From: a phage | Length of the DNA stretch: 64,000 nt | Sequence record: PX994957.1 | Reading direction: 5' to 3' (one strand) | Shown: in pieces, positions 1 through 64,000 of the stretch | How positions within the stretch are numbered: position 1 is the stretch's first letter | Layout: each line of letters begins with the position of its first letter | Notes under the pieces: model-generated | The model's input: the letters and a program-made list of their open reading frames with translations, nothing else | Told to the model about the DNA's origin: nothing | Database searches by the model: none | Translations under genes and position numbers: made by a program

Positions 1-174
1 TTTAATCAACACCCCAATATTACTATTAACTACTGCGTTACCTAAATCTGGATGCACCTCACGAACTTCTGCAGCTGTAATGAAATCTTTCTTAGCAATA
101 GTAATTAAAATCGCAGCAGTTTTTTCATTCAGAACATCGTTAGAAGCTTTGATGATGTAAGTTACTTTAGACAT
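1..174 (-). CDS. motA: MotA middle-transcription activator, N-terminal 58 codons; gene runs off the window start
   Basis: ATG at 174, frame open to nt 1; translation MSKVTYIIKASNDVLNEKTAAILITIAKKDF matches T4 MotA N-terminus as recalled. Confidence 0.7.
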   Translation of the reverse strand, partial: MSKVTYIIKASNDVLNEKTAAILITIAKKDFITAAEVREVHPDLGNAVVNSNIGVLIK

Positions 175-216
175 TTTCTAATCTCCGTAATTCTGTATCA
201 GTAGTTGATAGTTGTA

Positions 217-246
217 TAGTACCACAGTATGCTTTGGTTGTAAACC
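217..246 (-). promoter_or_regulatory. T-even early promoter upstream of motA
   Basis: on minus strand GTTTAC (241-246), 18-nt spacer, TACTAT (217-222); A/T-rich tract 251-278; conserved leader shared with other copies. Confidence 0.55.
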
Positions 247-254
247 GTTTTGTG

Positions 255-298
255 AAAAAAAAAATTAAAATAAAAAAGGGAGAGCCTCGGCTCTCCCT
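255..298 (-). terminator. intrinsic terminator hairpin plus U-tract
   Basis: GC-rich palindrome 279-298 (GGGAGAG..CTCTCCC) followed on minus strand by long U run. Confidence 0.6.
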
Positions 299-302
299 AA
301 AA

Positions 303-452
303 TTACTGCATGACTGTGATAACTGTCATGATAACACGTTGAATTCCGAACGCAAGAAGACCTCCTGCTACGGCTGGAACAACACCTAAACCCGCCAGTA
401 AAATGCTACCGGATACTAATGCAGCGCTTGTAATACCTATGAATGGACTCAT
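303..452 (-). CDS. 49-aa hydrophobic membrane peptide
   Basis: ATG overlaps gene 52 stop (ATGA); SD GAGGAAA; MSPFIGITSAALVSGSILLAGLGVVPAVAGG; under 60 aa so absent from ORF track. Confidence 0.5.
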   Translation of the reverse strand: MSPFIGITSAALVSGSILLAGLGVVPAVAGGLLAFGIQRVIMTVITVMQ

Positions 453-1777
453 TTGATTTCCTCTAAATCTTTAGTGTATTCGGTAACTACATTAGTAGTT
501 TTCCAATATTCGTTTTCTTCTTTCTTAGCTTTAGCTTCTTCAGCAAGTTTCTTTGCTTCGTCGGAAGTCATATGAAAAATATTCATTCCAACTAGTTTAT
601 CAACATAAGAAGAATACATATCGATTTTCGAAAGTTCTTCGGTCAGTTCTTTGCGAGTTTTACCCTGCACAACGATTTCACCTGAAATTACTTTCTTAAT
701 GAAATGTGCCTTGGCAAAGGCTAAACGAAAAGCTGACTCAGTTTCTTTGATTTTGTTATCAATTCGTTTTTGGACATAAGTTTTACGAACTTCAACAAAG
801 TCTTTAATTAAATCAACTACGTTATCGTAAACTTGTAGTTTTCCTTTCTCATTAATAACCGTAATATTCTGAGAACGACGCTCAATCAACCCGAAGTCTT
901 TCATAATTTTTGCATGGCGTTCTTCTTCGTTATCGCTCAAAGAATATTCTTTACGGAATTTAACTTTGAATCCAAAACCATGCTCACCACAAGCATCATC
1001 CCATGTAATGAAGCCTTTATCTTCAAGTGGGTCTAAGATTTTACTCACATAAGTTTCACGATCATACTTATACGGAATCTCAGTGATATGCATTTGAGTT
1101 CGTGAAGTAAACTTATATGTTCCACGAATTTCATATTGGCCATCAATCTCAACGACTTCACCACGAAATTCTGGGAATTCTACCTTCGGTTTAGTTACTT
1201 TCTTTCCTTGAAGAGCTTGTAATACAGCTTTCTTAACAGAAGAAACACTATGAGGAAGAATGTAAGTTGCATAACCAGTTGCAATACCGGAAACACCATT
1301 AAGAAGAACAGTAGGAATAATAGGCAAATAGAAAGCAGGCGGAATGTGTTCTTTATCTTGATGTACCGGAGCATATTCAGTATCTTTATATACGTTATAG
1401 AAATTTTTACTTACACGAGCAAAAATATAACGACTTGCTGCTGCTTTTTGGACGGTACGAGAACCAAAGTTTCCTTGACCATCTAACAGAGGAAAATTAT
1501 TATTCCAAGTGTTAGCCATCAAAGCACCTGCGTCTTGCGCAGAGTTTTCACCATGATGATATCCAAGGTCCGCTACACCACCTGCAATAGAAGCGAGTTT
1601 GTGAAACTTATCTTTATTTCCTCGTGCCAAATCAAGAGCTCGAGCAATAACAAATCGTTGAACTGGCTTAAATCCGTCAATCATATTTGGAATGGCACGA
1701 TTTTCAACCGTGTACATAGCATAAGCCAATGCTTCATTATCAATGATACTTTTTAAATCGCGATTATTCAGTTGCAT
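449..1777 (-). CDS. 52: DNA topoisomerase II medium subunit gp52
   Basis: 442 aa, same length as T4 gp52; MQLNNRDLKS start; position downstream of ndd and upstream of motA. Confidence 0.93.
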   Translation of the reverse strand: MQLNNRDLKSIIDNEALAYAMYTVENRAIPNMIDGFKPVQRFVIARALDLARGNKDKFHKLASIAGGVADLGYHHGENSAQDAGALMANTWNNNFPLLDGQGNFGSRTVQKAAASRYIFARVSKNFYNVYKDTEYAPVHQDKEHIPPAFYLPIIPTVLLNGVSGIATGYATYILPHSVSSVKKAVLQALQGKKVTKPKVEFPEFRGEVVEIDGQYEIRGTYKFTSRTQMHITEIPYKYDRETYVSKILDPLEDKGFITWDDACGEHGFGFKVKFRKEYSLSDNEEERHAKIMKDFGLIERRSQNITVINEKGKLQVYDNVVDLIKDFVEVRKTYVQKRIDNKIKETESAFRLAFAKAHFIKKVISGEIVVQGKTRKELTEELSKIDMYSSYVDKLVGMNIFHMTSDEAKKLAEEAKAKKEENEYWKTTNVVTEYTKDLEEIK

Positions 1778-1781
1778 AAAT

Positions 1782-1928
1782 TTACCATACTAGTGAATGT
1801 AGTGCCATAATAACATCAGAAATGAAAAGCACGACTTGAATTAATCCGAACATTACTCCATAATATAGTGCTACTAATAAAGTAGCAAGGGCTAATGAAT
1901 AGCCCAAGATTTTCTTAATCATTTTCAT
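1782..1928 (-). CDS. 48-aa hydrophobic peptide
   Basis: ATG at 1928 overlapping upstream ORF end; MKMIKKILGYSLALATLLVALYYGVMFGLIQ; stop 4 nt before gene 52 ATG. Confidence 0.4.
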   Translation of the reverse strand: MKMIKKILGYSLALATLLVALYYGVMFGLIQVVLFISDVIMALHSLVW

Positions 1929-2067
1929 TTAATAGCCAAAACAATGATAAAATTGCTAATACGCCTTGAGCTGTTGCTTGTAAAAATACTGAAGTTTCTC
2001 CAGTTATTACTGTTCCGGCGAATAAAAAGGACCAGCAGAAAAAGGCTATACCATAAACAAATTTCAT
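1915..2067 (-). CDS. 50-aa membrane peptide, possible ac-like small protein
   Basis: ATG 2067 with SD GAGGAAAAT; MKFVYGIAFFCWSFLFAGTVITGETSVFLQ; T4 has small membrane ORFs ac/stp in this interval. Confidence 0.45.
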   Translation of the reverse strand: MKFVYGIAFFCWSFLFAGTVITGETSVFLQATAQGVLAILSLFWLLNEND

Positions 2068-2079
2068 ATTTTCCTCACT

Positions 2080-2095
2080 GGCGTCCGAAGACGCC
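2080..2095 (-). other. RNA stem-loop with UUCG tetraloop immediately 5' of an SD
   Basis: GGCGTC CGAA GACGCC perfect 6-bp stem; no U-tract, abuts SD of downstream ORF. Confidence 0.45.
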
Positions 2096-2154
2096 TTTAG
2101 TTTTAAAATTATTACGATAGAACTGCATCACATGTTCGTTATGGAAATTACTCA

Positions 2155-2613
2155 TTAATATGCCTGCAAAACGAATTTAAAGTTATCAGCCAACATACGG
2201 TTCATTTCTTCAAGTGTTTGATACTCAGAATGATGATTACGAGTAAACGCTAAAGCTAACTGTCCTTTTCCAAATCCCGTCGTCAGAGGTTTCATCTTAG
2301 AAGCAGGCAGATAAAACACTGTGTATGGAACATTGTTATTTGCAATAGTACGTGCAAGCTGAGACCGACGTTGACGAATATGACTTAGAACTGCACTGAA
2401 TCCTTGCTTAGAACGCTGATTACCTACATAAAATCGTGCTGACACACATGGATTACTAAATGGACGACCATCTAATTTACTTACTAAAAAGTAAAATCCA
2501 GGTTTAGATAAAATATCTTTATGCGGAGTTCCCAAAAACCACTCACCGCCCTTGATTGTACCAATAACAGTAGCACCTGCATCATTCAGATCAGTAACAG
2601 TCATATATTTCAT
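2155..2613 (-). CDS. ndd: Ndd nucleoid disruption protein
   Basis: 152 aa from ATG 2613 (SD GAGGAAATTAAT); T4 Ndd is 151 aa; position between denB and 52; track ORF N-terminal 16 codons are read-through. Confidence 0.75.
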
Positions 2614-2673
2614 ATTAATTTCCTCTAAATTATTTTCTACTCCAAGGCCGCATGAATACACACGGCCATTAAA

Positions 2674-2889
2674 TTAATCGTCGCAGTCGACGCTCAATTC
2701 CCAAAACTCTTCTACGGTATAAGTTTCAGTATCATTTTCAATACAGAAACGTTCATTACTGTTATTTGCTAAAGTAGCGTTAACTGTCGGTTTCTCGCTA
2801 GTGCTCTTAAGAGGTGAAATACGAATTAACTGATCACCGTTATCTAAACAGAAAATTTCACCAACTTTTACATCTTTAAAACTTTTCAT
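2674..2889 (-). CDS. hypothetical protein (ndd.x-type)
   Basis: 71 aa; ATG 2889 with SD GAGGTGA. Confidence 0.55.
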   Translation of the reverse strand: MKSFKDVKVGEIFCLDNGDQLIRISPLKSTSEKPTVNATLANNSNERFCIENDTETYTVEEFWELSVDCDD

Positions 2890-3004
2890 AATTCACCTCA
2901 AGGAGTATAAAATCCAAATGCAGTTGTTGACCATCCCATCCAATATGGAAAATTTGCACCAATGTAAAACATAAGAATATAAAACCAACCGCTCAACAAA
3001 TTCA

Positions 3005-3202
3005 TCATTTTACACCATTCCAAATTGTTTCAACTACTGATTTTAAACCATTTTGATAAATATCCATTCCGACTACTGCCATCAAATAGATTCCAACTAC
3101 AACTGAACCTAAGGCGAAAATCAGCATAAAAATAAATAAAGTCGGAAAAATATTATCGAAAAACCATTCAATAAATGTAAAAGCACCGCGTTTACGCTTC
3201 AT
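3005..3202 (-). CDS. 65-aa membrane protein
   Basis: ATG 3202 with SD GAGGAAAATA; hydrophobic core FIFMLIFALGSVVVGIYLMAVVG; track start is TTG read-through. Confidence 0.55.
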   Translation of the reverse strand: MKRKRGAFTFIEWFFDNIFPTLFIFMLIFALGSVVVGIYLMAVVGMDIYQNGLKSVVETIWNGVK

Positions 3203-3209
3203 ATTTTCC

Positions 3210-3323
3210 TCACATAAATCCAAAATAAGCGTTTAACATATCAATCATTAAAACGATTGGGAATATACTCAAAACTATTAGTATTATAACTACATTCCAT
3301 ATAGCTTTAACAATCTTTTTCAT
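3210..3323 (-). CDS. 37-aa hydrophobic peptide
   Basis: ATG 3323 after SD GGAGGAACA directly downstream of early promoter; MKKIVKAIWNVVIILIVLSIFPIVLMIDM. Confidence 0.45.
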   Translation of the reverse strand: MKKIVKAIWNVVIILIVLSIFPIVLMIDMLNAYFGFM

Positions 3324-3351
3324 TTTGTGTTCCTCCGTAGTTGATAGTTGT

Positions 3352-3382
3352 ATAGTACCACAGAGGAACAGTCTTGTAAACA
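3352..3382 (-). promoter_or_regulatory. T-even early promoter
   Basis: GTTTAC (3377-3382), 18-nt spacer, TACTAT (3352-3357); flanked by inverted repeat GTTCCTC/GAGGAAC. Confidence 0.55.
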
Positions 3383-3598
3383 ACTTTTTTAAAAATATTC
3401 GTAATAAATGTGAATACCAACTACTACCGCTGAAACCTGTGCAACCCACCACGCGCAAGCAATAAGTACAGAATTAAAAATTTTCATAATAACCTCATCA
3501 CAAAAGTAAATGTTAAACAAATTAATGGAATACTAATTAACCAAACAAAACACCACCATAATGAACTCATAGTTCAATCTCAACGATTTTCATTTTAC

Positions 3599-3805
3599 TC
3601 AATAATCCGCTAAAAGATCGACGATTGCATCACGAAGACACTTATTCGCAATACGTTTAAGAGCAATTTCAGTTTCTGGAGCATTTTGAATAATCATTGA
3701 ATTCAATTCAGCCTCAGCAAACTGAAGTTCTTTAACTAATTCAGCTTTATATTTTCCTTGCCCTTTCTTAGCTTTTGCTCGTTTTAATTCAGCTGTAGTA
3801 AACAT
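3599..3805 (-). CDS. hypothetical protein (denB-proximal)
   Basis: 68 aa from ATG 3805 with SD GGAGAATAAA; track start is TTG within promoter leader. Confidence 0.55.
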   Translation of the reverse strand: MFTTAELKRAKAKKGQGKYKAELVKELQFAEAELNSMIIQNAPETEIALKRIANKCLRDAIVDLLADY

Positions 3806-3839
3806 TTTATTCTCCAAATCCGTATCAGTTGATAGTTGT

Positions 3840-3869
3840 ATATTACCACAGTCCTTGTGGTATGTAAAC
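3840..3869 (-). promoter_or_regulatory. T-even early promoter
   Basis: GTTTAC (3864-3869), 18-nt spacer, TAATAT (3840-3845); spacer dyad CCACAGTCCTTGTGG. Confidence 0.5.
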
Positions 3870-3884
3870 CGTTTGTGAAAATTT

Positions 3885-4442
3885 TTAAATGGAAAGATAC
3901 CATCCGTTGTAGTTGCTTTTTCTTACAACCTTACGAAGGTCTTCTCTGTCACCGATGAACTTCGGAGTGTACTGGATGACACCTGGATGAATTTCTTTAG
4001 TGTTGAATATAATTATACAGTCAGCGACTTGATGATTTAGAATGGGCCCTAAATTTATTCCAGAACCATATGGATACTCTCCGCTGCATCCCGTTGTTAC
4101 CGAAATCCAACGCGAGTCAGTTTGATGTGTTTTGACTTCTACACGAAGCCCGCAATATTTTGGATGCGCTAAAACATCCCATGCATACGTGTACGGGTCA
4201 TTAACGTCCTCTTGGCCTTTGTTAACATACCCGCTTAGCCAATCTGCTACAAAAAACTCTGCGTACACCGCGATACGGCATCTTTCGATAACTTCTGCTT
4301 TATCCTGGTTCGGGTTTTGTTTTAAAGAGTATCTTGCTGTATCAGCAATTTTGACCTTCATTTCACTAGTCAAATCACTGTTCGATAGGGTAAATGTCGG
4401 AATCTGAAATAGTCTCTGTAAACCCGGATTCGTTTTCTGCAT
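3885..4442 (-). CDS. denB: DenB endonuclease IV
   Basis: 185 aa, equal to T4 DenB length; ATG 4442 with SD AAAGGAAAG; adjacent to rIIB side. Confidence 0.85.
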   Translation of the reverse strand: MQKTNPGLQRLFQIPTFTLSNSDLTSEMKVKIADTARYSLKQNPNQDKAEVIERCRIAVYAEFFVADWLSGYVNKGQEDVNDPYTYAWDVLAHPKYCGLRVEVKTHQTDSRWISVTTGCSGEYPYGSGINLGPILNHQVADCIIIFNTKEIHPGVIQYTPKFIGDREDLRKVVRKSNYNGWYLSI

Positions 4443-4704
4443 TTAGACTTTCCTTTTTACCGCTGAGATAAGCGTTATATACTTTAAGAGTGCCGTAATA
4501 AATTCGGTCATTTTCATCTAAAGACTCACGGTCAAGTTCATCGAGTTCCTTTTTATCCATGACTATAACATCATTGCAATAAAGAAACCCAAGTTTTTTG
4601 TGTCCAAACTCAAATTTATTACAGTACACAATATTAGCGTGATGATTACCATGTAGAGAAATTTCTTTTATGTCGGAATCACCGATATTCATACAATAAA
4701 TCAT
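4375..4704 (-). CDS. hypothetical protein; 3' end overlaps denB start by 68 nt
   Basis: 109 aa; ATG 4704 with SD AAGGTG. Confidence 0.5.
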   Translation of the reverse strand: MIYCMNIGDSDIKEISLHGNHHANIVYCNKFEFGHKKLGFLYCNDVIVMDKKELDELDRESLDENDRIYYGTLKVYNAYLSGKKESLNAENESGFTETISDSDIYPIEQ

Positions 4705-4721
4705 AATTCACCTTAAAACAA

Positions 4722-4737
4722 AAGGGCCGAAGCCCTT
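4722..4737 (-). terminator. UUCG-loop hairpin between genes
   Basis: AAGGGC CGAA GCCCTT; followed on minus strand by UUGUUUUAA then SD of next gene. Confidence 0.5.
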
Positions 4738-4740
4738 ATT

Positions 4741-4935
4741 TTATTTGAATTGTGCAATTCTTTTCTCTAGACACTCAGCATAAGATTTCATTGAGATGAA
4801 CTGTGAAAGCAGCAGTTCTTGCTCAACTGCACTAACCGTTAGAAACTTTGTGCTTTCTAAAAATTTGCTCAGTGCATTAATTTTGAGCATTAATTGATCG
4901 TATTCTTCTTTTACTCGTGCTTGATAACCTAACAT
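4741..4935 (-). CDS. hypothetical protein (rIIB.x-type)
   Basis: 64 aa; ATG 4935 with SD AAGGAAAAT. Confidence 0.55.
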   Translation of the reverse strand: MLGYQARVKEEYDQLMLKINALSKFLESTKFLTVSAVEQELLLSQFISMKSYAECLEKRIAQFK

Positions 4936-4949
4936 AATTTTCCTTAGTT

Positions 4950-4965
4950 AAGGGCCGAAGCCCTT
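4950..4965 (-). other. intercistronic UUCG-loop hairpin abutting rIIB stop
   Basis: AAGGGC CGAA GCCCTT overlapping rIIB stop codon, directly 5' of next SD. Confidence 0.5.
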
Positions 4966-5902
4966 ATTTAAATTGTTCAGTAACGTCTTCAATTACTTCG
5001 TATTGGCAGGTACGCATTTTAGCGTCGTTGTAATCAATCGGAATTGATACTACATCACGAGGATGAACTTTAACTTTTACAACTCGGCTGGTTGAACCAC
5101 CGAAGTGACGAATATAAGATTTAGAACACACATGCAGACCACGAGAACAAGTTTGTGTATCATCGTCATTCACACGAGTACGCGGCATTTTAACTACTTT
5201 ACCAGGACTGTTATCAAAGGTATTTGAGTGACAGTCAAAGTAATTGCTGCGAACTACTTTCCAAGCATAGAAGTAACCATCTTCTGTAATTTCAATATCG
5301 TTTGCTACCAAGAAATCAAAAAGTCGAGATACCGCTTTCTGGCTTGGGTTTTCCAGCAGATTTTCCAAGAACGGAAAATAAACTTCAAAGTTTTCGCCTT
5401 TTTCCATCGAATCAAGAATACGATCAACCAAACCAGACCGCAATTCAATATTTTGATAGAATAAGCTTCCACCTTCAATTCGAACATCGCCGGAAATATA
5501 TTTTTCAACAGCGCGACGAACATTAATTTTTTGTGCCGCTTCTTCCAGCTTATCCGCTACAAGCAGATTGAGAATTTCCTGGAAGTTTGAATGAGTATTA
5601 GGTGTTGCATTATAAGTTACACCATCGACAGTAATCGAAATGAATTTTTTAGATGCATTCCAAATAATGTCAGATTTAGTAACTGGAGCAATAACTGCAT
5701 CGCTATTAACTTTAACTGTAATATCACCGCTAATAGTAACTTTAGAGCGTTTAGCTTCTTCAGCATTTTTCAAAACACGACGGATTGTATCAACCGATAC
5801 ACCTTGCCAATCAGCCAATTCCTGCTGAGTATAATTACCGCTTGAATACAGTTTAACAATTTCAGCTTGTTCGTTTTTGGTCAGGCATTTAATATTGTAC
5901 AT
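4964..5902 (-). CDS. rIIB: RIIB
   Basis: 312 aa, equal to T4 rIIB; immediately downstream of rIIA. Confidence 0.9.
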   Translation of the reverse strand: MYNIKCLTKNEQAEIVKLYSSGNYTQQELADWQGVSVDTIRRVLKNAEEAKRSKVTISGDITVKVNSDAVIAPVTKSDIIWNASKKFISITVDGVTYNATPNTHSNFQEILNLLVADKLEEAAQKINVRRAVEKYISGDVRIEGGSLFYQNIELRSGLVDRILDSMEKGENFEVYFPFLENLLENPSQKAVSRLFDFLVANDIEITEDGYFYAWKVVRSNYFDCHSNTFDNSPGKVVKMPRTRVNDDDTQTCSRGLHVCSKSYIRHFGGSTSRVVKVKVHPRDVVSIPIDYNDAKMRTCQYEVIEDVTEQFK

Positions 5903-5913
5903 AATTTTCCTTA

Positions 5914-8091
5914 TTAGGCCGCAAGGGCCTTCATAGTTTTAGCGATTTGGGAAACTTCATCATCACTTAAAGAGTTGCGATATCCGATGAAGTCGGAAAC
6001 AATACGGAATTTCTTGGTAAACTCAGCAACCATTTTATCACTGTTTTTTGAAGCATTATTTGATAATACATCAAAAAGATTAGTTACTGTCCAGATATCA
6101 TGACCGATGGTATCTTTTCCACCATTAAAATATACACCGCGCAATGAACTAACTATATTAGCGAGTCGTGTATATTCTTCAGAAACTTCATCTGTACTGA
6201 AGTACTTCATCATAAAATCTAGCTCAGGATACTTGATAATTTTATCAATATATCGTTGAGCTGAACTTGAATAACCTACATACTTATCATAATCTACATC
6301 ATCAAAAGCATCTACATATAAATCACGCAAAGCTTCAAAAATACATTGGCACTGACCGAGTTCTTTTACCTTTTTCTGTAAAAGCGGACGAATAACATAA
6401 AATTCATTAATGCCAATAAGATTAGCCATACGAATCAAAATATTCATAGATGGATGACAAAGTGATGTAGTACCATCCATAGAGAAAATATCAGAACGAT
6501 GCATATACGCTACATAACCAGTAATTTCATCTGCTTCTGACGTAAGTGTAAATAGTTCCTCTTTTTCCCAGCGCCCATCTTTAATTTCAAATTTAAATGC
6601 TGTAGCAGCTTTAGGACGAGGAGCTTTACTTTTAACTACCTTTGGAATATAACTTTTAACCAAAGCTTCAATTTCTGACAAATAGTGAATGTTAACTTCA
6701 TCACTTTCAAACATCGCCATAATATCAGGGAGTAAATCAATCTGCGATTCTACTTCCGGATTAATAAACAGAAGACGCTCATTGTGATGAATATTCAAAG
6801 TGTTATTAAATTCACTATCATCTAACGCGTGTGCTAATCCACGGACAATATTAACACGATTTTTAATATTATCAATAACGATATTAATTTTTGTTGTATT
6901 AATACCAAACAGACGATAACTTGATGCAACGGCTGAAGTTTCATGACTTTGCTTAATGCGTTTCAGTCGAGGGTCAAGATTTACTTCATACACCACGCCT
7001 GCATTACATAACTTACTGTCAGGTTCAAACATGCTCTGCATCTTCTTATATGACAGATTTTTAGTCGTGAATTTGACTGAATTACTAATCATATAATCTC
7101 GAGCAGAATAGCCCATTTTCATTAACTCGCGATACGTATGGCGAGGAGATGTAGATTCTTTAAATCGTTTTACATCTTCATTAAATGCTTTCTCACTAAG
7201 CTCTTTAACTCGTTCAATAATATTTTTACGAGTACGATCATCCAATGAAAGAGCTTCACGTGATGGAGCAATATCAAGTGAACCCATTGGAAACTTAATG
7301 TAATTCACTTCATTGCGAATGCTTAGCCAGTTACGGTCTCTAATAACACCATCGATAGGATAAACAATACCGCCATAGATAGCATATAATCCACCACGAT
7401 CAGGCCAGTATCTTTCTGGATTTACACCGTAATAATCATCAAAATCCGGAAAATAATCAATTTCACGGTCAAGACCATTAATAATAGCCAAATCTTTGAA
7501 CGGTCGCATGATATAAGAAACTTCATAAGCAAAGTTTCTAAAGTCTTTTTCTTCAACTGGAACTACGATTTCAATACCAGTTTTATCATCTGGACCCATT
7601 TCTTTTACGAATGTAGGTTTAATCTGTGGGCCATCACCATCCATGTAAGCTACATAACCACGAATTTCACCTTTATGATACGAAGTAATACTAAACGTAT
7701 CAGTATAACTAAACGGAGATTTAGAACCTAAACCAAATCCGCCAATGAAATCGTTAGATTCAGCCTTAGATGAACTGAAGTATGAATTATACAAACCAGG
7801 AGAATTATCATCACCCTGAATATCAAAATCACTCATACCCGGACCAAAATCTCGGCAAACAAATCGTGGATCTAAACGTCCAGGAACTTGAATGATAAAT
7901 TTTTCAGGATTTCCATTGAGAGCATGGGCATCAATCATGTTGGTAATCAATTCACGAACAACTGCGCGAATCTTATTTGTATACAAATCAGATGATAAGA
8001 TTTTAAATACTTTAGGAGATGCTGTGATGCTAAATGCTTTTGATTTAGAACCATTACCAAGAATTGTTTCTTTTTCAGTGGTGATAATCAT
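5914..8091 (-). CDS. rIIA: RIIA (GHKL-ATPase-like membrane-associated protein)
   Basis: 725 aa, equal to T4 rIIA; ATG 8091 with SD GAGGAAATTA. Confidence 0.93.
5916..5930 (-). other. rIIA-rIIB intercistronic hairpin
   Basis: AGGCC gcaag GGCCT palindrome between rIIA stop and rIIB SD. Confidence 0.45.
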
Positions 8092-8101
8092 AATTTCCTC
8101 A

Positions 8102-8305
8102 TTAATTCATATTACGCTTAATAACTTCAGCAACTTCTAGTAGTTCGTCTTTAGTTGCGGTGTCGGATTGAATTTTATCTCTAATATCTTTAAAGCGGTT
8201 TTTAAATTCTTCGGCTTCTCCCATATCGAAAAAGCGTTGAATGATTCTATATTCTCGATGAACTGCTTTATCAAAAAGTTCTAAATTTACTTTATATGAT
8301 TTCAT
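8102..8305 (-). CDS. rIIA.1: RIIA.1-like small protein
   Basis: 67 aa; ATG 8305 with SD GAGGATA; between gene 39 and rIIA. Confidence 0.65.
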
Positions 8306-8330
8306 TCCAATATCCTCATTTGCCCAATTA

Positions 8331-8360
8331 ATTATACCACATCCTTGTGGTAAAGTAAAC
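8331..8360 (-). promoter_or_regulatory. T-even early promoter for rIIA.1-rIIA-rIIB
   Basis: GTTTAC (8355-8360), 18-nt spacer, TGgTATAAT extended -10 (8331-8339); spacer dyad CCACATCCTTGTGG. Confidence 0.6.
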
Positions 8361-10177
8361 TACTGGCTCATCCATTCTTTACGAAGGTCAGCATTATCTC
8401 CCATGAGCATTTCAAAAAGCTCTTTCCAGTTCTCAGGAAGTTTAACAACATCATATACTGGATTTTGAATCATCTCACGATATTCAGATTTTTCCAAAGA
8501 GCCAAGTCCCTTAATATAACGGATGCTATGTTTAGGTAGAGCATCTTTAGCACTCTCATATTCAGCGACTGTATAAAACCATTCTTGTTTTTTACCGACC
8601 TGAGCGATGATTACAGGAGTTTTGACAAAGCGAATTCGTCCTTGCTCAAACAATTCTGGCCAATTACTAAAAAATCCGAGCAGAGAAGGATAAATGCTTC
8701 CTAGACCATCATGGTCAGCATCGGTCATAATAGCAATATTATGATAATTCAAGTTTTCAGCTTTTTCACCAAGAACTAATCCAGTGATTGCGCAAATATC
8801 AAACAGTTCTTTGTTTTTAAGCATATCAGCATATGACATACCCCAACTGTTGAGAACTTTACCACGCAATGGATAACCACCGTGAAGTTCTTTATCACGA
8901 ACATCAATAAGATATCCGATAGCAGAATCACCCTCAGTCAAGAAAAGAGTAGTGTCAGCATCTTTACCACAAAGATTCGCTTTGATATGTTTATGAACCT
9001 TAGCTTTAGAAGCCTTTTTAGCTGCTTTAGTTTCTGCCGCTTTTTCTGCTGCCAATTTACGGGCCAAGGCAGCTTCAATAATTGGCATCAAAATAGCTTC
9101 ATTATTTAGAATAGCGCGTGAAATCTTTTTAGCATCAAGTTGAATATGACTACGAATTTCGCCAAATGGAGAAGTCAAACGCTCTTTAGTCTGAGAATCA
9201 AATCGCATGTTTTTCATATCACGAACAAACATAACGATAGTCAAACATTCTTTAACACGTGCTTTAGTCACATCAATTTTGAACTTACGTTTGATTTGTG
9301 GAATAAGGTCTTCACAAATATCATCCATAACACAGTCAATGTGATGGCCACCATTCTTAGTGTGAATGTTATTCACATAAGTTAATTGACGAAATCCATC
9401 CGGTGAACGACCAACAGCAATAGAACAATTTTCTTGTTCTTGAACAATAGCATGCTCATCATATTGGCGTGCATATTTCTTAAAATTACCCTGAACCTTT
9501 TTACCATTAAAGGTAAATTGAATATCAGGATAAACGACAGCAAGTGTCTGGAGACGATCCAGTGTAATGTCAAGATAAACCTGAGACAGCTCATTAGTTT
9601 CAAATGACATAAAATCAGGAATGAAAGTAACACGAGTTCCTTTCCATTTTCCAGGAATAGTTTCCCAGGATTTATTTTCCATACCATTTGAACAACGAAC
9701 TACAATATTATTTTGACCATCGCCAGTTTCACCGACAAACATCACAGAAAAAATGTTTGTCAAACTAGAACCAACACCATTCATACCACCGGTGACGCGT
9801 TCTTTATCATCACCGAAGTTACCACCTGCTTTTGGAATAGTCCAGGCAGCAACAGGACCAGGAATTTCTTCACCGGTAGGTGTTTTAACCATCGCTTGTG
9901 GAATACCGCGACCGTTATCTTCAACTGTTACCTGATTATTTTTAATGGTAACATTAATTTTATTCGCGAATTTAAACTTAGTACGAATACCTTCATCTAC
10001 TGAGTTATCGATAATTTCATCAATAAGCTTAACAAGACCAGGTACATACTGAACACTTTCCCATTTACCAAACAGAAAGCGCTCATGCATTTCATTAGCA
10101 GAAGAGCCAATATACATGCCGCTACGCTTTTTGATATGTTCAATATCGCTCAGAATTTTAATTTCATTCTTAATCAT
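8360..10177 (-). CDS. 39: DNA topoisomerase II large subunit gp39, unsplit (no gene 60)
   Basis: 605 aa from ATG 10177 (SD GAGGATAAGTG); MIKNEIKILSDIEHIKKRSGMYIG; GHKL ATPase and TOPRIM regions contiguous in one ORF. Confidence 0.92.
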   Translation of the reverse strand: MIKNEIKILSDIEHIKKRSGMYIGSSANEMHERFLFGKWESVQYVPGLVKLIDEIIDNSVDEGIRTKFKFANKINVTIKNNQVTVEDNGRGIPQAMVKTPTGEEIPGPVAAWTIPKAGGNFGDDKERVTGGMNGVGSSLTNIFSVMFVGETGDGQNNIVVRCSNGMENKSWETIPGKWKGTRVTFIPDFMSFETNELSQVYLDITLDRLQTLAVVYPDIQFTFNGKKVQGNFKKYARQYDEHAIVQEQENCSIAVGRSPDGFRQLTYVNNIHTKNGGHHIDCVMDDICEDLIPQIKRKFKIDVTKARVKECLTIVMFVRDMKNMRFDSQTKERLTSPFGEIRSHIQLDAKKISRAILNNEAILMPIIEAALARKLAAEKAAETKAAKKASKAKVHKHIKANLCGKDADTTLFLTEGDSAIGYLIDVRDKELHGGYPLRGKVLNSWGMSYADMLKNKELFDICAITGLVLGEKAENLNYHNIAIMTDADHDGLGSIYPSLLGFFSNWPELFEQGRIRFVKTPVIIAQVGKKQEWFYTVAEYESAKDALPKHSIRYIKGLGSLEKSEYREMIQNPVYDVVKLPENWKELFEMLMGDNADLRKEWMSQ

Positions 10178-10204
10178 CACTTATCCTCGTTTGGTTTCGG
10201 GAAT

Positions 10205-10232
10205 ATTATACTCCGGCAATCATAAAGCTAAA
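10205..10232 (-). promoter_or_regulatory. candidate MotA-dependent middle promoter for gene 39
   Basis: TATAAT at 10205-10210 with MotA-box-like TAGCTTTA 12 nt upstream (one mismatch to TGCTTtA). Confidence 0.4.
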
Positions 10233-10246
10233 GGCCCGAAGGCCTT
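10231..10246 (-). terminator. UUCG-loop hairpin after lipoprotein gene
   Basis: AAGGCC CGAA GGCCTT immediately after stop at 10247. Confidence 0.45.
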
Positions 10247-10507
10247 TTATTTAAAACGAATAGTTGAATCCTTAAAGAACAACCCAGAACATACTGTTCC
10301 TTCTACTTTCTGCCCAGTAGGTCCAATAGCACGAAATCCAGTATGTTGGAAATCATTTTCAGAGCAACCGAACCAATTATATCCAGTGATTTCAATATTC
10401 GTAAAACCACTCGATGATAAAATTTTAGTTGCATTATCAGCATCAGTACATCCTACTAAAGATACTGCTAATACTAATGCTGCAATAGAACGATTAATAT
10501 ATTTCAT
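10247..10507 (-). CDS. predicted lipoprotein (signal peptide + lipobox LVGC)
   Basis: 86 aa from ATG 10507; MKYINRSIAALVLAVSLVGCTD. Confidence 0.6.
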   Translation of the reverse strand: MKYINRSIAALVLAVSLVGCTDADNATKILSSSGFTNIEITGYNWFGCSENDFQHTGFRAIGPTGQKVEGTVCSGLFFKDSTIRFK

Positions 10508-10512
10508 AGTTT

Positions 10513-10887
10513 TCACTTAAATTTAATGGCTTGAAGGAGACTAATAATTCTCAAACGGCTTCTTTCATCTTTAACTGTAAAAGAAAGAGGGTCGCCAGAT
10601 TTCATAGTGATAGTGCATTCAAAATCAAAATCTTCAGGAACTTCTTCGAAGAAGTCAAATTCTTCATCATAAATTAGAACTTCACTCCGCAGACTGTGAA
10701 GAATTTTTCCAGCATTTCTGCTAGTTGCTGTACTAATCATTGTAACATTATGACCTTTCATATCTTCAACGATAAATTCGCTTGTAGATATTACGGCATT
10801 AATAGAACCATTCCTATTACTAGCAGAAAGTAGATATTTCTTTTCTTCACCTTCGCGAACACGATATTTCTTACCGATTTTAAACAT
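10513..10887 (-). CDS. hypothetical protein (39.x-type)
   Basis: 124 aa from ATG 10887 with SD AAGGGTGA; track start is GTG. Confidence 0.55.
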   Translation of the reverse strand: MFKIGKKYRVREGEEKKYLLSASNRNGSINAVISTSEFIVEDMKGHNVTMISTATSRNAGKILHSLRSEVLIYDEEFDFFEEVPEDFDFECTITMKSGDPLSFTVKDERSRLRIISLLQAIKFK

Positions 10888-10889
10888 AA

Positions 10890-11066
10890 TCACCCTTTAA
10901 GTAAATCGTAAAAACCGCCATTCACATGCTTAGGAGCAGAAGGCCGACGAGTAGACAAACGATGACATTTAGGGCAAACATCATTTTCTCGTTCAGAAAT
11001 CTTTTTAATTTTTTCATATTCATGCCCGCAATCTTCGGATTGGCATTTATAATCATACATTGGCAT
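10890..11066 (-). CDS. 58-aa zinc-ribbon protein (FmdB-like CxxC..CxxC)
   Basis: MPMYDYKCQSEDCGHEYE...CPKCHRL; ATG 11066 with SD AAGGAATAAT; absent from ORF track. Confidence 0.55.
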   Translation of the reverse strand: MPMYDYKCQSEDCGHEYEKIKKISERENDVCPKCHRLSTRRPSAPKHVNGGFYDLLKG

Positions 11067-11068
11067 AA

Positions 11069-11494
11069 TTATTCCTTAAAGTGTGCTTTCAACATCTGAT
11101 ACAAAGACCATGCCTGTTCATTATTTTCAATAGTAACTTTCATGACCGGGAATTCTGTGAAATCTTCTATTTGTTCTTGCTCTTTCTCTTCCTGCTCTTG
11201 CTCTTCAGCTGCCTGGTATGGATTTTCCACTTCATCAAAGAACACAGCTTCACTCGTTGAAAGCCAGATAAAATCTTCATCCAAAATATCTTTACCAGAA
11301 GATAACGCCAATTTTCCACTAGATGTCACAAGTTTAGTAGGACGACCAAGATAGTCAATATCTGTAACTCTAAAAGGTTCCATACCAAGACGTCGTGCAT
11401 AAATTCCGTTTTCAGTATGGTCCTTGATAAAATCTTCTTGAGCTTGTTTATTTTTAAATTGATACCATTTATTAACTTCAAATTTAATAGCCAT
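11069..11494 (-). CDS. goF: GoF-like protein
   Basis: 141 aa from ATG 11494 (SD GGAAGGAAAC), equal to T4 goF length as recalled; position between 39.x ORFs and cef. Confidence 0.6.
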
Positions 11495-11709
11495 TAATAA
11501 GTTTCCTTCCAATAAGTTGTACCATCTTCAGTAATTTCGCGAAACACACCATAAATTGGTTGTTTATCACCAACTTTTTCGTACACATAAACCGAAGTCA
11601 AGTGAGTAAACTTATTAGTATGTTCCTTTTGAACTACTACAAGATTTGGATCAAATAATACATCTTCAAATTCGTCATTAGTGCAATTCTGAACAATTTT
11701 ACGTTTCAT
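11494..11709 (-). CDS. cef: Cef-like protein
   Basis: 71 aa, equal to T4 cef length as recalled; stop overlaps goF start (ATGA). Confidence 0.55.
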
Positions 11710-11722
11710 TACAATTTCCTCA

Positions 11723-11992
11723 TTAATTGAACAGTGGAGCGATGCGTTTCAGAAGAGTAGCAGCACCTTTAGCGAATTTTACATCATGAAAAACAGTTTC
11801 TTCTTCCGTTACAACACGAGCTTTAATGTTTTCACAATCCCAATTTTTGCGAACAATCTTCAAAAGCTGCAGTAAATCTTTACATTCAGCAATATCGATA
11901 ACACATCCACGAGAATCTTCCATTATTGCACGATAACCGTAAGCCATACCATAATCGTTGAAAGATTGCTCGATGATAATTAAGTTTTCCAT
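11723..11992 (-). CDS. hypothetical protein
   Basis: 89 aa from ATG 11992 with SD GGAGAATAAA; track start is TTG in promoter leader. Confidence 0.55.
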   Translation of the reverse strand: MENLIIIEQSFNDYGMAYGYRAIMEDSRGCVIDIAECKDLLQLLKIVRKNWDCENIKARVVTEEETVFHDVKFAKGAATLLKRIAPLFN

Positions 11993-12034
11993 TTTATTCT
12001 CCAAGTTATTTTCTGTATCAGTAGTTGATATTGA

Positions 12035-12064
12035 TATAGTACCATAATCAACTACTGATGTATA
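12035..12064 (-). promoter_or_regulatory. early promoter variant inside a 12-bp inverted repeat
   Basis: TACTAT -10 (12035-12040) with weak -35 ATATACA; arms TCAGTAGTTGAT / ATCAACTACTGA flank the -10. Confidence 0.35.
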
Positions 12065-12088
12065 TAGTTTTATGAAAAAATTTAAACT

Positions 12089-12586
12089 TTATGCACAGCG
12101 AGCTTTGCTATAGTGTTTAATCCAGCTTTCAGGAATGACTTTGTATGTTCCTAAAAATACCGCGTTGTACAGCTTAACACCGTCTTCTACCCACTGATCG
12201 GTAATGTATGCGCACATAGCACGAGTACGGTGTTTTTGAACAACCCCTTCCTCATCTTCAGTAAATTCGAATTCATAAGGAGCAACGAACTTAATAGCCT
12301 GACCGAGTTTCCACTTAAAGTATACACCTACATGCGAAGTATCAATCGTTTCAATTCCTTTAGCAGGAACAGCTTTCAAAAACGCAGATTCAAGAAATTT
12401 CGCACGAACATAGCCAAACTGAGGTTTAGACTTTCCATCTTTAGGAATGATACGCACTTTTACTTCAGAATCTTCATCTTTAACGCCGTGTTTAAGCTGA
12501 ATGCTTACAATTTCGACCAATTTTCCTGCTGCTTTAGAACGGGATTTATCAGATACACGAGCAATTTCACCAATATTAATAATCAT
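12089..12586 (-). CDS. motB: MotB-like protein
   Basis: 165 aa (T4 MotB about 162 aa); position between cef and dexA; shares C-terminal DQW(V/I)EDGV motif with next ORF. Confidence 0.6.
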   Translation of the reverse strand: MIINIGEIARVSDKSRSKAAGKLVEIVSIQLKHGVKDEDSEVKVRIIPKDGKSKPQFGYVRAKFLESAFLKAVPAKGIETIDTSHVGVYFKWKLGQAIKFVAPYEFEFTEDEEGVVQKHRTRAMCAYITDQWVEDGVKLYNAVFLGTYKVIPESWIKHYSKARCA

Positions 12587-12630
12587 AGTTATCTCTCACT
12601 TGTTAAAAAGATTTTATACTCCACAGGACC

Positions 12631-12660
12631 ATTATACTCTGGTCCCAAGAGTTTGTAAAC
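12631..12660 (-). promoter_or_regulatory. T-even early promoter upstream of motB
   Basis: GTTTAC (12655-12660), 18-nt spacer, TATAAT (12631-12636); -10 bracketed by GGACC/GGTCC inverted repeat. Confidence 0.55.
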
Positions 12661-12662
12661 TA

Positions 12663-13202
12663 TTAATTCAAAATAGCTACCACTGCACTACGAGGTACTA
12701 CGCTAAAATCACCTGCATGAACAACGTTCAGAAGTTCAACACCATCTTCAATCCATTGGTCTGTTACCCAACCACAGACCGAAATAAATGGAGTCTTGAT
12801 AGCTACCGCACGAGTTAAAAGGTCAGTAGGATCGCATTCTTGAAAGAGGATGAACTCTGCTTCAAAGACTATAGTTTTAATTACTTCATCATTATCTAAG
12901 CGATGTGCTCGAATCACGTAAGCTTTATTTTTATCATACCAGTTACTTTTTGAAAAGCTTTTAACCACAAACTCACCTTCACCAAAAACACTAGTCAATG
13001 CTTTATAACCCAAATTTAGTTCAGTTGTTTTAATTTCAGTTTCAACTAGTTTGTAGGTTTTGCCGATTTCAATAGCGGTAGTCATAGTAGGTTCCTTAAT
13101 TTCCAGTGGTTTAACAGGGCATACATAAGTGCTTACAACATCAAAATCAATCAGTTTAGCTACCGGATTTGGTATGTATTCAGGATTATAATTAAATTTC
13201 AT
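12663..13202 (-). CDS. MotB paralog
   Basis: 179 aa; C-terminus VTDQWIEDGVELLNVVHAGDFSVVP parallels motB ITDQWVEDGVKLYNAVFLGTYKVIP. Confidence 0.55.
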   Translation of the reverse strand: MKFNYNPEYIPNPVAKLIDFDVVSTYVCPVKPLEIKEPTMTTAIEIGKTYKLVETEIKTTELNLGYKALTSVFGEGEFVVKSFSKSNWYDKNKAYVIRAHRLDNDEVIKTIVFEAEFILFQECDPTDLLTRAVAIKTPFISVCGWVTDQWIEDGVELLNVVHAGDFSVVPRSAVVAILN

Positions 13203-13204
13203 AA

Positions 13205-13705
13205 TTATCTCATTTCAATAAAATCTACAAGTTCAGCATGGGATTTACGGAACATTACTTGATGCCCACCAATAATAACTTGGTCATCTGGTACTTCGTA
13301 TACAGCAAGATAAAATCCTTTCGAAGATAATTCTTCACGCTCTTCTCGTGTGAACCATCTCATCATATCATATTCGCTAGCAAAAGCAAAATGATAAAGA
13401 GCTATAAACCATCCGGGAATATGATATTCTACTCCAACATAATCTTTCTTGAACTTAGTATTAATTACGATATTAGCATTTTTAACTAATAGTTTATCTT
13501 CGTGTGGTAAAGGAATTCTTTTATTATTATCGCTATGATGCATAAAATTAGGTCTGTCATAACCTACGTGTAATAGCCACTCTTCGCTCCATGAATCTAT
13601 TATACTCCTGTACGGCGTTATTTGAACACAAAGATTTCGACGTATTGTTATAGCATCTTCATAATCAAGAATACTAAACGATGATTCAACACGATAAATT
13701 TTCAT
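13205..13705 (-). CDS. hypothetical protein (motB.x-type)
   Basis: 166 aa from ATG 13705 with SD GAGGATAATAAA; track N-terminus is promoter read-through. Confidence 0.55.
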   Translation of the reverse strand: MKIYRVESSFSILDYEDAITIRRNLCVQITPYRSIIDSWSEEWLLHVGYDRPNFMHHSDNNKRIPLPHEDKLLVKNANIVINTKFKKDYVGVEYHIPGWFIALYHFAFASEYDMMRWFTREEREELSSKGFYLAVYEVPDDQVIIGGHQVMFRKSHAELVDFIEMR

Positions 13706-13732
13706 TTTATTATCCTCAGTAGCTATGGTGTT

Positions 13733-13762
13733 ATAATACCACAACTAACCGAGGAAGTAAAC
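13733..13762 (-). promoter_or_regulatory. T-even early promoter
   Basis: GTTTAC (13757-13762), 18-nt spacer, TATTAT (13733-13738). Confidence 0.5.
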
Positions 13763-13768
13763 AACTTT

Positions 13769-14452
13769 TTATCGTTTTGTTGGAAGAGATAGAGGATCGC
13801 ATTCTTCCTCTGATGGAGCGTCTTCAAGACCCATAGCATACCGCAAAGCATACTTCATCATCAGGATGTCTTTCGCACAGTCATGAATAGAATCATGTGC
13901 AACGAATCCATCTAAAGTTCCCTTTGGAAGAGGACAAGTGGTCATATCACGAACAAGTAGAAGTGCTTCAATTCTGGTACGAATATCACGCTGATTCCAG
14001 AATTTACACGGTTCTAACTTAAATGTATCAAGCTCATTCTCGGAAACGCCATTAAGACGTTGAATATCACGAATGAGATCGACTAAAATTGGAAAATCAA
14101 ACGACATTCCACGGCACCAACCCTGAGATTTCCAAGGATCGATATTATGCGCATTGATGTAATCATTGAATTTTGCAATACCATCAATAGTGCTTACATC
14201 TTCATCTGACGGTGCAATATTTTTTCGAGCTTCAGGGGATTGATTCTTCCACCATTCGATAGTGCTTTTAGTAAAAAGACGATGTCCTTTTTGGCTTTTT
14301 AAATCAAATTTGATTTTAATGCCACGTGAAACTAATTCATCGAATGTTTCAACGACTTCTGGATTAGGGTCAAAAGCAATTACAGCTAAATCAATAACAG
14401 CTGCCTTTTCGCCGCTTCCCATTGTTTCAAAATCTATAATAAAATCAAACAT
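13769..14452 (-). CDS. dexA: DexA exonuclease A (DEDDh 3'-5' exonuclease)
   Basis: 227 aa, equal to T4 DexA; FIIDFETMG and HDSIHD motifs; SD AAGGAAAAT. Confidence 0.88.
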   Translation of the reverse strand: MFDFIIDFETMGSGEKAAVIDLAVIAFDPNPEVVETFDELVSRGIKIKFDLKSQKGHRLFTKSTIEWWKNQSPEARKNIAPSDEDVSTIDGIAKFNDYINAHNIDPWKSQGWCRGMSFDFPILVDLIRDIQRLNGVSENELDTFKLEPCKFWNQRDIRTRIEALLLVRDMTTCPLPKGTLDGFVAHDSIHDCAKDILMMKYALRYAMGLEDAPSEEECDPLSLPTKR

Positions 14453-14694
14453 TAAATTTTCCTTGCTAAATCGCGAATTTGACCTACAGTATAGTCTTGA
14501 ATATAAACTTTATTAATAGGCTCATCAATAAATTTTGCAATAGATTCAATGTCTTTTTGTATCTCTTCAAGACTGTATACTATCTTTGAAGCTTTTTCGC
14601 GAATAGTAATATTTTCAGGACCCGGATTTTCTTCAATGACAGCTTTAACATTTGTCATAAGAGATTTAAACTGACACCAACTTAATTCAATCAT
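14452..14694 (-). CDS. hypothetical protein (dexA.1-type)
   Basis: 80 aa; ATG 14694. Confidence 0.5.
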   Translation of the reverse strand: MIELSWCQFKSLMTNVKAVIEENPGPENITIREKASKIVYSLEEIQKDIESIAKFIDEPINKVYIQDYTVGQIRDLARKI

Positions 14695-14932
14695 TAATAA
14701 TCGCCTTATAAAGATAGCTAATTTCGCCTAAAATATAATCATTGATTGTAACAGTTTTCACTTCACCACAAAAGAATTCTAACGCAATTAAATCTCGTTC
14801 AATTTCTTCTAATTGAAGCCTCAACTTACTAGATTCTATTTTTACAGTTTCACGATTTTTGCTATAAGCAATTTCATAAATTTCGCTTACTTTATCTTGA
14901 AGAAGATAAAACTGATCTTTAGTTATTTCCAC
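14687..14932 (-). CDS. hypothetical protein (dexA.2-type), GTG start
   Basis: 81 aa from GTG 14932 preceded by SD GAGGAAG; no in-frame ATG near 5' end. Confidence 0.45.
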   Translation of the reverse strand: MEITKDQFYLLQDKVSEIYEIAYSKNRETVKIESSKLRLQLEEIERDLIALEFFCGEVKTVTINDYILGEISYLYKAIIND

Positions 14933-15179
14933 GAATAGCTTCCTCAAATTTAATTAGTAATTTACAGACACTTTCATCTAGTGTAATTACCGTATCTGTA
15001 TTACTGTGATATGATTGTTTTTCAATTCGTTTAATTGCTAATATAGTATCACTTATAAGATAAAGCTTATGAAGGAGCTCAGCTCCTGTTACCATAACAT
15101 TAAGATTATCTTGCTTATTAGTATGCTTCCTTATACCATCTATTAGACGATTTAAATATTTTGAATTGATGTTAATCAT
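14919..15179 (-). CDS. hypothetical protein
   Basis: 86 aa; ATG 15179 with SD GAGGATAT overlapping dda stop. Confidence 0.5.
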   Translation of the reverse strand: MININSKYLNRLIDGIRKHTNKQDNLNVMVTGAELLHKLYLISDTILAIKRIEKQSYHSNTDTVITLDESVCKLLIKFEEAIRGNN

Positions 15180-15185
15180 ATATCC

Positions 15186-16505
15186 TCACACATAAAATAC
15201 GTCATAACGACCACGGGTAACACCAACATAAAGAAGCTGCTGAGCTAGTTCAGCATCTGCATAATGAATACAAGGCGTATAAATGAAAGCACGGTCTACA
15301 GACATACCCTGAGCTTTATGGAATGTTGATGCAGGAAGCGCTTTCACTTTACTAAACTGTGATTTAGCATCCCAAAAATCACTCCACGGAGCTTTTCCGC
15401 CTTTATTCCAATTTTTATAAGTTTCTGCCGTTTTACCTAAAAACAGGTTAAACTTATATAGCTCTTCATCAGATGAAATTATTTTAATCTTTTCACGATA
15501 ATATTCATCATCGCCGTAAGTTTCTACTGTTAAATCCCAATGACGAATTAAGTATTCTCCAGGAACACCACGAGCTTTAACAAACGTTGATGTATACTCT
15601 GCTTCTATAATACGAACTAATTGTCCATTATTAAAAATAATTTCTGATACAGGCTTTCCATCAATTTTATATGTTTTAATTAATGGTTCCTGCATTACAA
15701 TAATTTCACCGACAATAAAATCTTTATCAGTTTCAAAAATCTTTTTACGAATAATGCTATTTAACTTATCAACAGATTTATTCGTAAATGCCATTACGCG
15801 ATTTTCAAACAAATCATCTAAAGATTTGACGATTGAAAAATAATTTACCATAAAATCGCGTAAAGCGGTATCACCAGTAAATCCACGTACTCCATGCCCG
15901 TCAACAACTTTATCATAAATCCACTTACCGTTACGAACATCAGTAGCTACATCAATAATAGGAGCATTACTGCGTTTAACTTCAGTAAGTTCACATTGAT
16001 AAAAATCTTTGTGTGTAAAGAATGGACTGATATAAGCAGTATTTTCTCCTGGATCAACAGGTCTAATTTGCTTATTATCACCTATTCCAATTATTGTGCA
16101 CCACGGCGGAATAGTTGAAAGCAGAATTTTAAATAGCTTTCTATCATACATTGACACTTCGTCGCAGATTAATACCCTGCATTTAGCTAAATCTGGTACT
16201 TCCTTCTGTTCAAAAAGAACGTTTTCTTCATACGTAACTGGGTTAATTTTAAGAATACTGTGAATAGTACTCGCTTCTTTCCCCGACAGTTTTGAAAGAA
16301 TCTTTTTAGCTGCATGAGTAGGAGCTGCCAAAATGATACCAGTTTCACCCGTAGATATTAAAGCTTCAATGATGAACTTAGTAAGAGTAGTCTTACCAGT
16401 ACCAGCAGGTCCATTAATAGTTACATGATGTTTCTTTTCTTTAATAGCCCTCATAACGATGTTAAAGGCATTTTTCTGGCCTTCTGTCAAATCATCAAAT
16501 GTCAT
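15186..16505 (-). CDS. dda: Dda SF1 DNA helicase
   Basis: 439 aa, equal to T4 Dda; Walker A GPAGTGKTT; helicase motifs throughout. Confidence 0.93.
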   Translation of the reverse strand: MTFDDLTEGQKNAFNIVMRAIKEKKHHVTINGPAGTGKTTLTKFIIEALISTGETGIILAAPTHAAKKILSKLSGKEASTIHSILKINPVTYEENVLFEQKEVPDLAKCRVLICDEVSMYDRKLFKILLSTIPPWCTIIGIGDNKQIRPVDPGENTAYISPFFTHKDFYQCELTEVKRSNAPIIDVATDVRNGKWIYDKVVDGHGVRGFTGDTALRDFMVNYFSIVKSLDDLFENRVMAFTNKSVDKLNSIIRKKIFETDKDFIVGEIIVMQEPLIKTYKIDGKPVSEIIFNNGQLVRIIEAEYTSTFVKARGVPGEYLIRHWDLTVETYGDDEYYREKIKIISSDEELYKFNLFLGKTAETYKNWNKGGKAPWSDFWDAKSQFSKVKALPASTFHKAQGMSVDRAFIYTPCIHYADAELAQQLLYVGVTRGRYDVFYV

Positions 16506-16813
16506 CGGAAAGTCCCTGCAATTGGAATACTAACAATACGCCCAGTATCTAGAATTCGTTGATATAATCTTTGTGTATCTACATCAGGCTTAACATGTTT
16601 AACTTCTATTTTATTAAACCAAAACTTGCGTGGAGTCTCAACTAGTCTTGGAATTCCCATACCTAAAGCTAGTTTATATTGGTCTTTGAGAGTAGTAAAA
16701 ACTCTATCAGCAATCTCTCTTTCAAAAAATACAGCAGGACGATGTTCATCAAGTGGAACTGGCGCCGTAAATCCGTCTTTGTCTCGGTAAACTATCGCAT
16801 ATACATAAACCAT
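16502..16813 (-). CDS. hypothetical protein (dda.1-type)
   Basis: 103 aa; stop overlaps dda start. Confidence 0.55.
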   Translation of the reverse strand: MVYVYAIVYRDKDGFTAPVPLDEHRPAVFFEREIADRVFTTLKDQYKLALGMGIPRLVETPRKFWFNKIEVKHVKPDVDTQRLYQRILDTGRIVSIPIAGTFR

Positions 16814-16814
16814 A

Positions 16815-17561
16815 TTATCCTCGGATAAGTTTAAAAATTGAACAATTTAGTGGGTATCCTCTTTTCAGTTTAAGTTTATCAATAAAAGACAAGTTTTGAT
16901 ACCGCTCTACACCTTGAATAATTTTATCACACATATCATATTGCATTTCTGCTTCTGACAACTTTTTCACAATTTTCCAATCCGAGCCTTTAAGAAGAAC
17001 GTTCAGTTTAACAACTTCAGCGCCTTCTGCTATGCGAGAACCATCAATACGAGCTTTAAGTGCTATAATCCTTAGCTTAATGTCAGAGGTCTGTTTTGAT
17101 TTAGAAAGCTGAGAAATGTGTTCAATTCGATTTTCACGCTTTTTCTGTATAGCTTTAATTTGATTATAAGTCTTTTTGATTTTAGCCCATTTCTTTTCAT
17201 CTAAATTTAGTTTATGAACTTTTTTCGCAGATGAACGACCAATTCGCAAAGCAAATAAATCCCGTTTTTCAATCAACTCTTCTAAAGTATAATCAGAACG
17301 AAATGTATTATACTTTTTCTTTACTGCAATAACGTTCCCTTTAATGTATCCAATGTTATTATCAAAACGTTCTAATGATAATTTCTCTCCTTCAATACGA
17401 TTATCAAAAGGTTCTCCTGAATAGGCACAAACTTTTTGATCTAAAATGTTCTTAATGTAATTGAAGTCTAAGTTAAAATCTTTAGAACGTCTTTTTGCAG
17501 ATGCCTGAGTATGCTCTAAACGACGTTTAATTTTACGAATTTGGTTATTAGACAGTTTCAT
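16815..17561 (-). CDS. srd: Srd-like protein (sigma-mimic host-takeover factor)
   Basis: 248 aa basic protein between dda.1 and modA, the T4 srd position; assignment by position and size only. Confidence 0.5.
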   Translation of the reverse strand: MKLSNNQIRKIKRRLEHTQASAKRRSKDFNLDFNYIKNILDQKVCAYSGEPFDNRIEGEKLSLERFDNNIGYIKGNVIAVKKKYNTFRSDYTLEELIEKRDLFALRIGRSSAKKVHKLNLDEKKWAKIKKTYNQIKAIQKKRENRIEHISQLSKSKQTSDIKLRIIALKARIDGSRIAEGAEVVKLNVLLKGSDWKIVKKLSEAEMQYDMCDKIIQGVERYQNLSFIDKLKLKRGYPLNCSIFKLIRG

Positions 17562-17591
17562 ATTTTTCTCACGGACGGTTAACTTACTTAT

Positions 17592-17621
17592 ACTATATCA
17601 TTTTTACTTCAGCTTGTAAAC
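17592..17621 (-). promoter_or_regulatory. T-even early promoter upstream of srd
   Basis: GTTTAC (17616-17621), 18-nt spacer, TATAGT (17592-17597). Confidence 0.5.
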
Positions 17622-17677
17622 AACTTTATGTAAAATGCTTTAAAACTTTCGTGGTATAATGAATCTAAGTCCTTCCA

Positions 17678-18280
17678 TTATAGATTAAATCCTTCAAAAT
17701 CAAGAGTATAGATAGTGTATGTTGAATACTTTTTATACTCATATCTATCTGCAATTCTAAATACACTTCCAGCTGGTATCATTACTTCTTGTTCATCTGA
17801 AACTAATTCCATATTACGATAACGATGGCTATCCGGAAACTTAAAGTTTGGATTGTATTCTTTACAGCGTAGAGCTTTTATAGCATACTCCTGGAAATTG
17901 AATACCATAGGAGCTTTGAATTCAAAAATAACCTGTGTGTTATACTCTAAACCGGAAGCAAAATGTAGAGCTATATTTTTATCATATGAAGCTGATACTA
18001 CTTTATCAAATGTAATAATATCAATTCCTTGATTTAACACTTGCTTAGTCTCGACTGGAACACCTCTCCAAAGAGGTTTATCGTTTGGTTCCAAACGAGA
18101 TTTGATTATTTCATTTAACCAAGTATGGTCATCTGGTTTGTTGGTAATACAATGAATTAAAAGTTCAATTTCAGATAAATTAAACCCTTCAGAAAGTAAT
18201 TCTTCACGAATAGAAGCACGCACCGATGCATCCATTGATTTTATTTTAAAATCTTTTAGTTGCATTACTGAGTATTTCAT
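17678..18280 (-). CDS. modA: ModA ADP-ribosyltransferase
   Basis: 200 aa, equal to T4 ModA; ART-like R / S-x-S / E-x-E pattern (LWRGV, SAS, EQEVMIP). Confidence 0.75.
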   Translation of the reverse strand: MKYSVMQLKDFKIKSMDASVRASIREELLSEGFNLSEIELLIHCITNKPDDHTWLNEIIKSRLEPNDKPLWRGVPVETKQVLNQGIDIITFDKVVSASYDKNIALHFASGLEYNTQVIFEFKAPMVFNFQEYAIKALRCKEYNPNFKFPDSHRYRNMELVSDEQEVMIPAGSVFRIADRYEYKKYSTYTIYTLDFEGFNL

Positions 18281-18900
18281 TCAACTACCTCAATATCATA
18301 AACTTTAAATGTTCCAAATGAATCGTGTAATTTTTCTTTTGAAATAGAAGTTATTTTATACTTTCCAATTGGAATCATCCATTCTTGTTCACGCACAATC
18401 ATCATTAAGTTATCAGTTCTTTCTGAATCTAACCCGTCAGTATCTTCATACGTGTACTTAAACTCAGTATTAGGAGAAGAAAGTATAATATCGCTGATAT
18501 GGTCAGAATAATTAAAAGCTTTATCAGTTTTTAAGCGAAAAATTATTTCAGTGAAATATTCAGCATAAGAAAAAGAACACGCTGTATGCAAACTAGTAGT
18601 AAATGAATCTACCCTGTTCGTTGAAAACACTTCTCCAACTTGTAAATCTTTAATGAGTTCTTTTGTCGATTTTGATATACCACGATATAATTGATAAGGC
18701 GATTTAATTAAATGCTTTTTAATGATTTTATTCAACTGTCTGTGAAGAGCTTCATTCTTTTTGGCTTCCATACATTGCCAAAGAACAGACTGCTCAAAGT
18801 CAGTAAATTTTTCACAGACCTTTTTATACATATCATATTGAAAATCAACGCTTTCAGCTTTTATAGATAACTGTTCAACATCTGCAAGATTAATAATCAT
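18277..18900 (-). CDS. modB: ModB ADP-ribosyltransferase
   Basis: 207 aa, equal to T4 ModB; paralog of modA (LYRGIS, EQEWMIP). Confidence 0.75.
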   Translation of the reverse strand: MIINLADVEQLSIKAESVDFQYDMYKKVCEKFTDFEQSVLWQCMEAKKNEALHRQLNKIIKKHLIKSPYQLYRGISKSTKELIKDLQVGEVFSTNRVDSFTTSLHTACSFSYAEYFTEIIFRLKTDKAFNYSDHISDIILSSPNTEFKYTYEDTDGLDSERTDNLMMIVREQEWMIPIGKYKITSISKEKLHDSFGTFKVYDIEVVE

Positions 18901-18926
18901 GATAGCCTCCGTATACTTCAGAAGCT

Positions 18927-18956
18927 ATCATATCATCGTTAGAAAGGAAAGTAAAC
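18927..18956 (-). promoter_or_regulatory. T-even early promoter upstream of modB
   Basis: GTTTAC (18951-18956), 18-nt spacer, TATGAT (18927-18932). Confidence 0.5.
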
Positions 18957-18967
18957 AACTTTTTGAA

Positions 18968-19150
18968 TTATTTTGCCCAGGGAGCCCAAGGCGGAGGGTC
19001 AAGATGGTATGAAGCTAGTTCTTCTAGAAGAGCATCTGGAGCTTCAATTCCATAATTCTGTAATACTATACGGTATTCTTTCTTATAATCACTAGAATCA
19101 TTCTGGTTATTCGTAGAATGATTATCTTCTAACATCTCAAATAAATCCAT
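18968..19150 (-). CDS. hypothetical acidic protein
   Basis: 60 aa; ATG 19150 with SD AGGAATTAAT. Confidence 0.5.
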   Translation of the reverse strand: MDLFEMLEDNHSTNNQNDSSDYKKEYRIVLQNYGIEAPDALLEELASYHLDPPPWAPWAK

Positions 19151-19158
19151 ATTAATTC

Positions 19159-19629
19159 CTAGCGATAAAAACCAAATTGACGATTAGCTTCAACAATCTT
19201 TCTTTCTTCTTCAGACATTCTCCAGCGTAGTCCAACGTCAAAATGAGCCCAGACCATCTTAACAAATGCATTTATATCTTTAATATCTTCAATAATGAAT
19301 GTTTTACTTTTCGAAGGTTGACTCGCTAATTTAACTTTATCATCTTCAAACAGGTCAAAAAGACCATATTCATGAGCTCTTTTATAGCCTTTAATAGTTA
19401 AAGCTTCAGAAGAAGAAAACGGTGAATCAGTATTCTGCAAAATATCTTCAGTATGCTTTATAATTAGAATAACATTTTCTGGATATTTTCTTTCTTTTAT
19501 ATCTTTAATTAAAAAATCCGGATTTTCTGCTAAAGGAATAATTAACGAGCATTTTTTACCAAGAGTATTTACTGATTTACCTTCTTTAGACATAAATTCT
19601 ATTGAATAATGTTTTGCTACTTCAATCAT
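19159..19629 (-). CDS. hypothetical protein
   Basis: 156 aa; ATG 19629. Confidence 0.55.
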
Positions 19630-19786
19630 GTGATTTCCTTTTGCCTACTAATGGACCGTCGGGAATTTTGTTTTCCTGGATATATTTCTCATTTTCTTCC
19701 ATCATTTTACTACCGATTTTAAGAAGCAAATCCATTGCTTCATTTGCTTTAGCTTTAGCCTCTTCTAACGTCATATCTTTGTTCAT
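19622..19786 (-). CDS. 54-aa hypothetical protein
   Basis: ATG 19786 overlapping upstream stop (ATGA); [25 protein letters not shown]; absent from ORF track. Confidence 0.4.
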
Positions 19787-19986
19787 GATTTATCACCATA
19801 GATGTCTCTCATCAATTTAAGCGCTGAGCGTTCTAATTTCTTTTCTTTCTCAGCACTAATCATTGATTTCATCCATTCTTCCGATTCGTTCTGCATTTCT
19901 TTATTTGCTTGTTCAACCCAGCCATCATCAATATACATTGAGTTTGGTCGATTAAACCATTCAAATATTTTCTTTAGGACTTTCAT
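19783..19986 (-). CDS. hypothetical protein
   Basis: 67 aa; ATG 19986. Confidence 0.5.
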
Positions 19987-20455
19987 TCATTTTACCTAAA
20001 ACAATAGTAGGAGCATCGTCAAATTTATGAATTTTTAGCAAATTTGGAGTTAATTTATTCCATAAAGAAGTAATAAAATATGATAGCGCAATTTCTTCCG
20101 CAATTATGAATTTATTTCCCTTATCTCCCTTATCTATTTTCCAGTCATGTACTGAATCATATGAATAGAAGGACAGCGGTTTATTGTTATAAAATGCTTC
20201 ACCAACATCAATATAGTTAGATTTAGTAAATGCTTGAATTGACGTAAATGGAGAATTTTGTACAGTTTCAATAATTCCGATCTTTTTAAGTTTTATTTCA
20301 ACATCTTCTGGAACTGGCATTGAAATAAAATCTTCTACTAGATACATGCTATTGTCATATCTTTTGTCAATCATTACTGCTACAGTAATTGGAACATCCT
20401 TGACAAACGCCATACTAATACTATTAATAAACATTTCAAACAAAATTGCTTCCAT
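19961..20455 (-). CDS. hypothetical protein
   Basis: 164 aa from ATG 20455 with SD GAGGAAAATT; track start is TTG. Confidence 0.55.
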
Positions 20456-20463
20456 AATTTTCC

Positions 20464-20796
20464 TCAATCACAAGATGTAGATGAACAACTAGAATCACAA
20501 GAACTTCCGCATGAATCACTTGCCCATACGTGAACAGGAACATTTGTATCATATGAAGAATTAGAACTTTTAACTTCGTTAGAAGATGTAGGTACTGACC
20601 ATCGCCAAGGATTTTTATAATATTCTTGGGCTTCTTCATAAGTCATAGTAACTGCTTCTACTGTTCCATCTCCCATATAAACATACTCAACTACAGTTAA
20701 AGGAAGGTAGTCATTTGAAATAGGAACTACACCTTCCCCAGGAGTCGTAGAGAAAAAATCCGTAAAGAAACTTTTAAACCAATTAAAGATAAACAC
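20464..20796 (-). CDS. hypothetical protein with Cys/Ser-rich C-terminal tail
   Basis: 110 aa, GTG start after SD GAGAGGT; C-terminus [18 protein letters not shown]. Confidence 0.5.
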
Positions 20797-21002
20797 TACA
20801 AAAAACCTCTCTTGAATTCAACTTGCTTCTCGCCATAATCATATCGAATCTCTGCATTAAATTCGACAGAACCATCTGCGTACATCATAAATGAATGCAC
20901 AACAACTTCTGTGGACCATGGCTGCAGTTCATATTTCTTCATTACATGTCGTGAAATGATAATATCTAAATCTTCATTTGGTTTAATCCAACGATTTAAC
21001 AT
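20796..21002 (-). CDS. hypothetical protein (soc.x-type)
   Basis: 68 aa; ATG 21002 with SD GAGGAGAGCAC. Confidence 0.55.
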   Translation of the reverse strand: MLNRWIKPNEDLDIIISRHVMKKYELQPWSTEVVVHSFMMYADGSVEFNAEIRYDYGEKQVEFKRGFL

Positions 21003-21027
21003 AGTGCTCTCCTCTATAAGATAATTT

Positions 21028-21057
21028 TATTATACCATACTCATTTTGGAAAGTAAA
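21028..21057 (-). promoter_or_regulatory. T-even early promoter
   Basis: GTTTAC (21052-21057), 18-nt spacer, TATAAT (21028-21033). Confidence 0.5.
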
Positions 21058-21073
21058 CCGGTAAAATGAAAAA

Positions 21074-21091
21074 GGACTCCCTAGGGAGTCC
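21074..21091 (-). terminator. intrinsic terminator after soc
   Basis: perfect palindrome GGACTCCCTAGGGAGTCC followed on minus strand by CUUUUUCAUUUU. Confidence 0.6.
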
Positions 21092-21099
21092 TTGAATTA

Positions 21100-21336
21100 T
21101 TAACCACCTATTTCTGTAGGCGTAAACATTGCAGCATTCTTAGTTTTCCAAGTTGCTGCATCGGAAACTACATCAGAATAAGCTGCTTTTTCTGACGGAA
21201 AGATTTGATAATGAGAATCTGCAATACGGTGTTCATTTGAATATACATCAAATGCTACAGAAACTTCCATACCTTTAACTTCTTTGCCTTCACCTGCTGG
21301 ATGAGTAAAGGTCTTGATGTTAACGAAACCACCCAT
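21100..21336 (-). CDS. soc: Soc small outer capsid protein
   Basis: 78 aa; VNIKTF, SVAF, HYQIFPSEKAAYS resemble T4 Soc; late promoter motif upstream. Confidence 0.75.
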   Translation of the reverse strand: MGGFVNIKTFTHPAGEGKEVKGMEVSVAFDVYSNEHRIADSHYQIFPSEKAAYSDVVSDAATWKTKNAAMFTPTEIGG

Positions 21337-21367
21337 AATAAACTCCTTTATTGTTTAATTACAGGTG

Positions 21368-21375
21368 TATTTATA
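21368..21375 (-). promoter_or_regulatory. T4-type late promoter (TATAAATA) for soc
   Basis: exact TATAAATA on minus strand about 30 nt upstream of soc SD AAAGGAG. Confidence 0.55.
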
Positions 21376-21377
21376 AC

Positions 21378-21518
21378 TTACAATTTAGCGGCTTTCCAGA
21401 GTTGTTCAATAATCTCTTGGTCTATTTCTTTAGTTATTTCATTACGTAATAAAGCAGTAAGGGCTTTCGCCCTTTTCTTATTCAACTTTTTGAGTTGACG
21501 TTTATTTAAACAAGCCAT
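21378..21518 (-). CDS. possible 46-aa basic protein; may be non-coding
   Basis: ATG overlaps gp56 stop (TAATG) but no SD; contains GAAA-loop hairpin (21460-21475) and MotA-box-like TGCTTTA. Confidence 0.3.
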   Translation of the reverse strand: MACLNKRQLKKLNKKRAKALTALLRNEITKEIDQEIIEQLWKAAKL

Positions 21519-22036
21519 TAATAACCTCGGTCTTGACGTGCGAAATTTTCAGCATTTTTCAGGTAATAAAGTTTAAAGATTTCTTCTGCTGTAAGACCAA
21601 GACCTTGGAACATGTTCAGAACGAAATGGAGAATATCAATCATTTCAAACTTAATTTCCAGTTGGTCTTGTGGAGACAAATCAGTAATCAGAGTTTCACG
21701 GCGTTCACCATGCTGCGACTTCCAAGGCTTCCATACAGCAGATGCATCTTTTTCACCATTGCTCATACCACCAAGAGAAGTCAGAAGTTCACGGAATTCA
21801 TCATCAATATAATCTTTCTGATTACGCAACCAATCAACAACTTCACCGGCAGTAGCCAAGTCATCAGGATGACGATTATATTCAGGTTTATCTTTAGCTA
21901 AACGAATTTGCAGAGATTTCTGCATGTCAAGCATTACCTGCAGCGGGTCTTTTTCATCACCGAGAATATCCCAATATTCATTTTGAGCTTTATCAGCGCC
22001 TTCGATCAGTTGACTACATTCGTTGAAATGTGGCAT
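21518..22036 (-). CDS. 56: gp56 dCTPase/dUTPase (MazG-like)
   Basis: 172 aa (T4 gp56 171 aa); ATG 22036 with SD AAAGGAAAAAT. Confidence 0.88.
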   Translation of the reverse strand: MPHFNECSQLIEGADKAQNEYWDILGDEKDPLQVMLDMQKSLQIRLAKDKPEYNRHPDDLATAGEVVDWLRNQKDYIDDEFRELLTSLGGMSNGEKDASAVWKPWKSQHGERRETLITDLSPQDQLEIKFEMIDILHFVLNMFQGLGLTAEEIFKLYYLKNAENFARQDRGY

Positions 22037-22072
22037 GTTATTTTTCCTTTCAATTCATGGGTTAGTAGATTA

Positions 22073-22097
22073 ATTATACAATAAATATATAAAGCAA
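22073..22097 (-). promoter_or_regulatory. MotA-dependent middle promoter for gene 56
   Basis: MotA box TTGCTTTA (22090-22097), 11-nt spacer, TATAAT (22073-22078). Confidence 0.5.
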
Positions 22098-22109
22098 TAA
22101 GGAGGACAT

Positions 22110-22310
22110 ATGGTACAAAAATTAATGGCACTTGTTAATGCCATAAAAGGTAATAAAAAACGTATAGCTTTTACTATTTCTGCTATGGTAGGAATTTTAC
22201 TCTGGAACTTTATTCTATCACCTGTTGCAATTGCGCATGGTATTAATATTCCAGTAGTTACTCTTGATACATTTGTAGATTTAGCATTTGCTTTAGTTGG
22301 GTTAATTTAA
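22110..22310 (+). CDS. 66-aa hydrophobic protein on the opposite strand between 56 and 61
   Basis: strong SD AAGGAGG (22099-22105) then ATG 22110; MVQKLMALVNAIKGNKKRIAFTISAMVGILLWNFILSPVAIAHG; stop interleaved with gp61 stop. Confidence 0.45.
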   Translation: MVQKLMALVNAIKGNKKRIAFTISAMVGILLWNFILSPVAIAHGINIPVVTLDTFVDLAFALVGLI

Positions 22311-23335
22311 ATCTTAGCATATTTAGATAGCCGCATTTTAGCCATCAACCCCTGGGCAATATTATTTTTCATATATTCCATAATTTGTTCAGGGGTTGCA
22401 CCTTCCTTTCTAATCATATCATTAACATCTTTTGATTTCCAGGGAGATTTATCCCAAAACATAACCCTTTCTCCTGCATCAACTAATTTAGTCATTCGCT
22501 TAATAGTGTCAGGATGACGAGGTTCATTATCTAAGACCCACACACGCCTATCTTTAAATGGAACAACTTCTAGGTCTAATTGACCACCCGTAATAGCTAT
22601 ACCATTTTCAATAAAAAGTGAATCTATAGGTCCTTCTAGAACATATACATCGCCATCTTTAACTCGTTCAACACCGTAAATTTTTGTTGCCTCAGGATAA
22701 GCTTTAATGGTGATATATTTTTGAGGAGCATCTTTCTTTAATGCACGTCCTTGAAAAGACTCAGCTTTTCCATTAGCATTATAAATTGGAATAACAAGAC
22801 GAGGCTCAGAAATTTCCTTTTTGTATGTTCCCGGTGCTATGCTATTAACTAATTTAGGCCATTCGGTTGTAAACCAAAGATATTTCCATTTATCCTTTGG
22901 AATACAACGAGCTTTTACATATTTTATAATTGGATGGTCTTCCGCCAGTTTATCTAATCTAACACACGACGGAAGAGATTTAATTATTTTCTTCTCAGGT
23001 TGTTTAGGAAGTTCTTTAGGTTTTTCTACTGGACGACTTTTACCTTTTTCTTTTCTTATTTCAAAGATATACTCACGATATAAATCGGGTTCAAACTCCT
23101 TTAAATATATTCCGATTGGTGCATGATAGTTACAGTTATAACAATGAATATTTCCTTCATTATTATCACCATAATACCATCCACGAGCTTTATTCTGATC
23201 GGTTTTTGAATCTCCACAAACAGGGCATCTAAACCGCAATTTAAAAGTTGAACTATTATTTACTTGTGTGAATTTAGGTAAATGAGCTAATGCACGATAC
23301 GCAAACTCATTATCAATCCAAGGTATTGATGACAT
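22307..23335 (-). CDS. 61: gp61 DNA primase
   Basis: 342 aa, equal to T4 gp61; N-terminal zinc ribbon CPVCGD...CYNC; TOPRIM-like VLEGPIDSL / VLDNEPRHPD. Confidence 0.9.
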   Translation of the reverse strand: MSSIPWIDNEFAYRALAHLPKFTQVNNSSTFKLRFRCPVCGDSKTDQNKARGWYYGDNNEGNIHCYNCNYHAPIGIYLKEFEPDLYREYIFEIRKEKGKSRPVEKPKELPKQPEKKIIKSLPSCVRLDKLAEDHPIIKYVKARCIPKDKWKYLWFTTEWPKLVNSIAPGTYKKEISEPRLVIPIYNANGKAESFQGRALKKDAPQKYITIKAYPEATKIYGVERVKDGDVYVLEGPIDSLFIENGIAITGGQLDLEVVPFKDRRVWVLDNEPRHPDTIKRMTKLVDAGERVMFWDKSPWKSKDVNDMIRKEGATPEQIMEYMKNNIAQGLMAKMRLSKYAKI

Positions 23336-23337
23336 TT

Positions 23338-23502
23338 TTACTCTTCTTTTTCTTTAGATTCCTCTTTCTTCTTTTTAGGAATCTGTTCAGGACCTTTATT
23401 TACTACAGCGCCCGACGTTGTTCCAGTAGAGATATTTTCAGGATTACCACCTGAATCTCCAGCGACCATATCTTCTTTGATAAATTCTTTATATGTTTTC
23501 AT
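23338..23502 (-). CDS. 54-aa Lys/Glu-rich protein
   Basis: ATG 23502 inside repeat copy A (TAATATG junction); MKTYKEFIKEDMVAGDSGGNPEN; absent from ORF track. Confidence 0.45.
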   Translation of the reverse strand: MKTYKEFIKEDMVAGDSGGNPENISTGTTSGAVVNKGPEQIPKKKKEESKEKEE

Positions 23503-23546
23503 ATTAACCTCTATTCATAAAAGCATTAAAAATTTGGTCATCAATA
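23500..23546. repeat. 47-bp direct repeat, copy A
   Basis: catattaacctctattcataaaagcattaaaaatttggtcatcaatag; 2 mismatches to copy B. Confidence 0.8.
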
Positions 23547-23860
23547 GATGGAATAGCAACCTTTTCGGCATCATTTAGCAAATCATTAATTTCATCAGAT
23601 AGCATAACACATGTGCCTTTATTTCCTGTAATTGTTACTGCGCAATTACGAACGTTTTCTTTATCAAATTTTAGGTTAATATTTTCGTAGTGAAAATCCT
23701 TTAATGCCGAATATATCTTTAAAATGAAATTGTCTTTTACTACAATAAACCCAACCTCACTATTAAAACGTGGTTCATGGAAACTGTAATAAACCTTTTC
23801 ATCTATAAAATCGTATGAAATTTTTTCCATTTTTAAATATGAAAATTCAGAACTATACAT
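23504..23860 (-). CDS. hypothetical protein (61.x-type) bracketed by 47-bp direct repeats
   Basis: 118 aa; ATG 23860 with SD AAAGGTTAAT; C-terminus SIDDQIFNAFMNRG shared with next gene. Confidence 0.6.
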   Translation of the reverse strand: MYSSEFSYLKMEKISYDFIDEKVYYSFHEPRFNSEVGFIVVKDNFILKIYSALKDFHYENINLKFDKENVRNCAVTITGNKGTCVMLSDEINDLLNDAEKVAIPSIDDQIFNAFMNRG

Positions 23861-23904
23861 ATTAACCTTTATTCATAAAAGCATTAAAAATTTGATCATC
23901 AATA
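23858..23904. repeat. 47-bp direct repeat, copy B
   Basis: catattaacctttattcataaaagcattaaaaatttgatcatcaatag; 358 bp from copy A. Confidence 0.8.
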
Positions 23905-24494
23905 GAAACATTTACTTTAGACTGTTTTTCTGATGGTAATTCATATCCACATATTACAATTTTGTGATCAATATCAAAATACACAGAAGCAATATGATTA
24001 ATGATGTTTTCAGTAAAGTCTAAATCAACATCAATATCTTTTTGACCACAGCCCAAAGGATAAATAATGCGAGTAATTCGATTATCTTTAACAAATATTC
24101 CACCGACATACTCTGTGCTGCGTTTAAAGTTTACACGTTTCCTAAATGAAAAATATTCAGGTTCTTTATGAGCCCGACTCATAGGACACAATGAGTAGCT
24201 AGAATAAGAGATGTCAAATCCTACACCTTCAATATGAGCCAACGCGTCATGATTAAACCAATTATAATCATATGCCAAATCCATTATATTGTAATATGTG
24301 AAAGGCACCGGATTAACATCATGTGTTGTACCTTTAAAATCTGCCCAGGCAACGATTTCGTTATCTTTAACAATTACAAAAATTGTGTCAATAAGATATC
24401 CACGGTTATTTTCATCAGGCGTTATATTATAACATTGTGCATCAGGAAATTTACCGTATTTAAACGGTGGATTTTTGTGCATATAATAAATCAT
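23862..24494 (-). CDS. hypothetical protein (61.2-type)
   Basis: 210 aa from ATG 24494 with SD AGGTGAATAAT; C-terminus SIDDQIFNAFMNKG. Confidence 0.6.
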   Translation of the reverse strand: MIYYMHKNPPFKYGKFPDAQCYNITPDENNRGYLIDTIFVIVKDNEIVAWADFKGTTHDVNPVPFTYYNIMDLAYDYNWFNHDALAHIEGVGFDISYSSYSLCPMSRAHKEPEYFSFRKRVNFKRSTEYVGGIFVKDNRITRIIYPLGCGQKDIDVDLDFTENIINHIASVYFDIDHKIVICGYELPSEKQSKVNVSIDDQIFNAFMNKG

Positions 24495-24495
24495 A

Positions 24496-24789
24496 TTATT
24501 CACCTGTGATTTCGGTTACGATATTTTTGTTATTAAAGTTTTTATCGCAATACAGAACATAATTATACTGCATTACACCACCAAACTTAAGTTGTTTTTG
24601 CACTTCAGCTTTCATTTTAGGACGATCGCGCTCAACAATATTCATAATATCCGCTTCAATTTGAGTTTCAACTTCAGTCTGATCTGCAGTCATAGACCAT
24701 TCACACAAGTCTTTATCATATCCTGCCATAGCAGGCTGAGCAGCACAAGAAGCCAAAGTAAAAATTGTAGCAAAAATAAATTTTTTCAT
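24496..24789 (-). CDS. sp: Sp (spackle) periplasmic protein
   Basis: 97 aa, equal to T4 Sp; signal peptide MKKFIFATIFTLASCAAQPAMA; SD GAGGAGATTATC. Confidence 0.7.
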   Translation of the reverse strand: MKKFIFATIFTLASCAAQPAMAGYDKDLCEWSMTADQTEVETQIEADIMNIVERDRPKMKAEVQKQLKFGGVMQYNYVLYCDKNFNNKNIVTEITGE

Positions 24790-24817
24790 GATAATCTCCT
24801 CAGTAGTTTATGTTTAT

Positions 24818-24847
24818 ATAATATCTCAATTTCCAACAAAAGTAAAC
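24818..24847 (-). promoter_or_regulatory. candidate early promoter upstream of sp
   Basis: GTTTAC (24842-24847) with A/T-rich -10 region 17-18 nt downstream. Confidence 0.4.
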
Positions 24848-24849
24848 AG

Positions 24850-25107
24850 CTATTTTAAAACTTCTGCATAATCACATGTTACAAACTGTTTCTCTAGCTT
24901 AACGATCTTACGAAAGTATCTTTTGCATTGACGAATCTGCCGTTTCGTAGGACGTACAGCAAACTTAATAAATTCCACTCGACCAAATGGAGGGCTTTCT
25001 TCTGCCGGAATATCTAACACCAATTCCCACGTATCCGCAATAAGTGCTTTGAATTGAGTATTTTTCCTGACGTTATACGGAGTAGGTTTAAATAAAACAA
25101 TATGCAT
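24850..25107 (-). CDS. hypothetical basic protein at the T4 61.4 position
   Basis: 85 aa; ATG 25107 with SD GAGGATAATATG; between sp and dmd. Confidence 0.55.
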   Translation of the reverse strand: MHIVLFKPTPYNVRKNTQFKALIADTWELVLDIPAEESPPFGRVEFIKFAVRPTKRQIRQCKRYFRKIVKLEKQFVTCDYAEVLK

Positions 25108-25108
25108 A

Positions 25109-25291
25109 TTATCCTCGGCAATCTACTTCACATACTTTCTTGTCATCAATGAAAGCTTTAACTAATGCTTTATTAACTTCAGCATATTGAGTAGTAGCCC
25201 ATTGAACGTCATCTTTCATCATTGTGGTTTCTTTAGTAAACATGCTTTCATTCTTAAACCACCCCATAAAAACTACCTTTACCAATTCCAT
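25109..25291 (-). CDS. dmd: Dmd antitoxin (inhibitor of host RnlA/LsoA toxins)
   Basis: 60 aa, equal to T4 Dmd; MELVKVVFMGWFKNESMF; adjacent to gene 41. Confidence 0.75.
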   Translation of the reverse strand: MELVKVVFMGWFKNESMFTKETTMMKDDVQWATTQYAEVNKALVKAFIDDKKVCEVDCRG

Positions 25292-25320
25292 AACAATCTC
25301 CTCATTTAACCAACAAGACT

Positions 25321-25350
25321 ACTATACCATAGTCTTGTCAGTTTGTAAAC
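25321..25350 (-). promoter_or_regulatory. T-even early promoter upstream of dmd
   Basis: GTTTAC (25345-25350), 18-nt spacer, TATAGT (25321-25326); dyad CAAGACTA / TAGTCTTG around -10. Confidence 0.5.
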
Positions 25351-26777
25351 TAAAATTTTAATTCATTTGCCAAAGCATCTAACTGAGCTCGAGTGGATTC
25401 ATTTCTTTGATAGCGATTCTGTTCAGCCTGAATCTGTTGTGAACCTGCTACTTCACTCACTTCAGTTGGAGTAGAATCTTGTTCAATTTCTACCCATTTT
25501 TGATTTCCTTTTTGAACACCCATCAAAAACTTATTCCACTTATTCTTATCACCATATCGTGATTTGATTTGCTTAATAAGTTGTTGTTCAGCAGCTGCTA
25601 GCTCCTCGGTTTCAATGACCGCAAGCATAAAATCAGCTGTTGCTGGAAGACCAGCAGATTCTGCAATATCGCTCATGTTAACATCGGAAGAGTCCCAAGC
25701 TTGTTTACCGACCTGTGCTGCAGTCCAAAGAACAGTTTCGGTTTCAACAGCCAGAGCACGCAATTCCTCTGCGATAGCTTTAACAGTTGTGTAACTATTT
25801 TCTGAATAAACTCTAATGCGGCAAGATTTACAAATACCTAGATAGTCGACAATAATGATTGTTGGAACAAAATTCTTCTTGAGCTTCAATTCATTCAAGA
25901 GAGACCTGAATGTGTTAGCATCTGCCCCACCAGTGGGATACTGTTTAACGATTAAACGACCAAGAGTAGATTTCTCACGCCATTTTTCCATTTTTCCTTT
26001 ATACTCAGCGTAAGAAATATGCCCATCATCAATGTCATCAAGAGAAACATCAAGCATATTAGCATCAATACGCTTAGCACAGACTTCTTCTGCCATTTCC
26101 ATGGAAATGTAAAGAACATTATGTCCGAGCTGCAAATAATCTGCTGCCAATGAACAAAGTCCTAATGATTTACCAACGTTAACGCCAGCCATTAAAACGT
26201 TCAGTGTCCCAGTCTCAGCTCCGCCTTTAGTAATTTTGTTTAGAATTCTGAGTTTAAATGGAACCTTACGAGCTTTATTCATATAAGATAGCCAACGTGC
26301 TTCGTAGTCATCCATCCAATCATGACCAACGTAACTATCAAATGAAATTGATAATGCTTGGCGCATGATGTCAGGAATAGCACCAACGTCCGGCATTTTC
26401 TTATTTCGTTTTTCCGGAGGAAGCTCAGCATTAGTTTGAATTTCGATTATTTTAGACGTAGCATTAAACATCGCCCTTTGCTGAACATATTTTTCTGTTT
26501 CTTTTACTAACCAGCTGTGGTCTTCCGGAGAATCAGCTAGTTTTGAAATAAGTGTTTTTACACCAGAATATTCTGTTTCAGTAAATGAACTATTTTCTAA
26601 TGCAACATTTAACGCATTAATAGATGGAACGCTATGGTACTCGTTAACATGAGATTTAATTAATTTGAACGTATTTTTAGCTGGACCACTTTCAAAATAT
26701 TCTGAATCCATATATGGCCAAACTTTTGAAAAATAAGCTTGATCAAATATGAGATGAGAAAGAATAATTTCTACCAC
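25350..26777 (-). CDS. 41: gp41 replicative DNA helicase (DnaB-like)
   Basis: 475 aa, equal to T4 gp41; Walker A GVNVGKS; GTG start behind SD AAGGAG. Confidence 0.93.
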   Translation of the reverse strand: MVEIILSHLIFDQAYFSKVWPYMDSEYFESGPAKNTFKLIKSHVNEYHSVPSINALNVALENSSFTETEYSGVKTLISKLADSPEDHSWLVKETEKYVQQRAMFNATSKIIEIQTNAELPPEKRNKKMPDVGAIPDIMRQALSISFDSYVGHDWMDDYEARWLSYMNKARKVPFKLRILNKITKGGAETGTLNVLMAGVNVGKSLGLCSLAADYLQLGHNVLYISMEMAEEVCAKRIDANMLDVSLDDIDDGHISYAEYKGKMEKWREKSTLGRLIVKQYPTGGADANTFRSLLNELKLKKNFVPTIIIVDYLGICKSCRIRVYSENSYTTVKAIAEELRALAVETETVLWTAAQVGKQAWDSSDVNMSDIAESAGLPATADFMLAVIETEELAAAEQQLIKQIKSRYGDKNKWNKFLMGVQKGNQKWVEIEQDSTPTEVSEVAGSQQIQAEQNRYQRNESTRAQLDALANELKF

Positions 26778-26786
26778 ACTTACTCC

Positions 26787-27131
26787 TTAAAAGAATTTAA
26801 ACTTTTTCTTTGACCTTTTATTAAATGCATCTTGTAGTTGCATTGTAATACATTTTTCTACATGAGGAGCTAACTCAGCTTTTCTTTTTTGGTCAAGAAC
26901 AGCAAAGTCCATTACGACTTTTCCATCAACCCAATCTAATTTTGTCACATACACAATATGTGTAGAACCATCTTCTAGTTTAATGACAATCTCCTGGATA
27001 ACATTTTCCATGGCAGATTTAATTATCTTAAGAGATTCATTAAAAAGACGTTCTTTTCTTTCTTCTTCCCCCTCCGAAGAGGGGGATTCATCGATAATTT
27101 CTAGATCTAAATCTAAATCATCTTTATTCAT
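26787..27131 (-). CDS. 40: gp40 head-vertex assembly chaperone
   Basis: 114 aa from ATG 27131 with SD GGAAGAA (track GTG start gives 120 aa); position between uvsX and 41. Confidence 0.65.
   Translation of the reverse strand: MNKDDLDLDLEIIDESPSSEGEEERKERLFNESLKIIKSAMENVIQEIVIKLEDGSTHIVYVTKLDWVDGKVVMDFAVLDQKRKAELAPHVEKCITMQLQDAFNKRSKKKFKFF
27068..27085 (-). other. GC-rich UUCG-loop hairpin inside the gp40 coding sequence
   Basis: CCCCCTC CGAA GAGGGGG perfect 7-bp G/C stem in an otherwise AT-rich region; encodes SPSSEGEE. Confidence 0.6.
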
Positions 27132-28305
27132 TAAATTCTTCCATATCACTTAACTGCTCGAGGTCAGTTTCTAAATCAGCTGCTGATTTACTTTTACTTT
27201 CTGGAGATTTAAATTTTTCAACCTTTGAGTTAATCAATTCATCAACTTCAGCTTCAACAATTTCATTACTATCAATAGCACCTAACTGATAAGCACGTTT
27301 AATAGCATCTCGGAATGGTTGATGCTTAAATAAAGGACCCCAGAATGTAGTGCAGTTGGTATCTTTTGCACGCCAAGATTTTTCTTCGCGAATCATCTCG
27401 CCGGTTTCTTCGTCAAGAAATTCACGAGCATACCAACCATTCTTAGGTTTTACTACAAATCCTAATTCTAGAGCCATATCTAACAATCCAGAATAAGGAT
27501 CGATACCACCGTCAAATTTAACATCAATAAAGAATTTACTTTTTTCTTTAACGGTACGAGATTTTTCTACATTTAGAACAAATTGATACCCCTGAAGATC
27601 AGAACCATCTTTAATCTGACGCTTACCGATAATGAATACAGTATCAGCCGAATACATTACGCCTGTACCACCTGTCATCACGGTTTTACTAAACATTTCA
27701 ATTGTTTCAATTGTATGGTTAACCGCAACACATGGAATATTTTTAATGCTAAAATAAGGAGTAACAATACGAAATAATGACTTCAGTGATTTAGCACGAG
27801 TCATATCTGCCACAGATTTTTCATTCAAGGCGTCTTCCGTTTCTTTCTTAGAAGCCATATTACCGATTGAGTCGATGAATACAATAACCTTTTCACCACG
27901 CTCAATAGCTTCAAGTTGATTCACCATATCAATTTTCAGCTGTTCAACTGACTGAATTGGCGTATGAATTACTCGTTCCGGGTCAACTCCCATGGATCGC
28001 AAATAAGCTGGAGTAATACCAAATTCGCTATCATAGAATAGACAAACCGCGTCAGGATATTTGTTCAAATATGCCGCAACCATAGTCAAAGACATATTTG
28101 ATTTAAAGTGTTTAGAAGGCCCTGCGAAAATAGTTAAACCAGACTGCATACCGCCATCAATCGCACCAGAAATAGCAATATTCAGCATTGGAATTTTTGT
28201 ACGGATTACATCCTTTTCATTAAAGAATTTAGATGTAGTCAGTTCAGCAGTCATTTTAGAAGTGGAAGCTTTAATCAAACGGGATTTTAAATCTGCAATA
28301 GACAT
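27124..28305 (-). CDS. uvsX: UvsX recombinase (RecA-like)
   Basis: 393 aa (T4 UvsX about 391 aa); Walker A GPSKHFKS; RecA-fold region. Confidence 0.92.
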   Translation of the reverse strand: MSIADLKSRLIKASTSKMTAELTTSKFFNEKDVIRTKIPMLNIAISGAIDGGMQSGLTIFAGPSKHFKSNMSLTMVAAYLNKYPDAVCLFYDSEFGITPAYLRSMGVDPERVIHTPIQSVEQLKIDMVNQLEAIERGEKVIVFIDSIGNMASKKETEDALNEKSVADMTRAKSLKSLFRIVTPYFSIKNIPCVAVNHTIETIEMFSKTVMTGGTGVMYSADTVFIIGKRQIKDGSDLQGYQFVLNVEKSRTVKEKSKFFIDVKFDGGIDPYSGLLDMALELGFVVKPKNGWYAREFLDEETGEMIREEKSWRAKDTNCTTFWGPLFKHQPFRDAIKRAYQLGAIDSNEIVEAEVDELINSKVEKFKSPESKSKSAADLETDLEQLSDMEEFNE

Positions 28306-28384
28306 TCATTTTTTTTCCATAGGCATCATTATATTTTCCTCACTGGTTAAAGATAGAGTAATTATAACACAATAAATTTAGGCA

Positions 28385-29227
28385 TTAATCAACTGCTATT
28401 GGATGAATAGCATTAAACTTATGAAATGCTTCTGATTTTTCTTTACGTGAAACGCACATGCGAAGAACCTTTAATGGCTCGTCTTCTTCACCCAACGATT
28501 TTCGTTTTTCAATATTCGACGTTTTCCAACGAGCTTGCTCTGGAAACTCTCTATTGATTTGCTCAAGCGCTCTATTATGTTTAGAATTACTACGAATTGA
28601 ACTGCACCCGCCAGGAGCTTGTGCTTTTCCAGATACAACCAGATATTTGAACAAGGCCAAATGCGGATAACCTTGATTAATTAAATTGAGAAATGCATAC
28701 ATATCTTCGCACAAATCAATTTTTCCATACCCAATTTGTTCTGTCGTAAGTTTTCCAAGGTCATACCATGTATTCGTGAATCCATATGAATTTTCACGAT
28801 AATTACCCCAAGATGAAGTAATTTTAAAAATAGGTAGACGAGCATGACCATGATAATACCCGCAATCCATGGCATCTTCGACGTATTGAATCAATTCATA
28901 GAACTGTTCATGAGTCAATTGATTAACTTTATCCACACAACGACGGTCATCTCTTTTTCGCATTGAACTCATACGAATAGTAGTATCATCGTCAATCATC
29001 CAGATTCGTTGACCTGCATACATATCAGTAATTGCTTTACGAGTACCGGCAATTCCGTTTACATCATCAGGAATAGTTATAATTTTAGCTCTAGACCCAT
29101 AGGCATCATAATAAGCTTTTTCTTCATGTTCACGCACTACAATATGGGGTTCATAATCAGTCGGAAACATATCAAGGGCAGAAACTGCCCCGACACGCTG
29201 ATAACTTGGAATTACGAATTGAATCAT
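28385..29227 (-). CDS. GT-A-like glycosyltransferase at the beta-gt position; candidate beta-alpha glucosyltransferase
   Basis: 280 aa from ATG 29227 (ATGA overlap with gene 42 stop); DxD-like MIDDDTTI; too short for T4 beta-gt (351 aa, GT-B). Confidence 0.6.
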   Translation of the reverse strand: MIQFVIPSYQRVGAVSALDMFPTDYEPHIVVREHEEKAYYDAYGSRAKIITIPDDVNGIAGTRKAITDMYAGQRIWMIDDDTTIRMSSMRKRDDRRCVDKVNQLTHEQFYELIQYVEDAMDCGYYHGHARLPIFKITSSWGNYRENSYGFTNTWYDLGKLTTEQIGYGKIDLCEDMYAFLNLINQGYPHLALFKYLVVSGKAQAPGGCSSIRSNSKHNRALEQINREFPEQARWKTSNIEKRKSLGEEDEPLKVLRMCVSRKEKSEAFHKFNAIHPIAVD

Positions 29228-29964
29228 TTCCACTCACCTTTATAGTCTTTTTTCACAATATGAGTTTCGCCAGTATTCCACCAATGATCAACCAAGTAAA
29301 AATGACGAGAATATACATGAAGACTTCCGACATTCCATATAATAGAACCTGCTTTATACTGACGAGTTGAATCGCCGGCATTCAAATCAGATACTAATTT
29401 ATCTAATACGTATTTTTGCCATGCATAATCATTACGGAATCCGAAGACTACGTCATTTGAGCGCATGCTTACTACTGCATTGACTTTCTTATCACGAATC
29501 AGGTACTGTACTGTATTAGTACACATGAAATCTGACATGCCATCTTTATTGTAGTCAAATTGCATGGATGGACGAGTATAAATCATGATACCACGTCGAG
29601 AATCAGGATTTTGACCAAGTTCAGCTAAACACATATCATACTGAGCATAGTTATCTTCTGACCAAATAGCCCAACCATAATTCGAGTTAATTTCGCCTTT
29701 AGAAGATGCTACCTGCTGCCAAATCTTTGGTGTTTCACCTGGAATATCTTTAACAAACAAGCTCTTAGATTTATACCATTCAAGTTCGCGCTGAATGTAT
29801 TCATCATTAAGAGCGCCAAAAATAAACGGTTCATCTGCTACAAATGATGCGCCAATAATTTCAATAGTTTTAACACCAGTTTTATCAACTACGAAATCTT
29901 TTTCCTTTAATGCAGTTCCCAAATAAAAACGGATTTCTTCAACTGTCATAGAGTCATTAATCAT
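29224..29964 (-). CDS. 42: gp42 dCMP hydroxymethylase
   Basis: 246 aa, equal to T4 gp42; thymidylate-synthase-like fold. Confidence 0.92.
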   Translation of the reverse strand: MINDSMTVEEIRFYLGTALKEKDFVVDKTGVKTIEIIGASFVADEPFIFGALNDEYIQRELEWYKSKSLFVKDIPGETPKIWQQVASSKGEINSNYGWAIWSEDNYAQYDMCLAELGQNPDSRRGIMIYTRPSMQFDYNKDGMSDFMCTNTVQYLIRDKKVNAVVSMRSNDVVFGFRNDYAWQKYVLDKLVSDLNAGDSTRQYKAGSIIWNVGSLHVYSRHFYLVDHWWNTGETHIVKKDYKGEWK

Positions 29965-29971
29965 TTAAACC

Positions 29972-30121
29972 TCAATTGATGCATTCATATTTAAATTGTA
30001 ACAGTAATAAACCCCACCCTATGATAAGAGTTGGAATCATAGCAGGAACTGTTACGCTATAGTATATACTTATTATAACCATCAAGATTAAAAGCAACAC
30101 TGTTATAATTTTGCTTTTCAT
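29972..30121 (-). CDS. 49-aa membrane peptide
   Basis: ATG overlaps imm stop (ATGA), SD AGAAGGA; MKSKIITVLLLILMVIISIYYSVTVPAMIPTLIIGWGLLLL; absent from ORF track. Confidence 0.4.
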   Translation of the reverse strand: MKSKIITVLLLILMVIISIYYSVTVPAMIPTLIIGWGLLLLQFKYECIN

Positions 30122-30369
30122 TCCTTCTCTCTGATGATAATTACTTGATTTGGTTGTGCGGATTTTTTAGTTTCACCCGCAATTGACCAAATAAATGTAA
30201 TAAACCAACCAATAATTGACCAGTTAAACAGTAAAGATGTGAAAAAGATTCCTACTGTTGATTTTGACCCACGCATCAAGGCGATGAACCATGGAAGCAT
30301 GTATATAATAATAGCCAACACACCTGAAACTAAAACCATAAAAATTGAACCTGCTACTAAAGTTTCCAT
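30118..30369 (-). CDS. imm: Imm superinfection immunity membrane protein
   Basis: 83 aa, equal to T4 Imm; two hydrophobic helices; between 42 and 43. Confidence 0.82.
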   Translation of the reverse strand: METLVAGSIFMVLVSGVLAIIIYMLPWFIALMRGSKSTVGIFFTSLLFNWSIIGWFITFIWSIAGETKKSAQPNQVIIIREKE

Positions 30370-30376
30370 GCTTTCC

Positions 30377-30757
30377 TCACTTAGTCAAATTTTTTACACA
30401 TGAATTATAAGAATTCACTACATACTCCATCGGAGCATTTTTACCAGTACGCCATTGGTAATTATTAGCCCAATTAGCCCAAAGTTCGGCGCAGTAGTTT
30501 TCAATTTTTTCTTCGCGTGTAATTACATCTGAATTACGATATGCTTGAGCAGATTCATCTGGACGAATAGCTTCGTCAAAATTTGCCTGCATTTGTTCTA
30601 CTGTTTGCTTTGGAGCTTCTTTATAACACTTGACATTAGGATTATAAAACTTGCTTGAACAGTTTACAATTTTTCCTACATCAGACTGATTTACTACCGG
30701 TCCTTGAGCCACACAACCAGTAAGACCTAATGCAATAACCAAAATAGCGATTTTCAT
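30377..30757 (-). CDS. lipoprotein (imm.1-type)
   Basis: 126 aa; signal peptide + lipobox MKIAILVIALGLTGC; SD GAGGAAATTATT. Confidence 0.6.
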   Translation of the reverse strand: MKIAILVIALGLTGCVAQGPVVNQSDVGKIVNCSSKFYNPNVKCYKEAPKQTVEQMQANFDEAIRPDESAQAYRNSDVITREEKIENYCAELWANWANNYQWRTGKNAPMEYVVNSYNSCVKNLTK

Positions 30758-30767
30758 AATAATTTCC

Positions 30768-31004
30768 TCAAATGCAAGTAGTAATTACTCCAGTAGTGCT
30801 TATGCAGGTATTACCAATTTGCACACCTAAAGATCCATTTGTATTCACATGAAGATTATCATCAATTTTAACTGATATTTTACCATTAGTGTGAATAACG
30901 GTGCTAGATTCAATCACAGGTTGAGTATCATTTTCAACACTAACAAATGGAACTGCTGCTAATGCAACTAAACAAACTGCTAAGCATCCCATAACAATTT
31001 TCAT
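30768..31004 (-). CDS. small exported protein with signal peptide
   Basis: 78 aa from ATG 31004 with SD GGAGAATAAA; MKIVMGCLAVCLVALAAVPFVS. Confidence 0.5.
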   Translation of the reverse strand: MKIVMGCLAVCLVALAAVPFVSVENDTQPVIESSTVIHTNGKISVKIDDNLHVNTNGSLGVQIGNTCISTTGVITTCI

Positions 31005-31041
31005 TTTATTCTCCAAATCCGTATCAGTAGTTGATAGTTGT

Positions 31042-31071
31042 ATAGTACCATGGAAGAACATTCTTGTAAAC
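31042..31071 (-). promoter_or_regulatory. T-even early promoter
   Basis: GTTTAC (31066-31071), 18-nt spacer, TACTAT (31042-31047); conserved leader. Confidence 0.55.
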
Positions 31072-31158
31072 AGTTTTGTGAAAATTTTTTAGGGAATTTT
31101 AAATGTCCAGAATCATCTGTTTTTCATAAGTATAGATTTATATTACTTGTATGAAAAA

Positions 31159-31174
31159 GGGACCCGGAGGTCCC
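31159..31174 (-). terminator. intrinsic terminator after gene 43
   Basis: GGGACC CGGA GGTCCC hairpin followed on minus strand by UUUUUCAUAC. Confidence 0.6.
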
Positions 31175-31187
31175 TAGATTTATTCTA

Positions 31188-33884
31188 TCAGCCAAACAGG
31201 AAGTCTAACGAAGCTTTTTCTTCATAGTCCATACCAGCCGATTCACACATGCCCGCAAGCGGTTTAACAAACGATTTTTGGAACAAAGTTGAGTAGTCAA
31301 TCCAAAACAGTACGTCAGAACGAATTTCTTTTGGAAGTTCTGTACCCGACGGCCAAGCAATGCATTTGTCACCAAATGGATTTCCTTCACGCAATGGAAG
31401 AACCATTACTTTATTTCCATCCAAAATTGGAGCTACACCTAAACCGCTAACAGCTCGACGATAAGTTAGCACACCACGAATATGGAACGGACATTTAAAT
31501 CCTGGCCAACCTTTATCATCATATTTCGCTATATCGTTCGCAGTTTTTACTTCAGCAATAACTTTATAATCAAGTTGACGATATTCTTTCTCAAAGTTCT
31601 TGTAGTATTCTTGGACAGACTCTTCACCTTCTTGAAGAATACGACGAATACTTTCTTCGAGAGCTTCTTGGACCGCTTTAGGCGTTGAACTCTGCTGAGT
31701 TTCCATACCCATGATTTTTAGATGTGGTTCAGCAAAACGCTTATCTTCCATATCATAAACGTTCAGAGCATAACGCTTTTTCGCTTTCCAAAATCCACCA
31801 ACACCCTTTGAACCAAGCGGAGGGCAAGAAATAGCTTCACGGTCCATATGCATCAGATGCTCGCGGTTATTCATATAATCACATAACTCACGATATGCAA
31901 CATCAATCATAGGTTCCATCTTTTTCTTACCAAACTGATTCATGAATTCAACTAAATCATTTTGTTCTTTAAAGCGGTCAAGACCTACTTTTTCAATTAC
32001 TTTATCTACACAAACATATACCGAATCAGTATCACCTGCTGCGATGAAATCTTCACCATTAGTTCCACATACTTTATTCAGATATTCATTAATTTTGCGA
32101 GCAATCCACTGAATACCGACTTGACCGAAAATTGTGATAGCAGTAGCATTTCGCAAATCATAGTAACGGAAATGAATATTACCAAGAGCACCATAAAGAC
32201 TGTTAATAAGAATTTTACGGTTCAGCTGATTTGTGTTAGCAAGTGTAGCTGCTTTTTCACATTCTTCGATCAGACTATTAAGAACAGATTCGGTGTAATT
32301 CGATAATTCGTTTAAGAAATCATCACTGAACTTAACATATCGTTCAACTTCTGGTTTAGTTGAGCAAGACCCTGCGCCTTTCATAATAATCTTTTTAATA
32401 GCTTCGGCATTCATTTCTTCCGCGAACATTTTCTTTTTCCAATCTTTACGCTGGAAAAATACTTTAGCGATTTCCTTTGGAATGATACCTTCTTGGTGCT
32501 TATCATACATCCATCCATTCGGAGAGCAAGAATATTCATCACTTGGCTTAGGAGCTGTTCCTGCGATATATTCATGAATTGGATGAACTTTAAACTGCCC
32601 ACGAATAGTCTCAGGACTAATGTTAACCTGACGAATAATGCTAGGATACAGAGACGTCAAGTCAAAACTCATAATGTATCGACGAGCAATCGGTTTAGGT
32701 TCAAACACAAATGCACCTGGAAAACTCTGTTTAACGTGCGAACCTTGTTGAGGAATAACCTTATGTTCACCTTTCAGTGAGTTAAAAATAATAGCATCCC
32801 AAGTTTTAATAGGACTCATTACACCAGAAAAAGGCATTTTAGCGTAATAAGACATACTTAAAACTAGATCGATAAACCCACGAATTTTATCAATTGCTTG
32901 AACTGATTCTACGTCAATGATGTTATAACTAATGTATCTCTGATGATTAGTCTCACGAAGTTTATTAATAGGACCATCATACGGTAATTTACCTTTTTTG
33001 GTTTCATGCTGAGCAACTGATTCCAAAGAGAATGACGGCAAATTAGTAAATGCGAATTTCTTATACAAATCTAAATAATCAAGAATAGATACGCCATCAA
33101 TAGAATAAATTTCTTTGCTACCGTACACATTTTGAATTAGTTTAGATTTTACTCGACCGATTGGAGAGAAGCGTTTCATACTACGTTCACCGAGAACCAT
33201 TTTAACGCGATTCATGATATACGGAACGTCAAATCCCTCAATATTCCAACCAGTAAAAATAGCAGGTCGTTTCTGTTCCCAAAGATTGATATATTCCATG
33301 AGCATATCACGCTCATTATCAAATGACATATAAATTACTCGGTCAAGAATTTCTTGAGGAACTTCATCACCACCTTCGCAGTCGAGCTTAGCAGCTAACT
33401 TTGCATCCCATTTTGATACTGAACCGTACATTGAATTCAAAAGGTCGAAAACATAAAAACGATCGTCAATTGAATCATAATGAGTGATAGCATCAATTTC
33501 ATATTCAGCTTTCATTGGATCAGGAAATTTATCACCAGTAACCTCAATGTCACAGTTAGCTACACGAACAAATTTTCGGTCATAAACAATTTCTGAACCA
33601 TACGTATCACTGATATAAGCGAGTTTAAAATCGTTCATACCAAGAGCTTCGAGACCGATGTCTTCCATTCGCTTCATCCAATCTCGAGCATCTTTCATTG
33701 ATGGAAATTTTTGAGGAGCGCAATTTTTACCATAGATGTCTTTGTATTTTGACTCTTCCTTACAATGTCTAAACATAGTTGGAAGATATTCTACTTCACG
33801 AGTACGTTCCTTTCCATTTTCATCAATATAACGTTCAACAATGTTATTTCCGACTGTTTCGATAGAGATATAAAATTCTTTCAT
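31188..33884 (-). CDS. 43: gp43 DNA polymerase (family B)
   Basis: 898 aa, equal to T4 gp43; exo and pol motifs (FDIE, SLYPSII, YGDTDS); N- and C-termini as recalled for T4. Confidence 0.96.
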   Translation of the reverse strand: MKEFYISIETVGNNIVERYIDENGKERTREVEYLPTMFRHCKEESKYKDIYGKNCAPQKFPSMKDARDWMKRMEDIGLEALGMNDFKLAYISDTYGSEIVYDRKFVRVANCDIEVTGDKFPDPMKAEYEIDAITHYDSIDDRFYVFDLLNSMYGSVSKWDAKLAAKLDCEGGDEVPQEILDRVIYMSFDNERDMLMEYINLWEQKRPAIFTGWNIEGFDVPYIMNRVKMVLGERSMKRFSPIGRVKSKLIQNVYGSKEIYSIDGVSILDYLDLYKKFAFTNLPSFSLESVAQHETKKGKLPYDGPINKLRETNHQRYISYNIIDVESVQAIDKIRGFIDLVLSMSYYAKMPFSGVMSPIKTWDAIIFNSLKGEHKVIPQQGSHVKQSFPGAFVFEPKPIARRYIMSFDLTSLYPSIIRQVNISPETIRGQFKVHPIHEYIAGTAPKPSDEYSCSPNGWMYDKHQEGIIPKEIAKVFFQRKDWKKKMFAEEMNAEAIKKIIMKGAGSCSTKPEVERYVKFSDDFLNELSNYTESVLNSLIEECEKAATLANTNQLNRKILINSLYGALGNIHFRYYDLRNATAITIFGQVGIQWIARKINEYLNKVCGTNGEDFIAAGDTDSVYVCVDKVIEKVGLDRFKEQNDLVEFMNQFGKKKMEPMIDVAYRELCDYMNNREHLMHMDREAISCPPLGSKGVGGFWKAKKRYALNVYDMEDKRFAEPHLKIMGMETQQSSTPKAVQEALEESIRRILQEGEESVQEYYKNFEKEYRQLDYKVIAEVKTANDIAKYDDKGWPGFKCPFHIRGVLTYRRAVSGLGVAPILDGNKVMVLPLREGNPFGDKCIAWPSGTELPKEIRSDVLFWIDYSTLFQKSFVKPLAGMCESAGMDYEEKASLDFLFG

Positions 33885-33890
33885 AGATAT

Positions 33891-33925
33891 TCCTTAGTTT
33901 ATAGCCCGAGTTATTAGGCTCTTGA
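33891..33925 (-). promoter_or_regulatory. gene 43 translational operator hairpin plus SD
   Basis: minus-strand GAGCCUAAUAACUCGGGCU hairpin directly 5' of SD AAGGAAUAUCUAUG, matching the gp43 autoregulatory operator as recalled. Confidence 0.55.
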
Positions 33926-33942
33926 TATATTATACTCCAAAT

Positions 33943-33960
33943 AAGGGGCCGAAGCCCCTT
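33943..33960 (-). terminator. UUCG-loop hairpin
   Basis: AAGGGGC CGAA GCCCCTT immediately after stop at 33963. Confidence 0.5.
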
Positions 33961-33962
33961 GC

Positions 33963-34184
33963 TTAAATTAATACCAGTTGTCGGTGAAAAATTGTCAATC
34001 CATCTGCATTAATTGACTTAACGACTGCTGTAAAATGTTTTTGTTCTGGATGAACTAGTTTTTGAAATTCTACTTGAAATTTTAGTTGGAGGTTTTCTGG
34101 TAAATCAAAAAGCGTTTCTGTCGCAGAAAGATTATATTTTTCTTTAAGAGACGTCATGTATTCTTGTGGAGTTATAGCAGTCAT
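33963..34184 (-). CDS. hypothetical protein between regA and 43
   Basis: 73 aa from ATG 34184 (TAATATG junction with regA stop). Confidence 0.45.
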   Translation of the reverse strand: MTAITPQEYMTSLKEKYNLSATETLFDLPENLQLKFQVEFQKLVHPEQKHFTAVVKSINADGLTIFHRQLVLI

Positions 34185-34185
34185 A

Positions 34186-34554
34186 TTAATTACCAATCGT
34201 ATATTTAGGAACGAGTTTCCATTCATGTTTTTGTTTAAAAGAAATAACTCGGAAGTTATTAGTTAAATCTTTCATAAAAGTTCTTTGACCAGGGACGATT
34301 TCAATCAGTCCCCAATCTTCTAACAGCCATGCAATCGAATCACGACGAACTTCATCTTCTTCTGTCATTTCAACTTGACGGCCATCCATACGAAGCATTT
34401 CTTTAAAATGAACGATATAGTATAGTCCTTTTTTCTGAAGAATATGACAGGACTGATACAGAACTTTATCTTTATTATTAGCAATTCCCATACGAGTCAA
34501 AGTTTCTTTTACTTTCAGAAAATCTTCAGGTTTTTTAAGAGTAATTTCAATCAT
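34186..34554 (-). CDS. regA: RegA translational repressor
   Basis: 122 aa, equal to T4 RegA; between 62 and 43. Confidence 0.88.
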   Translation of the reverse strand: MIEITLKKPEDFLKVKETLTRMGIANNKDKVLYQSCHILQKKGLYYIVHFKEMLRMDGRQVEMTEEDEVRRDSIAWLLEDWGLIEIVPGQRTFMKDLTNNFRVISFKQKHEWKLVPKYTIGN

Positions 34555-34555
34555 T

Positions 34556-35119
34556 TTACCATTCCAATGCTAGTTTTTTGAGTTGTTTCTGTTCTTTTAC
34601 GTTCTTAGTCACTTCTTTCAAAAAATCATCCGTGACTAAACCTTTTAGTTCTTTTAATACTAAAGGAAGTTTTCCATTTTTAGTAAGAATTGATTTATAG
34701 TTAATTGCATCATTTGTATTAACTTGATAACGCTTAGCAAGTAACTTAATAATCAATACTTCGGTGGAATCTTCAACTAGTTTTGCCCATTTACCATATC
34801 TTTTACCACGAGGAACTGCAGCCATTAGATAATTAAAATGGGCTTCATCACTTAAGCCTGATCCAATTAAATTCATAGCATATACAGCTGGCATGCACTC
34901 TGGAAATTGTGATAATGCATTTTCAACCATGAATTTTGAATAATCTTTTTGAGCAATAGAGCATTTAGTTTTATTATTAATAGCTCCAATTATTTCAAAA
35001 AACTCATTTTCAGCTTTTTCTTTAAAAGTATCAGCAGAAGATTGGACAGCTGTCCAATCTTTAGAATACCAAGCAACTTGATGCTCGTTTAATTGAATAT
35101 CATCTTCAAATAAGCTCAT
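34556..35119 (-). CDS. 62: gp62 clamp-loader subunit
   Basis: 187 aa from ATG 35119, equal to T4 gp62; track start is GTG. Confidence 0.85.
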
Positions 35120-35120
35120 A

Positions 35121-36080
35121 TCACTTCCACTGCATTTCACATGCTAATTGAATGAAAAGATAAGCTAAATGCAATTCAGTATTAGCTGCAATACCATGAT
35201 ACTGATTATTTTCGCCGACAATTTCGTACATACGAATAATACTCTGTGGAGTTACACGTGAATAGATTTCTTCGGCAAGTTTACCCACGAACCACGAATA
35301 ATCGGCTGCATATTTTGGTGCTAAAGCTCTGAGTTGTTTAACATCTTTATTTTTGAGAGACTCAAGAACATCATCAATAGCACCACGATCGTTAGTAACC
35401 AGTGATAAAATACCAGCATCCAAAACACCTTTAGATGAATAACTATCGAGCTCGCCAATAGTTTTACGAAAATCAGGAAAATTCTTTTTAACCAAAGCTG
35501 CTACAACTTTCATATCAGCTATAGCAATTCCTTCATGCTTGCAGATTTCAGTCAATCGACGAATCATCTGCTTCATCATTTCAATTTTATCTTCATCGGT
35601 CGGTTGACCGAACGTAATAACTCGGCAGCGTGACTGAAGTGGTTTAATAATACCATCAATATTGTTAGCAGTAATAATAATACTACAGTTTGAACTATAA
35701 GCTTCCATAAAGGAACGAAGATGTCGCTGAGACTCTGCTAGCCCTGAACGGTCAAATTCATCAATAACGATTACTTTTTGACGACCATCAAATGAAGCTG
35801 CGCTGGCAAAATTAGTCAAAGGACCGCGAACGAAATCAATTTTACAATCTGACCCATTCACAAACATCATATCAGCATTTACATCATGACACAATGCTTT
35901 TGCTACAGTTGTTTTACCTGTTCCTGGAGAAGGAGAATGAAGAATAATATGTGGAATCTTACCTTTACTTGTAATAGATTTAAAGGTTTCTTTATCAAAG
36001 GCGGGAAGAATACATTCATCGATAGTAGATGGACGATATTTCTGTTCAAGAATGTGTTCTTTTTCATTTACGGTAATCAT
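35121..36080 (-). CDS. 44: gp44 clamp-loader ATPase (AAA+)
   Basis: 319 aa from ATG 36080 (SD GAGGAAATT), equal to T4 gp44; Walker [10 protein letters not shown]. Confidence 0.9.
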
Positions 36081-36115
36081 AATTTCCTCATTCAAGTTTT
36101 AGTGTAAATTATAAA

Positions 36116-36127
36116 GGGCCGAAGCCC
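36116..36127 (-). other. UUCG-loop hairpin between 45 and 44
   Basis: GGGC CGAA GCCC after gp45 stop. Confidence 0.45.
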
Positions 36128-36131
36128 TCTA

Positions 36132-36818
36132 TTAAAAATCGTGGGTAGAATCAGCTTCAAGAGCTACTACATAATTCGCGTGTTCACCTTCAAATTTAGC
36201 AGCACCTTGTTTACCTTTTGCCCAGAGCAGAAGTTTATAATTTCCTGGTTGCATTTTCATATTTGCCATATTGATAATGAAATTAAATGTATTTTCACCA
36301 TCATAATCACCAAGAGTCAAAGAATATTTAACACGGGTCAGAGCAGAATCTTCTACTTTATTAAAACCGTTAATTACGATTTTACCTTCTTTTACCGTGA
36401 TAGCAATTGTATCAATTTGCAGACCACGAGATACACGCAACAGTTGTTGAAGGTCTTCAGCTTTAATTTCAGTAACAACAGATGCTACCGGGAATGGAAT
36501 TGGTTTATTAGGAGCAACTACTGTACTCGGATCGGCTGCTGGCCAAAAAATTGTTGAACGAGCATCAGCAATTTTAATATTTCCATCTTCTGACTGGGAA
36601 ATTTCTGCATCATCATTAACTAGAGACAGAATACCGAGAAAACCGTTCAAATCGTAAATTGCTACATCAAAATCAATAACGTCAGAAATATTTGCTTCCG
36701 CATAAGTTGTACCATTAACTGCTCGAGTCATAATAAATTGACCGGATTTAAGCATAATACCAGAGTTAATAGTAGCGAAATTTTTCAGCAGAGCAGTAGT
36801 ATCTTTAGACAGTTTCAT
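36132..36818 (-). CDS. 45: gp45 sliding clamp
   Basis: 228 aa, equal to T4 gp45; SD AAGGAAATTAC. Confidence 0.9.
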   Translation of the reverse strand: MKLSKDTTALLKNFATINSGIMLKSGQFIMTRAVNGTTYAEANISDVIDFDVAIYDLNGFLGILSLVNDDAEISQSEDGNIKIADARSTIFWPAADPSTVVAPNKPIPFPVASVVTEIKAEDLQQLLRVSRGLQIDTIAITVKEGKIVINGFNKVEDSALTRVKYSLTLGDYDGENTFNFIINMANMKMQPGNYKLLLWAKGKQGAAKFEGEHANYVVALEADSTHDF

Positions 36819-36849
36819 GTAATTTCCTTCAATTCAAATGAGATTTAAT

Positions 36850-36873
36850 TTTATAATTAATTTAATAAAGCAA
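36850..36873 (-). promoter_or_regulatory. MotA-dependent middle promoter for gene 45
   Basis: MotA box TTGCTTTA (36866-36873) with A/T-rich -10 (TATAAA/TAAAAT) 10-12 nt downstream. Confidence 0.5.
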
Positions 36874-37263
36874 TTAACGATTAAAATCAGCCGCAATTGT
36901 TTCAGCAACAATTTGAGCAGCAACAATTAGACGTTCATCTGCATTACCGCAATAATCATCTTCAAGACGTTCACCGCATGAAGTCATAATAAATTTAGCA
37001 CCGGCGTTTAGGGATTCTGTAGTATGTTTGCGCATTAGTTCAATCCATTTATTACTTACTTCACGATCGATAGCTTCATAATACGCATGACGAGCAGGTG
37101 CAGATTTAATTTTGTTCTGAATAACTTCCATTGCGTTATCAGAAAGAGACAAAACCCATGCTCGACGAATTTTATTTTGGTTTTGTGGATTTGATTCAGA
37201 ACGCACGTGTTTTGGCTGAATATCTTTTACATCAACAGTATAATTCACAGTAATTTTAGTCAT
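36874..37263 (-). CDS. rpbA: RpbA RNA-polymerase-binding protein
   Basis: 129 aa, equal to T4 RpbA; between 46 and 45. Confidence 0.75.
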
Positions 37264-37272
37264 AATACACCT

Positions 37273-37461
37273 TTAGTCATAATAATCAGTAACAGTCCAA
37301 GCTTCATTTCTATTGGACATTATTTTTGTATATTCTGCTTTAAATGCATTCCTAAGCATAGATTCAGTAACTATATGCTCTTCATTAGAAAAATTATTTC
37401 TCAGAATATATCGTTTTATTTCAGGAATAGTTAATAGATGTTGTCCAGTTGAATATTCCAT
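37273..37461 (-). CDS. hypothetical protein (45.2-type)
   Basis: 62 aa; ATG 37461 with SD GGAGGAAAAAC. Confidence 0.55.
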   Translation of the reverse strand: MEYSTGQHLLTIPEIKRYILRNNFSNEEHIVTESMLRNAFKAEYTKIMSNRNEAWTVTDYYD

Positions 37462-37478
37462 GTTTTTCCTCCACAGAG

Positions 37479-37502
37479 ATTATACTCTAATAAATTAAAG
37501 CA
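37479..37502 (-). promoter_or_regulatory. MotA-dependent middle promoter
   Basis: MotA box aTGCTTTA, 11-nt spacer, TATAAT (37479-37484); inside inverted repeat GAGATTAT / ATAATCTC. Confidence 0.5.
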
Positions 37503-37516
37503 TAATCTCTTATAAA

Positions 37517-39199
37517 TTAAACCATTACAGTAAATCGACCAACTTTCTTCATTTGAAGGTGCTGACCATATGCTTGTGGGTCATGGTCTCTATGCGAAAT
37601 AACAAAAACATTAGTATTTTTTAAACTATCTAAAATAGTTGAAATAGCTTTTACACCTTCAACATCGGTCGCTGAATCAAAAACTTCATCAAGAATTAGT
37701 GTGTTTATTTTAACACCTGAAACTTTTTCAGCAATATCACGCCAAGTAAATAAAAGAGCAATATCAATTCGTGCTTTTTCACCTTGACTGAATGAAGCAT
37801 AACTAAAATCTTCACGACCACGGGATTTAATTGTCTCATTAAATTCTTCATCTAATGTAAACACATAATCCGCTTCCATTATTTTAAGATAATGGTTAAT
37901 CTGCTTATTAAATAATGGAATGTACTTTTTAATAATAGCACCTTTAATACCAGAATCTTTGAGCATATCAGTCAAAATTCCTCGGTGGTATTTTTCCATT
38001 ACTAAATTAGTTTTTGTCTTAACAATTTTATCAAGTTCTTCTTGAAGCAATGCTATTTCATCAGCATGGTCAATAAACTCAGAAGATGCTTTTTCTATAG
38101 CCGCTTTAACTTTTTTAGCTTTATCTACCGTCGTGATTAGAGATTGCTTTTTATTGCGAATATCATTTGCCAACGACTGCTGGGTTTTAATATTATCTCG
38201 GTATTCATCAACAAGAACTTTTAAATTATCACGGTGTGTTGAAAGCTGTTCAAATGAATGCGTACATTCAGAAACTTTATCTTTAATTTTAGAAACAACT
38301 TTATCACCGGAACTTAATTGTGACAAACAGGTTGGACATAATCCACCTTCGTGATACATATTAATGACTTTATTATACGAGTCAATTTTTGATTTAATTA
38401 AAACTGCTTCTTGACCGATTTTATTAAATGCATCAGTCGGGTCTTCATCCAAAACAATATTAACTAATCTTTCATTAGCTTCTTCTATTTCCGATTTTAG
38501 CGTTCTAGCTTCTTTTGCCAAATCATCATACATATTCTGCAGACGAGTAAGGTTGTCACCAGACAATTTTTTCTGGCGTTCAACATTATCATTATATATT
38601 TTAATTTGTTGGATAATACTATCTTTTTTAACATCAAGCACTTGGTTTTGTGAATTTAATTCACGTATTAGTGCTTTATTAAGCTTATCCATTTCAGCTA
38701 ATGTTCCTACCTCAAGCAGGTCTTCCACAAGCTTTCTTCGTGCAGGGGTCGACAAACCCATGAAAGGGGTATACCCTGCTGTACCAAGGACAACAATCTG
38801 CTTGAAACTGGCATATGACATTCCGATAAGCTGTTCAAATTCTGCTTGGAAATCTTTACTGCTGGCAGATTCATTAAGACGTGTACCGTTAACGGTGATT
38901 TCGAAAACGTTTGGTTTTTGTCCTCTTTTGATATAGTACTTTTTCTCATCATATTCCATCCACAGTTCAACTAAAAGTTCTTTCTTATTTGTGCTGTTTA
39001 TTAATTGACCTTTCTTTACATCACGAAATGGCTTACCAAAAAGCCCAAATGTGATGGCTTCTAGCATAGTAGACTTACCGCCGCCATTTCGTCCAGTAAT
39101 AAGAGTTTTTTGAACCTTATCTAATTGAATGTCAATAGGATTTCCACCTACTGACATTATATTTTGATACCTAACTCGGTTTAGTTTAAAATTCTTCAC
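37517..39199 (-). CDS. 46: gp46 recombination nuclease subunit (SbcC/Rad50-like ATPase)
   Basis: 560 aa, equal to T4 gp46; Walker A GRNGGGKST; coiled-coil middle; GTG start behind SD AAAGGAA. Confidence 0.9.
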   Translation of the reverse strand: MKNFKLNRVRYQNIMSVGGNPIDIQLDKVQKTLITGRNGGGKSTMLEAITFGLFGKPFRDVKKGQLINSTNKKELLVELWMEYDEKKYYIKRGQKPNVFEITVNGTRLNESASSKDFQAEFEQLIGMSYASFKQIVVLGTAGYTPFMGLSTPARRKLVEDLLEVGTLAEMDKLNKALIRELNSQNQVLDVKKDSIIQQIKIYNDNVERQKKLSGDNLTRLQNMYDDLAKEARTLKSEIEEANERLVNIVLDEDPTDAFNKIGQEAVLIKSKIDSYNKVINMYHEGGLCPTCLSQLSSGDKVVSKIKDKVSECTHSFEQLSTHRDNLKVLVDEYRDNIKTQQSLANDIRNKKQSLITTVDKAKKVKAAIEKASSEFIDHADEIALLQEELDKIVKTKTNLVMEKYHRGILTDMLKDSGIKGAIIKKYIPLFNKQINHYLKIMEADYVFTLDEEFNETIKSRGREDFSYASFSQGEKARIDIALLFTWRDIAEKVSGVKINTLILDEVFDSATDVEGVKAISTILDSLKNTNVFVISHRDHDPQAYGQHLQMKKVGRFTVMV

Positions 39200-39459
39200 A
39201 AAAGATTCCTTTTAATGTATCTTTTAGACCATTCTATCATATCATCATAATCTAAAAAGTATTCATCAAATTCAGCCATGCAAACAACACCTTGTGCTGT
39301 TTTTGATGTAATATAAATTATTCCAACATATCTAGAATCTTCTTCGGTATAATCAATATTTGCTATGAATTCATCATTAATGTCAAATGTCGAAAACTTC
39401 ACAATATGCATCCTTAATACAAGATACAGCCATATCTCGTAATGATTTAGGTGTGTCAT
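39196..39459 (-). CDS. hypothetical protein (46.1-type)
   Basis: 87 aa; overlaps upstream ORF by 77 nt in another frame; start uncertain. Confidence 0.4.
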   Translation of the reverse strand: MTHLNHYEIWLYLVLRMHIVKFSTFDINDEFIANIDYTEEDSRYVGIIYITSKTAQGVVCMAEFDEYFLDYDDMIEWSKRYIKRNLL

Positions 39460-39646
39460 TATCTAAAATGTTGAAGTTAAAAGATACAGCCCAGTCAGTG
39501 CAGACCGTAACCTTTTTAATACAATTATCTTCAACCTCTAGCGGTTCAAACCAATATTCAATAATTTCTTTATGACCAATATCATCTTTTACTTCGCATT
39601 CAAAATGCTGACTCATCATAACATTTTTAAATTCATCAAAAGTCAT
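39383..39646 (-). CDS. hypothetical protein (46.2-type)
   Basis: 87 aa; ATG 39646 overlaps gp47 stop (ATGA). Confidence 0.5.
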   Translation of the reverse strand: MTFDEFKNVMMSQHFECEVKDDIGHKEIIEYWFEPLEVEDNCIKKVTVCTDWAVSFNFNILDNDTPKSLRDMAVSCIKDAYCEVFDI

Positions 39647-40662
39647 TGTGTTGCCTCTACATATAACTGATTTGCATATTGAATAAGTGCTTCACGGTCA
39701 GAATCAGTGATGTCTGGAATTGCATTAATGTATTCTTCCATCAACGTCTGAAGAGATTGAACTTCAACTTCTTCACTGTCATCTGACTCGACAAAGTTAT
39801 CAATCTTTGACACAACTCGTAATGAATGCACAACTTTTTCTAGTTCAGATTCGAACTTCGTTAGATTTTTGTCTACTTCAGTTACTATAACACGTACTGA
39901 TAGATTTGTAAAATCTTTATAGTCAATTTTTCCTTTAAATGGATAATGAATTCTACGATGCCAGGTAGTATTGTTTGGAATAAATTCCATTCGTTCTGTT
40001 TCTGTATCAAACATCCAGAACCCACGAGGGTCATTCTCGTCACCTGCAGTTAGTGTCCATGGTGTCCCAATATATCTAACGTTAGCAGCCTCAGAGATAG
40101 TATGGAAGTGACCAGACCACACTTCTTTATAAGTCTTAAGGAAATCAGGTTCAAGACCATGAGATTTCATTCCTTTATAAAAATAAAATCCATTCAGTTC
40201 CCAGTGACCAACACAAAAAGAAGCAGATGAAGTTTTGATGTGTTCAAGAATTTCACCAGTATTTTCTTCACACATCCAAGGAATTAAATCAATTAAACAT
40301 CCGTCAAAATCTACTGTAGTAGGCTTATCATATACTTTAACATTAGGATATTTAGCCAAAAGCTCAGTAGAAGCATTTGGATGCATTACATTTTTGTAGT
40401 GAAGATCGTGATTTCCTACAATAGTATGTAGGGTAATACCAGCATCATCAAGCATTTGAACTATTTCACGAGCAAATTCCATAGTTTTATGCGTGATCGC
40501 TTTTCGCACATCAAAAATATCACCGTATTGAATCCATACCGTAATTCCATTTTTCTTAGAATATTCTATCGCTTGCTTAATTCCATCAATTTGAATACCG
40601 CGAATCCACTCATCATCAGCTTTAACGCCTAAATGCCAATCACCTAAATTTAAAATTTTCAT
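39643..40662 (-). CDS. 47: gp47 recombination nuclease subunit (SbcD/Mre11-like)
   Basis: 339 aa, equal to T4 gp47; phosphoesterase motifs DWH, GDIFD, GNHD. Confidence 0.9.
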   Translation of the reverse strand: MKILNLGDWHLGVKADDEWIRGIQIDGIKQAIEYSKKNGITVWIQYGDIFDVRKAITHKTMEFAREIVQMLDDAGITLHTIVGNHDLHYKNVMHPNASTELLAKYPNVKVYDKPTTVDFDGCLIDLIPWMCEENTGEILEHIKTSSASFCVGHWELNGFYFYKGMKSHGLEPDFLKTYKEVWSGHFHTISEAANVRYIGTPWTLTAGDENDPRGFWMFDTETERMEFIPNNTTWHRRIHYPFKGKIDYKDFTNLSVRVIVTEVDKNLTKFESELEKVVHSLRVVSKIDNFVESDDSEEVEVQSLQTLMEEYINAIPDITDSDREALIQYANQLYVEATQ

Positions 40663-40799
40663 ATATCAAGAACCGTCGTTGAAATGCAAAATAAAATTAT
40701 TGAAATAAACCCATCTGGTGTGCTAAAGAACCCAATCCAACATGCTCTAGTGAATAGATAAAATGCGAGAAAAAGTATCACATATCCAAGAAATATCAT
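40660..40799 (-). CDS. 46-aa hydrophobic peptide (47.1-type)
   Basis: stop overlaps gp47 ATG (ATGA); MIFLGYVILFLAFYLFTRACWIGFFSTPDGFISIILF; absent from ORF track. Confidence 0.4.
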
Positions 40800-40822
40800 T
40801 ATATCAAACTCTGTATAAAGCT

Positions 40823-40840
40823 AAAGGGCCGAAGCCCTTT
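40823..40840 (-). terminator. UUCG-loop hairpin after a-gt
   Basis: AAAGGGC CGAA GCCCTTT overlapping a-gt stop, followed by U/A-rich tract. Confidence 0.5.
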
Positions 40841-42041
40841 ATTTTGTAATAATGTCAAACTGTTCTTTAAAGCAGAAGCTTGAATCTTGATGCTGATACA
40901 AAAATTCATAAGCTTTTTCGCGTTCGCGGTCATAAAGAGTTCGGTCAGATGACAGTTCTTTAATACGTTCAAATGTTGATTCCATGTCATTTTCATCAAA
41001 CCAAATGATACCGCTATCATGCGAGGTCAAAGGAGTATTATCAACACGGAATTTTAAATTTTCGCCAGTAGATTTCCAAAATACCGGAATTGTTCCACAT
41101 GCACCAAGCTCGAGATGAGTATATTCTAAAGAACGTTGTAGATATTTTTTGTCCAACTTACTCAGCTGATAACCAAATCCGGATTTACTCATACGTTCAA
41201 GCATTTCGCTATTTACATAACGGTCAAGAATTTGCGTTGGCAAATTAGGAGCAATTTTAATTTGGTCTACTTGATGAAGACGATAATACTCGTATGGAAT
41301 TCCTTTTTCTTTAATAGGAATGAACGCTGGAGAACGTTCCAGACCTTCCATAATAGTACTTAGTCCTGCAGGTTTAAGATGTTTTTCATGAAAATCAAAC
41401 ATCTGATAAAAACCTTTCCATGTAGTCGTACGACCAATCCAACGGTTAACATTCATGTTAATTTCAGAAACATCTTTCCAGTAGGTTGATCGAACCTTCG
41501 CAATATCCATAGGAGGCTGAAAGTTATATACTGTCGGTGCTTCTTCAATATCATCAAACAGAGAAACAGTTTCTGGATACCATTCTTTCATCAGAACTTT
41601 ATTAAAATCACCATTATCAGAATGGCTAAAAATAACATCAGCTCGACGAACAGTTTCTTCTAATCCCAAATTTCGGCGCAAAGAAAGAGAAGAATGGTCA
41701 TGTTGATAAACTACAACACGAACCGAAGGTTTAATGTTATCAATAATTTTTTTATAGTTATTAATAGTGTCTTCTTCAACTGAAGTAGCAGGAACTGAAT
41801 TGATAATTAGAATATCACAATCATTTACCAGCTTAAGTGTTTTATCATATTCTTTTGCCAATAAAACCGGAATTGAAAATGATTTATAATCATGCGCGCA
41901 ATTACGAGTAAATGATTTATCTTTAGCATAAACCAAAGTCACTTCATGACCATTTTTAATAAACCAATCACGTTGCTCGAGTGAGAATTTTGTTACACCA
42001 CAACCTTCAAGACCTCGAGCCATAAAAATACATACTTTCAT
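40839..42041 (-). CDS. a-gt: alpha-glucosyltransferase
   Basis: 400 aa, equal to T4 a-gt; N-terminus ICIFMARGLEGCGVTKFSLEQRDWFIKNGHEV as recalled. Confidence 0.92.
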   Translation of the reverse strand: MKVCIFMARGLEGCGVTKFSLEQRDWFIKNGHEVTLVYAKDKSFTRNCAHDYKSFSIPVLLAKEYDKTLKLVNDCDILIINSVPATSVEEDTINNYKKIIDNIKPSVRVVVYQHDHSSLSLRRNLGLEETVRRADVIFSHSDNGDFNKVLMKEWYPETVSLFDDIEEAPTVYNFQPPMDIAKVRSTYWKDVSEINMNVNRWIGRTTTWKGFYQMFDFHEKHLKPAGLSTIMEGLERSPAFIPIKEKGIPYEYYRLHQVDQIKIAPNLPTQILDRYVNSEMLERMSKSGFGYQLSKLDKKYLQRSLEYTHLELGACGTIPVFWKSTGENLKFRVDNTPLTSHDSGIIWFDENDMESTFERIKELSSDRTLYDREREKAYEFLYQHQDSSFCFKEQFDIITK

Positions 42042-42065
42042 TTAATATCCTCTTTGTTTTGGTTT

Positions 42066-42090
42066 ATTTTACCAAAAATTTATAAAGCAA
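42066..42090 (-). promoter_or_regulatory. MotA-dependent middle promoter for a-gt
   Basis: MotA box TTGCTTTA (42083-42090), 11-nt spacer, TAAAAT (42066-42071). Confidence 0.5.
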
Positions 42091-42094
42091 TATA

Positions 42095-42109
42095 GGAGCC
42101 GAAGCTCCT
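42095..42109 (-). other. UUCG-loop hairpin
   Basis: GGAGC CGAA GCTCC directly upstream of the MotA box. Confidence 0.45.
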
Positions 42110-42284
42110 ATCCACATAATACGCCATACAGAGGCTCGTTAGAACTTTTAAATTTTATGCGCTTATATTTTATAGTTCCTTCTGCTTTAGCTTTATCATG
42201 AGACTCTTTAAAGCGTCTCATCATTTCCTCTTTAGAGGAACGAACTTTATTATAATCTATTTCAGAAGTCTGGGTGTTCATCTT

Positions 42285-42488
42285 TCATAACTGCCACCAT
42301 TTTTTAACTTGATAAGAATCAACCCACACTTTCATATTAGGGTCTGCTCTTACAATAGGAGGATTAACTTCTTTAATTGAACTATCATGGTATTCTTTTT
42401 CAGAAATTTTCACACAAAGATGACCATTCAAAGATTCAGTAAATCCTGCATTAATTTTAAGACGCTTGAATTTTACATGCGTAAGCAT
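42285..42488 (-). CDS. hypothetical protein
   Basis: 67 aa from ATG 42488; overlaps upstream ORF by 32 nt. Confidence 0.45.
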   Translation of the reverse strand: MLTHVKFKRLKINAGFTESLNGHLCVKISEKEYHDSSIKEVNPPIVRADPNMKVWVDSYQVKKWWQL

Positions 42489-42774
42489 CAATCATATCCT
42501 CAATCTGTGATCTAGTAGTCTTCCAAAGAATACTAATAAGTTCATCGTTATATGGCTGTTTTAGAATATCCCGACTTTTCTTGATAGCATATTCGTATTG
42601 AGCAAAATTATTGTTTTCAGCTGCGATCTGAGCGTGCTTATAAAGACGATTCAGTTCGCGTTTGTTTTTAGACAATAACTTATTTGCTTTTCTTTCTGCT
42701 TCAAGACGGTTCTTTTCTTCAATAGAAGAAATAAGCTTTTCCACTTCATCATTAATTTCGGGTTTATCAGTCAT
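42457..42774 (-). CDS. hypothetical coiled-coil protein
   Basis: 105 aa; ATG 42774. Confidence 0.55.
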   Translation of the reverse strand: MTDKPEINDEVEKLISSIEEKNRLEAERKANKLLSKNKRELNRLYKHAQIAAENNNFAQYEYAIKKSRDILKQPYNDELISILWKTTRSQIEDMIDAYACKIQAS

Positions 42775-42775
42775 A

Positions 42776-42994
42776 TTATTTCTCTAATATAAAATAAAAA
42801 TCATCATCTGTTAAATGATACCGATAGTTTAATTCTACACCATTAGATTTAAAAGCGGTATCATACGGATTTTCTGGATCAATATCAATGTCAAGAGCTA
42901 AAACTTCCCTGAGATACATTTTAAGTAAATAGGGAATAGCTTCAACTTCAGGTATTTCTTCCAAGAATCCGGAGAGGTTAATTGTTAGCCTCAT
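42776..42994 (-). CDS. hypothetical protein
   Basis: 72 aa; ATG 42994. Confidence 0.5.
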
Positions 42995-43535
42995 ATAAAA
43001 AATCCAAACTAGGAGAATCGTCTACAACACTTTTCTTTTCAGCCCCCGGTGTTCTATAGGTTGATTCTTCGTAATGCGTCATTTTATCATAGATGTCTTG
43101 AATAAAAGTTTCATCTACTAACGCAACCATATCGTCGTCACGGCTGTCATAGACATTGTGAACGAAGTAACTATATTTCTTTGCAACTTCCTTACGTTCT
43201 TTTTTAATACGTTGGACGAATGCATTAAAACAAGCTTGAGTTATATATGCATGTGGGTTTTTATATTTCGTTTCATCAAAATTATGAAGCCCCTTAATAG
43301 AAGCTTCTATACCATCTGCAATCATTTCTTGTTTCCAAGACTGGGTGTATCCTGAAAAGTTGAAACGTTTAGATAAGCCTTCTGCAATAAGCATAATGGC
43401 TAATCCGATAGTATCATTCTGACGAACTACTTTATTTGGGTCTTTATTATTTGCTAATTCTGTTTTCCAATCAATAATAGCTTGTAAAAGCTCTTTATTG
43501 TTTACGTAATTATATTTAGGCTTAGTTTCTGACAT
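42978..43535 (-). CDS. 55: gp55 late sigma factor
   Basis: 185 aa from ATG 43535 (SD AAGAGGTG), equal to T4 gp55; [20 protein letters not shown]. Confidence 0.9.
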
Positions 43536-43613
43536 TTTCACCTCTTAGCTCAATTCATAGATCTATTATATCATAATATTTGAAGATCTATCTTAAAGCA
43601 TAGAGGATATCAG

Positions 43614-43883
43614 TTATCTAAGTAAACAGTATGCTTGGAATACTTTCTCCATCATCTTTTTAAATTCATGAATATCTATATAATGACTAGTTAGATCAGC
43701 ATGATATAAAAAGTCTAAAAACTTTTCATGTGTACTAACATATTCACTTTCATTTAATTCAGAAACATGACTTTCCCAATATCCAACACCAGTCTTATTT
43801 GGGAAAAATGAAATTTTCATGTATTGGTCAACATAGAAAATGCCATAATTTTCAATAGTAATAGAAATATTAATAAATTTCAT
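43614..43883 (-). CDS. hypothetical protein (55.x-type)
   Basis: 89 aa; ATG 43883. Confidence 0.5.
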   Translation of the reverse strand: MKFINISITIENYGIFYVDQYMKISFFPNKTGVGYWESHVSELNESEYVSTHEKFLDFLYHADLTSHYIDIHEFKKMMEKVFQAYCLLR

Positions 43884-44095
43884 ACATTCATCAGCTTAGC
43901 CGCTCCAAGAGCTGCATCTAGTGAATCAAATTGGTCAACGTATTCAATCAATTCGCCGTAATTAGCGTATAACCACCATTGGCTAAATTCATACTCAAGG
44001 ATGAATCCATTTCCTTCAATTTGAGTTAAACCATTGCCGTTTGTATTTACTTCATATCCGGCAAGACGCAAATCGTTAATAAAAGCTTCGTTCAT
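43880..44095 (-). CDS. hypothetical protein (55.x-type)
   Basis: 71 aa; ATG 44095. Confidence 0.5.
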   Translation of the reverse strand: MNEAFINDLRLAGYEVNTNGNGLTQIEGNGFILEYEFSQWWLYANYGELIEYVDQFDSLDAALGAAKLMNV

Positions 44096-44097
44096 AA

Positions 44098-44424
44098 TTA
44101 TACCTTAGTAATTTTCAGGTCTGCAAATTTTTTCTTGCGTTGATTTTTCATGCGACGAATAGTTTTATCGGAAATTTCATGCTTTTGATAAGCTTTAGAT
44201 TCTACACCAAAAGCTTTAACATCAAATTCTGACAAGATATATTGAACCAACAATTCACGGACAGTATTGCGTCCAATTTTCTGATCATTCTGTTTCATCG
44301 TCTGATGAAGTTCTTTTTCCCATTTATCCAAAATTTGAGGAGTTACAATATCGCCTTTTTCTAGCAAAGAAACTACTTTATCATATGCGTAAGAATTGAT
44401 GGCGTTTTTAATTTGAATAGTCAT
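44098..44424 (-). CDS. hypothetical basic protein (55.x-type)
   Basis: 108 aa; ATG 44424 with SD GAGGATAATG. Confidence 0.55.
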   Translation of the reverse strand: MTIQIKNAINSYAYDKVVSLLEKGDIVTPQILDKWEKELHQTMKQNDQKIGRNTVRELLVQYILSEFDVKAFGVESKAYQKHEISDKTIRRMKNQRKKKFADLKITKV

Positions 44425-44464
44425 ACATTATCCTCAATTGCGTTAAAATTTTATTATCCAAAAA

Positions 44465-44480
44465 AAGGGCCGAAGCCCTT
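44465..44480 (-). terminator. intrinsic terminator
   Basis: AAGGGC CGAA GCCCTT followed on minus strand by UUUUUUGGAUAAUAAAAUUUU. Confidence 0.6.
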
Positions 44481-44679
44481 AGCTAAACTGTTTGGCACCC
44501 TTCCAGCCTTCGTACATCATTGCGACTGACAATGACAAAGCTCCTTCGCATGCTGCATACTTATTATTCCAGAACCAATTTAGAAAAACTTCATCCTCAA
44601 TACCATTGTGTTTCATGTTCTGGAAAAATTTGGCGCGTTCTTCACGAAGCTTTTGCGATAACATAGATTCAGGATTCAT
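44479..44679 (-). CDS. hypothetical protein
   Basis: 66 aa; ATG 44679 (TAAATG junction). Confidence 0.5.
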   Translation of the reverse strand: MNPESMLSQKLREERAKFFQNMKHNGIEDEVFLNWFWNNKYAACEGALSLSVAMMYEGWKGAKQFS

Positions 44680-44811
44680 TTAAATTTTCCAGTTACCGTT
44701 TTCATCAATAAATTTAATCCAGTCATTTACTGACCACTTAGTTGTATCGCCTTTTGGAGTAACATTTAAAGTATATAGCCCTTGCTTAAAAAGCATTCGT
44801 TTGATATTCAT
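44680..44811 (-). CDS. 43-aa hypothetical protein
   Basis: ATG 44811 with SD GAGGAAAAT; MNIKRMLFKQGLYTLNVTPKGDTTKW; absent from ORF track. Confidence 0.45.
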   Translation of the reverse strand: MNIKRMLFKQGLYTLNVTPKGDTTKWSVNDWIKFIDENGNWKI

Positions 44812-44818
44812 ATTTTCC

Positions 44819-45112
44819 TCAGCTGTAACGATAGCACTCGTTTGATTTACGCTTAGCAACTAGTTGAGAAGTATTATAATCAAAATCATCGTCAATGTAA
44901 ACTGATTTTTTCAACTTTCTTACTTCACCACGCAGTTGACGATTCAATTCATTCTTAACCTCTGAATCAACACCTCGCATACGTCGCCATTTATCTGAAC
45001 GAAAAATGTTTTCAACCATATCTTTATGACTTACCCCATCAGGAGCTTTACGCTTTCCGAAATAGTCATAATCACGAACTTTCAAGTCTTTACGACGATA
45101 CGTTTTACCCAT
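44819..45112 (-). CDS. hypothetical basic protein
   Basis: 97 aa from ATG 45112; track start is read-through across the upstream small gene. Confidence 0.5.
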   Translation of the reverse strand: MGKTYRRKDLKVRDYDYFGKRKAPDGVSHKDMVENIFRSDKWRRMRGVDSEVKNELNRQLRGEVRKLKKSVYIDDDFDYNTSQLVAKRKSNECYRYS

Positions 45113-45281
45113 GGAGTTTAATTTCCTTAGCAACTGAACTAAATACAGCACGATCACAAATCATACGTTTGTTCCATTTAATCACAGTATAATGAACATC
45201 TAAATCATCGACTGCTGTAACAATAACGATATGTCCGTTAGCACGATAGTACTGGTCAATTTTAATCTCTTTATCAACCAT
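45105..45281 (-). CDS. 58-aa hypothetical protein
   Basis: ATG 45281 with SD GAGGAATTGAT just downstream of early promoter; absent from ORF track. Confidence 0.5.
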   Translation of the reverse strand: MVDKEIKIDQYYRANGHIVIVTAVDDLDVHYTVIKWNKRMICDRAVFSSVAKEIKLHG

Positions 45282-45311
45282 ATCAATTCCTCAAAGGTAA
45301 TTCATATGTTA

Positions 45312-45341
45312 ATAATACCACGGTTTGAACTTCTTGTAAAC
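45312..45341 (-). promoter_or_regulatory. T-even early promoter
   Basis: GTTTAC (45336-45341), 18-nt spacer, TATTAT (45312-45317). Confidence 0.5.
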
Positions 45342-45422
45342 AACTTTGTGAAAATTATTTTAGGGAATGATAAGAAGTGAACGATAGCTTAGAATGGTAA
45401 TATACAGAATGTGAGAAAGAAA

Positions 45423-45435
45423 GGCCCAGAGGGCC
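45423..45435 (-). terminator. hairpin terminator after nrdH
   Basis: GGCCC aga GGGCC followed on minus strand by UUUCUUUCUC. Confidence 0.5.
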
Positions 45436-45439
45436 CGTC

Positions 45440-45763
45440 TTAGTCTTCTATGATATCTCTATCATATCCAAGTGAAATGAGAGTTTCTTTGAAGTGTTTA
45501 ATGTTCTTTTGTCTAGAATCATTAATGAAAATGACTGGATAACGAATGTTAAGAGATGTGAATCCGGCGCGTTTGGCAAGAGATACAATCAGTGGACGAT
45601 CATACTCAATCTTACCATTATTTGTAAGAACTTTATAGAAAGTAAAAGGAGCACTGAGCTCCTTTAGAAGTTTTGTAACTGATTGACATCCAGGACAACG
45701 ACCTACTTCATCTGGAATTCCATAGACTTCAATCTTATTCTTTAAGTTCGAGTTTTGTTCCAC
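45440..45763 (-). CDS. nrdH: NrdH-like glutaredoxin
   Basis: CPGC redox motif after a KIEVYG beta-strand; no in-frame ATG, probable GTG start at 45763 behind SD AAGGAA; start uncertain. Confidence 0.6.
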   Translation of the reverse strand: MEQNSNLKNKIEVYGIPDEVGRCPGCQSVTKLLKELSAPFTFYKVLTNNGKIEYDRPLIVSLAKRAGFTSLNIRYPVIFINDSRQKNIKHFKETLISLGYDRDIIED

Positions 45764-46046
45764 GAGAAATAATTCCTTGGTAAGCCCAATAAGGAGGATT
45801 AACAGAATCCTCACCAGAGTTTTCTTCAGGAAAATAAACCTGGATAACGAAGCCGGATTCATCAAAGGTGAAATAAGTAGTAGGCAGTTCACCTAACAAA
45901 TCGGCACGAGCGTTGATTTCTTCGAGGTCTTGTTCACGTCCAGCCCAGAAGCTTGGGTTCAGACTACATTCATAGAAATAATAGTCATTACCGAACATAT
46001 CAAAACCATTCCAACTCTCTACTACATACCGCTCAAAACTAATCAT
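45735..46046 (-). CDS. hypothetical protein (55.x-type)
   Basis: 103 aa; ATG 46046 with SD AAGGCTTAATT. Confidence 0.5.
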   Translation of the reverse strand: MISFERYVVESWNGFDMFGNDYYFYECSLNPSFWAGREQDLEEINARADLLGELPTTYFTFDESGFVIQVYFPEENSGEDSVNPPYWAYQGIISRGTKLELKE

Positions 46047-46048
46047 AA

Positions 46049-46264
46049 TTAAGCCTTTTTATCAAGAACAGCATTCAGCTTGTTAGTAATTTTATCCAGA
46101 CGCTCATTGAACTCACTAGAAGATAAGCCTTTTTCTGGAGAAATTAAGCTAATCACGAAAAATACAACAATAAAAGGAATAAGGAAAATAGCTCCAACTG
46201 CCATAAACAGAAAGAATGTTACAGTTGTAAGAAAATCAGCTAAACCTTTACGAAATTTATACAT
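46049..46264 (-). CDS. small membrane protein
   Basis: 71 aa; hydrophobic stretch TVTFFLFMAVGAIFLIPFIVVFFVISLI. Confidence 0.5.
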   Translation of the reverse strand: MYKFRKGLADFLTTVTFFLFMAVGAIFLIPFIVVFFVISLISPEKGLSSSEFNERLDKITNKLNAVLDKKA

Positions 46265-46379
46265 ATTTTATCCTTAATTAATTAACCAAGCATTGATAAG
46301 CACTAAACTATATTGGGAATAAAATTCTGGACCAAAATGAAAAATCATATCATTTATAGTATCCATAATGTAATTCAAT

Positions 46380-46850
46380 TTAATCATGTTTCCACACCCC
46401 ATCGGTATTTGACCAAAGTCGCTGATTATCTGATCCTCGCCACAGCTTTTTGGTCGGAAGATTTTTCTCATACTTCCCATCAATAATAACATCAACATAT
46501 TTAAGCATTTCTAGTTGTTTAATATCTTCAAACTTATATCCTGTCCACAACCAAATGCTTTTACTGGGATAAAGATTTTTTACTGTTTGAACAATGCAAT
46601 GAATCACGTCTCTGTTATCAGGATAAAGAGGGTCTCCTCCAGTTATAGTTAATCCTTCTATATAATCATTATTCAAACATTCAATTAATTGTTCCAGTGT
46701 TTCACCAGTGAATGGAACGCCATTTCTAGCATTCCATGTTGATTTATTATAACACCCTTCGCATTTATGCAAACAACCTGTAACGAAAAGAACGACCCTG
46801 CAACCAGGGCCATTAACAAAATCGCAAGGATAAAATCTATCATAATTCAT
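46380..46850 (-). CDS. nrdG: NrdG anaerobic ribonucleotide reductase activase (radical SAM)
   Basis: 156 aa, equal to T4 NrdG; Cys cluster CLHKCEGC; ATG overlaps nrdD stop. Confidence 0.88.
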   Translation of the reverse strand: MNYDRFYPCDFVNGPGCRVVLFVTGCLHKCEGCYNKSTWNARNGVPFTGETLEQLIECLNNDYIEGLTITGGDPLYPDNRDVIHCIVQTVKNLYPSKSIWLWTGYKFEDIKQLEMLKYVDVIIDGKYEKNLPTKKLWRGSDNQRLWSNTDGVWKHD

Positions 46851-48664
46851 TGGTGTTTAACCCTATGCATGATTTCTTTATTTTTACCGAGATTAAATCC
46901 GCGTTCGTTCGGATTTCCCAAATAACCACATGTTCTTCTTATGGTATTCATCTTTTTAGGATCAGTTTCTCCACAAATAGAACAAACAAATCCGTTTTCA
47001 GTAGGAGTCATTTCATGGGTACTTCCACACGTAAAACATTTATCTACCGGCATATTAACACCAAAATAATCTAAATGTTGTGCGGCATAATCCCATACAG
47101 CCTCAAGACCTTTTAAGTTATTTTTCATATCAGGAAGTTCAACATAAGAAATGTGACCACCTGTCGCAATGAAATGATATGGCGCTTCACGAGAAATCTT
47201 TTCAAACGGAGTAACATTTTCTTCTACTGAAACGTGGAAACTGTTAGTGTACCAGCCTTTATCAGTAACATCCTTTACACTTCCATATTTTTCTGTATCA
47301 AGTTTACAGAAGCGATAGCAAAGGTTTTCAGCAGGAGTAGAATACAAACTAAAAGCAAACCCAGTTCTTTCAGTCCACTGTTTAAGATGAGCATTCATTT
47401 TAGTTAAAATTTCTTGTCCAATATCACGACCGATAAGAATATTCAATTCGTGAATACCAATGTATCCTAAAGACACTGAACTTCTACCGTTTTTAAATAA
47501 CTCAATTATATCGTCATCGGGTTTAAGACGAACCCCGAATGCACCTTCTTGGTAAAGAATAGGAGCAACAGTAGCTTTAATTCCTTTTAAGGAACTAATT
47601 CTACACATCAAAGCTTCAAAACATAAATCCATTCGTTCATTGAACAATTCGATAAATTTCTGTTCATTGAACTGTGTTCCAATATAAGAATCTAACGCGA
47701 TGCGAGGAAGATTCAGTGTTACAACACCAAGATTATTACGTCCATCAAGAATTTCATTACCAGTCGAATCTTTCCATACGCTCAAGAAACTACGGCAACC
47801 CATTGGAGAAACAGGAACAGATGAACCAGTGATAGCTTTATTGTTCTTAGCTGAAATAATATCAGGATACATCCTTTTGCTTGCACACTCTAAAGCAAGC
47901 TGCTTAATATCATAGTTCGGATCATCTTTATAAAGATTAACACCTTCTTCAACGAACATAACAAGCTTAGGGAAAATAGGAGTTATCCCATCACGACCAA
48001 GACCTTTAATACGATTTTTCAGAATTGCTTTCTGAATCATTCGTTCAGTCCAGTCAGTTCCCGTACCAAATGTAATTGTTACAAAAGGTGTTTGTCCGTT
48101 TGAACTAAAGAGAGTATTTACTTCATATTCATAAGCTTGGAATGCATCGTATACGTCTTTTTCTGTTTTAGATTGGGCATAATTTAACGCATCAGCGATT
48201 TGCCATTTTTCTGCATCCTCAATATGTTTTGCATAGGTGCGTTTAACATAAGGAGAAAGTACTTTATCTACATTAGCAAAAGTCGTTCCGCCGTATTGAT
48301 GGGAAGCAACCTGTGCAGTAATTTGTGCCATAATTGCAGTAGCAACACCGATTGATTTAGGAGTTTCAATCTGTGCATTACCAAGCTTAAATCCGTTCTC
48401 AAGCATTCCTTTTAAATCTACTAAACAACAATTAGTAAATGGAAGAGCAGGGGAATAATCAATATCATGGAAATGGATAATTCCGCTTTCATGCGCTTTC
48501 ATAATAAAAGACGGGACCATATTTTTGGCAATGTGTTTAGACACAATACCAGCCATAAGGTCCCGTTGAGTTGGAAAAACACGAGAATCTTTATTAGCAT
48601 TCTCGTTTAAAAGGTCTTTATTAGTTTTATGAATCAATCCTTCAATTTCTTTTTCAATTGTCAT
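46847..48664 (-). CDS. nrdD: NrdD anaerobic ribonucleotide reductase, uninterrupted
   Basis: 605 aa single ORF; C-terminal zinc site CFTCGS...CSICG and glycyl-radical region RTCGYLG. Confidence 0.92.
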   Translation of the reverse strand: MTIEKEIEGLIHKTNKDLLNENANKDSRVFPTQRDLMAGIVSKHIAKNMVPSFIMKAHESGIIHFHDIDYSPALPFTNCCLVDLKGMLENGFKLGNAQIETPKSIGVATAIMAQITAQVASHQYGGTTFANVDKVLSPYVKRTYAKHIEDAEKWQIADALNYAQSKTEKDVYDAFQAYEYEVNTLFSSNGQTPFVTITFGTGTDWTERMIQKAILKNRIKGLGRDGITPIFPKLVMFVEEGVNLYKDDPNYDIKQLALECASKRMYPDIISAKNNKAITGSSVPVSPMGCRSFLSVWKDSTGNEILDGRNNLGVVTLNLPRIALDSYIGTQFNEQKFIELFNERMDLCFEALMCRISSLKGIKATVAPILYQEGAFGVRLKPDDDIIELFKNGRSSVSLGYIGIHELNILIGRDIGQEILTKMNAHLKQWTERTGFAFSLYSTPAENLCYRFCKLDTEKYGSVKDVTDKGWYTNSFHVSVEENVTPFEKISREAPYHFIATGGHISYVELPDMKNNLKGLEAVWDYAAQHLDYFGVNMPVDKCFTCGSTHEMTPTENGFVCSICGETDPKKMNTIRRTCGYLGNPNERGFNLGKNKEIMHRVKHQ

Positions 48665-49134
48665 TTTAAACTCTTTCTAAGCTGCTTCTTAAATGAAGCT
48701 ATTAATTGTGTTTTAGTGTCAGATTCATTATATTCAAATCCTCTTTGAAGCATCTCAGCCATCATTTCCTCTTTTCCTAAACGAGAAAATTCCTTTGATT
48801 TATCTCCAACAAAGTTAGGGTGAATATTATTTTGGGTGTAATCGGATTTTAAATAAGTAAGTAAATTTTCTAACCATTCAAGATAATCAACACCTTGCCC
48901 CTTTAAGCCAGAACGATTAAATTTATGCTTCATTTGACCTTCTGCGGCATTGCAGAGATTACAAAGCAATCCACGTACCTTTCCTGCTTTTGGCCCATTT
49001 AATTCATGGTCATGATCAAGATGATTAGCTTGAACATCAGGATTTAGTTCTCGTTGGCAAATTAAGCATTTACCGTTTTGTGCATCATAAAATTTCTGTT
49101 TTTCTTCTTTATATAATTTGCCAGTCAATAACAT
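48661..49134 (-). CDS. 49: gp49 endonuclease VII (Holliday junction resolvase)
   Basis: 157 aa, equal to T4 endo VII; zinc-binding CLIC...CNLCN. Confidence 0.9.
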   Translation of the reverse strand: MLLTGKLYKEEKQKFYDAQNGKCLICQRELNPDVQANHLDHDHELNGPKAGKVRGLLCNLCNAAEGQMKHKFNRSGLKGQGVDYLEWLENLLTYLKSDYTQNNIHPNFVGDKSKEFSRLGKEEMMAEMLQRGFEYNESDTKTQLIASFKKQLRKSLK

Positions 49135-49140
49135 AATAAA

Positions 49141-49163
49141 CCCTTACCTTAAATAGATAAGGG
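49141..49163 (-). promoter_or_regulatory. stem-loop sequestering the gene 49 SD
   Basis: CCCTTA / TAAGGG arms with the SD AAGGTAAGG in the loop and 3' arm; T4 gene 49 is recalled to be regulated by such a hairpin. Confidence 0.45.
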
Positions 49164-49175
49164 TATTTATTATTT

Positions 49176-49661
49176 TCAAGTATTGTAAAACATTTGATTC
49201 AATCGCTTATATTGCCGAATCTTTTGGTCAGAAAAAGAAATTTGGGTTTCAAGCCATTCAATATATTCTGCCGCAGCTTGCATCAAATTTCCTTCATAGC
49301 CATCGTTATTTTCTTGTGCAGCTAATTTAGCTAATGCGTATGAAATACGTTCACCTTGAAAATCAGCTTTAGGCTTCTGAACAACTTGATTAGTTCTCTC
49401 TACAACTTCTTCAATTTCGCCATTTTCTACTGATTCAGTATTCCACAAGCACCAATACGTAATTGGCTTATCGTAGATGTTAATAATCTTTCCATCAGAA
49501 AGTTCAATTTCAATAATTCCAGTATCAGGTTCTATATCATCTTCACATTCTTTTGCAAGTTCACGAACTTTAAAGACAGTACCTGCACTAAGTTCCGGCC
49601 AGTAATTACACAGCCCTGTATCAGCACGATTAATTCTAAACCACTTATCTACTGTAATCAT
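49176..49661 (-). CDS. pin: Pin (inhibitor of host Lon protease)
   Basis: 161 aa from ATG 49661 (SD GGAGATGGGAC), equal to T4 Pin; track start is TTG. Confidence 0.7.
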   Translation of the reverse strand: MITVDKWFRINRADTGLCNYWPELSAGTVFKVRELAKECEDDIEPDTGIIEIELSDGKIINIYDKPITYWCLWNTESVENGEIEEVVERTNQVVQKPKADFQGERISYALAKLAAQENNDGYEGNLMQAAAEYIEWLETQISFSDQKIRQYKRLNQMFYNT

Positions 49662-49701
49662 GTCCCATCTCCATATCAATTAAGTCATTTATCGTTGGTT
49701 C

Positions 49702-49731
49702 ATTATATACTGTTTCTTCATCAGTGTAAAC
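49702..49731 (-). promoter_or_regulatory. T-even early promoter upstream of pin
   Basis: GTTTAC (49726-49731), 18-nt spacer, TATAAT (49702-49707). Confidence 0.55.
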
Positions 49732-49783
49732 CGGTTCTTCCGGCTCTGGCTCTACAGTTTCCCATCTAGCCGCCCACCAAGGT

Positions 49784-49993
49784 TTAACCCCGAAGCTTAT
49801 TAAGTTCTTCATCATCAATCCAGGATTCTAGTCCTGATGGCAGGTCACATTCAATTTCCCAAAGAAGTTCTTCAATTTTCTGAAGACGATCTAGTTCTTC
49901 AGCAGGAATAGTAACCATTGACGGAGCTCTTGCTACATTAATATCGTAAATCATATTTACCCCAGTTTGACCATACAATCGCCGTATTTCCAC
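49784..49993 (-). CDS. hypothetical protein (49.x-type)
   Basis: 69 aa ORF from track. Confidence 0.5.
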   Translation of the reverse strand: MEIRRLYGQTGVNMIYDINVARAPSMVTIPAEELDRLQKIEELLWEIECDLPSGLESWIDDEELNKLRG

Positions 49994-50172
49994 TTAGAAA
50001 TAGACTTTTCACCATTAGAATAATAAACTTCAAGTTTAGCACGATTATTTTTAATTTGAATAACCTTTGCTGTCATCAAAGTTCCATACCCATAATAAAC
50101 TGCAACTTCATCACCTACATATACCGCGCTTCCGCGGTAATCGTGAATATAGTCAGTTCCTTCGAGCATCAT
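49957..50172 (-). CDS. hypothetical protein (49.x-type)
   Basis: 71 aa ORF from track. Confidence 0.5.
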   Translation of the reverse strand: MMLEGTDYIHDYRGSAVYVGDEVAVYYGYGTLMTAKVIQIKNNRAKLEVYYSNGEKSISKWKYGDCMVKLG

Positions 50173-50432
50173 TTAAAATATTCTCGCAGTTGGTCAAATC
50201 CACCAATATGACTTCCATCAGGAGCAAATACTTGTGGCATTGTCAAACCAATTTGAGTATCACGGCCTAGTTTAGTCAGAAGCTCAGCGATTTTTTCATC
50301 ATCAAAAACACCTTTTTCCGGCATAATGTTGATAAATTCAAACGGCTGTTTCTTCACGGTCAAAAGACGTTTTGCATTATCGCAATACACACATTTATGG
50401 ATGTTGCTATCATAACCATATACTTTAAACAT
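50169..50432 (-). CDS. nrdC: NrdC thioredoxin/glutaredoxin
   Basis: 87 aa, equal to T4 NrdC; active site CVYC; SD AAGGAATAAT. Confidence 0.88.
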   Translation of the reverse strand: MFKVYGYDSNIHKCVYCDNAKRLLTVKKQPFEFINIMPEKGVFDDEKIAELLTKLGRDTQIGLTMPQVFAPDGSHIGGFDQLREYFK

Positions 50433-50433
50433 A

Positions 50434-50676
50434 TTATTCCTTAATTCCTAGTACTTGTTTAAAAGTCTCGTCGTAATCAAGACTTTGGCCCGTTTGTTCT
50501 TTATGTTTGTATATAATATCACTTACTTCTGATAGCATATTTTTGTATGAACGAGTTACAGCAGATTTAAGCACGCTGTATCTATCAGGAAATTTACCAT
50601 GTTCATTATAATAAGCTATTGCTAATTCACGGACTGCCTTTTCAGCAGTCTCCATATATTCTTTACGCTTGGTCAT
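50434..50676 (-). CDS. hypothetical protein (nrdC.1-type)
   Basis: 80 aa; ATG 50676. Confidence 0.5.
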
Positions 50677-50678
50677 TT

Positions 50679-51068
50679 TTAATCCAAAATATTATTAGGC
50701 ATTGGTTGAACACTCACAAGTTCTTTAAAGAACTCAGTAGAGTCAGGCAATTTAACCATTTCCGGAGCATGCTTATTAAATTTATGTTTACAATGACGGC
50801 ATTTATATTCAAGCTCTGGTTTACGCCAGTTAATCAATTGAACTTGTTCAGTACCGCATTCAGGGCAATTAGGAACGTTTTTAGAAGCTCTTTCACGTCG
50901 TTCAACCATAGCCATAATAGCATCCCATGCTGGAGGTTTAAAATCTAAATCGTCGCAGCCGTGAATCTTTCCACGCATTTCCAGATCGTCTTCTTCACCA
51001 GCCATAATAATTTTAATTAGACTAGAATTACTTGAAGCTGCAATGTCTTCTAATAGACGCTTTTTCAT
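50679..51068 (-). CDS. zinc-finger protein
   Basis: 129 aa; CPECG...CRHCKH. Confidence 0.5.
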
Positions 51069-51991
51069 TTCAATACCTCAATAGCATTACGTAAACCATT
51101 TGCTTTGGCGGTTAAAGCCTTAAGAACTTTAGTATGCTCTTCAATTTGTTTTTCAACTTCAGTCAAACGGACATTGAGATATTCACGTTCTTCTTTCATA
51201 GTATCATTTCCATGATTGGGTTTTGGTATAGGTTTAAATTCACTAGGGTCCTTTAATTTAATAACAAATTTAGTTTCAAACAGTGAAAGACCATAATTCG
51301 TATTATCATCAAAGGATTTGACTACATCCATATCAGATAATAACACGCGCAAATTATAAGCCAAAGAACTAATAGTTTCATTGTGTTTATTAGCTTCGCG
51401 TGGTTTCATATACGGAAGATTTTTATATATCTCATGCGGAGCGCAAACGATAATTGACAATTCAAATTGTCCATTCTGGGACGATGGAATGAATTTAGCC
51501 GTAACCCAGTCTTTTACATTCACATTAATAGTACGGTTATCACCATGACAAAACAGTCTACGAGAATGCTTAAAAAGCATATTCACGTTATTATTGAATT
51601 CGTGTGAAAATTCACTAGCAAATTTTTCTTTACTATCTTTAGAAAACCATTCTTCTAAATAAGTTCTTTTCACGTCGTTAATAATATTAAATGTAACAAC
51701 ACTAGCATTTGATACATTAGTCTTAATGTAGCTTGGATACATAAATTTTTTAACATTATTAACAGCTATCACAGAAGATAGTAATCGGGAACGTTTGAAC
51801 CACTCGAGCAAAGAACCAAGAGAATGTGAATACGCATTTTGTGTATCTTTACAAATATGGTTTTCCCATCCAATATAGTCTAAAAAATCACGAAGAATAT
51901 TATTGATTACTGCTCTGTGTCCGATTTGATAATTACGGTGTTTAGTAATAAGACTGTCAAAATAATCAATATAATGTTTACGAGTTTTCAT
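51065..51991 (-). CDS. hypothetical protein with C-terminal coiled coil (array member 1)
   Basis: 308 aa; MKTRKHYIDYF start; tail [42 protein letters not shown]. Confidence 0.6.
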   Translation of the reverse strand: MKTRKHYIDYFDSLITKHRNYQIGHRAVINNILRDFLDYIGWENHICKDTQNAYSHSLGSLLEWFKRSRLLSSVIAVNNVKKFMYPSYIKTNVSNASVVTFNIINDVKRTYLEEWFSKDSKEKFASEFSHEFNNNVNMLFKHSRRLFCHGDNRTINVNVKDWVTAKFIPSSQNGQFELSIIVCAPHEIYKNLPYMKPREANKHNETISSLAYNLRVLLSDMDVVKSFDDNTNYGLSLFETKFVIKLKDPSEFKPIPKPNHGNDTMKEEREYLNVRLTEVEKQIEEHTKVLKALTAKANGLRNAIEVLK

Positions 51992-52013
51992 GTTCTTCTC
52001 ACTTGGTTAATGA

Positions 52014-52043
52014 TTTATACTCCGAGCCATCCTTGGCTTTAAA
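52014..52043 (-). promoter_or_regulatory. early promoter variant
   Basis: TTTAAA -35 (52038-52043), 18-nt spacer with AGCCATCCTTGGCT dyad, TATAAA -10 (52014-52019). Confidence 0.4.
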
Positions 52044-53045
52044 TTACTTAATTAACTGTAAAGCTTGTTCAAGACGATCAAGACGATTAACAGATTCTTC
52101 CCAAATCCTTTTAGCCTGCTCATATTCTTTCTGCGCTTTATTAGAAATTTCTAGAACTTCTTTATAAGCTTTTTCTAGTGCAATAACTTCTGGACGAATT
52201 TCTACCGGTTCAGGTGAATCATCAAGATTATCCATTAGTTCCTCAAGGGTAGTTTCTTCTTTAGGAGTATTCACAATTTCATCACATTTTTGTTGATAAA
52301 TTTCTTTATCAGTAGGTGAGTACGCGCACTTTACTTCACGAAGACTAATTACAATTTTATATCCTTCCCAACCGCATATATTCTTAAAAGGATAAGTATG
52401 AATATTTTCTACTGTTTCCATACAATCCAAAGCCGTCTCTAATTGATGAGTTATAGTGCTAGCAATTGAGAAAAATTTATTAATATTCTTTTGGTTAGCT
52501 TCTGGTGTAAAAAATTCGTAATTCACAAAAATAGCTACTTTGTTTTTATCAAGCTCATATTCTTTTACGATAATCATATCAGAAGCCAAAGGATGAATTT
52601 GACGATAATCGCCATAACATAATTTAGAAGCTGATTTTAGAATTTGTCCTTTAAAAAGTCTGAAATTACTAATCCAACGACGAGTAAAAATATTCTTAGG
52701 GTCTTCTTTGATATTAAGATGATAAGAATTAACATCACCGAACCAATTGTATCCTATTACACCTTTAGTTTGTTTAATTTCTTTCCCAAATTTACTAAGA
52801 ATATCTCTGTTGACTAAGTATGAAAGAAGACGAGACCCTTTAAAGATTATCTTAATATCATCTTTATCTACACGGCTAGAAATTTCACGAACTTCATGAA
52901 TAAATTTACTGGAAGAAACAATACTTGCATCAATACTGCTGAGCCATTGATTGATAATAGAAAGAACAACGTTCTGACTAGACATGGGTTTAACTTTATC
53001 ATCAATAACACTATTGAATGATTTGATATATTCGTTACGAGTCAT
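52044..53045 (-). CDS. hypothetical protein with C-terminal coiled coil (array member 2)
   Basis: 333 aa from ATG 53045 with SD GAGGAGATTATT (track start lies inside the promoter -10); tail KEYEQAKRIWEESVNRLDRLEQALQLIK. Confidence 0.6.
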   Translation of the reverse strand: MTRNEYIKSFNSVIDDKVKPMSSQNVVLSIINQWLSSIDASIVSSSKFIHEVREISSRVDKDDIKIIFKGSRLLSYLVNRDILSKFGKEIKQTKGVIGYNWFGDVNSYHLNIKEDPKNIFTRRWISNFRLFKGQILKSASKLCYGDYRQIHPLASDMIIVKEYELDKNKVAIFVNYEFFTPEANQKNINKFFSIASTITHQLETALDCMETVENIHTYPFKNICGWEGYKIVISLREVKCAYSPTDKEIYQQKCDEIVNTPKEETTLEELMDNLDDSPEPVEIRPEVIALEKAYKEVLEISNKAQKEYEQAKRIWEESVNRLDRLEQALQLIK

Positions 53046-53073
53046 AATAATCTCCTCAGTAGAAAGTAAGAAC

Positions 53074-53103
53074 ATTATACCACATCCTTGTGGTAAAGTA
53101 AAC
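53074..53103 (-). promoter_or_regulatory. T-even early promoter
   Basis: GTTTAC (53098-53103), 18-nt spacer, TATAAT (53074-53079); same spacer dyad as the rIIA.1 promoter. Confidence 0.55.
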
Positions 53104-54128
53104 TAGTTCAGTGCATTTAATGCATTGTTCAGTTTAGAACGTTGCTTCGTGAGATTTTTGACTTTTTCTTGTGCTTTTTCTAGCATCTTTTCAGCTTCTA
53201 ACACTTCATTGGTCGCTTTAACGAGTTCATCATCTACTGCCTTGATAGACTTCTCAATCGCATCCGCGTGCCATTTTTCAACAGGTTTAAGACTCGGATT
53301 TTCAATAGGAAGAAAATTCACTTTATTGAATTTCCATGCATCTTTATTACCTGAACTATACATCCAAAATTTAGGATCGTTTGATGAGTAATTGGATAAA
53401 TTTAAATTTAAGTTATCTTGCACTTCCTGCTTCTTCTCTTGCGTGACTTCGTCCTTTCTCAAAAAATCATATTTAAATGAAACAATCATATCAAGTTCAT
53501 ATGTTGTTGTGTCTAATTTAAATCGTTCGAAATGCTGTGAAATCTTAGATTGAACAGCAGCAACAACATCCATATACTTAAATGCTTCTGTCAGCTGTGA
53601 TTTAAGGCATTCACAAATTGAAAGAGAATTTTTTGTATTAGGTTTAAAGCTAATTCGTGCAGTTCTATTATTTTCTTTTAACGGTCTTACTTCCATCTGA
53701 AGAGTATAACCATCAAATTTCAGGTTCTTTAAGTTAATGTCAGAACCTTTTAATCGACTAGCCGTCGACAAAATTTGCTTTAATTGTTTACGGAATAGAG
53801 CAATAAATCTCCATTCAAGACGGTAATGATTTGGATTAAAAAATCCTGTTGATAAATCAACCTTACTCTGACCAACGCCTTGAACAAATAGAGGATTTTT
53901 ATAATCAATAGTTTTACAGAAATCGGTGAGCTGTTCGCGAGCAGTCATTTGCGTAATATATCCAGCTTTATCAAAATGTCGCAGCCATTCACTGCTATTC
54001 ATATACTTAAAGTGAATGGAACTATTAACTCTATCAGGGTCTAAATTATTTTGGCACAAAAATGTCATAACATCACGAGTATAGCTGGCATTACGAACCA
54101 TATCTTCAATTTGAGAACGAGTTTTCAT
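53103..54128 (-). CDS. hypothetical protein with C-terminal coiled coil (array member 3)
   Basis: 341 aa; MKTRSQIEDMV start; tail LEAEKMLEKAQEKVKNLTKQRSKLNNALNALN. Confidence 0.6.
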   Translation of the reverse strand: MKTRSQIEDMVRNASYTRDVMTFLCQNNLDPDRVNSSIHFKYMNSSEWLRHFDKAGYITQMTAREQLTDFCKTIDYKNPLFVQGVGQSKVDLSTGFFNPNHYRLEWRFIALFRKQLKQILSTASRLKGSDINLKNLKFDGYTLQMEVRPLKENNRTARISFKPNTKNSLSICECLKSQLTEAFKYMDVVAAVQSKISQHFERFKLDTTTYELDMIVSFKYDFLRKDEVTQEKKQEVQDNLNLNLSNYSSNDPKFWMYSSGNKDAWKFNKVNFLPIENPSLKPVEKWHADAIEKSIKAVDDELVKATNEVLEAEKMLEKAQEKVKNLTKQRSKLNNALNALN

Positions 54129-54136
54129 GGTGTTCC

Positions 54137-55024
54137 TTAAGATTTAAGTAAATCAACAATTTTAATTAATTTTTCACGTTCAGATTTAGCTTTACTACTC
54201 AATCCAGATAGTCTGAATATTTCATCATCATATTGTTGAATAGAAATATTTAGCTCTTCAATTTGCTTATTAAAATAATCAATTTGTTCAGAATGTTTTT
54301 CGTTACTACGAACTGGTACAGGTTTTGTAGGTAATTTAGATGAACTGGATTCATCCGGGCGATAAATTAAAATACAACTTGAACCAATTGGACATTTTGC
54401 ACCAGACACATATTCTAATGTTCCGGCTTCTTTTAAAACTTCAAAAGCTAAACAGAGATGATGCCCCATATTAACATAATCTGTAGAGCGAGCTCTGACG
54501 TAATAATCATCTCCACGAGTGCTAAATTTAAAGCATTTAAGGTCTTCTGTATTATTTGTCTTAAAAATCATTTGTTTATCTAGACCTTTAGCTAATCGAG
54601 CGCCTAATGCTAATAATCGTCGTTGATTTTCCCACAAATCCTCAATCATTTGATCGAATGATAATTTTGGCATTAGTCGACCATAAAGGTCATATCCTTT
54701 ATTATAATTGCGAAGAATTTCACTTGCATTAATACGAGACAATGCTCCAATTTTATTAAGGGCTTTCATAATGCGATTAGATAAATCCATTCCAGACTCG
54801 TGTGTTCGCTGCAAATGTTTTTCTAATCCAAATCCAATATCAACTTTAAATTTATCTAAAATTTCAGCATGAACATCTTTGTCAATAACATTCAAATTCA
54901 GAGTTAGATTAAATCTATGAAAAAATTTATCTGGCTCTCCACGACGAAGTACAGTCCATTCATTCATTTTTTTATTAACTAAAGATTTAATTACTGCATT
55001 GACATTATTAATTACTACTGACAT
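54137..55024 (-). CDS. hypothetical protein with C-terminal coiled coil (array member 4)
   Basis: 295 aa from ATG 55024 with SD GTGAGGAAAATATG; tail QIEELNISIQQYDDEIFRLSGLSSKAKSEREKLIKIVDLLKS. Confidence 0.55.
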   Translation of the reverse strand: MSVVINNVNAVIKSLVNKKMNEWTVLRRGEPDKFFHRFNLTLNLNVIDKDVHAEILDKFKVDIGFGLEKHLQRTHESGMDLSNRIMKALNKIGALSRINASEILRNYNKGYDLYGRLMPKLSFDQMIEDLWENQRRLLALGARLAKGLDKQMIFKTNNTEDLKCFKFSTRGDDYYVRARSTDYVNMGHHLCLAFEVLKEAGTLEYVSGAKCPIGSSCILIYRPDESSSSKLPTKPVPVRSNEKHSEQIDYFNKQIEELNISIQQYDDEIFRLSGLSSKAKSEREKLIKIVDLLKS

Positions 55025-55031
55025 ATTTTCC

Positions 55032-55439
55032 TCACTCAATTTCAATTTTACTAAATACGCAGAATATGATGGAAAAGACTATATAAGCACCGCATACAGA
55101 TTGAACTAATACCATTCCAAAGAACCAAACAATATTATCAAACAATGTCTGTTTTACGTCGAAAGGACGTAAACTTACAGTAATATTATCACCTTTTTCT
55201 ATTGAAGAATACATCTCTGGTGAAATATATTCGCTAAATCTATAACCGTCATTTAGTTCATATACAGCAATAAACGATAAACTAGACCCCTTTCCTTGAG
55301 TTCCTGTAAAGGTATTAACTACAGTAACATCATAATCTTTATAATGCATATAATCATTAATTGCGTAATAACCATATGCAATTACTATACATAAACAACA
55401 TATCAATAAATTCAATCTTTTAATTATCAACCGTTTCAT
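55032..55439 (-). CDS. membrane protein (two predicted TM segments)
   Basis: 135 aa; N-terminal LLICCLCIVIAYGYYAI and C-terminal FFGMVLVQSVCGAYIVFSIIFCVF hydrophobic stretches. Confidence 0.55.
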   Translation of the reverse strand: MKRLIIKRLNLLICCLCIVIAYGYYAINDYMHYKDYDVTVVNTFTGTQGKGSSLSFIAVYELNDGYRFSEYISPEMYSSIEKGDNITVSLRPFDVKQTLFDNIVWFFGMVLVQSVCGAYIVFSIIFCVFSKIEIE

Positions 55440-55468
55440 AATAATCTCAATTAAAAGGGCTTAGAACC

Positions 55469-55498
55469 ATTATACCATCCTTGGTATAAAGCGGTTAT
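55469..55498 (-). promoter_or_regulatory. candidate extended -10 promoter
   Basis: TGgTATAAT on minus strand (55469-55477) but no recognisable -35. Confidence 0.3.
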
Positions 55499-56022
55499 GC
55501 GAGTACCGTCTTTAACCGTTCTTCAAACTTCCGAAGAGTATTTTGGCGTTCAGCTCTTTGCTTTTTGTAAGTTTCAATACGCTCTGAAATGAGAGTGTAT
55601 CGTTCATTTACTGATTTTTTCATAAAATCAGGAATTTCACGAGAAGCTTTAATCTCGTCAAATTTATCAATAACAGCTTGCTCTTCAGCAATTAAGTTAT
55701 CATACATCAAAATATCTTTCTTGATGAACTCAATATCTTCTTGAGTTACACGAGATAATTTAGATGCTTTATCCTTTTTGTACTGTTCGTTAGTATCACG
55801 AGACCAGTGTAATGTACGATTTTTATTCGTGTTCTTGTAAATTTCTACAATACCAATCTCATCGATAATAACGATCCAATTCCAACGGGATTTGTAAATT
55901 TGCCCTCCATCAACCGTGATTTCACCACCGATTGAGACATCATTAAAGAACTTGCTTTGAGCTTCAGATTTAAATTTACCATCATTGTAGTTTACCAAGT
56001 TGAAAATATCTTTAGCATTCAT
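55495..56022 (-). CDS. hypothetical protein with C-terminal coiled coil
   Basis: 175 aa from ATG 56022 with SD GGAGGAACAGAAA; track N-terminus is promoter read-through. Confidence 0.55.
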   Translation of the reverse strand: MNAKDIFNLVNYNDGKFKSEAQSKFFNDVSIGGEITVDGGQIYKSRWNWIVIIDEIGIVEIYKNTNKNRTLHWSRDTNEQYKKDKASKLSRVTQEDIEFIKKDILMYDNLIAEEQAVIDKFDEIKASREIPDFMKKSVNERYTLISERIETYKKQRAERQNTLRKFEERLKTVLA

Positions 56023-56050
56023 TTTCTGTTCCTCCGTAGTTGATAGTTGC

Positions 56051-56080
56051 ATAGTACCACAGAGGAACGGTCTTGTAAAC
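56051..56080 (-). promoter_or_regulatory. T-even early promoter
   Basis: GTTTAC (56075-56080), 18-nt spacer, TACTAT (56051-56056); GTTCCTC / GAGGAAC inverted repeat. Confidence 0.55.
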
Positions 56081-56082
56081 AA

Positions 56083-56397
56083 CTAAAAGAAACTTCTTTC
56101 ACAATTTTTTCCACTGAACCAAGCGCTCACTGCTTTCTTAGTCTCAGGAGCAGTGTTATCCATAAACCATTCAAAGGCAGCCTTTTTATGATTCTGGAGG
56201 GCTTCTCGGGCTTTAATCTGCTCACGGTCTATTAACACTAACATATGAGCCTTTCTTGTCACCAAAGGCTTCTTATGATTTTTTGAATACTCCCAATCAT
56301 TTGTCCAACGCATTGTCGTTGCGAACTGAAATACTGCTTCTTTAATTTTAGTTTCGTAAATTTCACGAGCCTTTGAGTATAACATCATTACCTCCAT
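56083..56397 (-). CDS. hypothetical protein
   Basis: 104 aa; start may be the ATG 9-12 nt downstream, just after SD GGAGGT. Confidence 0.5.
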   Translation of the reverse strand: MEVMMLYSKAREIYETKIKEAVFQFATTMRWTNDWEYSKNHKKPLVTRKAHMLVLIDREQIKAREALQNHKKAAFEWFMDNTAPETKKAVSAWFSGKNCERSFF

Positions 56398-56487
56398 TTA
56401 CCAGTTTAATTCTAGTCATCTTTTTGATGGCAGTCCATATAATCTATTTCTGAACTGCCTTTTTGTCTTAGAAGGCCTCTTATGAAT

Positions 56488-57456
56488 TTATTTCAGAAGA
56501 GTAACCTCAGCGATTTCTTGCCAACCGTTTTTGTCGGTCATAATAAAGTCAGCAAGATAAAGTGCAGTACGCAGTGAAACATTGCGTAAACGGTTAACAT
56601 TGACTTTCATCCATGATAATGCTTTATAAGTTTCTTCATCAGAAAGACCGCGCTTTTGCATCATGTCGGTTGAAAGAATAACATCTTCAACCCTGACCAT
56701 AATTTCTTCATTAGTGTGAACACCCAAATCTAAATAAACTGAGCGGGACACTAATGCTTGTAAATGTGGAGCAAGTTTAGTACCACGGTCTAATTCGCGG
56801 TCAATGTCAACGTTTGTGATAAAAACAATCGTTCCTTTAAATTCAAACTCACGCTCAATGCCTTTTTCTTCTAAGTAAGAAGATGCAGTGCTCCAGCAGA
56901 CTTTACGGGTCTCTCCAGTGTCCAGAGCAGCTTTCAGAAGATTAAGAATGTCCATATCAGAGAAAACATCCACATCATCAATCAAAAGGACAGAATTCTC
57001 TTCACGATTATTCCAAAGTTGTTCATAAAGACCGATACCGGAGATTTTACCGTTAATGCTTTTATATTCAATGTATCCATTATCATTTGCTTTATTCAAA
57101 GCTTTATCTAAAGAATACGTTTTACCAATACCCGCCGCACCAGAGATAATTAATGAACGAATGTTTCCGTTAATAATACCATTCGTCATCATTCCCATAA
57201 CATTAAATCTTTTATTAATGCGGGTTTTCATATCTTCATATGATTCTTTAACTTCTTCAACTTTTACACCATCATATGAAATGTCTGATTTATAAACCCA
57301 AACACCGCGACGTTTACCGTCAATTTCAACAAAAACTTTACCATCTCCTTGTGCATCTACCGGAGCATTATCTGGGAACCATTCGCCTAAGAGCTCAAAA
57401 GTTCCAGAGATTTCTTTACCGAAGTAGATACCCTTATTGATAGTTACAGTTTTCAT
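56488..57456 (-). CDS. P-loop NTPase (AAA-like ATPase)
   Basis: 322 aa from ATG 57456 with SD GGAGAATAAA; Walker A GAAGIGKT, Walker B VLLIDDVD; track N-terminus is promoter read-through. Confidence 0.65.
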   Translation of the reverse strand: MKTVTINKGIYFGKEISGTFELLGEWFPDNAPVDAQGDGKVFVEIDGKRRGVWVYKSDISYDGVKVEEVKESYEDMKTRINKRFNVMGMMTNGIINGNIRSLIISGAAGIGKTYSLDKALNKANDNGYIEYKSINGKISGIGLYEQLWNNREENSVLLIDDVDVFSDMDILNLLKAALDTGETRKVCWSTASSYLEEKGIEREFEFKGTIVFITNVDIDRELDRGTKLAPHLQALVSRSVYLDLGVHTNEEIMVRVEDVILSTDMMQKRGLSDEETYKALSWMKVNVNRLRNVSLRTALYLADFIMTDKNGWQEIAEVTLLK

Positions 57457-57490
57457 TTTATTCTCCAAATCCGTATCAGTTGATAGTTGT

Positions 57491-57520
57491 ATAGTACCAT
57501 AAAGCTTTATGCTTGTAAAC
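57491..57520 (-). promoter_or_regulatory. T-even early promoter upstream of the ATPase gene
   Basis: GTTTAC (57515-57520), 18-nt spacer containing palindrome ATAAAGCTTTAT, TACTAT (57491-57496). Confidence 0.55.
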
Positions 57521-57552
57521 AATTTTGTGAAAAAATTTTTGAAATAAAAAAA

Positions 57553-57570
57553 GGGAGCCCGAAGGCTCCC
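57553..57570 (-). terminator. intrinsic terminator after the NTase-like gene
   Basis: GGGAGCC CGAA GGCTCCC followed on minus strand by UUUUUUUAUUUC. Confidence 0.65.
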
Positions 57571-57572
57571 TA

Positions 57573-58586
57573 TCATTTATAATAACTTCGGTGGTTTTCA
57601 AGATAAACCTTCTCAAGGAAGTCATCCCAGAAACCCATGTCTACTTTTTGCTGCATACCGTTCTTAGAAGCTTCAGTAGATGCTGCTTCTACTTGATCGA
57701 CCACATCTTCCAAAAACTCTTGAACTGTTTTAAATGGATGTTTACCCAACTTCACGTCGAGAATAAATGGAGCATCTTGAAGTGGATAAACCAAGTCACC
57801 AGTTTTGTAAATTTCCAATAGTTGAAGTCCACCACGGCAAGCATGGCTCAGAGCTTTCCAGTCAATGCCCTCATTCGCTTCAGCCTTACGAGCACGTTCG
57901 CCGTATTCAGCATCTAATTTGTTAAGTGACTGCTTAAGCTCAATAAGAGAAAGTGTTGTCTGATATTTACGACCCAACACAGTGTAAAACGTTTGTGGAC
58001 CTGTTTTCTCATGATTATGGAATACCCATTCACAGAACTCGTTTTCAGGGAGTCTGTGTTTGATATCTTCTATCTTAGTACGACGAAGTCTATCAGGGAT
58101 TCCTTCTTGATAGTCGACCCACTGGTCAGGGATTTGATTAACTACTTTCAATACATCACGTAATGCGGCCAAACGAGAACCCTTGACACCGTATTTAGAA
58201 GCTTGCTTGCGGACATATCCTAAATAGGATTTCATGTTAGTTGTATAAAACCGTGAACGATTGTCTTGGATAAATTTCCATACATCAGGCAAATCAGATT
58301 TAACCACTAGTTCAGGCGGAGTGTGAAGCATATCCAATGCTACAGTTTCACCATCTGCTGCTAATTTAAAGAAATACTTAAGACTGTATAGTTCATGGTC
58401 AATATCATCTTTAGTGTTTTTAGATGATGTGTTGTTAGTGTTTTTACTCATATGCTCTTTAACATTTCCGATAAGAATATCGCGAGCACGAGGAACAAAG
58501 ATTTCTTTAAAATCTACATCAGATTCTGGAGTAGAAGTTCCATAAAGATGACTACCAAAATAGCTTTTCATTACTGTTTTCATCAT
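57573..58586 (-). CDS. nucleotidyltransferase-fold protein
   Basis: 337 aa; N-terminal FGSHLYGTSTPESDVDF fits Pol-beta NTase GS-x10-DxD signature with a later candidate catalytic Asp (VALDMLH). Confidence 0.55.
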   Translation of the reverse strand: MMKTVMKSYFGSHLYGTSTPESDVDFKEIFVPRARDILIGNVKEHMSKNTNNTSSKNTKDDIDHELYSLKYFFKLAADGETVALDMLHTPPELVVKSDLPDVWKFIQDNRSRFYTTNMKSYLGYVRKQASKYGVKGSRLAALRDVLKVVNQIPDQWVDYQEGIPDRLRRTKIEDIKHRLPENEFCEWVFHNHEKTGPQTFYTVLGRKYQTTLSLIELKQSLNKLDAEYGERARKAEANEGIDWKALSHACRGGLQLLEIYKTGDLVYPLQDAPFILDVKLGKHPFKTVQEFLEDVVDQVEAASTEASKNGMQQKVDMGFWDDFLEKVYLENHRSYYK

Positions 58587-59044
58587 TCAGCCTTATATTC
58601 AATAACAGGACATACTTTAGCTTTACGAGCTTTTAAAAATTCAACGATAATCGATTTCTTGGATTGAATAGGAGGTAAACCTTTATTTTTCCTATCAATA
58701 TTTTCTACGTGTAAAGCATAATCCTTTTTCCATTTATAATCTTTATATTTTTCACGCAAATGTGCAGGAATAACAAATGAACCGATAATAAGTAAAACAA
58801 CCAAAAGCGCAAGTATAAATGCCGATGGAAGAAGAGCCCATAAACTACCGAAAATAAGCCAACGTTGTAGGCTTTCTGCACAAATAATTGTTAACCCTAC
58901 GAGTATAGCACACCCAAAAATAGAAACGAAAAATGTAGGTATGGCAATAGACCAAAAATATGCGCATAGTGTCTTAGGTCGTTGCCATTCATCGTTAAAC
59001 AATTTGAATAATTTATAGTGCCAAGAGTTTTCATTAATAATCAT
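58583..59044 (-). CDS. membrane protein
   Basis: 153 aa; hydrophobic segments SIAIPTFFVSIFGCAILVGLTIICA and GSLWALLPSAFILALLVVLLIIGSFVI. Confidence 0.55.
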   Translation of the reverse strand: MIINENSWHYKLFKLFNDEWQRPKTLCAYFWSIAIPTFFVSIFGCAILVGLTIICAESLQRWLIFGSLWALLPSAFILALLVVLLIIGSFVIPAHLREKYKDYKWKKDYALHVENIDRKNKGLPPIQSKKSIIVEFLKARKAKVCPVIEYKAE

Positions 59045-59046
59045 AA

Positions 59047-59568
59047 TTATCCTTTCATTGAAGGCGTAACGGTTGTTAAATACTTAATCATAGCTTCAGC
59101 TTCTGATTTTGATAGTGAAATTTCTTCACCGTTTTGGCGAATAGAAACAAAATCTGGATGACGATCACCACCAGCTTTTAAAACACACATATAAGTATCA
59201 GCTTCGCCTTCAATATTTGAAATGATTGAAGCAGTTCCACACGAATGTGGTTTTTGATAAATCAATACAGCTTTTCTTCCACCATTTGACTGTTCATAGG
59301 CTTTTAATACATCAAACAAATCAGTTCTTTTATCAATAGCTAAAATGTTATTTTCATCTTCAATGTTAAATCCTTCGGATACTTCATAAAGCGTTACCCA
59401 TAAATCACCAATGTCAATAACAGCATTTACTTTTCCACGACTTTCAAGAGTATGACAAATTTTCTTGATTTCGTCATAACTCATTTTAATAATATCATCT
59501 CCTTGACTAAGGAAGATGTCATTTTTAAATTCAACACGAATTAAACCGCTTCCACTTGAAATAAACAT
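59047..59568 (-). CDS. hypothetical protein (paralog pair member)
   Basis: 173 aa; C-terminal FVSIRQNGEEISLSKSEAEAMIKYLTTVTPSM parallels next ORF. Confidence 0.55.
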   Translation of the reverse strand: MFISSGSGLIRVEFKNDIFLSQGDDIIKMSYDEIKKICHTLESRGKVNAVIDIGDLWVTLYEVSEGFNIEDENNILAIDKRTDLFDVLKAYEQSNGGRKAVLIYQKPHSCGTASIISNIEGEADTYMCVLKAGGDRHPDFVSIRQNGEEISLSKSEAEAMIKYLTTVTPSMKG

Positions 59569-59574
59569 ATTTCC

Positions 59575-60129
59575 TCACTTTGAAATCATAGTTGGAATAA
59601 CAGAATCAAGATAAGTCTTTAGTGCAATAGCTTCGTCTTTGGTAAATGTGACAATATGTGATCGAAAATCGTCAATTTGACGAATAGATACTATATCTCC
59701 CTCTTCATAGCATTTTGAAACATTTAAAATAGTTTCATCATTCTGATTACAGGAGTTAGTAATAATAGCATTACATTTTTTAAACCATTTTAAATTATGT
59801 TTTCTTTTAGTAGAATCATAAAAATATTTAATGTTAGTTATAAAATTATCCCAATTATTAATTGATAAGCACATTGACTCGCTTTTAATATTAAATCCTG
59901 GACATGAAGAATAAAAATGAATTTTATGCTCATCATTAATGCTTACAATTTTATCAGTGTAAGCATATTCAATTTGGGTTAAACGAACAATTTCACTAGG
60001 CGTAAAATATAACATATCGTCTTCTTGTGTCAAACGATACATATTATTTACTTTTTCTATAGCCAATTCACCAAAAAGTGAACTAACTTCTAATACTAAT
60101 CGTTTCATATTAATCCTTTTTAATGGCAT
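59575..60129 (-). CDS. hypothetical protein (paralog pair member)
   Basis: 184 aa; C-terminal IVSIRQIDDFRSHIVTFTKDEAIALKTYLDSVIPTM. Confidence 0.55.
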   Translation of the reverse strand: MPLKRINMKRLVLEVSSLFGELAIEKVNNMYRLTQEDDMLYFTPSEIVRLTQIEYAYTDKIVSINDEHKIHFYSSCPGFNIKSESMCLSINNWDNFITNIKYFYDSTKRKHNLKWFKKCNAIITNSCNQNDETILNVSKCYEEGDIVSIRQIDDFRSHIVTFTKDEAIALKTYLDSVIPTMISK

Positions 60130-60376
60130 GAATTTGTTCTAAAATTTTAGAGTATTCCTTTATATCAGATTTACGTACAATCGATACACTATAAGGCATA
60201 CTATCGGTGTCTTTTATAAAGCGTTCCAAATGACACTCTAACAAAATTTCTGGATTATAAATCGTGTACATCAAATTACCTGTTGCTCCACGATATTGAC
60301 AGATTTCTACTGATTGAGCATCATTCCACAATTTTGTTAAGACCAAATCACCTACTTCTAATTTAGGAAAGCCCAT
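60110..60376 (-). CDS. hypothetical protein
   Basis: 88 aa from ATG 60376 (TAACATG junction, SD GGTGA). Confidence 0.5.
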   Translation of the reverse strand: MGFPKLEVGDLVLTKLWNDAQSVEICQYRGATGNLMYTIYNPEILLECHLERFIKDTDSMPYSVSIVRKSDIKEYSKILEQIHAIKKD

Positions 60377-60377
60377 G

Positions 60378-60563
60378 TTATTCACCAATTAAAGTTTCAA
60401 TATAAGAATCAAGATTTACTTTAGCTTCTTCCATAAGAGTTTTGTATTTAATCTTGATAGCATGTCCGGAGAAAGCTGATTCATCAATAACTGTTGCTGT
60501 ATGAACAGCTTTGCTATATGTTTCAATTAATTCTCTTAATTTAAAAGCCTGCTCACTCGTCAT
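60378..60563 (-). CDS. hypothetical protein
   Basis: 61 aa; ATG 60563 with SD AAAGGAGT. Confidence 0.5.
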   Translation of the reverse strand: MTSEQAFKLRELIETYSKAVHTATVIDESAFSGHAIKIKYKTLMEEAKVNLDSYIETLIGE

Positions 60564-60667
60564 TACATACTCCTTTGAATCATATCAATAATATTGTTCA
60601 CCAGATTATAGGTAAACAAAGGATAATTATATTGAATCATCACATACACGACAAACAAAATTTTCAT
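60563..60667 (-). CDS. 34-aa hydrophobic peptide
   Basis: ATG 60667 with strong SD GAGGAGAAGAGA directly downstream of early promoter; absent from ORF track. Confidence 0.4.
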   Translation of the reverse strand: MKILFVVYVMIQYNYPLFTYNLVNNIIDMIQRSM

Positions 60668-60695
60668 TCTCTTCTCCTCAGCAGTTGACAAGATT

Positions 60696-60725
60696 ACTAT
60701 ACCATAACCTTGCCAACTTGTAAAC
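60696..60725 (-). promoter_or_regulatory. T-even early promoter
   Basis: GTTTAC (60720-60725), 18-nt spacer, TATAGT (60696-60701). Confidence 0.5.
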
Positions 60726-60727
60726 CA

Positions 60728-60901
60728 TTAAATGGCGTTTTCAATAAAATTCTGAAGCTTTGTGTGAGCATCAACCATGATTTTCATTTCTTCTTTGGCG
60801 AAAGCTGTACCTCTTTCCCGAGAAGAACATTCATAGTCAGAAACTGCATTAGCATATTCTTCGATTAGTTTCATTAAAAACATCTGTTTTTCAGTTTTCA
60901 T
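60728..60901 (-). CDS. 57-aa hypothetical protein
   Basis: ATG 60901 with SD AGGTGGAATA; MKTEKQMFLMKLIEEYANAVSDYECSS; absent from ORF track. Confidence 0.45.
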   Translation of the reverse strand: MKTEKQMFLMKLIEEYANAVSDYECSSRERGTAFAKEEMKIMVDAHTKLQNFIENAI

Positions 60902-61085
60902 TATTCCACCTAATCATTTCAAGATATTGAACTAACTTAGCTTTAGATTTATCCAAATCCTTTTTAGCTGCTTCTATACCGTCGTATGAATATCCTTCAC
61001 AATGCTCAACTGCTAATTGATATGAATCTATTTCAATATCACGTGCTAATTTAATGATTTTTTCAAACTGTTCGCGTGTTAGCAT
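60891..61085 (-). CDS. hypothetical protein
   Basis: 64 aa; ATG 61085. Confidence 0.5.
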   Translation of the reverse strand: MLTREQFEKIIKLARDIEIDSYQLAVEHCEGYSYDGIEAAKKDLDKSKAKLVQYLEMIRWNNEN

Positions 61086-61087
61086 AC

Positions 61088-61291
61088 TTACACTCTCGTA
61101 TTATGATCGATAATTTCATCAAGAAACATATCTAACGCTTCTATAGCATTATCCACTTTAGTTTCAAAGTCTTTAATGCCTTTATTCGAAATACCCGATG
61201 AATACCAAGCAAAGTCAATCAGCTCTTCATCTGCTTTACGAATTGAAGCCACTAATTCCTTGATTTTATCTGCTTGCTCTATACTAATCAT
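61088..61291 (-). CDS. hypothetical protein
   Basis: 67 aa from ATG 61291 (TAATG junction, SD GGTGGAATA); track start is GTG. Confidence 0.5.
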   Translation of the reverse strand: MISIEQADKIKELVASIRKADEELIDFAWYSSGISNKGIKDFETKVDNAIEALDMFLDEIIDHNTRV

Positions 61292-61479
61292 TATTCCACC
61301 ACATATGACAGAGAGAATATTGCACACGCCATGTGAGTTGCAACTTCATCACACATATTATAACGTTTCTTAAGAAATTCTACAAGTTCTTCACTAGTAA
61401 CTTCATCCATGTCGACGAAAAAATCACCATTAATGATGACGTAGATATTTCCTTCTTGATTGAGTGCTTCAATTTTCAT
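61291..61479 (-). CDS. hypothetical protein
   Basis: 62 aa from ATG 61479 with SD GAGGAGAATATC. Confidence 0.5.
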
Positions 61480-61507
61480 GATATTCTCCTCTTTATCTGA
61501 TAGTTGT

Positions 61508-61537
61508 ATAGTATCACAGCTCAAACGGAAAGTAAAC
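61508..61537 (-). promoter_or_regulatory. T-even early promoter
   Basis: GTTTAC (61532-61537), 18-nt spacer, TACTAT (61508-61513). Confidence 0.5.
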
Positions 61538-61553
61538 CGGTAAAATGAAAAAA

Positions 61554-61569
61554 GTCTCCCGAAGGAGAC
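61554..61569 (-). terminator. intrinsic terminator after rI.-1
   Basis: GTCTCC CGAA GGAGAC followed on minus strand by UUUUUUCAUUUUA. Confidence 0.6.
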
Positions 61570-61574
61570 TAATG

Positions 61575-61961
61575 TTATTCGAGGGAAAGAAGATACTTAC
61601 TCTGGTAAAACATTCCAGTAATATCATCTATCGTGCTTTGAATGGCTGGAGGCATTTCTTTATAAATGCTGTTAGATTGGTCTAGTATGCGATCAATCAT
61701 TTTAATTGTGTCGGTAGGAAGTTTACTGGCATCTGGAATTGAAGGCGTGTATTTTCTACCAGAATACCCCAAATATTGCTCACCAAATTTATCAATCAAA
61801 TCTGGCAACTCGGAGAAAATAAAATCGTATGCTTTGTGTCTAGCATAACTTTTAGTTTCAAAATGCGCAGAATGAAAATAAGCTTGTGCAGCCATTAATA
61901 AACCTAAGTATTCATCTGCCTTTGAAGGTTTTCCACTTTGTGAAAAGTCGCTGAATTTCAT
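61575..61961 (-). CDS. rI.-1: rI.-1-like protein
   Basis: 128 aa, same length as T4 rI.-1 as recalled; immediately downstream of rI. Confidence 0.6.
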
Positions 61962-62251
61962 TCAGTCTCCAATTTAATGTTCATAATTCTAGCGTATGAT
62001 TGTGCCATCTCCGCGCCTCGTTCTATACATTCAAAATCAGAAGAGCACGGGTCATTTTTATAGGTCGTTCTCATAAAACTATAGAACTGTTCAGATGATT
62101 CTACGCTTTTATTTTCAAAAAGCATATAAACATGTCTAATACCAGATTCCATAAATTTATCAAAATGAGGATCGACATTCGCTTCAATTGGTGGAGATAA
62201 AGCAAATGACAATCCTAGCATGGCAAAAAGTGCCGTTGCTTTTAAGGCCAT
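61958..62251 (-). CDS. rI: RI lysis-inhibition regulator
   Basis: 97 aa, equal to T4 RI; N-terminal signal-anchor MALKATALFAMLGLSFALSP; SD GGAGG. Confidence 0.8.
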   Translation of the reverse strand: MALKATALFAMLGLSFALSPPIEANVDPHFDKFMESGIRHVYMLFENKSVESSEQFYSFMRTTYKNDPCSSDFECIERGAEMAQSYARIMNIKLETE

Positions 62252-62263
62252 AAAGGCCTCCTA

Positions 62264-62476
62264 TCATTTTTGTCCTGTATTTACTTTATGCCGATGCACG
62301 GCCTTAACTTTATCAAGGTATTTTTCAAAATTTCGCAATCTAGTATAGTCTGCCGGAGATTGGTTGAGTGATACTTCTCGACGCAAAGCTGAAATGATAT
62401 TTCCAACTTCCCTACGAATTTCATCTAATTGAAGCACAGTAAGATTGCGAAGTTGCTTTTCAGTTAATTGTAGCAT
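62264..62476 (-). CDS. hypothetical protein (rI.1-type)
   Basis: 70 aa; ATG 62476; late promoter motif upstream. Confidence 0.5.
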
Positions 62477-62501
62477 ATATACCCCTTTAGTTAGATAAAC
62501 C

Positions 62502-62509
62502 TATTTATA
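62502..62509 (-). promoter_or_regulatory. T4-type late promoter (TATAAATA)
   Basis: exact TATAAATA on minus strand about 27 nt upstream of the rI.1 ATG. Confidence 0.45.
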
Positions 62510-62518
62510 ACTTTTGCA

Positions 62519-63100
62519 CTAACCGAGCTTTTTAGTTAATTCATTCCAATGTTTTCTACACAAAGAAACATAAATTTCATCACCAATACAGATTTGATTA
62601 CCTTCTTTAACTGGTGTTCCATCTTCCATTAATCGAGCTGTCATAATCGCTTTTTTGCCGCAATGACAAACTGCCTTTAGTTCAATAAGTTTATCTGCAA
62701 TCGCTAAAAGTTCTTTAGAACCTTCAAACAATTTTCCAGCGAAATCAGTCCTTAATCCATAAGCCATAACAGGAACATTATATGTATCAACAATTCGGCT
62801 CAATTGATGCACTTGTTCAGTTTTTAAAAACTGAGCTTCATCTACAAATACACAATGAATATCTTTTTGTGCTTCAGCCCATTTATAGAACTCGAAAATA
62901 TCCATATCATCTGTAATAATATTCGCTTCCTGTTTAATTCCAATGCGAGAAACAACTTCACAGACAGAATCGCGAGTATCAATAGCCGGCTTAAGAACTA
63001 ATACACTCATTCCACGTTCTTTATAATTATGTGCAGCAGTCAAAAGAGAAGCAGATTTTCCAGCATTCATTGCTGCATAAGTAAAAATTAAACTCGCCAT
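62519..63100 (-). CDS. tk: thymidine kinase
   Basis: 193 aa, equal to T4 Tk; P-loop NAGKSAS; C-terminal zinc-binding cysteines. Confidence 0.92.
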   Translation of the reverse strand: MASLIFTYAAMNAGKSASLLTAAHNYKERGMSVLVLKPAIDTRDSVCEVVSRIGIKQEANIITDDMDIFEFYKWAEAQKDIHCVFVDEAQFLKTEQVHQLSRIVDTYNVPVMAYGLRTDFAGKLFEGSKELLAIADKLIELKAVCHCGKKAIMTARLMEDGTPVKEGNQICIGDEIYVSLCRKHWNELTKKLG

Positions 63101-63109
63101 ATCACCTTC

Positions 63110-63295
63110 TTAAAGCGTATTCACATAAGCTATTAATTCATTTTCTTTCTTATCAAACCGATCAGCAAATTCTTCCTGCTGTTCAGGAGATAGCGGGCCG
63201 TATTCATCATAAAAGGTGTTTGCTTCTGTATGCTCATCTAGAAGTTCATGGATAAGCTCAAACAATTTATCTTTTTGTTCTTTACTCAGACTCAT
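63110..63295 (-). CDS. hypothetical acidic protein (tk.1-type)
   Basis: 61 aa; ATG 63295. Confidence 0.5.
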   Translation of the reverse strand: MSLSKEQKDKLFELIHELLDEHTEANTFYDEYGPLSPEQQEEFADRFDKKENELIAYVNTL

Positions 63296-63465
63296 ATATT
63301 AATTTCCAGGAGTTTTAAAATAATTCGCTTTTGCTTAAATATTTCCATAGTTAAATGACTAGTATCTTTTTGACCGATTCCAATGGCAAAACCTTTATTA
63401 ACAGCGAGTTCAATTAAATTATCAAGCTCACGTAACACTTCGTATTGTAACTCAAAACTATTCAT
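63292..63465 (-). CDS. 57-aa hypothetical protein
   Basis: ATG 63465 with SD AAGAAGGTAAACC; stop overlaps tk.1-type ATG (ATGA); absent from ORF track. Confidence 0.45.
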   Translation of the reverse strand: MNSFELQYEVLRELDNLIELAVNKGFAIGIGQKDTSHLTMEIFKQKRIILKLLEINI

Positions 63466-63668
63466 TTTGGTTTACCTTCTTTAACGAAATCAGGATAAGG
63501 ATAAAATCCTGAATAAAATCCTTCACCTTTATGATTGATGCATCCTTTATTAGAACAATAGCACCAATAATCGAAATCACAAGCCATTTCATCATTACAT
63601 AAAGCAAAAACAACCGGCCACTTACACTTTTCACAGTGGGCATTTTTAAGAATACTAGTTTGGCTCAT
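63462..63668 (-). CDS. Cys-rich small protein (probable zinc-binding)
   Basis: 68 aa from ATG 63668 with SD AAAGGTTACA; CEKCKW...CNDEMACDFDYWCYCSNKGC. Confidence 0.5.
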   Translation of the reverse strand: MSQTSILKNAHCEKCKWPVVFALCNDEMACDFDYWCYCSNKGCINHKGEGFYSGFYPYPDFVKEGKPK

Positions 63669-63877
63669 AACCATGTAACCTTTAAGCAATATTCTTCTAC
63701 ATGTTGTTTACGACCTTTCTTATCAATAAAGGTATATTCAACGAATGTTCCAATGTAGTCTTTATCTACATCATGTGGACTATTAATTGGACATTTAGTA
63801 CGGCAAATGCGTTCCCATTGACGAATAATTTCTGCTTTGTTTTTAGGATCAAACGGATGCGGGTAATGCACTTTCAT
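63665..63877 (-). CDS. hypothetical protein (tk.x-type)
   Basis: 70 aa; ATG 63877 with SD GGTGGATT. Confidence 0.5.
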   Translation of the reverse strand: MKVHYPHPFDPKNKAEIIRQWERICRTKCPINSPHDVDKDYIGTFVEYTFIDKKGRKQHVEEYCLKVTWL

Positions 63878-64000
63878 AATCCACCACTATTAAATCAATA
63901 TCAGGAGTAAACATGTCAATTAATTTAGAAACCTTATCCCAATCGCCGCCAGCGATACCACAACCTATGCGTGGAATGTAAATTACTGGTTTGAACAAAA
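63848..64000 (-). CDS. C-terminal fragment of an ORF entering from beyond the window end
   Basis: open frame to nt 64000, stop at 63848; ...FKPVIYIPRIGCGIAGGDWDKVSKLIDMFTPDIDLIVVDYESALPASV. Confidence 0.4.

Follow-up and report, generated by a model that had tools for sequence, protein, structure and literature searches.

The modB-soc interval of a 64,000-nt stretch of phage DNA (PX994957.1; the whole stretch is referred to below as the window) raises two questions: what its seven small open reading frames (ORFs) are and whether their content differs from strain to strain. The initial annotation described the interval as a variable block of uncharacterized ORFs of the kind in which T4-like phages keep strain-specific host-interaction genes. 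Both questions were addressed by comparison with annotated T4-like genomes, protein family and structure searches, gene counts over a phage collection, and published T4 data.

Gene content and layout

The window is a Tequatrovirus (T4-like) genome in which the genes from modB to soc all lie on the minus strand (Table 1), and among records Shigella phage Sf23 (NC_054941) comes closest to it over 18500-21800, at 97.5% identity. Comparison with annotated T4 and Sf23 maps the seven ORFs one-to-one onto T4 modA.2, modA.3, modA.4, srh, mrh, mrh.1, and mrh.2. The T4 counterpart of the block is NC_000866 13198-15232, and genes, order, strand, overlaps, and the flanking modB and soc are all the same in T4 and in the window. 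Packing is tight, four of the junctions being overlaps of 1, 4, 8, and 26 nt: the 26-nt overlap is between srh and the 3′ end of mrh, the 4-nt one between modA.4 and srh, and the 8-nt one between modA.4 and modA.3. The length of Mrh is counted from the ATG at 20455, the mechanical ORF having 168 aa from a TTG. The block was already known: work on T4 mapped its genes and gave them names decades ago, and hundreds of genomes carry annotations for them. In many GenBank records, modA.2, modA.3, and modA.4 bear the wrong label "molybdenum ABC transporter," owing to the gene name.

Table 1. Features of the modB-soc region in window coordinates. Phage records were counted by tblastn over the phage collection, gene by gene, with each record set counted separately.
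Feature	Position	Strand	Description	Identity to T4 protein (%)	Records, total	Records at identity threshold
srd	16815-17561		In the early region that includes the block, downstream of it beyond two genes (modB and modA)			
modB	18277-18900	-	Left flank			
RNA hairpin	18892-18937	-	Predicted; the modB promoter -10 region pairs with the modB Shine-Dalgarno and AUG			
Second T4-type early promoter	18927-18955	-	GTTTAC-17-TATGAT, between modA.2 stop and modB			
modA.2	18968-19150	-	60 aa, acidic, PHROG 1647	100	993	502 (at least 95%)
modA.3	19159-19629	-	156 aa, Pfam PF24070 T4_MRH; mrh paralog	94	600	502 (at least 90%)
modA.4	19622-19786	-	54 aa, PHROG 2681	100	588	498 (at least 90%)
srh	19783-19986	-	67 aa, PHROG 2441 ("decoy of host sigma32")	97	603	501 (at least 90%)
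mrh	19961-20455	-	164 aa, Pfam PF24070 T4_MRH; most divergent gene of the block	87	654	502 (at least 60%)
Tandem duplication in mrh	20112-20135	-	9 bp; adds three residues relative to T4 WKIDKGNKF; tandem repeat finder and protein alignments			
mrh.1	20464-20796	-	110 aa, GTG start, Pfam PF23836 DUF7206	88	502	502 (at least 80%)
mrh.2	20796-21002	-	68 aa, PHROG 1873	99	743	379 (at least 95%); two allele classes
T4-type early promoter	21029-21057	-	GTTTAC-17-TATAAT, extended -10 (TGG upstream of the -10)			
Intrinsic terminator	21072-21093	-	Terminator of the upstream late gene soc; terminator scan and direct sequence reading			
soc	21100-21336	-	Right flank			

The encoded proteins are small and mostly acidic. 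They matched PHROGs 1647, 1234, 2681, 2441, 2031, and 1873 with E-values of 1e-31 to 1e-53, each protein its own family. Pfam matches for the block were limited to PF24070, found twice, and PF23836: ModA.3 and Mrh matched PF24070 at 133.3 and 126.7 bits, respectively, both over profile positions 1-143 of 144 (gathering cutoff of 24.4), and Mrh.1 matched PF23836 at 92 bits over positions 1-107 of 107 (cutoff of 25.6). Because Pfam puts both in the T4_MRH family, ModA.3 and Mrh are paralogs; in BLASTP, they share 30% identity over 53 aa. Pfam gave no recognizable catalytic domain in the seven proteins, and searches of all seven against NCBIfam and PADLOC returned nothing above cutoff, the sole PADLOC match, Mrh.2 to BrxC (12 bits, E = 0.0066, 40 residues of a 937-position profile), being taken as noise. 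Rfam, searched with 18500-21600 and an E limit of 1, returned two matches, both at chance level and far under the gathering scores.

Transcription signals

The upstream (right-hand) edge of the unit is the soc terminator, a hairpin (AAGGACTCCCTAGGGAGTCCTT) with a T-run directly after the soc stop; in its 9-bp G+C-rich stem, AAGGACTCC pairs with GGAGTCCTT around a 4-nt loop (CTAG), and TTTTCATTTT comes next. The early promoter at 21057-21029 is followed in the 3′ direction by a ribosome-binding site (GAGGAG) and the start codon of mrh.2 (ATG at 21002) and, judged from this arrangement, would drive mrh.2 through modA.2. The second early promoter, at 18955-18927, is invariant in six Tequatroviruses. 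Because the block genes are on the minus strand, this promoter lies downstream of the block, and it would drive modB-modA rather than the block. A strict pattern search found neither a MotA-box middle promoter nor a TATAAATA late promoter inside the block. The block fits an early (sigma-70-dependent) unit, with an early promoter upstream and without internal middle or late promoter matches. The predicted modB hairpin has a fold energy of -20.8 kcal/mol (z = -5.4) vs only -1.6 kcal/mol for the transcript from the proximal promoter; as modeled, it would form only on read-through transcripts from the block.

Taken together, the interval is very probably the Tequatrovirus ortholog of the T4 early unit mrh.2-mrh.1-mrh-srh-modA.4-modA.3-modA.2, for which we infer a role in host takeover. 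Several elements of the initial annotation agree with this layout: the seven ORF lengths were confirmed from the ORF list, all on the minus strand; the absence of recognizable catalytic motifs was upheld; and both boundary elements, the promoter-terminator cassette by soc and the promoter at 18927, are real and were read in the sequence. Other elements needed correction. The promoter at 18927 exists, but it does not drive the block, lying downstream of it and serving modB-modA instead. The interval had been placed at 19159-21002, which holds six of the ORFs but leaves the 60-aa ORF (modA.2) outside. The description "uncharacterized" held only in part: each of the seven has a T4 gene name, and genetic phenotypes have been published for mrh and srh.

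Proposed role of the unit

The unit may be a host-takeover module of conditional use, directed at the transcription and heat-shock machinery of the host; it adjoins modB and modA, which encode ADP-ribosyltransferases, and the anti-sigma-like srd. Passages in PMC6070864 and PMC8076793 report effects of mrh and srh on late transcription, both at 42°C and in rpoH mutants, the functional evidence for both genes being old genetics (Frazier and Mosig 1990; Mosig et al. 1998) cited second-hand.

Srh would contribute through a segment like sigma-32 region 4.2, which might plausibly compete with sigma-32 for a partner, e.g., the RNA polymerase core. The protein matches PHROG 2441 over its full length (E = 9.4e-41) and is 97% identical to T4 Srh. 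Its residues 23-60 align with residues 244-279 (region 4.2) of Escherichia coli RpoH at 32% identity (BLASTP, E = 7e-4), a short (38 aa) and weak similarity; the alignment scored 58, shuffled sequences averaged 30.5 ± 5.1, and a score of 58 was reached in 1 shuffle of 5000. Srh gave no similarity signal against RpoD. The similarity to RpoH is kept in the Dhakavirus Srh and was not found in the Gelderlandvirus Srh. The Pfam sigma-70 region 4 models gave no match to Srh at E up to 0.1, and the AF2 model of Srh (single-sequence and low-information) is one long helix (residues 21-63; pTM of 0.44), not a helix-turn-helix. The "sigma-32 decoy" label for Srh is thus backed by a weak sequence similarity only.

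T4 Srd and AsiA are, like the block proteins, early, small, and non-essential or conditionally needed. The annotation of Srd postulates a decoy role toward RpoD and RpoS, the counterpart of the one postulated for Srh toward RpoH. The binding of AsiA to sigma-70 region 4 is an established mechanism, whereas that of Srh is only postulated. Neither Srd nor AsiA showed a sequence relationship to any of the seven proteins.

Several observations count against a host-takeover role: the second-hand nature of its functional part, the shortness of the Srh-sigma-32 similarity (38 aa, 32%) without a Pfam sigma-70 region 4 match, the Gelderlandvirus Srh without the similarity, the single-helix model of Srh, and the finding of no sequence tie to transcription for ModA.2, ModA.4, Mrh.1, or Mrh.2. 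The lack of a knock-down effect also weighs against it. When the T4 orthologs were knocked down singly, there was no fitness cost in the laboratory host, except for mrh.1, which was scored as marginal ("Semi-Fit") (PMC11879866, supplement 15). In keeping with accessory genes, all seven fall within the dispensable delta-12 region of T4 (PMC6070864).

Mrh alleles and fold

At the protein level, mrh is 74-87% identical to its genus counterparts where its neighbors are 93-100% identical, and the DNA identity profile has a trough in this gene, with 70-84% to T2, T6, ZJUN4, and ECO4 and 81-98% to T4. Against Sf23, mrh has 100% identity apart from the 9-bp duplication. At least three allele classes of Mrh are present (about 98%, 83-87%, and 74-76% identity), and only 12 of the 654 records with Mrh carry one at least 90% identical to that of the window. 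The dS of mrh is ~0.5 and its dN/dS is 0.27-0.42 vs T2, T6, ZJUN4, and ECO4; the dS vs T4 is 0.115. This pattern fits old alleles exchanged by recombination under a somewhat relaxed or diversifying constraint. That mrh alone in a frozen operon has several deep alleles is the mildly puzzling point of the locus.

The AF2 model of Mrh (pLDDT of 77.5, pTM of 0.72) has an alpha/beta core and a disordered C-terminus. It matches BFVD models of the MRH family from seven other T4-like phages (TM of 0.5-0.66, E-values of 1e-8 to 2e-4), all of them uncharacterized MRH proteins from phages of Salmonella, Klebsiella, Enterobacter, Citrobacter, Yersinia, Pectobacterium, and Erwinia. In the PDB, Foldseek found no relative of the Mrh model (best E = 0.53, TM of at most 0.27); a PDB sequence search at E up to 1 gave no match for Mrh and two chance-level matches for ModA.3 (E about 0.9). 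The predicted alpha/beta fold of Mrh and ModA.3 appears to be confined to T4-like phages. A total of 56 MRH-family sequences were assembled by homology searches that used a word prefilter and covered the best 120 matches each, with the distant members seeded from individual loci. Recombinant T4 Mrh is reported to form megadalton homo-oligomers by size exclusion (PMC8076793); the same paper mentions a cryo-EM structure of Mrh that it does not present.

Of the other two genes that depart from the uniform identity of the block, mrh.1 has a short identity trough in its linker. Mrh.1 is acidic (pI of 4.1); its linker, rich in Ser/Thr/Asn, varies, and its C-terminal tail is invariant. A Ser/Cys tail acting as a hypervariable repeat was considered and rejected, since the tail does not vary within the genus and all of the variation is in the linker upstream of it. 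Mrh.2 is 99-100% identical to its T4, T2, and T6 counterparts and only 60% identical to that of ZJUN4, a divergent allele of mrh.2 being found in ZJUN4-type phages.

Such alleles bear on a second explanation, in which some of the proteins, most of all Mrh and Mrh.2, would be counter-defence factors or defence triggers and the rpoH phenotypes would be side effects. The divergence of mrh (74-87% amid flanks of 93-100%) and its raised dN/dS (0.27-0.42) speak for it, as does the fact that the genes are early, small, acidic, and dispensable in the laboratory yet universally kept, a combination that is typical of known T4 counter-defence genes. However, the dN/dS of mrh is still well under 1, its high dS (~0.5) fits old recombining alleles better than recent positive selection, and no paper among those searched ties any of the seven genes to a defence system. 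A counter-defence function is, on this evidence, unlikely. A more specific form, in which mrh and to a lesser degree mrh.2 would be under diversifying or balancing selection, with Mrh assemblies engaging a variable host factor (e.g., a defence sensor) and the rpoH phenotype being secondary, is considered quite unlikely. Host takeover is retained as the preferred role for the unit.

Conservation within and beyond the genus

As a proxy for the genus, records with a gp61 primase of at least 95% identity were taken; there were 502, with almost none between 95% and 80%. In blastn with the 2,035-bp block, 498 phage records gave one contiguous match to 80% or more of its length. The gene-by-gene counts are given in Table 1; modA.2 is the widest-spread of the seven and is also found in T4-like phages of Klebsiella and Enterobacter. 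All seven genes are present in the same order in the six Tequatroviruses examined (T4, T2, T6, Sf23, ZJUN4, and ECO4), and a pan-genome study places mrh and srh in every phage belonging to the T4 group (PMC5885020). The 100-nt identity profile stays at 92-100% to genus members from modA through srh, including across the left boundary. No sharp identity drop was seen at the left edge of the block; the only drop lies right of 21100, outside the block. By these comparisons, the block is an ordinary conserved accessory operon of the genus core and not a strain-specific variable cassette.

That the interval is instead a strain-specific variable cassette holding differing host-interaction or anti-defence genes is very improbable. 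The content does differ between genera, the genes are dispensable, and mrh and mrh.2 occur as discrete divergent alleles within the genus. Against this, content and order are invariant within the genus (498 full-length contiguous matches vs 502 records), T4, T2, T6, Sf23, ZJUN4, and ECO4 all have the seven genes, DNA identity from modA.2 to srh is 92-100%, and the pan-genome study gives mrh and srh in every T4-group member (PMC5885020). At the strain level, the six-genome synteny and the 498 contiguous matches refute it.

The initial annotation fared less well here than for the layout. Gene content described as variable was found as a contiguous block in nearly as many records as the genus proxy contains, changing only between genera, and the synteny comparison with T4, T2, and T6, which had been suggested as a check, gave the same seven genes in the same order in each, so that strain specificity was not upheld. 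The expectation that T4-like phages keep strain-specific host-interaction genes at this position holds insofar as these are early accessory genes, non-essential and of the host-interaction type, but they are not strain-specific. They are conserved across T4-type phages, and none is a housekeeping gene. A variable interval bounded by a promoter-terminator cassette does exist, as the soc-56 segment and not as the modB-soc block.

The soc-56 segment is found one step to the right. Exactly at the terminator-promoter cassette, identity falls to 55-75%, and it remains low through soc and gene 56. The Soc protein of the window is 46-49% identical to the Soc of T4, T2, and T6 and 90% identical to a Mosigvirus Soc. 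For gp56, identity is 72-74% to the T4 protein and 89% to that of a Dhakavirus. The content between soc and 56 is segF and dam in T4, two small ORFs in T2 and T6, and one 46-aa ORF, without segF or dam, in the window. The true mosaic, cassette-bounded variable segment is, by the identity profile, this adjacent soc-56 interval.

As a discovery, the block is of little weight, and the outcomes are mainly corrective, placing it in the genus core and not among strain-variable regions. Six of the seven conserved proteins, those without an assigned mechanism, are reasonable, not special, targets for functional screens.

Coding status and expression

The dN/dS is 0.00-0.49 for every gene (Nei-Gojobori, five other Tequatroviruses), a range that points to purifying selection on all seven. 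T4 data put modA.2, modA.3, modA.4, srh, mrh, and mrh.2 in the early RNA class and record detection of their proteins (PMC9697503, supplements 4 and 6). A literature search for modA.2, modA.3, modA.4, and mrh.1 by name in main texts gave unrelated papers only. The seven ORFs are real, expressed, and selected genes. That some of the shorter ORFs (54-68 aa) arose by chance in AT-rich spacer DNA and are not genes, as their shortness and lack of a Pfam domain match might suggest, has almost no chance of being right and is refuted by the match of each to its own PHROG (E-values of 1e-31 to 1e-41), the presence of each in 588-993 phage records, the dN/dS of 0.00-0.49, and the detection of T4 ModA.2, ModA.4, Srh, and Mrh.2 as proteins (PMC9697503 supplements).

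Comparison with related phages

The five other Tevenvirinae genera compared have the same modB-soc position, with at least one MRH-family gene and a modA.2 homolog each; they carry subsets of the seven genes plus unrelated small ORFs, and protein identity is only 25-79%. Mosigvirus (PhAPEC2) keeps mrh.2, one MRH gene, and modA.2, with two unrelated small ORFs; Dhakavirus (WG01, KIT01) is without mrh; Jiaodavirus (KEN39) keeps one MRH gene and modA.2; Gelderlandvirus (CGG4-1) keeps srh, one MRH gene, and modA.2; and Kanagawavirus (CIP9) has hoc inserted beside soc. It is at this between-genus level that the description "plastic" applies.

In T4, the intergenic region with the modB early promoter is identical to that of the window. 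The two differ in Mrh, which in the window contains a duplicated DKG (3 aa) and represents an allele class that is rarer, and in mrh.1, which in the window has a GTG start and a linker 3 aa shorter; right of the block, T4 has another soc allele, plus segF and dam, which are absent from the window. Sf23 (gp143-gp149) has zero substitutions relative to the window from mrh to soc and also has the 46-aa ORF between soc and 56, without segF or dam. It differs in lacking the DKG duplication in Mrh and in its dS of 0.09-0.18 from modB to srh. Because substitutions between Sf23 and the window occur from modB to srh and are absent from mrh to soc, a recombination breakpoint is placed near the srh/mrh junction.

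The true mosaic segment starts immediately to the right of the block of seven early genes (mrh.2 to modA.2), with soc and gene 56 (positions in the table). DNA identity falls from >90% to 55-75%, and the fall is located exactly at the cassette formed by the soc terminator and an early promoter at the right-hand edge of the block. Soc of the window is 46-49% identical to Soc of T4, T2, and T6, but 90% identical to that of Mosigvirus PhAPEC2 and 83% to that of Dhakavirus WG01. For gp56, identity is 72-74% with T4, T2, and T6, 89% with Dhakavirus, and 98% with the Tequatrovirus ECO4. The spacer between soc and gene 56 holds one small basic ORF; this position is occupied by the homing endonuclease gene segF in T4 and by two small ORFs in T2 and T6. 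The interval from gene 56 to primase gene 61 (22037-22306) contains no dam methyltransferase in the window; the only ORF there is labelled as a predicted membrane protein in the record of Shigella phage Sf23, the closest match to this part of the window.

Features in and around the block (window positions)
Feature	Position	Strand	Description
RNA hairpin at modB start	18892-18937	minus	-20.8 kcal/mol, z -5.4
Tandem duplication in mrh	20112-20135		9 bp
3' end of mrh.1	20464-20530		encodes the Mrh.1 C-terminal tail
soc	21100-21336		
46-aa ORF	21378-21518		basic; sole ORF of the soc-56 spacer
gene 56	21518-22036		
66-aa ORF	22110-22310	plus	only ORF between gene 56 and gene 61

Compared with Sf23, the window has zero substitutions from mrh through soc, but the stretch from modB to srh shows dS values of 0.09-0.18, which places a recombination breakpoint between the two phages at the srh/mrh junction (19900-20000). 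Across mrh, the two differ solely by the tandem duplication, which is missing from Sf23 and adds DKG to Mrh (164 aa versus 161 aa). In the neighboring gene mrh.1, the start codon is GTG in the window and Sf23 and ATG in T4, T2, and T6. The C terminus of Mrh.1 is an acidic Ser/Cys tail of 18 invariant residues with the cysteine spacing C-x3-C-x3-C-x4-C, a related form of which is retained in the Dhakavirus homologues, and the Ser/Thr/Asn/Gln linker upstream of the tail varies by 3-aa indels.

At the other end of the block, a stable hairpin is predicted in which the modB Shine-Dalgarno sequence and AUG base-pair to the -10 region of the early promoter of modB itself; the hairpin sequence is identical across six Tequatroviruses. 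Because of this pairing, the modB start would be masked on read-through RNA from the seven-ORF unit. A transcript begun at the proximal modB promoter folds at only -1.6 kcal/mol with the modB start left open, and such RNA would expose the start.

GenBank records matching 18968-19786 propagate wrong product names. In many of them, modA.2, modA.3, and modA.4 are named [quoted passage not shown] a label evidently derived from the gene name modA. In addition, AP018813 (T2) and NC_054907 (T6) list modA.4 as "prohead core scaffold protein," and modA.3 is "baseplate hub subunit and tail lysozyme" in AP018813. In the same T2 record, modB is split into two annotated CDS (429 nt and 129 nt; positions 4387-5008 of the T2 locus compared), and the alignment of ModB from the window with the first piece covers only 65%, which together suggest a frameshift or sequencing error.

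What the first reader, a model, noticed from the sequence alone, without database searches (positions are those of the whole stretch)
20464..20796. Protein with a Cys/Ser-repeat C-terminal tail
The 110-aa ORF ends [18 protein letters not shown], a low-complexity run of spaced cysteines and serines that is unusual in a phage early region. It could be a metal-binding tail, a substrate for post-translational modification, or a disulfide-rich module. The gene appears to start with GTG behind SD GAGAGGT.
Basis: seen in the sequence. Interest (0 to 1): 0.45.

Follow-up and report, generated by a model that had tools for sequence, protein, structure and literature searches.

The report
T4 mrh.1 ortholog, conserved cysteine tail
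The ORF is the ortholog of the uncharacterised phage T4 early gene mrh.1, and its odd Cys/Ser tail is a strongly conserved C-terminal motif with two invariant cysteines, always ending Cys-Asp/Glu/Asn, whose function is unknown but which most likely chelates a metal or reacts through its thiols.

Summary
Window 20464-20796 (-) encodes a 110-aa protein ending [18 protein letters not shown]. It starts at GTG behind an AGAGAGG Shine-Dalgarno sequence, exactly where T4 has ATG.

It is the ortholog of T4 mrh.1 (Pfam DUF7206, PHROG 2031, function unknown). It lies in the early block mrh.2-mrh.1-mrh-srh of a Tequatrovirus that is 99% identical to Sa45lw/Sf23.

The tail is not junk. In 91 full-length cluster representatives from T4-like Enterobacterales phages of many genera, plus a few unrelated phage contigs:
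- the penultimate residue is Cys in 91/91;
- the last residue is D/E/N;
- a second Cys lies 4-9 residues upstream in 90 of 91, usually as S-C-D-S;
- only 5 Cys occur anywhere else.

Codons vary freely (TCN/AGY, TGT/TGC), so selection acts on the protein. Only the Tequatrovirus clade has four Cys. AlphaFold2 models the tail as disordered, behind an N-terminal amphipathic helix and a small beta-hairpin.

The published CRISPRi-ART screen lists T4 mrh.1 as "Semi-Fit". No structure, named family or paper explains it.

My best guess (about 0.35) is a flexible Cys/Asp metal- or thiol-binding effector tail. The rivals are a redox dithiol, a plain docking motif and a substrate for modification. The gene is catalogued but not understood, so interest is moderate.

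The parts
20464..20796 (-). mrh.1 ortholog CDS (110 aa plus TGA stop); Pfam DUF7206 / PHROG 2031
   Evidence: ORF list. Pfam 92 bits against a 25.6 cutoff. PHROG 2031 at 3.9e-35. Same position as T4 mrh.1, 88% identical by alignment A3. 100% identical ORF in Sa45lw.
20794..20796 (-). GTG start codon, sharing its first G (20796) with the TAG stop (20796-20798) of mrh.2 (TAGTG), which suggests translational coupling
   Evidence: T4 has TAATG at the same place.
20806..20812 (-). Shine-Dalgarno AGAGAGG, 9 nt upstream of GTG
   Evidence: Sequence. Conserved as AAGAGG in T4.
20752..20796 (-). Residues 1-15: N-terminal amphipathic, aromatic helix. The family motif is M-I-x-[WF]-[LI]-K-x-[LF]-F.
   Evidence: AF2 helix at 3-15. 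The motif is present in 84/97 sequences, with a hydrophobic moment similar to the MinD membrane-targeting helix.
20614..20697 (-). Residues 34-61: conserved beta-hairpin [13 protein letters not shown] plus a short helix. This is the only part modelled with confidence.
   Evidence: AF2 strands E34-40 and E46-52 and helix H53-61, pLDDT 72-82. The hairpin recurs in a distant homologue. Y40, G42, D43, G44, E47 and V49 are nearly invariant.
20521..20613 (-). Residues 62-92: hypervariable, mosaic, disordered linker
   Evidence: Mean column conservation 0.17, against 0.69 for the tail. The linker is replaced or extended in other genera and in the Sf24 mosaic. pLDDT is below 50.
20467..20520 (-). Residues 93-110: the Cys/Ser/Asp tail [18 protein letters not shown]. 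Cys100 (20497-20499) and Cys109 (20470-20472) are the two family-conserved cysteines; Cys96 and Cys104 occur only in the Tequatrovirus clade.
20466..20502 (-). Two copies of the 10-nt direct repeat TCTTGTGATT (20466-20475 and 20493-20502), each encoding S-C-D. This suggests the tail grew by internal duplication.
20462..20465 (-). SD (GAGG) of the downstream gene mrh, overlapping the mrh.1 stop codon. By T4 homology the mrh ATG is at 20453-20455.
   Evidence: Sequence; T4 annotation.
20796..21002 (-). mrh.2 ortholog (68 aa, PHROG 1873), the upstream gene with a 1-nt stop/start overlap
   Evidence: An Mrh.2-like gene precedes mrh.1 in RB69, Merlin and KLB31, but not outside the T4-like phages.
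21029..21057 (-). Early-type sigma-70 promoter-like site (TTTACT-17-TATAAT with an extended TG) that would drive mrh.2-mrh.1-mrh-srh
   Evidence: 10 of 12 matches. It lies directly after the soc terminator at 21072-21093. T4 mrh.1 RNA is classed as early.

Best explanation
Shown: the ORF is the ortholog of the T4 early gene mrh.1 (DUF7206). It encodes a small, mostly disordered protein with three conserved elements joined by throw-away linkers:
- an N-terminal amphipathic helix;
- a beta-hairpin mini-domain ([13 protein letters not shown]);
- a C-terminal Ser/Asp/Gly/Tyr-rich tail with two conserved cysteines, the last always penultimate (...S-C-D-S-(S/G)n-S-C-[D/E/N]-COOH).

Inferred: the tail is the effector end. 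It would act as a flexible loop that closes around a ligand using the two thiolates, the Asp carboxylates next to them and the terminal carboxylate. The ligand is most likely a metal ion, either free or sitting in the metal centre of a host protein. The Tequatrovirus clade, including this window, would have upgraded the site from Cys2/Asp2 to Cys4 by duplicating the S-C-D unit. The N-terminal helix, which has the same hexapeptide pattern as the MinD membrane-targeting helix, may hold the protein at the inner membrane.

The gene's identity is near certain. The mechanism is a best guess, and the confidence figure applies to the mechanism.
For: Identity:
- Pfam DUF7206 at 92 bits, PHROG 2031.
- Synteny and alignment with T4 mrh.1.

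The tail is functional:
- Penultimate Cys in 91/91; last residue D86/E3/N2; second Cys 4-9 residues upstream in 90/91 (mode 6); 5 Cys in 8263 residues outside the tail.
- The tail (0.69) and hairpin (0.68) are the most conserved segments, against 0.17 for the linker.
- Ser TCN/AGY, TGT/TGC, GAT/GAC and TGA/TAA all vary between orthologs.
- The tail is retained when the linker is swapped and in phage contigs that are not T4-like and lack the hairpin.

Loop closure rather than extended docking:
- The Cys-Cys spacing varies from 4 to 9 and is filled only by Ser/Gly.

Metal rather than redox:
- An acidic residue flanks the conserved cysteines; D101 and D110 are each 92% conserved.
- One clade has expanded to 4 Cys, and ESCO47 has 3.

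The gene matters in vivo:
- T4 mrh.1 is 'Semi-Fit' in CRISPRi-ART, while mrh.2, mrh, srh and soc are 'Not Fit' (PMC11879866 supplement).

N-terminal helix:
- AF2 helix.
- The [WF]-L-K-x-L-F pattern is present in 84/97 sequences and in the verified MinD C-terminus ...KKGFLKRLFGG.
Against: - No metal binding has been measured.
- Only two Cys are conserved, there is no CxxC pair, and no zinc-module profile matches.
- AlphaFold2 gives no ordered site; tail pLDDT is mostly below 50 in the window protein and about 50 in the homologue.
- The strict C-terminal placement and the upstream Y-D-S-G motif fit a protein-docking motif equally well.
- The protein was not assigned a class in T4 proteomics. Its tryptic peptides, at 53 and 34 residues, are poorly suited to detection.
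- The MinD resemblance is a six-residue pattern and could be coincidence.
- The CRISPRi effect is weak (score 0.79, p 0.07).
Confidence: 0.35

Rival explanations
1. Redox-active dithiol tail. The two cysteines cycle between dithiol and disulfide on a flexible arm, as in the C-terminal tail of class Ia ribonucleotide reductase alpha subunits. They would act as a substrate, decoy or trap for host or phage thioredoxin/glutaredoxin, or for a cysteine-dependent host enzyme.
For: - Two Cys sit in a disordered, acidic C-terminal tail with the last Cys next to the C-terminus.
- The verified RNR tails have the same general design: E. coli NrdA ...DDGCESGACKI and T4 NrdA ...ADDCAACKL.
- A variable Ser/Gly spacer is compatible with closing a disulfide loop.
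Against: - There is no catalytic domain and no other conserved Cys to hand electrons to.
- The spacing is 4-9, not 2-4, and the terminal residue is acidic, not K-I/L.
- A simple relay does not explain the gain of two extra Cys in Tequatrovirus.
Confidence: 0.2
2. Plain short linear docking motif. The C-terminal ...Y-D-S-G-S-C-D-S-S-S-S-C-D-COOH peptide inserts into a pocket of a host or phage protein. The cysteines are recognition residues only, and no metal or redox chemistry is involved.
For: - Strict anchoring at the C-terminus (Cys at -2, an acid at -1, Ser/Gly at -3 in 91/91), plus a conserved upstream Y-D-S-G in a disordered context. This is typical of C-terminal peptide ligands.
- The family is restricted to phages of Enterobacterales, which suggests a host-specific target.
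Against: - Variable spacing between the two anchor cysteines is hard to fit into one extended binding groove.
- Cys is rarely the conserved residue of a pure docking motif in a cytoplasmic protein.
- No partner is known.
Confidence: 0.2
3. Substrate for post-translational modification. The N-terminal part would act as a leader or recognition domain, and the Cys/Ser tail would be modified, for example by heterocyclisation, thioether formation or attachment of a cofactor.
For: - The composition (Ser 47%, Asp 17%, Gly 13%, Cys 10% of the last 20 residues) recalls the Cys/Ser/Gly cores of microcin-B17-type and other ribosomal peptides (from memory).
- The tail is disordered and accessible.
Against: - No cyclodehydratase, YcaO, lanthipeptide synthetase or radical-SAM gene lies next to it in the window or in any of 12 other genomic contexts.
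- No NCBIfam precursor model matches.
- At about 95 residues, the part in front of the tail is long for a leader.
Confidence: 0.07
4. The tail has no protein function. It would be slippage-generated low complexity, or would be kept only because its DNA/RNA carries the ribosome-binding site of mrh.
For: - A 10-nt direct repeat lies in the tail-coding DNA.
- The mrh SD overlaps the mrh.1 stop codon.
- One relative (CT01) carries a frameshift.
Against: - The amino acids are conserved while the codons and the stop codon vary.
- The motif persists where the downstream gene is different or absent.
- The Cys columns are conserved in 96-100% of 50 diverse sequences.
Confidence: 0.02

Closest known systems
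Phage T4 Mrh.1 (gene mrh.1, T4p027, UniProt P20706); Pfam DUF7206 (PF23836); PHROG 2031
   Same: Orthologous gene: same position between mrh.2 and mrh, 88% identity, tail identical from D94 to D110, full-length HMM match. A 100% identical ORF exists in phage Sa45lw.
   Different: The window gene starts with GTG instead of ATG and has a linker 3 residues shorter. The family has no assigned function, so membership does not explain the tail.
C-terminal dithiol shuttle tail of class Ia ribonucleotide reductase alpha (E. coli NrdA ...DDGCESGACKI; T4 NrdA ...ADDCAACKL)
   Same: Two cysteines on a flexible, acidic extreme C-terminal tail, with the first Cys preceded by acidic residues (and followed by Glu in E. 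coli NrdA) (versus 40).
   Different: No catalytic domain is attached. The spacing is 4-9 rather than 2-4, the terminus is acidic rather than hydrophobic, and there is no homology. This is an analogy only.
MinD C-terminal amphipathic membrane-targeting helix (E. coli ...KKGFLKRLFGG)
   Same: The N-terminus of the family carries the same hexapeptide pattern [WF]-L-K-x-L-F, with a similar hydrophobic moment, and is modelled as a helix.
   Different: It is at the N- rather than the C-terminus, the match is only six residues, and membrane binding has not been tested.
Cys/Ser/Gly-rich ribosomal peptide precursors such as microcin B17 McbA (recalled, not retrieved)
   Same: A C-terminal core rich in Ser, Gly and Cys behind a longer N-terminal part.
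   Different: No modifying enzyme gene is found in any context, and no precursor model matches. The conserved feature here is exactly two Cys and a terminal acid.

Membership tests
T4 Mrh.1 / Pfam DUF7206 / PHROG 2031 | Full-length profile match above the curated threshold | tested here: met
   PF23836: 92 bits against a cutoff of 25.6, residues 3-110 matching profile 1-107. phrog_2031 at 3.9e-35.
T4 Mrh.1 / Pfam DUF7206 / PHROG 2031 | Orthologous position: soc - mrh.2 - mrh.1 - mrh - srh on one strand | tested here: met
T4 Mrh.1 / Pfam DUF7206 / PHROG 2031 | N-terminal [WF]-L-K-x-L-F helix, EYVYMGDG hairpin and C-terminal ...S-C-[DEN] | tested here: met
   Alignments A2, A3 and A6; tail statistics.
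Structural zinc modules (zinc ribbon, zinc knuckle, metallothionein) | Four or more conserved Cys/His ligands, usually as CxxC pairs or Cys clusters | tested here: not met
   Only two Cys are conserved family-wide and there is no CxxC. Four Cys occur only in Tequatrovirus, spaced CX3CX3CX4C.
Structural zinc modules (zinc ribbon, zinc knuckle, metallothionein) | Match to a known metal-binding domain profile or solved structure | tested here: not met
   Pfam gives only DUF7206. NCBIfam gives none. PDB sequence profile best E 0.26. Foldseek best E 1.3.
Structural zinc modules (zinc ribbon, zinc knuckle, metallothionein) | Measured metal binding | not testable with these tools
   Needs ICP-MS or a chelator assay on purified protein. 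AF2 models the tail as disordered, which neither proves nor excludes binding.
Ribosomal peptide (RiPP) precursors | Cognate modifying enzyme encoded next to the precursor | tested here: not met
   The neighbours are Mrh.2, Mrh, Srh and Soc in the window. No such enzyme is annotated or hit by Pfam in RB69, Merlin, CBH8, PWKp18, KLB31 or in the four metagenomic contexts examined.
Ribosomal peptide (RiPP) precursors | Match to a curated precursor family model | tested here: not met
   NCBIfam: 0 families at E up to 10 for the whole protein and for tails alone.
Redox-shuttle C-terminal dithiol tails (class Ia RNR alpha type) | Two Cys on a disordered acidic tail within about 10 residues of the C-terminus | tested here: met
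   Reference tails were verified.
Redox-shuttle C-terminal dithiol tails (class Ia RNR alpha type) | Attached catalytic domain with an active-site cysteine pair to be re-reduced | tested here: not met
   5 Cys in 8263 non-tail residues of 91 proteins. There is no enzyme domain.
MinD-type amphipathic membrane-targeting sequence | Short terminal amphipathic helix with the pattern hydrophobic-L-K-x-L-F | tested here: met
   84/97 family sequences match. The MinD C-terminus KGFLKRLFGG was verified, and the hydrophobic moments are similar. AF2 models a helix.
MinD-type amphipathic membrane-targeting sequence | Binds the membrane | not testable with these tools
   Needs GFP-fusion localisation or a liposome binding assay.

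The most novel reading that the evidence does not exclude
Mrh.1 would be a new kind of phage host-takeover protein. It would be tethered at the membrane and thread a long disordered tail, ending in a Cys-Asp-COOH thiol/carboxylate 'warhead', into the metal or cysteine active site of a host enzyme. One candidate is the membrane zinc protease FtsH, which degrades sigma-32. That would fit the neighbouring sigma-32-related genes mrh and srh, and the precedent (recalled from memory) of lambda CIII inhibiting FtsH. Nothing here tests the target. Only the anatomy (terminal helix, disordered linker, invariant penultimate Cys plus terminal acid) and the weak fitness effect are compatible with it.
Probability: 0.07. 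Interest if true: 0.75.

Novelty: already known. Interest (0 to 1): 0.4.

Why it matters
T4 is the reference lytic phage, yet close to half of its genes have no assigned function. mrh.1 is one of five purely unknown T4 genes that gave a fitness signal in a genome-wide knock-down screen.

Showing that its strangest feature is also among its two most conserved regions turns an anonymous DUF into a concrete problem that point mutants can address. That feature is a disordered C-terminal motif of two cysteines, always ending Cys-Asp/Glu/Asn, shared across many genera of T4-like phages and even some unrelated phages.

The experiments are simple: Cys-to-Ser mutants, removal of the terminal Cys-Asp, metal analysis and thiol trapping. 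If the tail proves to be a metal- or thiol-directed effector, it would add a new small-protein strategy for host takeover. If it is only a docking peptide, it still identifies the part of the protein to use as bait.

Tried and rejected
- phmmer of the protein against 1.84 billion representatives found only family members plus one spurious repeat protein. There are no distant annotated relatives.
With 40-residue tails it gave one non-significant hit, P0100 at E 7.7. The tail is too short and too biased in composition for a database search.
- Two AlphaFold2 runs with a 50-sequence alignment gave mean pLDDT 56-59. Only the hairpin was confident. Foldseek against PDB gave nothing (best E 1.3), so I ran no further fold searches.
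- The PDB sequence profile gave nothing. NCBIfam, which includes ribosomal-peptide precursor models, gave nothing.
- I looked for a conserved partner or modifying enzyme next to distant members and found none. Mrh.2 is conserved upstream only within T4-like phages.
- Full-text searches for 'mrh.1', 'DUF7206' and 'P20706' found no paper discussing the protein. It appears only in supplementary tables. The Miller 2003 T4 genome review is not held.
- I considered and rejected an exported disulfide module, because the N-terminus is a short amphipathic helix and not a signal peptide.
- I considered and rejected RNA-level conservation for the mrh ribosome-binding site, because codons and stop codons vary and the downstream genes differ.
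- I considered and rejected a phosphopantetheine-type G-D-S site. This was a recalled resemblance only: there is no D-S-L and no helical carrier fold.

Full report
OBSERVATION. The minus strand of window 20464-20796 carries a 110-aa ORF ending ...[23 protein letters not shown]. All four cysteines of the protein (residues 96, 100, 104, 109) lie in the last 15 residues. The start is GTG at 20794-20796, 9 nt downstream of AGAGAGG (20806-20812), and it overlaps the TAG stop of the upstream ORF (TAGTG). Of 512 six-frame ORFs of at least 30 aa in the window, this is the only one with such a tail, and the only one with the N-terminal motif described below.

IDENTITY. The window is a Tequatrovirus. 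The 1.2 kb around the ORF is 99.2-99.3% identical to phages Sa45lw, Sf23 and EO1, and 93% identical to T4. The gene order on the minus strand is gp61 primase, gp56 dCTPase, soc, mrh.2, this ORF, mrh, srh, modA.4/.3/.2, modB, modA.

The ORF is the ortholog of T4 mrh.1. It occupies the same position, is 88% identical, and is identical to T4 from D94 to the stop codon. T4 has ATG where the window has GTG, behind the same Shine-Dalgarno sequence. It matches Pfam DUF7206 over its full length (92 bits, cutoff 25.6) and PHROG 2031, both of unknown function.

The Sa45lw ORF is 100% identical. GenBank annotates only its last 70 residues, starting at an internal Met, evidently because the GTG start was missed. 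A terminator-like hairpin after soc (21093-21072) is followed by a strong early-type promoter-like site (21057-21029, TTTACT-17-TATAAT with an extended TG). The block mrh.2-mrh.1-mrh-srh therefore looks like an early transcription unit. T4 mrh.1 RNA is classed as early in the published time-resolved transcriptome (PMC9697503 supplement).

FAMILY ANATOMY. tblastn finds the T4-type protein in 502 phage records, all at least 80% identical. A more divergent member as query reaches 804 records: phages of Escherichia, Shigella, Klebsiella, Yersinia, Salmonella, Enterobacter, Citrobacter and Serratia. The sampled records span Tequatro-, Mosig-, Moon-, Winkler-, Marfa- and Kanagawavirus. A profile search returned 94 cluster representatives.

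Alignments show a modular protein:
- an N-terminal motif M-I-x-[WF]-[LI]-K-x-[LF]-F;
- usually P-G-E-G-V-V-P-I;
- a core [13 protein letters not shown];
- a linker of about 10-90 residues that differs completely between clades;
- often a short hydrophobic stretch ending in W or Y;
- the tail.

Statistics on 91 full-length representatives:

| Feature | Result |
|---|---|
| Penultimate residue | Cys 91/91 |
| Last residue | Asp 86, Glu 3, Asn 2 |
| Residue -3 | Ser 82, Gly 9 |
| Second Cys | 4-9 residues upstream in 90/91 (mode 6), usually within S-C-D-S |
| Cys outside the last 30 residues | 5 in 8263 residues |
| Composition of the last 20 residues | Ser 47.5%, Asp 17%, Gly 13.5%, Cys 10%, Tyr 8% |

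The tail and the hairpin are the two most conserved segments: the mean share of the commonest residue is 0.69 and 0.68, against 0.17 for the linker. Cys100 and Cys109 of the window protein are the family-conserved pair. Cys96 and Cys104 occur only in the Tequatrovirus clade. One other phage, ESCO47, has three tail cysteines.

The tail also survives recombination. Sf24 and 235Ecol030PP carry a 164-aa mosaic in which a linker of the VR26 type (Escherichia phage vB_EcoM_VR26) is spliced between the T4-type body and the T4-type tail. The most distant members (P0094-P0099) lack the EYVYMGDG core yet end ...YDSGSSCDSGGGGGGGCD or similar. They sit in phage contigs that are not T4-like: one type carries DNA ligase and dCMP deaminase genes and occurs on contigs of up to 332 kb, and another carries a family-A DNA polymerase.

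The only disruptions I saw were a 1-nt frameshift in phage CT01 and a few truncated or frameshifted database entries.

SELECTION ACTS ON THE PROTEIN. In the last 18 codons of 17 orthologs, Ser alternates between TCN and AGY. Cys alternates between TGT and TGC, Asp between GAT and GAC, and the stop between TGA and TAA. Within Tequatrovirus most of the differences are synonymous.

The SD of mrh (GAGG, 20462-20465) overlaps the mrh.1 stop codon. That cannot explain the conservation, because the downstream gene and the stop codon differ in other genera. A 10-nt direct repeat TCTTGTGATT (20466-20475 and 20493-20502) encodes S-C-D twice. This suggests the four-Cys version arose by internal duplication.

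STRUCTURE. AlphaFold2 with a 50-sequence alignment gives mean pLDDT 56. It models a helix at 3-15, a hairpin at 34-40/46-52 (pLDDT 72-82) and a helix at 53-61. Residues 69-108 are almost all below 50. A two-Cys homologue (P0016) gives the same hairpin, two low-confidence helices in the linker and a tail at pLDDT about 50.

Nothing else helps. Foldseek against PDB gives best E 1.3. A PDB sequence profile gives best E 0.26. NCBIfam gives no hits, even for the tails alone. An exhaustive phmmer search over 1.84 billion representatives returns only family members and one spurious repeat protein.

EXPRESSION AND PHENOTYPE FROM PAPERS.
- In the T4 multi-omics study, mrh.1 has early RNA but no protein class, whereas mrh, mrh.2 and srh are detected (PMC9697503 supplement). 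The protein yields tryptic peptides of 8, 53, 4, 11 and 34 residues, so non-detection says little.
- In the CRISPRi-ART screen, mrh.1 is 'Semi-Fit' (score 0.79, p 0.069). The authors name it among five semi-fit T4 genes of purely unknown function. mrh.2, mrh, srh and soc are 'Not Fit' (PMC11879866 supplement).
- No paper in the searchable library discusses the protein or DUF7206.

MECHANISM (INFERENCE). Three features constrain the options.
- First, the spacing between the conserved cysteines varies from 4 to 9 and is filled only with Ser or Gly. This fits two thiols that must come together (loop closure) better than two anchors in an extended docking groove.
- Second, the conserved cysteines are flanked by an acid (S-C-D-S ... 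S-C-D-COOH, or D-C in the RB69 group), and the last Cys sits next to the free carboxylate. Together these give a compact set of sulfur and oxygen donors.
- Third, one large clade has added two more cysteines. That is a natural change for a chelating site and is not obviously useful for a two-electron redox relay.

I therefore rank them as follows:

| Explanation | Probability |
|---|---|
| Metal-chelating, or metal-centre- or thiol-directed, effector tail | about 0.35 |
| Redox dithiol tail | about 0.2 |
| Pure docking motif | about 0.2 |
| Modification substrate | about 0.07 |
| No protein function | about 0.02 |

The redox idea rests on an analogy that I checked at sequence level: E. coli NrdA ends ...DDGCESGACKI and T4 NrdA ends ...ADDCAACKL. 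Mrh.1, however, has no catalytic domain to serve.

The N-terminal motif has the same hexapeptide pattern as the membrane-targeting helix of E. coli MinD (...KKGFLKRLFGG). It is present in 84 of 97 sequences and has a comparable hydrophobic moment. Membrane tethering is a lead, not a result.

The boldest reading still allowed is a membrane-tethered protein whose Cys-Asp end plugs a host metalloenzyme such as FtsH. That would fit the sigma-32-related neighbours, but it is pure speculation (about 0.07).

COMPARISON AND NOVELTY. The ORF is a member of the Mrh.1/DUF7206 family, and every defining feature I could list is met. It is not a member of any zinc-module family, ribosomal-peptide precursor family or RNR-type family; defining features of each were tested and not met.

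The gene is already catalogued, and an identical protein is in GenBank, so I file it as already known. What seems not to have been described is that the Cys/Ser tail is a family-wide motif of two cysteines, always ending Cys-Asp/Glu/Asn. It is as conserved as the best-conserved part of the protein, and it is shared beyond the T4-like phages.

VERDICT. The feature is real, the gene is known and the function is unknown. Interest is moderate (0.4). It gives a sharp, cheap experimental handle on one of the few unknown T4 genes with a fitness signal, but it does not overturn anything or settle a long-standing question.

Noticed in passing
window 19159-19629 (-) and 19961-20467 (-): Two paralogous Mrh-family genes lie about 330 bp apart: the modA.3 ortholog and mrh itself. 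Both match Pfam T4_MRH (PF24070) and PHROG 1234 at about 1e-52.
   Followed up: partly
window 21378-21518 (-): Between soc and gene 56 the window has only a 46-aa ORF, where T4 carries the segF homing endonuclease (T4T locus L001 2977-3651). This looks like presence/absence polymorphism of a mobile endonuclease.
   Followed up: partly
window 23338-23502 (-): The 54-aa ORF just downstream of the primase gene (the gp61.1 position) begins MKTYKEFIKE. From memory, this resembles the N-terminal capsid-targeting sequence of T4 internal proteins. The rest is Gly/Ser/Lys/Glu-rich.
   Followed up: no
window 22110-22310 (+): A 66-aa, very hydrophobic ORF lies on the opposite strand between genes 56 and 61. 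An ORF on the opposite strand at the same position is annotated in Sa45lw (Sa45lw_32) and RB69 (ORF029w). It may be a small membrane protein.
   Followed up: no
L002 (Sa45lw) 2056-2388; protein P0004: GenBank annotates this gene in Sa45lw as 70 aa starting at internal Met41, because the GTG start was not used. The full 110-aa ORF is identical to the window protein.
   Followed up: yes
L025 (Shigella phage Sf24) 547-1041; protein P0003: A 164-aa mosaic mrh.1: T4-type N-terminal body, an inserted VR26-type linker (MEEIIRQPEKAGNVG...IDTAPII), then the T4-type four-Cys tail. This is evidence of recombination between clade-specific modules.
   Followed up: yes
L026 (Shigella phage CT01) 547-887: A single-base frameshift at the GDG codons splits mrh.1 into two annotated ORFs. 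It could be a sequencing error or a genuine pseudogene.
   Followed up: partly
window 19961-20467 (-) versus L002 1562-2059: The window Mrh has a 3-residue insertion ([11 protein letters not shown] against KIDKGNKF), which is a 9-bp tandem duplication. This accounts for the 9-base length difference from Sa45lw. The ORF listing also extends mrh to a TTG start 12 nt upstream of the ATG used in T4.
   Followed up: partly
L020 6001-6288, L023 358-963, L024 4858-5151: Distant tail-bearing relatives occur in phage contigs that are not T4-like (P0096 and P0097 carry a precomputed DUF7206 hit, P0099 does not). One type has Band_7, dCMP deaminase and DNA ligase genes and occurs on contigs of up to 332 kb; another has a family-A DNA polymerase. 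All keep ...YDS(G/S)...SCDS...CD; P0096 and P0099 lack the EYVYMGDG core, whereas P0097 has it. The tail behaves as a transferable module.
   Followed up: partly
window 20466-20475 and 20493-20502 (-): An exact 10-nt direct repeat TCTTGTGATT encodes Ser-Cys-Asp twice. Slippage between the copies would delete 27 nt and still leave a protein ending ...SCD.
   Followed up: partly

Follow-up and report, generated by a model that had tools for sequence, protein, structure and literature searches.

dam.1, a conserved and probably late membrane-protein gene beside a variable dam slot in the 56-61 interval of T4-like phages

Middle promoters of bacteriophage T4 carry a MotA box with the consensus (a/t)(a/t)(a/t)TGCTT(t/c)A. 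The box is found near position -30, separated by 11-13 bp from a sigma-70 -10 element (TAnnnT), and there is no -35 element. In the T4 reference genome (NC_000866), gene 56 (16270-16785), dam (16846-17625) and gene 61 (17935-18963) follow one another, all on the minus strand. Phage T2 also carries dam. The late promoters of T4 consist of an 8-bp box, TATAAATA (PMC2988020). Among 50 listed sites, 32 are perfect and nine have A at position -13, which is the commonest natural variant (PMC2988020). The -13 position is likewise poorly conserved in other T4-like phages (PMC1524935). Early and middle transcripts of T4 have one polarity and late transcripts may have either (PMC2988020).

The DNA analysed here, referred to as the window, is a stretch of 64,000 nucleotides from the early-gene region of a T4-like phage (Tequatrovirus). 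Its best matches in the phage collection are about 96-98% identical over 25 kb. Shigella phage Sf23 is colinear with the full window, at about 97% identity, and is 100% identical over 551 bp around the feature of interest. An earlier reading, made from the sequence only, gave the order 56-dam-61 for T4, correctly according to NC_000866. It proposed that the equivalent interval in the window, of about 270 bp, contains no dam-sized open reading frame (ORF). Instead, it noted a short ORF on the opposite strand, for which we use the T6 gene name dam.1. The features of the interval, and the genes either side, are as follows.

21518-22036, minus strand: gene 56, encoding a dCTPase/dUTPase of 172 amino acids; taken from the ORF list, with a gp56 homolog annotated at the same coordinates in Sf23; left boundary of the interval
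22078..22073, minus strand: -10 hexamer TATAAT of the predicted gene 56 middle promoter; on the left, homology with T4 ends with this block
22079-22098: 20-bp segment CAATAAATATATAAAGCAAT, which holds the putative late-promoter box and the MotA box and occupies the place of the T4 dam cassette
22080-22087, plus strand: putative late-promoter box AATAAATA, at -30 from the dam.1 ATG; the A(-13) variant of TATAAATA
22097..22090, minus strand: MotA box TTGCTTTA, 11 nt upstream of TATAAT, of the predicted gene 56 middle promoter
22099-22105, plus strand: Shine-Dalgarno sequence AAGGAGG, 4 nt ahead of the dam.1 ATG
22110-22310, plus strand: dam.1 ORF, 66 amino acids, ATG start; a member of phrog_2024
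22115..22144, minus strand: terminator-like hairpin ATGGCATTAACAAGTGCCAT and T-rich tail, lying beyond the 3' end of gene 61, within the 5' part of dam.1
22307-23335, minus strand: gene 61, encoding a DNA primase of 342 amino acids; convergent with dam.1

Genes 56 and 61 are separated by 270 bp and dam.1 is the single substantial ORF between them, with nothing above its 66 amino acids. The coordinates of this ORF, its strong Shine-Dalgarno sequence and its hydrophobic product (GRAVY +1.25) all agree with the sequence-only reading. The stop codons of dam.1 and gene 61 overlap by 4 nt, inside ATTTAAAT. Listed mechanically, the window has 99 plus-strand ORFs of at least 50 amino acids. Only dam.1 has a Shine-Dalgarno match of 6 nt or more and, similarly, only dam.1 has NATAAATA within 60 nt upstream. 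We conclude that the ORF is more than a chance occurrence. In the corresponding 64 kb of Sf23, every annotated CDS is on the minus strand except the dam.1 ortholog, gp153. The annotation of this colinear region is in line with the suggestion that dam.1 would be the only plus-strand gene in the window.

The absence of dam from the interval is borne out by both the ORF list and homology searches. Using tblastn, we found no homolog of T4 Dam across all 64 kb of the window (best E = 2.4). The complete genome of Sf23, the closest relative sequenced, was equally negative (best E = 1.4). As a positive control, T4 Dam searched against T4 gave E = 5e-164. Similarly, no methyltransferase appears in the Sf23 genome annotation. 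Hence, a dam gene elsewhere, raised in the sequence-only reading as the finding that would count against it, did not appear in either search. Conversely, the view of dam.1 as an ORF present instead of dam fails, because T4 carries the two genes side by side. The 310-bp gap between T4 dam and gene 61 is unannotated and holds the same ORF, on the plus strand, at 17738-17938 of NC_000866 (97% amino acid identity). This ORF is absent from the annotation of T4 records NC_000866, AF158101 and the original K03113; other T4 and T-even records do annotate it.

Pairwise BLAST alignment locates the difference between the two phages. The window and T4 are homologous up to 22078, the edge of the -10 hexamer TATAAT, and homology resumes at 22099, with the Shine-Dalgarno sequence. 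Between these junctions the window has 20 bp and T4 has 899 bp (NC_000866 16826-17724), consisting of dam with flanks of 20 bp and 99 bp. The arrangement in phage T6 is exactly that of the window, and the T6 ORF is named dam.1; the 20-bp segment is identical in T6 and G50. In the comparison of T2, T6 and T4 proposed in the sequence-only reading, the layout without dam recurs in T6, but replacement does not hold, since T4 and T2-type genomes have dam together with the ORF.

We surveyed the phage collection for alternative forms of the interval. DNA of the T4 dam type occurs in 184 records. The dam.1 ORF, at 90% identity or more, occurs in about 503 records (Tequatrovirus). In 323 records, the match to the window interval is either contiguous or interrupted by an insertion of about 650 bp. 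This insertion, present in 59 records, is a NUMOD3-type homing endonuclease. The dam-less interval is therefore the T6-type state, found in roughly two thirds of sequenced Tequatrovirus genomes. Phages of the Lutter type have dam together with an additional 186-amino-acid ORF in the slot, and more distant T4-like phages have other, unrelated, ORFs between gene 56 and dam.1. Given that dam, the homing endonuclease and unrelated ORFs all occur at this junction, the site is an insertion hotspot, at which dam is one of several alternative cargoes. The lack of dam is then a presence/absence polymorphism, with the slot empty in the window phage and T6 and filled in T4 and T2. The dam.1/61 gene pair is unchanged across these forms, dam.1 being the constant neighbour of gene 61. 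As a well-defined site, the hotspot is suited to work on the movement of dam and other accessory genes among T-even phages.

Upstream of gene 56, the minus strand reads ATTGCTTTA, 11 nt and then TATAAT (22097..22073), ending 36 nt upstream of the gene 56 ATG. The layout fits the MotA-box middle promoter predicted in the sequence-only reading, and the equivalent site in phage fPS-90 is annotated as a "predicted middle promoter". We agree that this is probably how gene 56 is expressed at middle times. The plus-strand late box falls inside the spacer of this minus-strand promoter. Hence the 20-bp core could act as a compact divergent promoter pair with temporal separation: MotA-dependent middle transcription of gene 56 on one side, and late transcription of dam.1 on the other. 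If so, the locus would offer a clean natural case of two temporal promoter classes set back to back, with both restored by each alternative cassette.

The candidate late promoter was described in the sequence-only reading as lying about 30 nt upstream of the ORF, and as similar, though not identical, to the consensus. This is an accurate account of AATAAATA, which starts at -30 from the ATG and agrees with the consensus at seven of eight positions. The same box is present in T6, G50 and also Mosigvirus. In T4 and Lutter the box is GATAAATA and in Gaprivervirus it is CATAAATA; three distant metagenomic T4-like phages have one or other of these two forms. The canonical TATAAATA lies upstream of the ORF in Klebsiella phage Marfa. 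A rule whereby the -13 base is never T does not hold, because the Marfa box is perfect. Across T4-like phages, NATAAATA is found 16-27 nt upstream of the start codon, with the Shine-Dalgarno sequence following, in nine of ten lineages. The tenth, an S16-like Salmonella phage, has ATTAAATA instead. The Shine-Dalgarno sequence is conserved in all T4-like homologs. The late box was absent from all four of the non-T4 homolog contexts inspected.

Bases around the late box are not conserved between lineages and, in T4, the box lies at the end of the dam cassette distal to gene 56. Since the T4 box thus sits in a wholly different sequence context, the box tracks the ORF rather than the gene 56 promoter. 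For phage Lutter, the annotation places an 8-bp promoter on the plus strand at the corresponding position. We also counted ATAAATA in the window. There are seven copies on the two strands, compared with 40.7 +/- 5.7 expected from dinucleotide-preserving shuffles, a six-fold depletion. The three minus-strand copies are upstream of soc, a known late gene, and in the gene 49 and rI regions. Such a deficit would be expected if stray late promoters were selected against. Taken as sequence, AATAAATA is a credible late promoter. A late transcript of the plus strand, dependent on gp55, gp33 and gp45, would, we infer, start near 22093 and have a leader of about 17 nt. Logically, as early and middle transcription in T4 is all on the other strand, dam.1 should be expressible only late. 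There is no Rfam match, and the predicted leader of this transcript shows no unusual folding (z = -0.7).

To understand the coding potential of dam.1, we turned to its homologs. The product matches phrog_2024, a family of unknown function, with E = 1.4e-31 (residues 2-66 aligned to positions 1-65 of the 65-position profile). All of the 16 diverse family members taken from our alignment match the same profile. An exhaustive search with the family profile, covering 1.84 billion representative proteins, returned just 17 clusters, all of 33-70 amino acids, which share the core W-N-(F/Y/L)-x3-P-x-A...G-x2-L-P...(E/D). The sequence in the window is identical to that of Sf23 gp153, annotated as a "predicted membrane protein". 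Orthologs are called "hypothetical protein" in hundreds of Tequatrovirus records, RB55_p033 being another example. Outside this genus, the orthologs (62-66 amino acids) have about 55% identity in Mosigvirus and about 49% in Gaprivervirus, where there is a second, tandem, paralog. They are also found in T4-like phages of Klebsiella, Salmonella and Citrobacter, and in metagenomic T4-like phages at 25-30% identity. Both the length of the ORF (57-70 amino acids) and its motifs persist to about 25% identity. We found no paralog of dam.1 in either the window or Sf23.

Position and orientation are conserved along with sequence. Wherever the ORF was found in a T4-like phage, the neighbouring genes are on the other strand and the ORF abuts or overlaps the 3' end of the primase gene. 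This arrangement occurs in T4, T6, Sf23, G50, Mosigvirus, Gaprivervirus, Marfa, the S16-like phage and metagenomic T4-like phages. Beyond the T4-like phages, homologs are carried by E. coli prophages and by phage contigs of other types, and these lack a neighbouring primase gene. Pairwise dN/dS ratios (Nei-Gojobori) are 0.10-0.15 within Tequatrovirus. Between genera they fall within 0.10-0.35, and for Tequatrovirus, Mosigvirus and Gaprivervirus they are 0.14-0.34, with dS above 1, so that synonymous sites are saturated. Within Gaprivervirus they are 0.35-0.55, from few substitutions. Literature searches found no published transcript, ribosome-profiling or proteomic evidence for dam.1. By these comparative measures, dam.1 is a genuine protein-coding gene, evolving under purifying selection and held in a conserved position and orientation.

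An AlphaFold2 model of the dam.1 protein (mean pLDDT 79) is a simple helix-loop-helix, with helices at residues 2-11, 15-42 and 52-63. The N-terminus is basic (K4, K13 and K16-R18), and acidic residues are limited to D53 and D57. The long hydrophobic helix, at about 15-42, contains an invariant W32-N33 and P38. It is followed by a loop, G44...P48, and the short hydrophobic C-terminal helix (52-63). The model suggests an inner-membrane protein with its N-terminus inside, either single-pass or a hairpin. In such a topology, the basic N-terminus would be cytoplasmic, one transmembrane helix would carry the W-N...P motif, and a short periplasmic loop would lead to the hydrophobic C-terminal helix. 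The window protein has no Pfam match at E values up to 10. Across the family, searches of Pfam, NCBIfam and PADLOC gave nothing consistent; only weak matches to holin families recur. Foldseek, run against BFVD, retrieved family members alone, one of them automatically named "Holin". The neighbours of non-T4 homologs are endonuclease VII, tail proteins, a RelA/SpoT-domain protein and a prophage end, which form no coherent module.

Could the ORF, after all, have replaced dam in this phage, with dam perhaps relocated elsewhere in its genome? Although the interval has the ORF and no dam, this is almost certainly wrong: dam and the ORF adjoin in T4, T2-type and Lutter-type genomes, and a Dam homolog is found neither in the window nor in the complete Sf23 genome. 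It is very improbable, too, that the ORF is untranslated and that its conservation reflects cis-acting elements, either a gene 61 terminator or, for gene 56 or dam, a promoter and leader. The terminator-like minus-strand hairpin inside the 5' end of the ORF (22144..22125), which is annotated in fPS-90, would fit such a model, as would the omission of the ORF from curated T4 annotations and the loss of its ATG in T6. However, the hairpin is confined to Tequatrovirus and absent in Mosigvirus and Gaprivervirus. A terminator does not, therefore, explain conservation of the ORF and we rejected it as the reason. Furthermore, dN/dS is far below 1, synonymous sites are saturated between genera, Gaprivervirus has two tandem paralogs, and homologs occur in unrelated genomic contexts. 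Since some homologs lack the gene 61 context, conservation cannot result from overlapping 56/61 cis-elements alone. There is a small chance that the RNA matters more than the protein. Here, the late promoter would read into the convergent primase gene, antisense RNA would lower gene 61 expression late in infection, and the peptide would have a lesser role. The ORF is indeed convergent with gene 61 in each T4-like lineage examined, abutting or overlapping its 3' end, and from 22310 to 23500 the plus strand has no terminator-like site. Read-through is nevertheless deduced only from the missing simple terminator motif. In addition, purifying selection acts on the amino acid sequence, the strong Shine-Dalgarno sequence is conserved and some homologs have no primase gene nearby, and together these points show that the protein is itself under selection.

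Another reading gives the protein a role in lysis. Specifically, dam.1 might encode a holin-like or holin-modulating protein, related in truncated form to the final transmembrane segment and C-terminus of three-transmembrane holins. It would act late, at the inner membrane, with T4 holin T, antiholin RI and RIII. We regard this as doubtful. The gene is small, its product is membrane-embedded and its expression is probably late. Distant family members give weak matches, consistent in position, to the C-terminal third of PF11351 (GTA_holin_3TM), with E = 0.03-0.1, over positions 66-117 of the 123-position profile. Two distant members only match phrog_3427, annotated "holin", with E = 5e-4 and 2e-3 (positions 75-127 of 141), and there are matches to phrog_11161, also "holin", with E = 0.012-0.065. 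However, PF11351 scores are 13.6-15.3 bits, against a curated cut-off of 24.8, and all of the holin matches are sub-threshold. They also span hydrophobic segments, where similarity can easily be spurious, and the window protein itself matches nothing. A UniRef entry names a 91%-identical protein "Holin", but this is an unreviewed automatic label. The charged, hydrophilic C-terminal tail typical of holins is missing. An E. coli prophage homolog is 1.5 kb from a T4-type lysozyme gene, yet the latter is on the other strand with four ORFs between. In T4-like phages the gene does not adjoin e, t, rI, rIII or the spanins, and e, t, rI, rIII, pseT.2 and pseT.3 of Sf23 are distant. Elsewhere, non-T4 neighbours are endonuclease VII and tail proteins rather than a lysis cassette.

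Our preferred reading is that dam.1 is a genuine gp55-dependent late gene, encoding a small inner-membrane protein, and that the absence of dam beside it is a polymorphism. We put the probability of this at about 0.8; late timing, membrane topology and function are the parts that we infer. Within this reading, a late, probably dispensable, envelope protein is the most likely explanation, with a lysis-timing or holin-like role the leading, but weak, guess as to function. Antisense control of primase ranks second and an untranslated ORF is unlikely. Only tentatively would we regard the product of dam.1 as a late and dispensable factor of the envelope, for lysis timing or membrane integrity. It would be bolder, and probably mistaken, to regard dam.1 as a functionally important late gene, overlooked in the T4 reference for around 40 years, that combines an unassigned envelope process with possible antisense silencing of primase. 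The envelope process could then be lysis timing, lysis inhibition signalling or membrane maintenance.

What is the significance of the locus? The gene is already catalogued, as T6 dam.1, as Sf23 gp153 and in phrog_2024, and the dam-less state is common. Hence, novelty is low. Even so, the T4 reference (NC_000866/AF158101) lacks a gene that is under purifying selection and is conserved, late-promoter box included, in the T4-like phages examined, which is a modest gap in annotation. Because the gene is missing from the reference annotation, genome-wide T4 screens that depend on annotation will miss dam.1. The residual interest is in a conserved, probably late, membrane gene absent from the T4 reference annotation; in other respects the biology is ordinary.

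With the small phage holins of PF11351, phrog_3427 and phrog_11161, dam.1 shares small size, a membrane helix and probable late expression. Unlike the three-transmembrane holins, it has one long transmembrane helix rather than three, and in T4-like genomes it is not adjacent to an endolysin or spanin gene. The closest described gene is dam.1 of T6 (MH550421, AXN58073.1), which matches that of the window in position, strand, Shine-Dalgarno sequence and 20-bp promoter segment. Its product is identical except for the first codon, which in T6 is ATT, and the annotated product begins at Met6 and has 61 amino acids. With ATG changed to ATT, translation in T6 must use either a rare codon or Met6. This suggests that the first residues, or high expression, are dispensable.

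The T4 dam cassette occupies the same chromosomal slot, and alignment fixes both junctions to single-base precision. At its two ends, the T4 insert brings in its own MotA and late boxes, which differ from those supplied by the 20 bp of the window. Finally, dam.1 can be compared with T4 late genes located inside early regions. An example is soc, in the same window, where TATAAATA is 39 nt before the ATG. As for T4 late genes, the sequence just after the dam.1 box is A/T-rich, the predicted leader is short and the Shine-Dalgarno sequence is strong. Unlike consensus T4 late boxes, those of most dam.1 orthologs have a non-consensus base at -13 (A, G or C) and, as a result, the promoter may be weak. 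Furthermore, unlike T4 late genes in early regions, dam.1 opposes every one of its neighbours and converges on an early/middle gene, the primase gene 61.

In the window, a 20-bp segment (22079-22098) stands in place of the 899-bp cassette that carries the DNA adenine methyltransferase gene dam in T4 (L001 3327-4225). Comparison of the two versions shows that one edge of the indel splits the gene-56 promoter precisely between its MotA box and its -10 box. The other edge is just upstream of the Shine-Dalgarno sequence (SD) of dam.1, the 66-aa plus-strand membrane ORF between genes 56 and 61. Each version supplies its own MotA-like box and its own NATAAATA box. Hence, both flanking genes keep promoters in either state.

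In T6 (MH550421, L038 2232-2234) the start codon of dam.1 is ATT, rather than ATG, and the GenBank protein therefore begins at Met6 (61 aa). The promoter box and SD are unaltered.

We examined the late-promoter core, ATAAATA, across the whole window on both strands. Only 7 copies were observed, compared with 40.7 +/- 5.7 expected from dinucleotide-preserving shuffles, a roughly six-fold deficit. Their positions are as follows.

Occurrences of the late-promoter core in the window
3056, 3132, 22081, 24060; plus strand; ATAAATA
21368, 49164, 62502; minus strand; ATAAATA

On the minus strand, ATAAATA precedes soc and also occurs in the regions of gene 49 and rI. Of the copies on the plus strand, those at 3056, 3132, and 24060 are not followed by any plausible ORF. 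This scarcity of ATAAATA suggests that stray late promoters are selected against in the early region.

GATC, with 72 occurrences in the whole window against ~199 expected from base composition alone, is strongly avoided in this phage without its own Dam. In Escherichia phage Lutter (MT682714), a 186-aa ORF (L023 2280-2840, minus strand) directly precedes dam in transcriptional order. This ORF has a weak, sub-threshold Pfam match (E = 0.0045; 16.8 bits, cut-off 23) to the DpnII restriction endonuclease family, PF04556. DpnII cuts GATC. The ORF may be what is left of a GATC restriction-modification pair that gave rise to the T-even dam cassette.

Relatives of dam.1 occur elsewhere. Gaprivervirus has two tandem paralogs (in phage VR26, L005 2495-2692 and 2701-2901) that share ~22% identity with each other. 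In Marfa, the one Klebsiella T4-like phage examined, the second type alone occupies the dam.1 site. Hence, the family was duplicated and then differentially retained. A 70-aa homolog (8001-8213 of E. coli chromosomal contigs L025-L028) is the last gene of a prophage whose insertion site adjoins yegD/alkA. The surrounding AT-rich block, also containing a T4-type lysozyme gene and a SegE-like GIY-YIG fragment, looks like T4-like cargo within a siphovirus-type prophage.

A 46-aa ORF is located between soc and gene 56 (21378-21518, minus strand). It marks a second presence/absence site flanking gene 56. In T4 this place is taken by segF (formerly gene 69), which encodes a homing endonuclease, and in T6 by two other small ORFs.
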